The notes under the pieces: generated by a model | What the model saw: the letters and a program-made list of their open reading frames with translations, nothing else | What the model was told of the DNA's origin: nothing | The model's database searches: none | IMG/VR virus record: IMGVR_UViG_3300028374_000006 | Direction: 5' to 3' (one strand) | Source of the DNA: a virus | Lineage: Duplodnaviria; Heunggongvirae; Uroviricota; Caudoviricetes | DNA: 11,096 nucleotides | In this document: positions 1 to 11,096 of the stretch, piece by piece | Layout: each line of letters opens with the position of its first letter | How positions within the stretch are numbered: position 1 is the stretch's first letter | Translations under genes and position numbers: made by a program

Positions 1-2
1 AT

Positions 3-1487
3 GGGCGGGTCATAAGCGAGGGCACGGAGATCGGCCCAGATCACGAAGCTATCGCCCGCGTCCAAATCGCGACGACCATCGAGAAGCACATGCGCAAGGC
101 TCATCGGCTTCGACGCCGAGGCATCAAGGTGCTCTCGCTGTTCTTTATTGATGAAGTCGCCAGCTACGTCGGGGACGACGGCTATATTCGCCGCTGCTTC
201 ATAGAAGAGTACGACAAGCTGCGCCAGTCCGATCGCGCATGGTCCAAGCATTATGCGGACGTGGCTGCCGGAGACGTCCAGGGCAGCTACTTCTCCGAGT
301 ATAAAGCCGAATGGGCAATGGAGGGCGATGAGGACGCGTACGAGCTGATCATGAAGAACAAAGAGCAACTCCTGTCCTTCGATGAGCCGACCGAGTTTAT
401 TTTTTCGCACTCGGCGCTTCGCGAAGGATGGGACAACCCGAATGTCTTCCAGATCTGCACCCTCAACCGCACGATCTCGACGATGCGCAAGCGCCAAGAA
501 ATTGGCCGGGGGATGCGTCTCGCCGTCGACCAATCCGGCGAGCGAATCTTCGACGATCAGGTCAACCTGCTCACCGTCGTGGCCAACCAGAGCTATGCCG
601 AGTACGTCGCTCAGCTCCAACGAGAGTACATAGACGATGTCGGCCATGACCAAGAGCCGCCCACACCCAAGGATGCCCGTAAGCGCAAGACCGTGCGCCT
701 GAAGAAGGGCTTTGAACTCGACGCCGACTTCAAGGAGTTGTGGGCGGACATTGCGCGGCGGACGCGCTACCGCGTCAACTTCGACGAGAAGCGACTAAAT
801 GCCGAGGCTGCCGCCTTTGTCGGCGAAATCGAGATCCAACCGATCAAGATCCGCACGACTCGCGTGGCGATTGACACGATCGAAGATGGTGGTCATCTAG
901 TCGAGCGGCGTCTGGGCGATACGGCCCAGTCCGTCAGCCGAGAGCGCCCTCCGGTGCCAAATCTAGCCAAAGAGATCGCCGAGAAGACCATGCTTACCCG
1001 GCGCACAGTCCGTCGAGTCCTCACCGAGGCGGGCAATCTCGACCACGCTACGCGTAACCCTGCTGAGTACATCGACCGCGCCTCTGCCGCCATCAACAGA
1101 GCCAAGCGCCGTCTACTGGTCGAGGGTGTGCGCTATGTCGAACTGGAGGGCATCTACGAGATGTCGTTGTTCCAGGACATCGAGAGCTACGAGGACAATC
1201 TCGTGCCGATCGAAAAGTCCATCTATGATCACGTCGTCTATGTGTCGGGCGTTGAGCGCGATTTTGCAGAGGCGCTGGAGGCGATGGATGAGGTCCAGCT
1301 CTTCATCAAGTTGCCCGCCTGGTTCACGGTCACGACGCCGGTCGGCGAGTACAATCCCGACTGGGCTGTCCTGTTCCAGGTGCAGGATGCTTTCGGCGAG
1401 GTTCAGGATCGCCTCGCCCTTGTCCGCGAGACAAAGGGTACGATCGAATTCGACCAGCTTCGAGAGTCAGAGCAGTTGAAGATCTAA
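3..1487 (+). CDS. res: Type III restriction-modification restriction (Res) subunit, C-terminal part (5'-partial; reading frame open from the window start)
   Basis: The frame of ORF 90..1487 is open back to nt 3 (GRVISEGTEIGPDHEAIARVQIATTIEKH-MRK). It contains GIKVLSLFFIDEVASY, FSHSALREGWDNPNVFQICTL (helicase motif V region), QEIGRGMRL (motif VI) and a C-terminal YNPDWAV...ETKG PD-(D/E)XK nuclease motif. Confidence 0.93.
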   Translation, partial: GRVISEGTEIGPDHEAIARVQIATTIEKHMRKAHRLRRRGIKVLSLFFIDEVASYVGDDGYIRRCFIEEYDKLRQSDRAWSKHYADVAAGDVQGSYFSEYKAEWAMEGDEDAYELIMKNKEQLLSFDEPTEFIFSHSALREGWDNPNVFQICTLNRTISTMRKRQEIGRGMRLAVDQSGERIFDDQVNLLTVVANQSYAEYVAQLQREYIDDVGHDQEPPTPKDARKRKTVRLKKGFELDADFKELWADIARRTRYRVNFDEKRLNAEAAAFVGEIEIQPIKIRTTRVAIDTIEDGGHLVERRLGDTAQSVSRERPPVPNLAKEIAEKTMLTRRTVRRVLTEAGNLDHATRNPAEYIDRASAAINRAKRRLLVEGVRYVELEGIYEMSLFQDIESYEDNLVPIEKSIYDHVVYVSGVERDFAEALEAMDEVQLFIKLPAWFTVTTPVGEYNPDWAVLFQVQDAFGEVQDRLALVRETKGTIEFDQLRESEQLKI

Positions 1488-1623
1488 TGTGCGCAGCGGC
1501 ACTTCGAATTGGTGGAAGAAGTAGGCTGACCTGTCACGTCGGCACTCACCAAAGGTTGGATTTTGCGTCGTGACGGTTGTTGCGTGTGGGCCGAGGGGCT
1601 GGACGGGTCTCGGAATAAGTGAT

Positions 1624-1941
1624 ATGGTTTTTTTAGATATCAATTTCGATCAGGGCGTAATTTACGAGCGCCTTTACGAAAAAGACGGGTCCAGACCGGA
1701 CCGCTTTCGTTTGATTCATATCAACGAAGTGGCGGCGTTCGAGTCCAAAATCAAAGAAATGGAGCCGGAGCCGGATTACGAAATGTCTTATGAACTGATT
1801 TTCCATTTGAAAAGCGGGCATACCATTACGTTCGATGTGCGTGGTGCTGTCAAAAATTACGAAGATTTCTGTACGCAGATTCAACGGGCTGTGTTCGGTT
1901 TAGGTGCGGAAAGTAAACCCAATTTGCGACCAGTGAAATGA
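1624..1941 (+). CDS. Hypothetical protein (105 aa), beta-rich with C-terminal helix
   Basis: ORF track 1570..1941. ATG 1624 is preferred over GTG 1570 because it follows GGA at 1612-1614. Protein-like composition. Confidence 0.7.
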   Translation: MVFLDINFDQGVIYERLYEKDGSRPDRFRLIHINEVAAFESKIKEMEPEPDYEMSYELIFHLKSGHTITFDVRGAVKNYEDFCTQIQRAVFGLGAESKPNLRPVK

Positions 1942-1963
1942 AACCTTCGCATAAGGAACTTGC

Positions 1964-2254
1964 ATGAGTGACGAAAAACCCAATGCCCTAGCCCTCGACG
2001 GTTTGGAAAATGTCGCATGTGCTATGTATTTCACGGCGCATTACCACGCATCACACAGGCTTATGGCCCGTGATCTTCACGAAAAACACCCGGACGAGTG
2101 GTCTACTTTCGAAGAGGCGCTGGAGCATGTCGAAAGGGGTATGGCTCAAGAGAACGTAGATCGCGAAGAATCCGAAAAGCGGAGACGCACAGCACACATG
2201 CGGCTTTGCATGATGGGCGGATTTGGTGATCTTTCCGAAAAGGATATCCCATGA
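1964..2254 (+). CDS. Hypothetical protein (96 aa)
   Basis: AAGGA Shine-Dalgarno before ATG 1964; the stop overlaps the next start (ATGA at 2251-2254). Confidence 0.8.
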   Translation: MSDEKPNALALDGLENVACAMYFTAHYHASHRLMARDLHEKHPDEWSTFEEALEHVERGMAQENVDREESEKRRRTAHMRLCMMGGFGDLSEKDIP

Positions 2255-2721
2255 GCAAGAAAAAGGTCGTGACGGTTACGCAAGCGGAATTCCACGAGAA
2301 CCCTCGTAAGGTGTTGGCGGACGCCGGTGATGCGGATGTGTGTATCGTCGACGAAGATGGCAACAGAAAGGCTTACATGGGCACTGTGAGCACGACCCGT
2401 TGGGATTTCACGCCGTTCACACGGGAAGAGTACGACCGGCTGGTCAACGAATTGCAAAACGACCCTAGTGTTCGGCGTTCTTCTTATGCCCAAAAGGCGA
2501 TGGAGCATCCGGCCTATCGCGATATGGTAGACGCCGGGGAAACCGCATTGCCGTTCATTTTCGAAGGTCTGGAAAACGATACGGTGTTTCACCTGTGGTC
2601 TTTCCCGGCCATCCAAGCTATCCTTGGTGAAGGCCCGGAGGTCCCCGATGAGGACCGAGGCAAGATCGAGAAGATGCGTAAGATTTACGTTCAGTGGGGC
2701 AAGGATATGGGGTATTTGTAA
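2251..2721 (+). CDS. Two-domain protein: Phd/YefM antitoxin-like N-terminus plus helical C-terminal domain of unknown function
   Basis: N-terminus TVTQAEFHENPRKVLADAGDADVCIVDEDGNRKAYM resembles the Phd pattern T-x-S/T-x-x-EF-x-x-N...V-x-I-x-x-x-G-x-x-x-A. C-terminus carries SS...HPAY..MVDAGETALPFIF..L...G..P....RGKIEKM...QWG. AAGGA SD; overlaps both neighbours. Confidence 0.6.
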   Translation: MSKKKVVTVTQAEFHENPRKVLADAGDADVCIVDEDGNRKAYMGTVSTTRWDFTPFTREEYDRLVNELQNDPSVRRSSYAQKAMEHPAYRDMVDAGETALPFIFEGLENDTVFHLWSFPAIQAILGEGPEVPDEDRGKIEKMRKIYVQWGKDMGYL

Positions 2722-2921
2722 TGCCAAAGCGTGTGAAACCAAAAAGTTTTGATGGCTGGAGCATGTCGATATTTCAGCTATTCGGTTCTGGGCCGAAATT
2801 TACGATTACCTGTGGCAACTGTTCGGCCACCTTTCAGGAACGGGTGCCGATGGTCCACAAGCCGGGGATACCTTGCCCGAACTGCAGAGCCGTGAATGTG
2901 TTACCCGTAACGGTTGAATGA
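2721..2921 (+). CDS. Small zinc-ribbon protein (66 aa)
   Basis: TAATG overlap with the upstream gene; CGNC...CPNC motifs. Confidence 0.75.
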   Translation: MPKRVKPKSFDGWSMSIFQLFGSGPKFTITCGNCSATFQERVPMVHKPGIPCPNCRAVNVLPVTVE

Positions 2922-2928
2922 TAAGCCC

Positions 2929-2957
2929 TTGACACGTCCGATACGTAGTGATAGGAA
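2929..2957 (+). promoter_or_regulatory. Putative sigma70-type promoter upstream of tRNA-Ile/pyrB
   Basis: TTGACA 2929-2934, 17-bp spacer containing TG at 2949-2950, and a weak -10 TAGGAA 2952-2957 that lacks the -7 T. Confidence 0.5.
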
Positions 2958-3009
2958 TAGAGGGGTGGGGCCATTGGTTCCATCTTTAACGGACCGTAAG
3001 GGTTCGTGA

Positions 3010-3082
3010 AGGCCCGTAACTCAATTGGAAGAGTAACACCCCGATAAGGTGTAAGTTGTCGGTTCGAGTCCGACCGGGCCTA
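3010..3082 (+). tRNA. tRNA-Ile(GAT), CCA not encoded, non-canonical C33
   Basis: Acceptor AGGCCCG/CGGGCCT, D-stem ACTC/GAGT, anticodon stem ACACC/GGTGT with loop CCGATAA, T-arm GTCGG-TTCGAGT-CCGAC, discriminator A3082. Confidence 0.93.
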
Positions 3083-3114
3083 CTTTACATTTCCAACCAG
3101 ATCTCGTACCATCC

Positions 3115-3153
3115 GTCTCCGTAGCATTTCCCCAATGTACGGAGGCTTCTTTT
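3115..3153 (+). promoter_or_regulatory. Hairpin sequestering the pyrB Shine-Dalgarno, followed by a U-rich tract
   Basis: GTCTCCGTA-g-CATT-[TCCCC]-AATG-TACGGAGGC gives 13 bp (one G.U, one bulge) and contains GGAGG 3141-3145. TTCTTTT follows, then ATG 3154. Confidence 0.65.
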
Positions 3154-4116
3154 ATGTGGGACCACTTCCTTTCAGCCGAACAAATCGACCGCAAACGTCT
3201 GTGTTTACTCTTTGATAAAGTGCAGACAATGCGCATTCACCAACCTTACTTACAAGGTCGTGTTGTCGCGTGCCTTTTTTACGAGCCTTCCACCCGGACG
3301 GCCCGATCATTTGAAACAGCGGTAAAGCGCACTGGCGGCAATGTCCTGATGGTCAGTGATCTGGAATCGACGTCGGTTGCCAAGGGCGAATCTTTTGCGG
3401 ATACGATTCGTACTTTCAATCAGTACGCCGACGCAATCGTGATTCGTCACCCACGTCAAGGGGCTGCCCTTGAAGCGGCCAATGTTTCTACAGTGCCCGT
3501 GGTAAATGCGGGCGATGGGGCTAACGAGCATCCCACACAGGCACTTCTCGATGCGTACACGATAGCTGAACACCACGAACGTCTGGATGGGCTTAGAATC
3601 ACTGTGGTGGGTGATCTTAAATACGGTCGTACCGTACATTCGTTGTCGCTCCTCCTGTCCAAGTTTAATGTGGAGTTTAAGTACGTCCGCCCGGAAACGT
3701 TGAAAATGCCGTCCGGCTATCCCGAGGGCGAAACTCATACGCATCTGACGCCAGAGGTGTTGGCTGAAACCGATGTGCTTTACATGACTCGTATCCAGCG
3801 GGAACGCTTTGCTTTACGTGGTGATCCCCACCCGGAAATCTTGGTGAAGGGTTGCCACCTCACACCGGAGTTGGTGAAGCATTTGCCCGAAGAGTCTTGC
3901 ATCCTTCACCCTTTCCCACGGGTGGAGGAATTGGACCTGGCGATAGATGAGGACCCCAGAGCCTTGTATTTCAAACAGATGGCAAACGGGGTACCTATGC
4001 GTGCGGCCTTGATTAATACCCTCATACACCACGGCCAGACCCGTTCGCTTGTGGGGCATGGTTCGAAATGGTCGACTGAAGACCCGTGGGGCATCAAGGG
4101 TACGGATTCATTTTGA
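3154..4116 (+). CDS. pyrB: Aspartate carbamoyltransferase catalytic subunit
   Basis: FYEPSTRT, KGES, IVIRH, NAGDG..EHPTQALLD, GDLKYGRTVHSL, YMTRIQRER and HPFPR motifs; GGAGG SD. Confidence 0.97.
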   Translation: MWDHFLSAEQIDRKRLCLLFDKVQTMRIHQPYLQGRVVACLFYEPSTRTARSFETAVKRTGGNVLMVSDLESTSVAKGESFADTIRTFNQYADAIVIRHPRQGAALEAANVSTVPVVNAGDGANEHPTQALLDAYTIAEHHERLDGLRITVVGDLKYGRTVHSLSLLLSKFNVEFKYVRPETLKMPSGYPEGETHTHLTPEVLAETDVLYMTRIQRERFALRGDPHPEILVKGCHLTPELVKHLPEESCILHPFPRVEELDLAIDEDPRALYFKQMANGVPMRAALINTLIHHGQTRSLVGHGSKWSTEDPWGIKGTDSF

Positions 4117-4141
4117 CGGCTTACATTACGTGTGGTATAAG
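4113..4141 (+). promoter_or_regulatory. Sigma70-type promoter with extended -10
   Basis: TTGACG 4113-4118, 17-bp spacer, TG 4133-4134, TATAAG 4136-4141. The -35 overlaps the pyrB TGA. Confidence 0.8.
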
Positions 4142-4150
4142 GGCTAGGTA

Positions 4151-4186
4151 TTGATACGAAACCCTTTTGTAATGGAGGTTTAGGGA
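4151..4186 (+). promoter_or_regulatory. Conserved leader element with SD-sequestering hairpin (copy 1)
   Basis: TTGATACGA-AA-CCCT-TT-TGTAAT-GGAGGTT-TAGGGA; similar to 7091-7126. Confidence 0.45.
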
Positions 4187-4725
4187 TGGATTCATCCAAA
4201 GTCGCACTTGTGGTAGTGCTATCTGTCTTGGCTCTGTTGGGCCTTGGCTTCTTTTCGTACATCGGCACCACGAACAGTGAGGTCCGGTTGCGCAACCAAG
4301 TGGAAGCCCAGCAGCAAGTGCTGGAAAGCCACCACGACAAGATGTGGAAGATCCTGCAGCAGAAGGCTGGGGTAGCTTCCGAGTACAAAGACACCTTCGC
4401 CGAGGTTTACCCGGACCTTATTTCCGGGCGATACGACGGTGAAGGCGGCGCTAAGATGGTGCTGGCCAAGATGGTCAAAGAGGATAACCCGGATTTCGAT
4501 ACGTCTCTGTACAAAGAGCTATCACGGGCTATCGAAGCACACCGTACTTCTTTCCACCACGAACAGACCAAGCTGTTAGACCTTCACCGGGAGCATAAGG
4601 ATCTCCTACAGACGTTCCCCGGCAACACCATGTTGGCAGGTCGTGAACCAGTGGACATTACCATCATCACAAGTTCGCGGTCTAAGCAAGCAATCGAAAC
4701 CGGTGTCGGGAAAGGCACAGCGTAA
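4186..4725 (+). CDS. LemA-like membrane-anchored coiled-coil protein (last few residues possibly altered by a deletion)
   Basis: N-terminal TM helix, then N.EVRLRNQVEAQQQVLESHHDKMWKILQQKA..., E.NP.FD.SLYK.L...IE..R..F...Q..L.D. This pattern is typical of phage LemA-like proteins (recognised from memory). GGAGG SD. Confidence 0.7.
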   Translation: MDSSKVALVVVLSVLALLGLGFFSYIGTTNSEVRLRNQVEAQQQVLESHHDKMWKILQQKAGVASEYKDTFAEVYPDLISGRYDGEGGAKMVLAKMVKEDNPDFDTSLYKELSRAIEAHRTSFHHEQTKLLDLHREHKDLLQTFPGNTMLAGREPVDITIITSSRSKQAIETGVGKGTA

Positions 4726-5227
4726 ATTCCAGCTAATCAACGGGTACATGGGCCGGTCGAAGCAACTCCGGGTCTGGGTTTTGTTGTTCAAAAACCAACC
4801 CCGAGACGCGGGGCATTTGCAAGAGGCGCTGTGGATTGGTGCGAACAAAAACGAATTCGTCATTACAATCGGCGTGGATAGCCAGTACAATGTGGAATGG
4901 TCGCATGTCTTTTCGTGGACGGAAACCGAGCGCCTTAAAATCGACACGAGGTATTATGTCGAGGAACAAGAGGAGCTAGACCTTGTGGCATTAGCGGATT
5001 GGCTCAAGCCCCGGTTGCGCAAGCAATGGGAACGCCGTGAGTTTGCTGAGTTCGATTACCTCAAGGTGGAGCCGCCTACATGGGCTGTGGTCCTGATTTT
5101 CTTTTTGACGATCTTAGCGAACGTCGCCGTGTCCGCATACGTGGTAATGAACCAGTACTCAGAGTCCTACCGGTATGGTAGCGATGATTATTCACCGTGG
5201 AAAAGTAAACCTTGGGAGCGATGGTAA
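4709..5227 (+). pseudogene. 5'-truncated C-terminal part of a larger phage membrane protein
   Basis: The frame of ORF 4643..5227 encodes NG.MG..KQ..V.VL.FKNQP..AG..QE..W.G.NKNEFV..IG...W..VFSWT...W.R.EF..F.YL..EP plus a C-terminal TM helix. It overlaps the LemA-like 3' end and has no convincing start or SD. Confidence 0.55.
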
Positions 5228-5604
5228 TGAGTGACATTCAAGAAAAGCGCAAACTTCGTGGGCAAGAAGTTTCGGAATCCGCCGCCCGCATGATGAAGTC
5301 TTTTGTCGTGCTGGAGCAGAGCATCGAAACCGACCTCAAAGACCTGTTGGGTTCGGACATTACGCACGTGGCCGTCGAGATAGGTCTGGATACCGGGATG
5401 TACGCTAGCGTCTATGTGATATACGTGGCGGAAGATGAGCGTGAAAGGACCATCAACGCCTGTGACCGGGACGTAGAGGAATTGCTTACCCAATACGGGC
5501 TAGGCAACCGCCGTTCCATTTTTGAAAAGCGCACAAGCACGCTCTGGCGGTTCTATCATAAGAACGCGGACACCGACCGAGGACTACATCGTTATGGCGG
5601 GTAA
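5227..5604 (+). CDS. Hypothetical protein (125 aa)
   Basis: TAATG overlap at 5225-5229; GGGAG SD at 5214-5218. Confidence 0.75.
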   Translation: MSDIQEKRKLRGQEVSESAARMMKSFVVLEQSIETDLKDLLGSDITHVAVEIGLDTGMYASVYVIYVAEDERERTINACDRDVEELLTQYGLGNRRSIFEKRTSTLWRFYHKNADTDRGLHRYGG

Positions 5605-6106
5605 CGTAGCAGCCTATCCGGGGTCCTTCGATCCCTTTACGCTGGGGCACATGGATATCCTTCAGCGGGCGTCCAAGCTCTTTGAAACGGTGTATGTGGT
5701 GGTGGCGCACAATGCCAACAAAAGCCACCTTTTCAGCGGGGACCAGCGTCTTGAAATCGTTGAAAGGTCGGTAACACACCTCCGGGACCATTACCGAATG
5801 CCCGAAGAGGCGGACATTCGCGTTCGTTTGCACACTGGAATCACTTCCGATTTTTTGGATGAGCACAACGTGGATGTTGTGATCCGGGGCATTCGAAACG
5901 CTACCGATCTCGACCATGAAATCAAGCTGGAACAGTATCTTCGGCGCACGTCCACTGCGGAAACGGTTTACTTGACGCCGAGGACCCGGAACCTCAATAC
6001 TAGCTCGACGCTGGTACGGATGTTTTTGCAAACGGGGAAGTTCGAGGAAGCCGGGCGATACATGTCGACCGAGGCCCAGAAATACATCGTCGATACCCTA
6101 ACTTAA
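5594..6106 (+). CDS. coaD: Phosphopantetheine adenylyltransferase (170 aa)
   Basis: YPGSFDPFTLGH (TxGH nucleotidyltransferase motif), N..K..LFS..QRL, VIRGIR...D...E, SSTLVR. ATG 5594 follows GAGGA 5579-5583. Confidence 0.93.
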   Translation: MAGNVAAYPGSFDPFTLGHMDILQRASKLFETVYVVVAHNANKSHLFSGDQRLEIVERSVTHLRDHYRMPEEADIRVRLHTGITSDFLDEHNVDVVIRGIRNATDLDHEIKLEQYLRRTSTAETVYLTPRTRNLNTSSTLVRMFLQTGKFEEAGRYMSTEAQKYIVDTLT

Positions 6107-6127
6107 CAGTACGGGGTGGATATCTAA

Positions 6128-6958
6128 ATGATTTCATTACCTACCAGATTTCAGCCTTCTGTATCGTTTGGGGGCGCTGAGATACAGCGCACCGAAGATG
6201 GGCGTTGGCGCACGGAGTTCGAACATCGCGGCTCCAAGATGGAGTTGTTCGCCGATTCCATGTTCGCCCTGCGGGATACTTTGTTGGAGTTGAAAAAGAC
6301 GCAAACCCCGCTGGAAGAGTGCCTCGAAAAGATGGACGACTGGTCATACCTACGCCTTTACGAGGTCTATACGACAAGGCCAACCGAAGGTCCGTGGCAC
6401 CAGCGAAAAGACGAATGGCTTTTGCTTAACGGCTTGGTGTTTTACGGCGTCAAGCATGAAAAATGGGAAAGCACTTGGCCCGCGTCTAACCCGGAACGTT
6501 ACCCGCTTTCGCTTACGGAAAAGGGGAGCGAAGTATGCTCCAAACTGTTTTTCGAACCGAAACAAGATCTCGATTATAAAGAGAAACAAGCACTCCATGC
6601 AGACCTCCGGGGCCGCATGGTCGAAAGCATCTATTCCGCCCCTGTGGGTTACGAGAGGCCCTCTGACGTGTTTGTGGCTTTGCATTGGGGGCACAAGGTG
6701 CTCGCAATATCTGAGAGCCGTGACGGCGCTTTCAAGGCGCTTTTGCGGGACACCAAATGTGGGGAATGTGAAAACACCACGATGCGCCTTATCAAAGTTA
6801 AAAAAGATTACCGTATCCCGCCGATGGAAAAGATTCGGGTGTCGGATTATTGGGTCAAGTATTGCACAGAGCTTTTGTGGGAGAAAAAATGGGGTACTAT
6901 AGTCAACGAAGAAGGCCCGGAAGATTTGGTAGCGGTAGCGGGTAGAATTACTACTTGA
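6128..6958 (+). CDS. Hypothetical protein (276 aa)
   Basis: Long ORF filling the gap between coaD and the next promoter; purine-rich GGGGTGG upstream; no family recognised. Confidence 0.8.
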   Translation: MISLPTRFQPSVSFGGAEIQRTEDGRWRTEFEHRGSKMELFADSMFALRDTLLELKKTQTPLEECLEKMDDWSYLRLYEVYTTRPTEGPWHQRKDEWLLLNGLVFYGVKHEKWESTWPASNPERYPLSLTEKGSEVCSKLFFEPKQDLDYKEKQALHADLRGRMVESIYSAPVGYERPSDVFVALHWGHKVLAISESRDGAFKALLRDTKCGECENTTMRLIKVKKDYRIPPMEKIRVSDYWVKYCTELLWEKKWGTIVNEEGPEDLVAVAGRITT

Positions 6959-6983
6959 CGGGAATGCTTTTAGTACGTATGAT
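6955..6983 (+). promoter_or_regulatory. Sigma70-type promoter upstream of tRNA-Arg
   Basis: TTGACG 6955-6960, 17-bp spacer, TATGAT 6978-6983. The -35 overlaps the upstream TGA stop. Confidence 0.82.
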
Positions 6984-6998
6984 GTTTAGAACATATAC

Positions 6999-7075
6999 AG
7001 GCCCGTAGCTCAGTCTGGATAGAGCACGGCGCTACGAACGCCGGATAGTCGGGGGTTCGAATCCCTCCGGGCCTG
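6999..7075 (+). tRNA. tRNA-Arg(ACG), CCA not encoded
   Basis: Acceptor AGGCCCG/CGGGCCT, D-stem GCTC/GAGC with GG-A20, anticodon stem CGGCG/CGCCG with loop CTACGAA, 7-nt variable region, T-arm GGGGG-TTCGAAT-CCCTC. Confidence 0.95.
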
Positions 7076-7090
7076 CTAACCCTTAATGCT

Positions 7091-7131
7091 TTGATACGAC
7101 CACCCTAGTGTAATTTAACGTAGGGAGGTCG
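7091..7131 (+). promoter_or_regulatory. Conserved leader element with SD-sequestering hairpin (copy 2)
   Basis: TTGATACGA-CCA-CCCT-AG-TGTAAT-TTAACG-TAGGGA. CGACC-A-CCCTA (7097-7107) pairs with TAGGG-A-GGTCG (7121-7131), covering GGAGGT. Confidence 0.5.
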
Positions 7132-7133
7132 CG

Positions 7134-7466
7134 ATGAAACGCATCGGGTTGAAGCTGTTTTATTATTTGGTCGTTGTACCGGTATCGTGGTTAGGGACAG
7201 AGTGGGCACTTCGAGTGTACCACAAAACCCATGACCGCATCTGGCCGGAAAAATCGACTGAACTTATGCTCTACCGGTCGGAAGCAATTCAGACCATGAT
7301 GGGCATGGGGTATTGCCTTCAGTTGCGGGGCAATCAAATATGGGCCTTTAATTTTTCGACGGAAGATTTCCTTCTGGCGGAGCATGAGGATCCAAAGGAA
7401 CGTTGGAAACTAGCACTACGAGCTGCTCATGACCATAAAACAAACGTTCTGGAAGGTGGTGCATAA
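7134..7466 (+). CDS. Hypothetical protein (110 aa), hydrophobic N-terminal segment
   Basis: GGAGGT SD; contains EW-x7-T-x-D-x2-WP, shared with the next ORF. Confidence 0.8.
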   Translation: MKRIGLKLFYYLVVVPVSWLGTEWALRVYHKTHDRIWPEKSTELMLYRSEAIQTMMGMGYCLQLRGNQIWAFNFSTEDFLLAEHEDPKERWKLALRAAHDHKTNVLEGGA

Positions 7467-7746
7467 CGCAGTAGCGCACCCCCTCCTCGCCATCGACGAT
7501 CTTATCCGTGCGGAATGGACTGTTGATTTCCACGACTGGACGTCGGATTTAGCTTGGCCGCCCGAGGAGGGTGGTGGCTACGATCCAAACAACCTCGAAG
7601 TTCGCCTCGGTGAACATCGTGAGCACATGGATATCGCCGGTCATCTTTTGACCGACGCCGGATTGGGGGATGAGTTCAGAGCTATCCTCAAGGAATCCGA
7701 AATGAAAGTTGACGAACTATACGAAGAACGTGTAGGATCTAAGTAG
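7429..7746 (+). CDS. Hypothetical protein (105 aa)
   Basis: N-terminal W..VHN.VAHPL...FHDWT...AWP motif; overlaps the upstream ORF by 38 nt; ends 8 nt before tRNA-Val. Confidence 0.75.
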   Translation: MTIKQTFWKVVHNAVAHPLLAIDDLIRAEWTVDFHDWTSDLAWPPEEGGGYDPNNLEVRLGEHREHMDIAGHLLTDAGLGDEFRAILKESEMKVDELYEERVGSK

Positions 7747-7754
7747 CAAGTTAC

Positions 7755-7828
7755 GGGGCCGTAACTCAGTTGGTCAGAGTGCCATCCTTACAAGTTGGAA
7801 GTCGACAGTTCGAGTCTGTCCGGCCCCA
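7755..7828 (+). tRNA. tRNA-Val(TAC), CCA not encoded
   Basis: Acceptor GGGGCCG/CGGCCCC, D-stem ACTC/GAGT, anticodon stem CCATC/GTTGG (one U.U mismatch) with loop CTTACAA, T-arm GACAG-TTCGAGT-CTGTC. Confidence 0.94.
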
Positions 7829-7830
7829 TT

Positions 7831-7865
7831 AGCCCCCGGATCTTTTAAGGTCTGGGGGCTTTTCT
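7831..7865 (+). terminator. Rho-independent terminator after tRNA-Val
   Basis: 12-bp stem AGCCCCCGGATC/GGTCTGGGGGCT (two G.U pairs), loop TTTTAA, followed by TTTCT. Confidence 0.8.
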
Positions 7866-7878
7866 ATATGGAGATCAC

Positions 7879-8061
7879 GTGCTAAAATCACTCGTGAAAG
7901 CGATGAGGCGTCAGAAAAAGGGCACCAAATCAATCGAACATCTGCACCATTTCCAGTGTGCCGCTTGCCAAAAGTGGTGGTCTATTGGTGACGCCCCCGA
8001 TCGCAAGAAGTGGTTTTGCCCGTGGTGTGGAACAGAACAGGAATTTGAAAATCATGAATGA
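7879..8061 (+). CDS. Small zinc-ribbon protein (60 aa; alternative ATG at 7903)
   Basis: GGAG SD before GTG 7879; CAAC..WW..G...WFCPWCG. Confidence 0.75.
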   Translation: MLKSLVKAMRRQKKGTKSIEHLHHFQCAACQKWWSIGDAPDRKKWFCPWCGTEQEFENHE

Positions 8062-8344
8062 TAAAACGACCGAAACATCTGACCTGATCACAGACGCATT
8101 TGCCAAAGTAGGTTCCTCTTTCCTCCGGGCCGGAAACCACCGGTTCCCTTTTGATGAGCTTCAGGATTACCGGCTCGTCAACAACCCCCGTGACACGGAC
8201 CTTTGGTACGTAGAGTTGACGTATAGAACGCTGTCTGATATAAAACGAATCGAGGTATCATTCGATTCGCAATTGGAAGCCAAAGAGGCTGCTTCCCAAC
8301 TGGATGCGCTTGTAGCGGAACAGTGGGAGGAAAAACGCTGGTAA
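8054..8344 (+). CDS. Hypothetical protein (96 aa)
   Basis: ATG 8054 lies in the frame of ORF 7958..8344, overlaps the upstream stop and follows AGGA 8039-8042. Confidence 0.75.
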   Translation: MNDKTTETSDLITDAFAKVGSSFLRAGNHRFPFDELQDYRLVNNPRDTDLWYVELTYRTLSDIKRIEVSFDSQLEAKEAASQLDALVAEQWEEKRW

Positions 8345-8350
8345 GGCATT

Positions 8351-8650
8351 ATGGCTGACGCCTACACAAAGGAAGATAAGATAAGGTTCACGGCCCTTGC
8401 GGTGGTGGGCCTTTTTCTTTTTGCGTCATGGGCGACAGGATTTTTGCGCTACATTGACCGCACTCTGTTTGTGAGTGACACTGGCCCTGTATGTGTCGAA
8501 GAGCAGTATATTCAGTGCTGTAGTTTTGCGGAAGATGCAAAGCCCCTCATCAAGCAAGGCTTTGTGATGGAGGATGATATGGGCCGCGTGTGGACGCTTG
8601 AGCGGCAAGTCCCGTGTGATAAATACGGCAACCCGGCACCCCCGAACTGA
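8351..8650 (+). CDS. Hypothetical membrane-anchored protein with Cys-containing extracytoplasmic part (99 aa)
   Basis: TAAGG SD; TM helix FTALAVVGLFLFASWATGFL; four Cys downstream; TGATG overlap with the next gene. Confidence 0.75.
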   Translation: MADAYTKEDKIRFTALAVVGLFLFASWATGFLRYIDRTLFVSDTGPVCVEEQYIQCCSFAEDAKPLIKQGFVMEDDMGRVWTLERQVPCDKYGNPAPPN

Positions 8651-9060
8651 TGGAAAAGATAACGACAACGGGCGTCCTGACTTACGTGGGGGAGTGGGCG
8701 ATACTCCAGTGCGATTTGGAAACGGTCGTTTATTACCATTGGTGGTTAGAGCGTTTTGGGGTCAAGGTAAACCTTCCCGTCTGGAAATCACACGTATCAG
8801 TGGTTCGTGGTGAAGAGTTACCAAACCCGGAGGCATGGGGCGATTACCAAGACGAAGAAATTGAATTTTGGTATAGCCCTAGCGAAATTTACTGGAACGG
8901 CGAATATTGGTGGATTGACGTCTATAGTCCCCGACTGGAGGCGATTCGCCAAGAGCTAGGTCTCTCGCCCCAACCCGAATACTCATTGCACTGGACAATA
9001 GGCAAAGAGTACGAACGGCGGTGGGGATGTAAACTTGGTGTGGAGTGCTATAACCCATGA
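8650..9060 (+). CDS. 2H phosphoesterase superfamily protein
   Basis: Two H-x-S/T-hydrophobic motifs, H48-V-S-V and H114-W-T-I, with an intervening L..IR.ELGL helix. Confidence 0.75.
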   Translation: MEKITTTGVLTYVGEWAILQCDLETVVYYHWWLERFGVKVNLPVWKSHVSVVRGEELPNPEAWGDYQDEEIEFWYSPSEIYWNGEYWWIDVYSPRLEAIRQELGLSPQPEYSLHWTIGKEYERRWGCKLGVECYNP

Positions 9061-9304
9061 AATGGCTTTGTAAAATCGGTATCCATCTGTTCCGGCATAT
9101 TTCGTCGCACGGCAGCACCATGTCGGCGCTCAAGGGCCACAAAGAGAAACACACCCGGAATTACCGTGTGCCTGTGGTCGCCGTCACAAGACGGTTGAGG
9201 TGTTCAAGAATTGGGAATACAACGAACAGTGGACGACAATAACGATCAAAAAGGGTAAACCGATAGGCGGGGCACCCTCTATGCGAAGAATGAGGAACGA
9301 ATGA
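9057..9304 (+). pseudogene. Small Cys/His (Zn-binding-like) protein split by an apparent 1-nt frameshift near 9165-9167
   Basis: The 5' frame gives MKWLCKIGIHLF...HTRNYR. The -1 frame continues CACGRRHKTVEVFKNWEYNEQW... and ends at TGA 9302-9304, overlapping the next ATG as ATGA. Confidence 0.6.
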
Positions 9305-9711
9305 GTAAAGAGGATCTCCCAACCGAAAAGATACGGCAGTGGATTGACGAAGAACTGGATCCCAAAGTAGACGGGCAAAGTACCCCGCGTGACTGGATCC
9401 GGGAAGCGGCTAAGATGTCTATTCACGACAGCAAGCGACCTTTGGGTAACAGTGAGTGGGCTTACAATTTGGCGGTCACGATGGTTCCGGCTTTCCCGGA
9501 GATCGTGCTGGACGTCAAAGAGTACAACGACAACGACATCGAATTCACATTCGATTGGGAAAAGTTCGACGCTATCCTTAACGGGACCATCGACGCTTTG
9601 ATCAACGAGGATATGGATTTTTCAATGTCTAAGCCGGAAGTCAAATGCAGCACTTGCGGTGCGAAACCTTATGGCCCTCGATGCCCTACTAAATGCGACG
9701 AGTATCACTAA
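9301..9711 (+). CDS. Hypothetical protein (136 aa) with C-terminal Cys cluster
   Basis: GAGGA SD; C-terminus CSTCG..PYGPRCPTKC; TAATG overlap with the next gene. Confidence 0.8.
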   Translation: MSKEDLPTEKIRQWIDEELDPKVDGQSTPRDWIREAAKMSIHDSKRPLGNSEWAYNLAVTMVPAFPEIVLDVKEYNDNDIEFTFDWEKFDAILNGTIDALINEDMDFSMSKPEVKCSTCGAKPYGPRCPTKCDEYH

Positions 9712-9971
9712 TGAGTGAACCGAAAGAAGTGCTGATTGACGGCGTGCGTTATGTACCGGCCCGCGAAACCCAGATGGATATCCGGGAAGCTGTAACCCGC
9801 GAAATATCGGCCCTGTTCTGGGGGTCACTCCCGGATGAGGGGTGGCAAGAAGAATTCGACAAGTGGTGTTCCGACGTGTGGATCCGACCTAACGAGGAAG
9901 GGCACGGTATGAGGATGCACGAATTCGTGGACCGGGTAGTTGCTCGTAGCGTACACAAGGGTGAGGATTGA
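9711..9971 (+). CDS. Hypothetical protein (86 aa)
   Basis: ATG 9711 overlaps the upstream TAA; N-terminal EVLIDGVRYVP. Confidence 0.78.
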   Translation: MSEPKEVLIDGVRYVPARETQMDIREAVTREISALFWGSLPDEGWQEEFDKWCSDVWIRPNEEGHGMRMHEFVDRVVARSVHKGED

Positions 9972-9974
9972 TAC

Positions 9975-10229
9975 ATGGCTTTTCTTAGGATTGGCAGAGA
10001 TGTGATGTTGGACAGCCGGATCAACAAGGTGTCGGTTCAGCCGTTGGGGTCGGGTACTTACGCTCTACGTATCAACAACCGTAAGGCTTCTTACGAGGGC
10101 ACCAAAGAGGCGTGCGAAACTTTACGGGAACGGGTGGTCGAATACCTCATGGCCGAGCACAACTTGCTGTTGATTGACATGAACGAGGATTTGCTTGAAA
10201 ATGATGGACCTGATTGGCAACCCCTGTAA
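9975..10229 (+). CDS. Hypothetical protein (84 aa)
   Basis: GAGGA SD at 9963-9967; fits the tandem gene packing. Confidence 0.78.
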   Translation: MAFLRIGRDVMLDSRINKVSVQPLGSGTYALRINNRKASYEGTKEACETLRERVVEYLMAEHNLLLIDMNEDLLENDGPDWQPL

Positions 10230-10240
10230 CTGGATAAGCG

Positions 10241-10600
10241 ATGGCACCAATACTCCCTACAGATTTGAATCCCGGCATTCAACGCACCGTCAAGTGGCTC
10301 AACGATGGGGGCTATCCCACCGTTGACAGCGGTGACGGAAAGACGCATGATCACGAATGTGACAGGGAAGACCCGTATGTTGTGGTGCAAGTAAGCGCCG
10401 TAGACACCTCCCCTGAATTGCTGGTAGTTTGGGCCAACAGCCTCAAAAAGGCGCTGGAAACTATTGGGGTTGAGGTAGGTCCGGTAGGTAAAGGTCCCGT
10501 GTGGCTACAGGCAAATTACGACCCCTGTAACGGGTATGCTTTCATCGATATAACCGGTATCCACGACGGTATGCTACCCGAGGATCTCACCGATGGTTGA
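10241..10600 (+). CDS. Hypothetical protein (119 aa); N-terminus weakly like the TYW3-type N-terminal motif
   Basis: LNPGIQRTVKWLNDGGYPTVDSGDG resembles D-x-x-I-x-x-(L/V)-x-x-LN-x-x-G-x-x-T-x-x-S-C-x-G (recalled pattern). Confidence 0.6.
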   Translation: MAPILPTDLNPGIQRTVKWLNDGGYPTVDSGDGKTHDHECDREDPYVVVQVSAVDTSPELLVVWANSLKKALETIGVEVGPVGKGPVWLQANYDPCNGYAFIDITGIHDGMLPEDLTDG

Positions 10601-11096
10601 TATGTCAGAAAAGTTCAAAGGATGCATCTTGGGCCTTGCCGTGGGTGACGCTGTAGGGGCACCTGTAGAGAAGGCTTCCATCGAGAATACTCGGCAGTAC
10701 CTCGAAGATCGGGTCAAGCCTAAGAATTTCGACGGCGTGGTGCGTAGCGCTTTCGAAGAATTACCTTTCGGCCACTACACCGACGACACACAGTTGGCAC
10801 GCGAGCTTATGATCTCGCTTGTGGATTGCGAGGGTAGGTTTGACCCTGCAGACTATGCGGACCGTATCCGGGTGATGTTCGAAGACGACCTGATGGTGGG
10901 TTCGGGTGGTACAACACGCCGAGCGGCCCAGCGTTTAATAAAAGGCACGCCGTGGAACCAAGCCGGTGATATGAAATCAGCGGGTAACGGTTCCGTTATG
11001 CGGGTAGCTCCGTTGGCGCTGGCCTTTAAGTCTAACCGTGATGGGGATCTCGCCTCTAAGTCCTTTTTGGATACTGCTAGGGATCTTGTTGACGCC
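10593..11096 (+). CDS. ADP-ribosylglycohydrolase (DraG/ARH family), 3'-partial; absent from the ORF track because it has no stop in the window
   Basis: Manual translation gives MVDMSEKFKGCILGLAVGDAVGAP...GHYTDDTQLA...AGNGSVMRVAP. GAGGA SD 10580-10584 precedes ATG 10593 (alternative ATG 10602). Confidence 0.93.
   Translation, partial: MVDMSEKFKGCILGLAVGDAVGAPVEKASIENTRQYLEDRVKPKNFDGVVRSAFEELPFGHYTDDTQLARELMISLVDCEGRFDPADYADRIRVMFEDDLMVGSGGTTRRAAQRLIKGTPWNQAGDMKSAGNGSVMRVAPLALAFKSNRDGDLASKSFLDTARDLVDA

Follow-up and report, generated by a model that had tools for sequence, protein, structure and literature searches.

What does it mean for a phage gene with a strong Shine-Dalgarno (SD) sequence to carry that sequence inside a stable stem, and is such pairing a device of the whole genome or a property of single genes? 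The question arises in a stretch of 11,096 nt (the window), part of a contig from an uncultivated tRNA-rich phage, in which GGAGG occurs 13 times on the + strand and serves as an SD at three sites only: ahead of pyrB, ahead of a gene described as 'LemA-like', and ahead of an ORF starting at 7134 (ORF7134). An earlier note had taken a stem at each of the three for a recurring, phage-wide control of translation. All three stems are there, but those of pyrB and ORF7134 go beyond chance and that of the LemA-like gene does not. Each of the two real hairpins separates a tRNA gene from the ORF that follows, a position that the note had missed, together with the terminator look of the pyrB hairpin. 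With moderate confidence we propose that they are two separate, gene-specific leader hairpins at tRNA-to-ORF junctions, which would act as cis-acting translation blocks of the kind found in phage T4.

SD accessibility was expressed as the opening cost, i.e., the energy in kcal/mol needed to unpair GGAGG, with the part of the leader 5´ of the SD shuffled as the null, and was compared over 81 distinct leaders of the phage and its relatives (from L009, L019, and L011). The results for pyrB and ORF7134 are stable over three window sizes and at both 10 C and 37 C. Promoter-like sites were scored as matches out of 12 to sigma70-like hexamers, with a threshold of 9/12. In 18 close variants (L001-L018) the leaders are identical and thus without covariation. 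No DNA similar to the window was found in the phage record collection, and among IMG/VR viral contigs neither pyrB nor the ORF7134 family had relatives; the comparison uses one independent relative per hairpin, L020 for pyrB and the L023 lineage for ORF7134.

The upstream junction has the following features:

2929..2957, + strand: promoter-like site TTGACA-17-TAGGAA ahead of tRNA-Ile, with GATACGTA in the spacer (read from the sequence)
3010..3083, + strand: tRNA-Ile (GAT) (ARAGORN; Rfam tRNA, 65 bits)
3084..3112, + strand: sigma70-like site TTTACA-17-TACCAT (9/12), with a predicted start near 3119 in the pyrB 5´ arm
3115..3146, + strand: pyrB leader hairpin, with the SD GGAGG (3141-3145) in the 3´ arm (fold and shuffles)
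3147..3155, + strand: U-rich tract UUCUUUUAU, which abuts the stem and doubles as SD-AUG spacer
3154..4116, + strand: pyrB, aspartate carbamoyltransferase catalytic chain (Pfam OTCace_N and OTCace)

The pyrB hairpin (G3115-C3146) starts 31 nt past the end of tRNA-Ile and consists of an outer stem of 9 bp, an inner stem of 4 bp, and the loop UCCCC. Its MFE of -16.0 kcal/mol (z = -5.0) is equalled by 0 of 200 shuffles, and opening the SD costs 12.3 kcal/mol as against 5.7 +/- 1.9 in shuffled leaders, a cost reached by 17 of 5000. Taken alone, this p-value is not significant after Bonferroni correction for 81 leaders; the case rests on rank, replication in relatives, and additional terminator-like features. 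The hairpin has the form of an intrinsic terminator (a G+C-rich stem-loop, then a U-tract), with 13 pairs and one bulge followed by UUCUUUUAU; the likeness is borderline at -16 kcal/mol, weaker than the tRNA-Val terminator downstream (-25.6 kcal/mol), and the bulge is the reason why a simple terminator scan skipped it. At least seven T are found in only 0.24% of the 9-mers of the window, one of which starts at 3147, and the SD-AUG spacer of pyrB is the most U-rich among 22 genes. An Rfam scan (E <= 1) returned three tRNAs and otherwise chance-level matches, with no PyrR site, RNA thermometer, or riboswitch family, and a leader peptide ORF with an SD across the hairpin was not found on reading the sequence. 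A pyrimidine-sensing attenuator for pyrB is ruled out by the lack of both a PyrR match and such an ORF, and an RNA thermometer by the stability of the stems, which is far too high and rises further at 10 C.

The downstream junction is organized as follows:

6955..6983, + strand: sigma70-like promoter TTGACG-17-TATGAT ahead of tRNA-Arg (10/12)
6999..7076, + strand: tRNA-Arg (ACG) (ARAGORN; Rfam)
7077..7151, + strand: ORF7134 leader structure, of which the core hairpin 7097-7131 buries the SD (7124-7128)
within 7077..7151, + strand: outer pairing of 7077-7096 with 7132-7151, which buries the ORF7134 AUG (fold)
7134..7466, + strand: ORF7134, encoding a small, conserved protein that is hydrophobic at its N-terminus (12 relatives by HMMER)
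7755..7828, + strand: tRNA-Val (TAC) (ARAGORN; Rfam)
7831..7860, + strand: canonical intrinsic terminator 3´ of tRNA-Val, 13 pairs with a UUUCUAUAU tail

Here the tRNA ends at 7076 and the extended fold starts at 7077. The core stem, at -17.0 kcal/mol (z = -3.6), comprises 10 bp interrupted by a single A.A mismatch, and the extended fold reaches -30.7 kcal/mol (z = -4.8) with the AUG paired as well. Opening the SD costs 14.3 kcal/mol compared with 5.2 +/- 2.0 in shuffled leaders, only 1 of 5000 of which reached that cost. The hairpin is not of terminator type: the core stem is followed by CGAUGAAACGC, with no U-tract, and the U-rich run at 7156, which encodes LFYYL, lies 4 nt past the end of the extended stem and has no U-rich counterpart in L023. 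The terminator of tRNA-Val (z = -5.5) leaves the next SD (GGAGA) outside it. ORF7134 itself has no Pfam or PHROG match; alignment A1 of the protein has 10 invariant columns, M1 among them.

Such pairing is rare. By opening cost, ORF7134 ranks first among the 81 leaders and pyrB fourth, and they are the top-ranked genuine ribosome-binding sites; the two ranks between them, like the only other extreme costs, belong to canonical terminators before doubtful starts. A test against shuffled leaders, which the earlier note had called for genome-wide, sets pyrB and ORF7134 apart as extreme among these 81 leaders and finds most other SDs open, at less than 6 kcal/mol in the great majority of leaders, and with the third case at chance level a recurring or phage-wide control is not supported. 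A hairpin after every tRNA is likewise ruled out, four other tRNA-to-ORF junctions being unstructured.

Both hairpins persist in relatives. L020, with a pyrB protein 64% identical, differs at 2 of 18 positions in the arms as against 6 of 14 in the loop; one arm change turns a U.G pair into U-A and another breaks a pair. L020 keeps the U-tract after the stem (UUUUCUUAU), and its SD costs 8.6 kcal/mol to open, reached by 41 of 1000 shuffles. L019 (pyrB 74% identical) was ruled out as an independent relative on account of an identical 470-nt block (about 2923-3400) that spans the promoter, tRNA-Ile, the hairpin, and the 5´ end of pyrB, and that we read from its sequence as recent recombination. 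The L023-L026 lineage, with an ORF 50% identical to ORF7134, has kept the order of tRNA-Arg(ACG), a leader (57 nt), the ORF, and tRNA-Val. In alignment A3 the tRNA is well conserved, with most columns invariant, and the leader needs two 12-nt gaps; the leader of this lineage is not alignable to that of ORF7134, yet the SD is buried again. The L023 hairpin (-24.1 kcal/mol, z = -3.8) has the SD GGGGGA as its 3´ arm, with an opening cost of 11.5 kcal/mol that 32 of 1000 shuffles reached. No consensus-like promoter was seen directly upstream of tRNA-Arg in the L023 lineage, which weakens a description of the hairpin as insulation from the tRNA promoter. A further candidate relative, L028, proved spurious, with a 22-residue match in a G+C-rich ORF and no tRNA nearby.

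From the folds we infer a block of translation in vivo, termination, and a manner of relief along the following lines. On RNA that carries the upstream leader, be it tRNA precursor or read-through from the tRNA promoter, ribosome loading would be blocked, so that transcription of the tRNA would not drive translation of its neighbour. Given the U-tract 3´ of the pyrB hairpin, part of the transcription from tRNA-Ile is probably stopped there too. Translation would then require RNA with a 5´ end inside the hairpin. At pyrB the simplest source of such RNA would be the sigma70-like site 3084-3112, whose predicted start near 3119 falls within the 5´ arm and would free the SD; the computed opening cost is 12.1 kcal/mol for RNA starting at 3115, 5.1 at 3120, and 4.1 at 3121. 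The promoter within the hairpin that the earlier note envisaged accordingly has a candidate at pyrB, although as a lead only: it matches at 9/12, the window holds 10 sigma70-like sites as against 8.1 expected from shuffles, which is no excess, and the second hexamer is TACCTT in L020. The promoter-like site at 2929-2957, which is identical in L019, is absent from the promoter scan list because its second hexamer is without the final T. At ORF7134, no promoter-like site of at least 9/12 lies inside the hairpin. The opening cost there is 12.9 kcal/mol for a 5´ end at 7097, 5.4 at 7103, and 0.5 at 7108, and release could come from a putative internal start or from endonuclease cleavage at about 7103-7108 or further downstream.

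It is possible, though in our judgement unlikely, that the hairpins act on the RNA rather than on translation, and that the SD falls in the 3´ arm only because the spacer is short. The pyrB hairpin would then serve the tRNA-Ile unit as its intrinsic terminator and nothing more, and it is consistent with this that the U-tract begins exactly at the stem end, also in L020, and that canonical terminators follow tRNA-Val and the L009 tRNA cluster. A terminator right before a conserved enzyme gene, however, would silence that gene too, barring a promoter within it, and the need for such a promoter leads back to our main explanation. In the case of ORF7134, the structure would serve for processing of the RNase III type or, as a 5´-terminal stem, protect the mRNA after the tRNA is cut off. 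Hairpins processed by RNase III are found, among other phage leaders, in that of lambda N and at intergenic sites of T7, and an RNase III site comprises about two turns of imperfect double helix. The extended ORF7134 fold, which separates an upstream RNA from an ORF, is likewise a helix of some length, imperfect and containing internal loops, and a cut in it could free the start. Its length fits, with about 27 pairs here and about 20 in L023 (predicted folds), as does its position, from the first base after the tRNA here and from 4 nt after it in L023, with the ORF sandwiched by two tRNAs and separated from tRNA-Val by no more than 4-8 nt; classic sites have fewer interruptions in the helix. 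Against an action on RNA stand the core hairpin of ORF7134, which is without a U-tract, and the fact that specifically the SD is paired in two lineages with unrelated leader sequences.

That the structures are chance or neutral and functionless is distinctly unlikely. Only two of 81 leaders are cases in point, pyrB fails the strict multiple-test correction, and G-rich SDs easily find C-rich partners; yet the observed costs were reached by so few shuffles (1 of 5000 for ORF7134 and 17 of 5000 for pyrB), each hairpin is replicated in an independent relative (p = 0.03-0.04), the arms are conserved in L020 where the loop has diverged, and a rare U-tract exactly abuts the pyrB stem.

The third gene bears on whether the two hairpins belong to a wider system:

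4159..4181, + strand: claimed 'LemA-like' leader stem, at chance level (fold and shuffles)
4186..4725, + strand: 'LemA-like' gene (phrog_1383, 'virion structural protein')

The designation LemA-like finds no backing in Pfam, where the gene has neither a LemA match (PF04011) nor any other family at E <= 0.001. The stem, AAACC(C)UUU with GGAGGUUU, has -4.9 kcal/mol (z = +0.08), and its opening cost of 2.1 kcal/mol is as high in 548 of 1000 shuffles. It takes 90 nt of upstream RNA, including the end of pyrB, for a longer fold to bring the opening cost up to 6.5 kcal/mol (7 of 300 shuffles); the SD is open in every plausible transcript (1-6.5 kcal/mol). As a separate observation, TGTAA is common to the LemA-like, ORF7134, and L023 leaders, which is not significant (about 0.13 shared 5-mers expected, an estimate). 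A module for SD sequestration common to the GGAGG lead genes, with internal late promoters to open it or a phage RNA-binding protein to bind it, is very improbable: the leaders of the LemA-like gene and of ORF7134 do share TTGATACGA, 11-12 nt, and TGTAAT, the LemA-like start region does pair with the pyrB end when 90 nt of upstream RNA are included, and p <= 0.05 is found in 10 of 81 leaders as against about 4 expected (two being terminators before doubtful starts), but the LemA-like SD stays open at 1-6.5 kcal/mol, the shared 9-mer contains GATACG, which is over-represented on the contig (23 vs 8.3 +/- 2.9) and looks like a DNA-level rather than an RNA motif, the motif is absent from the leaders of L021 (a 74%-identical homolog) and L023, the pyrB and ORF7134 hairpins have no common sequence beyond the SD, and the SDs of most lead genes are ordinary and open. 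There is no sign of a shared RNA-binding protein, and the phage-wide system, which had been the attraction of the finding, is not supported.

Two separate translation blocks, the reading we prefer, have precedents. In e, soc, 49, I-TevI, and segB of T4 and in mobE of phage Aeh1, the SD and/or AUG lies in a stable helix on longer upstream transcripts, and a promoter in the DNA of the 5´ strand gives a shorter, translatable RNA; I-TevII and I-TevIII belong to the same group (PMC3014915, PMC2988022). The likeness to e, soc, 49, and I-TevI that the earlier note saw is apt, a strong GGAGG being buried in the 3´ arm of two stable hairpins. SD or start is paired in a stable predicted helix for pyrB and ORF7134, not for the LemA-like gene, and the promoter-like site of pyrB is placed as in T4. 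Unlike the late TATAAATA promoter of T4, the pyrB candidate is host sigma70-like and putative, ORF7134 is without a recognisable internal promoter, the upstream element here is a tRNA gene, and the pyrB hairpin carries a terminator-type U-tract. The T4 type is also defined by translation that is silent early and active late, on separate transcripts. In T4, segB lies in the tRNA gene region and is an ORF regulated by a hairpin (PMC2988022, PMC3014915). It resembles the present case as an ORF nested among phage tRNA genes with a ribosome-binding site that is reportedly hairpin-sequestered; segB is a homing endonuclease, whereas ORF7134 encodes a small protein whose N-terminus is hydrophobic and pyrB encodes a metabolic enzyme, and there is no sequence relationship. 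Terminators and attenuators with a 3´ arm over the SD form the dual-acting expression platforms of riboswitches and attenuators. The pyrB hairpin and its U-tract could similarly stop transcription and hide the SD; they differ in that no ligand- or protein-sensing domain was found in the leader (Rfam, E <= 1) and no leader peptide ORF spans the hairpin.

One further possibility, to which we give only a slim chance, is that in huge tRNA-rich phages small ORFs between tRNA genes (as in tRNA-Arg, ORF7134 family, tRNA-Val) are freed as mini-mRNAs by tRNA-processing enzymes. The leader hairpin would tie ORF translation to precursor cutting, as processing-coupled activation or as protection, and would be kept by structure and not by sequence across phage lineages, in a manner that resembles mitochondrial 'tRNA punctuation'.

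In conclusion, the type of control proposed here is already known from phage T4 and is no new class of mechanism. If the proposal is true, a large phage whose tRNA genes are interspersed with protein genes on one strand would keep the output of its strongly transcribed tRNA genes and that of the neighbouring protein genes separate, by means of a terminator or a translation block that is bypassed by a nested promoter or a processing cut. The T4 principle would then, if the model holds, apply to a phage that is distant and uncultivated, and to pyrB as an auxiliary metabolic gene.

We find that the Shine-Dalgarno sequence (SD) is buried in stable secondary structure ahead of two genes, pyrB and the small conserved ORF7134 (7134-7466). 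The earlier note had placed a GGAGG SD in a stem in both of these leaders and in that of the LemA-like gene (4186). All three stems can be drawn from the sequence as claimed; sequestration holds for the first two and fails for the third. The pyrB stem (3115-3146) has a folding energy of -16.0 kcal/mol (z = -5.0) and the ORF7134 stem (7097-7131) one of -17.0 kcal/mol (z = -3.6), with an extended fold at 7077-7151 in which the AUG is paired too (-30.7 kcal/mol, z = -4.8). The stem of the LemA-like gene, at -4.9 kcal/mol and z = +0.08, is the same as shuffled sequence. We define the opening cost as the free energy needed to make the SD single-stranded within its leader, and compared it with a null in which the SD and all downstream sequence were fixed and everything 5´ of the SD was dinucleotide-shuffled. 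The results for pyrB and ORF7134 are stable across three window sizes, and also at 10 C.

Opening cost of the SD in three leaders (kcal/mol)
pyrB leader: 12.3; shuffled 5.7 +/- 1.9; observed value reached by 17/5000 shuffles
ORF7134 leader: 14.3; shuffled 5.2 +/- 2.0; observed value reached by 1/5000 shuffles
LemA-like leader: 2.1; shuffled 2.6 +/- 1.5; observed value reached by 548/1000 shuffles

The start region of the LemA-like gene pairs with pyrB's 3´ end only in an RNA that takes in a further 90 nt upstream, and the SD cost is then 6.5 kcal/mol (7/300 shuffles). This fold is weaker than, and distinct from, the stem drawn in the earlier note. One copy of GGAUUCAU lies at the pyrB 3´ end (4104-4111), and a second directly follows the start codon of the gene after it (4189-4196). 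Through G.U wobbles the copies can pair in a long-range fold within 4096-4200 (-33.9 kcal/mol, z = -1.7), which would mask the AUG of the gene after pyrB on read-through RNA only.

In the 11,096-base window, which comes from a 25.8-kb JGI metagenome contig (Ga0136596_1000294; loci L001 and L009), the tRNAs and all called genes except one are on the + strand. The first 1.5 kb of the window have a higher G+C, and the coding sequence of a type III restriction enzyme ends there. Genes named from Pfam are:

3154-4116, + strand, pyrB
5594-6106, cytidylyltransferase-like protein
10593 onward, ADP-ribosylglycohydrolase

A Thg1-family gene (tRNA-His guanylyltransferase family) is found near pyrB in several loci (L004/L011 7726-8634, L019 12698-13522, L020 1076-1900), in L020 immediately 3´ of it.

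Both real hairpins are placed between a tRNA gene and the following ORF: tRNA-Ile (3010-3083) precedes pyrB and tRNA-Arg (6999-7076) precedes ORF7134. Promoter-like TTGAC(A/G)-17/18-TA(G/T)GA(A/T) sequences lie ahead of all three window tRNAs, at 2929, 6955 and 7709, and a canonical terminator follows tRNA-Val (7831-7860, -25.6 kcal/mol). Structure after tRNAs is not universal; four further places in the loci where an ORF follows a tRNA folded no better than shuffles. There are 13 tRNA genes on L009. Beyond the window, a nine-tRNA cluster that also contains long structured spacers includes a tRNA to which ARAGORN assigns no identity, only a two-base 'anticodon (aa)' (L009 16723-16797). The cluster's last tRNA is followed by two strong hairpins (L009 17286-17365, -45 kcal/mol together), the second a terminator (CCCCCUCCCC/GGGGGAGGGG and a U-tract) with GGAGG in its 3´ arm and the next called start 16 nt further on.

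An exhaustive HMMER search yielded 12 relatives of ORF7134 with 10 invariant columns including M1, which marks both the ORF and its start codon as real; the protein is also encoded on a 108.9-kb contig. In a second lineage (L023-L026) an ORF 50% identical to ORF7134 follows tRNA-Arg(ACG) and a 57-nt leader, with tRNA-Val 4 nt past the stop. The tRNA is well conserved between the lineages, most of its columns being invariant in alignment A3, and the leader is essentially unalignable. This leader nevertheless forms a hairpin of -24.1 kcal/mol (z = -3.8) in which GAUUUUCC pairs with GGGGAAAUC, the SD, at an opening cost of 11.5 kcal/mol (32/1000 shuffles). As a single point, such persistence of structure without sequence in the ORF7134 leaders is the best argument for function. 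The order tRNA-Arg(ACG), ORF7134 family, tRNA-Val(TAC) is common to both lineages (L023 2694-3231; window 6999-7828), and tRNA-Val begins just 4-8 nt after the last stop codon, which leaves the mRNA of this family bounded by tRNA-processing sites. In L024 (2880-2925) the tRNA-Arg gene is replaced except for its last ~12 nt (ctccgggccagc), and the leader hairpin and ORF are retained; this looks like recombination within the tRNA gene.

The 18 close variants have identical leaders and are hence uninformative. L019, with a pyrB 74% identical, was ruled out as an independent relative because it is identical to the window over ~2923-3400, reflecting recent recombination, after which identity drops to 55-78%. 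The identical ~470-nt block (window 2923-3400, L019 9770-10250) spans the promoter, tRNA-Ile, the leader hairpin and the first ~250 nt of pyrB, placing a recombination breakpoint inside the gene. The independent L020 (pyrB 64% identical) retains GUCUCCG...CGGAGAC (-12.7 kcal/mol, z = -3.6), with 2/18 arm positions changed versus 6/14 in the loop; one arm change turns a U.G pair into U-A and the other breaks a pair. Its opening cost is 8.6 kcal/mol (41/1000 shuffles).

Judged from its sequence, the hairpin ahead of pyrB also resembles a terminator. UUCUUUUAU begins at 3147, the first base 3´ of the stem; 9-mers as U-rich make up 0.24% of the window, the region is the most U-rich SD-AUG spacer among 22 genes, and the U-tract is retained in L020. 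A sigma70-like site, TTTACA-17-TACCAT (3084-3112), predicts an RNA start near 3119.

Opening cost of the pyrB SD by RNA start (kcal/mol)
3115: 12.1
3119: 8.0
3120: 5.1
3121: 4.1

Two unrelated leaders, LemA-like (4151-4173) and ORF7134 (7091-7114), each contain one copy of TTGATACGA followed after 11-12 nt by TGTAAT, with no other copy in the contig. Its core, GATACG, occurs 23 times in L009 against 8.3 +/- 2.9 expected, a ~3-fold excess, and is also present between the two hexamers of the promoter-like site ahead of tRNA-Ile (2940-2947, GATACGTA). This over-representation and placement point to a DNA-level site rather than a common RNA module. The full palindrome GATACGTATC may be an operator, and the motif may hint at regulated promoters in the two leaders.

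The comparison of SD accessibility with shuffled leaders, proposed genome-wide in the earlier note, covered 81 distinct leaders from L009, L019 (a related 82-kb phage contig) and L011 (a variant). pyrB and ORF7134 exceed shuffles, and the great majority of leaders are open, costing <6 kcal/mol. ORF7134 ranks 1st and pyrB 4th; ranks 2-3 are canonical terminators ahead of doubtful starts (L009 ~17330-17365; L019 ~17400-17440). Ten of the 81 leaders have p <= 0.05 where ~4 are expected, and pyrB alone is non-significant under strict correction for 81 tests. Of the 12 genes in L009 that are preceded by a true gap, those after tRNAs alone stand out. The low costs, the ranks and this pattern argue against a general system, and the suggested phage-wide translational control is not borne out.

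Passages of PMC3014915 and PMC2988022 describe hairpin regulation of T4 e, soc, 49, I-TevI/II/III and segB and of mobE of phage Aeh1. Long transcripts of these genes have the ribosome binding site hidden by pairing, and translatable RNA comes from a late promoter situated in the hairpin region. The pyrB and ORF7134 leaders are alike in burying the SD on longer RNA, and no Rfam family fits them. In pyrB the layout would be matched in that a predicted start inside the hairpin would free the SD, but the candidate promoter agrees with consensus at only 9/12 positions, and such matches are not in excess in the window. An internal promoter was also looked for in the ORF7134 hairpin, and no site of at least 9/12 was found. 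The hairpins may instead act purely as a terminator, as a target of RNase III or as a 5´-terminal stem that protects an mRNA cut out from between two tRNAs, readings that we consider less likely than regulated SD burial.

As to regulated SD burial, exposure costs of 12-14 kcal/mol on the full-leader RNA would, from the established thermodynamics of initiation, nearly abolish initiation. Since the conserved proteins must be produced, a 5´-shortened RNA would be the simplest escape from the block. For pyrB the candidate promoter could provide it; for ORF7134 a start or cut at or beyond ~7103-7108 would, by computed opening cost, expose the SD. A T4-like logic is plausible for these two leaders; the phage-wide system envisaged in the earlier note finds no support.

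Follow-up and report, generated by a model that had tools for sequence, protein, structure and literature searches.

An apparently functional aspartate carbamoyltransferase gene in phage-type DNA with no pyrI in view

The pyrB gene and its product

The stretch of DNA analysed here, referred to as the window, comprises 11,096 nucleotides in which all plausible genes lie on one strand and many are small ORFs without a family. It contains three tRNA genes as detected with ARAGORN, one of which precedes an ORF at 3154-4116 of the plus strand that starts with ATG and encodes 320 amino acids followed by a stop codon. From its sequence, the product of this ORF is an apparently functional catalytic chain of aspartate carbamoyltransferase (ATCase), encoded by pyrB. 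The features of the locus are as follows.

2923..3407, plus strand: block near-identical to a diverged phage locus (L001), comprising an upstream segment, tRNA-Ile, the hairpin and the first ~85 pyrB codons (alignment)
3010..3083, plus strand: tRNA-Ile (GAU), 70 nt upstream of pyrB (ARAGORN)
3115..3146, plus strand: stem-loop with the GGAGG ribosome-binding site of pyrB in its 3' arm; a U-rich tract and the AUG come next (RNA fold)
3154..4116, plus strand: pyrB, ATCase catalytic chain, 320 aa (ORF, profile and structure-model evidence)
3163..3570, plus strand: carbamoyl-phosphate-binding domain, residues 4-139 (Pfam PF02729, residue mapping, predicted trimer interface)
3586..4020, plus strand: aspartate-binding domain, residues 145-289 (Pfam PF00185, residue mapping)
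4030..4113, plus strand: C-terminal tail, residues 293-320, absent in the nearest cellular ATCases (alignment)

The phage protein has the two-domain OTCace_N and OTCace architecture, with PF02729 (residues 4-139, E 1.9e-42) and PF00185 (residues 145-289, E 1.7e-21) both matched at full length. With the NCBIfam equivalog TIGR00670 'aspartate carbamoyltransferase' it reaches 299.1 bits (cut-off 236.95), and with NF002032 287.7 (cut-off 263). The best ornithine carbamoyltransferase (OTCase) model reaches 117 bits, its cut-off being 306, and with the models of putrescine and other carbamoyltransferases the protein stays far under their cut-offs. Among proteins of solved structure the best relative by sequence is the M. 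jannaschii ATCase (2rgw, 254.7 bits), further relatives being the P. abyssi ATCase and, at 216-244 bits, the human CAD, Arabidopsis and E. coli enzymes, while B. subtilis PyrB reaches only 139 bits. These best solved relatives bear out the original prediction, which had assigned the protein to the E. coli/archaeal/CAD-like class.

Both substrate sites are complete. The carbamoyl-phosphate site consists of S46, T47, R48, T49, R98, H126 and Q129, and the same domain also holds S74 and K77 of the 80s loop, which serves the neighbouring active site. The aspartate site comprises R159, R213, Q215, K77 of the neighbouring chain and H252-P-F-P-R256, in a domain that also has T160 and R218; the protein thus reads HPxPR at this place and not the HCLP/SMG of OTCases. 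When E. coli residues are mapped by globally aligning the protein with the PyrB of an annotated Salmonella record, S52, T53, R54, T55, S80, K84, R105, H134, Q137, R167, T168, R229, Q231, R234 and P268 are all kept, the sole changes among the mapped active-site positions being R56A and L267F (E. coli numbering). Position 56 is S in Chloroflexota-type relatives. The catalytic motifs that had been announced for the ORF, namely STRT, RHP, HPTQ, GDLKYGRTVHSL, YMTRIQRER and HPFPR, are all seen in it, and the last of these does replace HPLPR but is no oddity, since several cellular relatives also have F at position 267.

The AlphaFold2 model of the protein, built on an alignment of 48 sequences, has a mean pLDDT of 87.2, and its top Foldseek matches are ATCases with TM 0.80-0.85. 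Modelled in three copies, the protein scores 0.91 against 0.00 for the best control, with a contact agreement between runs of at least 91% and a partner pLDDT of at least 85; among solved proteins, 20 of 30 same-chain pairs and one of 23 single chains attain the mark used in this comparison. In the modelled interface, residues 63-92, including S74 and K77, face residues 45-61, 254-257 and 273-280 of the neighbour, and this modelled interface is the canonical active site shared between neighbouring chains. The C-terminal tail lies outside the confident part of the interface. ATCase trimers have already been solved many times and the three-copy result may therefore reflect these known structures, so that it speaks for likeness and is not independent proof. 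Judged by these models, the phage protein most likely forms the canonical homotrimer with shared active sites.

No gene for PyrI, dihydroorotase or CarA/CarB occurs among the 20 window ORFs scanned, and pyrI, pyrC and carAB are likewise missing from ~20 kb of this phage and ~40 kb of its relatives, as anticipated for a stand-alone enzyme. In this ~20 kb the phage genome thus does not encode, with pyrB, the pyrI of a class B holoenzyme (PyrB6-PyrI6). A PyrI profile HMM, built from PyrI genes adjoining pyrB in archaeal and enterobacterial loci, finds PyrI at 7 of about 164 pyrB loci (four archaeal, Salmonella and the viral-labelled L088 and L121) and nothing in the window, in L001-L006, L171 and L172, or in the huge-phage locus L087. 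When all ORFs of the phage loci are compared with 80 cellular pyrB neighbourhoods, ATCase alone is common to both, apart from one unrelated DUF7768 match, which indicates that, within the DNA seen, the phage took pyrB by itself. It had been remarked that this class of ATCase is often paired with PyrI. The class holds, but the absence is not surprising: at the level of whole genomes, the five Chloroflexota that encode the most similar PyrB all lack PyrI, which is present in 7 of 14 control genomes. On these sequences the PyrI-less state may be ancestral.

Proposed role and control of the enzyme

We consider it probable that the gene encodes a functional PyrB (EC 2.1.3.2) and is an auxiliary metabolic gene (AMG) of a large uncultivated phage, located in an accessory arm rich in tRNAs, and that it would sustain UMP synthesis independently of PyrI. 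In this reading, the phage ATCase would turn carbamoyl phosphate and aspartate of the host into N-carbamoyl-aspartate without any need for PyrI, and during infection it would maintain this step, the committed one of UMP synthesis, when host pyr expression or activity drops, while the remaining steps (CarAB, PyrC, D, E, F) would fall to the host. We infer activity, trimer formation, feedback independence and the benefit to the phage from the fold, the catalytic residues, the genomic context and the selection acting on the gene. A plausible selective reason for a phage to carry pyrB is provided by the reported shut-down of host pyr genes on infection, as exemplified by Lactococcus, in which expression of the pyr operons falls steeply a few minutes after a phage infects (PMC10986495). 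A lone ATCase would raise flux only in hosts in which ATCase is limiting. Nucleotide supply limits phage replication, and a phage that encodes the committed step of UMP synthesis agrees with a partial takeover of nucleotide biosynthesis by huge phages, many of which are reported to have genes for making purines and pyrimidines de novo (PMC7162821). The phage pyrB adds a clean, conserved and bench-testable example to this picture and does not overturn current understanding.

An important aspect of this proposal is whether the enzyme escapes feedback. The original prediction envisaged an unregulated catalytic trimer that bypasses CTP/UTP feedback, and the part of it that concerns PyrI stands, no PyrI being in view. 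The absence of regulation is a step beyond this, because the structural neighbours found with Foldseek include a PyrI-less plant ATCase with bound UMP (PDB 6ypo), which we take to be a trimer inhibited by UMP at its active site; a missing PyrI does thus not mean missing regulation. The phage ATCase might accordingly be active but regulated, either inhibited by a pyrimidine nucleotide at its active site or controlled through its tail or leader hairpin, in which case feedback would be retuned rather than bypassed. We regard this as unlikely, although it draws some support from the plant enzyme and from two features of the locus discussed below, the tail motif kept in all three phage orthologues and the position of the ribosome-binding site. 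Against it, no nucleotide-binding feature was identified in the phage protein.

The first of these features is the C-terminal tail. As originally described, it measures about 25 residues, extending ~25-28 residues beyond the last core helix of the E. coli and Chloroflexota proteins, and across the phage clade it is 20-28 aa long. The number of residues after HPxP is 61-69 in this clade versus 43 in 105 of the 117 nearest homologues. A motif, S-x-[WF]-[SY]-x-x-D-P-W-[GN]-[IL]-[KR], is common to the tails of the three phage orthologues. However, with regard to a regulatory function, the tail (residues 293-320) is modelled by AlphaFold2 with low confidence (pLDDT 50-63) and diverges faster than the core from its L001 orthologue, with a dN of 0.61 versus 0.16 and a dS that is saturated in the tail. 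In a word-based search against 5.8 billion proteins, residues 281-320 match only themselves and have no recognisable relatives.

The second feature is the leader hairpin, in which the ribosome-binding site of pyrB is enclosed and after which a U-rich tract leads to the start codon. The RNA fold of positions 3084-3175 has a minimum free energy of -18.5 kcal/mol and a z of -2.07 against shuffles, a modest value that weakens the argument for control at this point. The hairpin is identical in L001, which leaves no covariation, and it goes unflagged in a simple terminator scan. Its possible roles are those of a terminator, an attenuator or a barrier to translation, and a ribosome-binding site within a stable hairpin right before the AUG could render pyrB expression low or conditional.

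The tail is accompanied by a compact aspartate domain. The shortening between MP and YMTR that had been estimated at about 7 residues appears as a 7-residue gap in the global alignment with Salmonella PyrB and amounts to 9 residues in alignments with Chloroflexota-type proteins. The spacing from GDLK to YMTR is 57-58 in the phage clade, whereas 105 of the 117 nearest homologues have 64 and none of them has less than 60, so that the phage domain is 6-7 residues shorter. The N-terminal extension of the 117 nearest homologues is also missing in the phage clade. The length of the 240s loop is not constant across the three phage orthologues, a point against our main reading. Tail and compact aspartate domain together represent a small natural experiment on how an ATCase works without PyrI. 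A bolder proposal is that these proteins are a phage-adapted form of ATCase in which the D-P-W tail and the trimmed aspartate domain replace PyrI and the hairpin gates expression. The tail would then be a built-in regulatory or autoinhibitory element, or a docking peptide to host carbamoyl-phosphate synthetase or dihydroorotase that channels flux, and the hairpin, hiding the ribosome-binding site and with the U-rich tract after it, would be a possible nucleotide-sensing attenuator. We find this proposal distinctly doubtful.

The clade-specific tail and shortened aspartate domain would also suit an ATCase fold that serves mainly as a binding module, the trimer docking onto host dihydroorotase, CPSase or PyrI and rewiring a host complex, and Trp-containing C-terminal tails are likewise found in gamma- and betaproteobacterial-type cellular ATCases with other partners or extensions. 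This seems very unlikely to us, since all catalytic residues are kept under purifying selection, which would be needless for pure binding, and since there is no known partner and the tail is without detectable relatives. The phage PyrB clade is under purifying selection: overall dN/dS of pyrB relative to the L001 orthologue is 0.18, and in the diverged part of the gene (codons 94-292) dN is 0.25 with dS saturated. A catalytically active enzyme that supports UMP synthesis remains our preferred reading.

Genomic setting and movement of the gene

The DNA surrounding pyrB is phage-type. The gene is flanked by tRNAs and by genes of PHROG families, the matches to which in the window include the gene directly downstream of pyrB (phrog_1383), and its orthologues lie on related phage-like contigs, a setting that corresponds to an AMG. 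Other window genes encode a nucleotidyltransferase resembling PPAT, a protein similar to 2H phosphoesterases, an ADP-ribosylglycohydrolase and the C-terminal portion of a type III restriction enzyme. The locus recurs in at least four metagenome samples from JGI and ENA, the source samples including JGI 3300011187, 3300011189, 3300012270 and 3300039190, pyrB being nucleotide-identical in L003 and L004 and different by 1 nt in L002, and one downstream window protein is found on 15 contigs in all. Contigs of the same locus extend the view to ~20.6 kb, adding Cpn10 and further orphan ORFs, and the 20-kb locus L003 contains 14 tRNAs. The orthologue with 74% identity resides on a phage-like contig of 82 kb, with small ORFs on the same strand and genes for Thg1, RNase T (two copies), guanylate kinase, CYTH and HNH, and a related contig overlapping it (L172) carries an Apyc1 homologue (anti-Pycsar) and a peptide deformylase. 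Along ~40 kb upstream on the related contigs only accessory genes occur (guanylate kinase, CYTH, RNase T, Apyc1, peptide deformylase, tRNAs), and no structural genes are reached within this distance. A megablast search with the whole window gives no match in 50,697 phage records.

Comparison with the diverged locus L001 reveals that the gene moves. The block at 2923-3407 differs from L001 at a single position (3016) in 485 nt, and mismatches become dense from 3408 on, nucleotide identity dropping to about 65%. Near-identity up to 3407 followed by dense mismatches places a recombination breakpoint inside pyrB, at ~3408-3433. Similarity to L001 is confined to 2923-4008, with none detectable outside, which indicates that tRNA-Ile and pyrB move as a cassette between differing neighbourhoods; the tRNA-Ile precedes pyrB likewise in L001, L003 and L171. 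A breakpoint within pyrB means that related phages swap alleles of this helper gene.

Since pyrB sits in a variable cargo arm whose neighbouring cassettes differ between relatives, it could be a recently captured neutral passenger without a role in infection. This is highly improbable, because the three orthologues, at 64-77% identity, retain all catalytic residues with a dN/dS near 0.18, form a clade on a long stem apart from every sampled cellular lineage, and keep the tRNA-Ile-pyrB unit amid otherwise different neighbourhoods. That the DNA is cellular, as a genomic island or a mis-binned fragment in which pyrB is an ordinary host paralogue, is likewise highly improbable: the DNA read contains no capsid or terminase gene, but it is dense in small, same-strand ORFs without a family, with interspersed tRNAs (14 in 20 kb) and PHROG families, its related contigs (L171/L172) carry the anti-Pycsar Apyc1 homologue and HNH and Thg1 genes, about 60 kb are free of cellular housekeeping genes, the genes that flank pyrB in 80 cellular genomes are all missing, and the closest cellular PyrB is just 48-50% identical. 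The gene is thus best regarded as phage cargo that probably supports UMP synthesis.

Relatives and comparison with known systems

Among 5.8 billion proteins, only three close clusters exist, with about 100%, 74% and 64% identity to the phage PyrB, and all other matches have at most 50% identity and are mostly PyrB of Chloroflexota or Acidimicrobiia. Together the three phage proteins make up a clade with full support, set off by a long stem of 1.2-2.1 changes per site. In a site-heterogeneous IQ-TREE analysis this clade is weakly placed (support 84) in a group with Chloroflexota-type and CAD-like sequences, and in the AU test a tree joining it to the archaeal/enterobacterial clade is unrejected (p 0.51, lnL difference 0.21). 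The loci with an adjacent pyrI fall in this archaeal/enterobacterial subfamily. A grouping of the phage clade with other divergent viral ATCases obtained with FastTree (SH-like 87) is not reproduced by IQ-TREE and is taken as long-branch attraction. The phylogeny against cellular PyrB that had been called for thus sets the phage clade apart, and neither the tree nor the AU test singles out the subfamily from which it came.

Other viruses are known to encode ATCases, and these genes are rare in phages but already known. Nearly all tblastn matches in 50,697 phage records lie in host-DNA-like records, two of them plainly Salmonella contigs, and most of the remainder are short unannotated fragments, leaving about three plausible true phage copies, one of them with 39% identity in an uncultured phage of 595 kb and the other two less certain. 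In IMG/VR at least 151 ATCase-encoding stretches occur among 2.9 million contigs, and these ATCases belong to several separate clades, some on contigs of 200-500 kb and on giant-virus MAGs. A search of IMG/VR for close relatives of the phage PyrB, with peptide patterns and an exact 39-mer, gives no contig with a member of this clade. In the literature, pyrB appears among the viral AMGs of a freshwater study (PMC12370912), and our literature search found no paper that characterises a phage ATCase. A cyanophage paper mentions 'pyrBI' (PMC10436341), but this was discarded as a precedent, since no cyanophage record has a homologue of the catalytic chain at tblastn E <= 1e-5. The description of pyrB as an uncommon AMG therefore holds in the sense of rarity (about three copies in 50,697 records), and not in the sense of being unprecedented, given the published genome of the 595-kb phage (LR756511.1), the IMG/VR stretches and its listing as an AMG.

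These other viral ATCases (LR756511.1, the IMG/VR clades and the giant-virus MAGs) are stand-alone like the phage PyrB, but they are only 38-51% identical to it and form separate clades. Among the IMG/VR loci just one (L121) has an adjacent PyrI, and in one clade the gene lies beside purN and purM. Several viral clades share a compact aspartate domain and short Trp-containing C-terminal tails, the homology of which to the phage tail is not demonstrable.

Of the cellular enzymes, PyrB of the Chloroflexota/Acidimicrobiia type has the highest identity to the phage protein (47-50%), and the two share a small residue, not R, after STRT as well as the GDLKYGRTVHS and HP[LF]PR motifs. In contrast to the phage protein, the Chloroflexota-type enzymes contain an N-terminal extension of ~20-26 aa, six more residues in the region of the first helix and nine more in the aspartate-domain segment, and they lack a tail; the phage clade is not nested with support inside them. 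The CAD-type ATCase domain (human 5G1N, Arabidopsis 6YPO) is related to this Chloroflexota-type PyrB. In L008, the locus of the nearest cellular pyrB, the upstream side has just glutamine synthetase and an ORF of the amidohydrolase family.

The class B enzyme of E. coli and Salmonella, a c3 trimer (PDB 1EKX, 3CSU), is 42% identical to the phage PyrB over 302 residues and shares with it all carbamoyl-phosphate and aspartate residues, the fold (TM about 0.81) and the predicted trimer interface. The phage protein differs from it in having no PyrI in view, seven fewer residues between MP and YMTR, four more in the 240s loop and the ~25-aa tail. The residues of E. coli PyrB that presumably contact PyrI (E109, R113, E117, S131 and E204) are not conserved in the phage protein, an observation that serves as a lead only. 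A functional analogue is found in B. subtilis PyrB (class C; PDB 2AT2, 3R7D), which is an unregulated stand-alone catalytic trimer without a regulatory chain, although it is much remoter from the phage enzyme (139 bits versus 255 for the best solved match) and contains other motifs in its aspartate domain.

Recombination within pyrB and the pyrB leader

The window shares the locus of its aspartate carbamoyltransferase (ATCase) gene, pyrB (3154-4116, plus strand), with a diverged phage whose contig, L001, bears the orthologous pyrB. Two features at the start of this locus are considered here:

2923-3433 (L001 9770-10280): breakpoint region, from nucleotide comparison of the two phages
3115-3146: stem-loop of ~13 bp, the 3' arm of which contains the pyrB GGAGG

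This comparison places a sharp recombination breakpoint within pyrB. Identity between the window and L001 is 99.8% from the upstream segment through the tRNA-Ile gene and the leader to about codon 85 of pyrB, and only ~65% in the remainder of the gene; the flanks of the locus are unrelated between the two phages. The leader stem-loop lies 30 nt past tRNA-Ile and is followed by CUUCUUUU and then AUG. It could function as a terminator, an attenuator or a translational block, and since its sequence is the same in L001 there is no covariation by which to judge it.

Variable and accessory genes around pyrB

The following genes lie in the vicinity of pyrB:

3-1487: Res-like protein of type III restriction enzymes, C-terminal portion only, with an RE_endonuc domain (phrog_11902)
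5522-6106: gene resembling pantetheine-phosphate adenylyltransferase, scoring 118.9 bits with TIGR01510 (cut-off 103.3)
8650-9060: small protein matching phrog_12204, with a weak match to a 2H phosphoesterase domain
10593-11096, continuing past the window end: ADP-ribosylglycohydrolase (PF03747, E 9.7e-33)

In L002, a locus from another sample that is elsewhere near-identical to the window, an N6/N4 DNA methyltransferase occupies the place of the Res-like gene upstream of pyrB, and cassette content therefore varies from sample to sample. The phrog_12204 protein and the ADP-ribosylglycohydrolase, the latter 348 aa long in L003, a contig with an identical pyrB, are candidates for counter-defence functions. 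The adenylyltransferase-like gene is isolated amid phage ORFs, being a second lone biosynthetic gene close to pyrB. The 20-kb L003 locus also carries 14 tRNAs, with a dense array at L003 12735-14252, ~9 kb past the window's downstream edge; for one of them ARAGORN gives an undetermined, two-base anticodon.

C-terminal tails of other ATCases

Among cellular genome contigs, the gamma- and betaproteobacterial PRK08192/PRK11891-type ATCases (L055, L062, L070, L075-L077, L079-L082, L086) have C-terminal tails of ~25-35 aa with a conserved Trp (e.g., NWY, TWR). Separately, the pyrB frame of a Thermoleophilia MAG (L058) seems, by ORF extension, to run on to 869 aa, which may represent a fusion with a downstream gene. 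A well-supported viral clade from IMG/VR (L095, L098-L110, L116, L120, L125-L128, L136, L149), carried on contigs of up to 328 kb and in L105 adjoining purN and purM, comprises ATCases with a compact aspartate-binding domain and short tails ending in P-W or C-W motifs (e.g., VPWKF). The likeness of these endings to the D-P-W motif in the tail common to the window pyrB and its phage orthologues is perhaps convergent.
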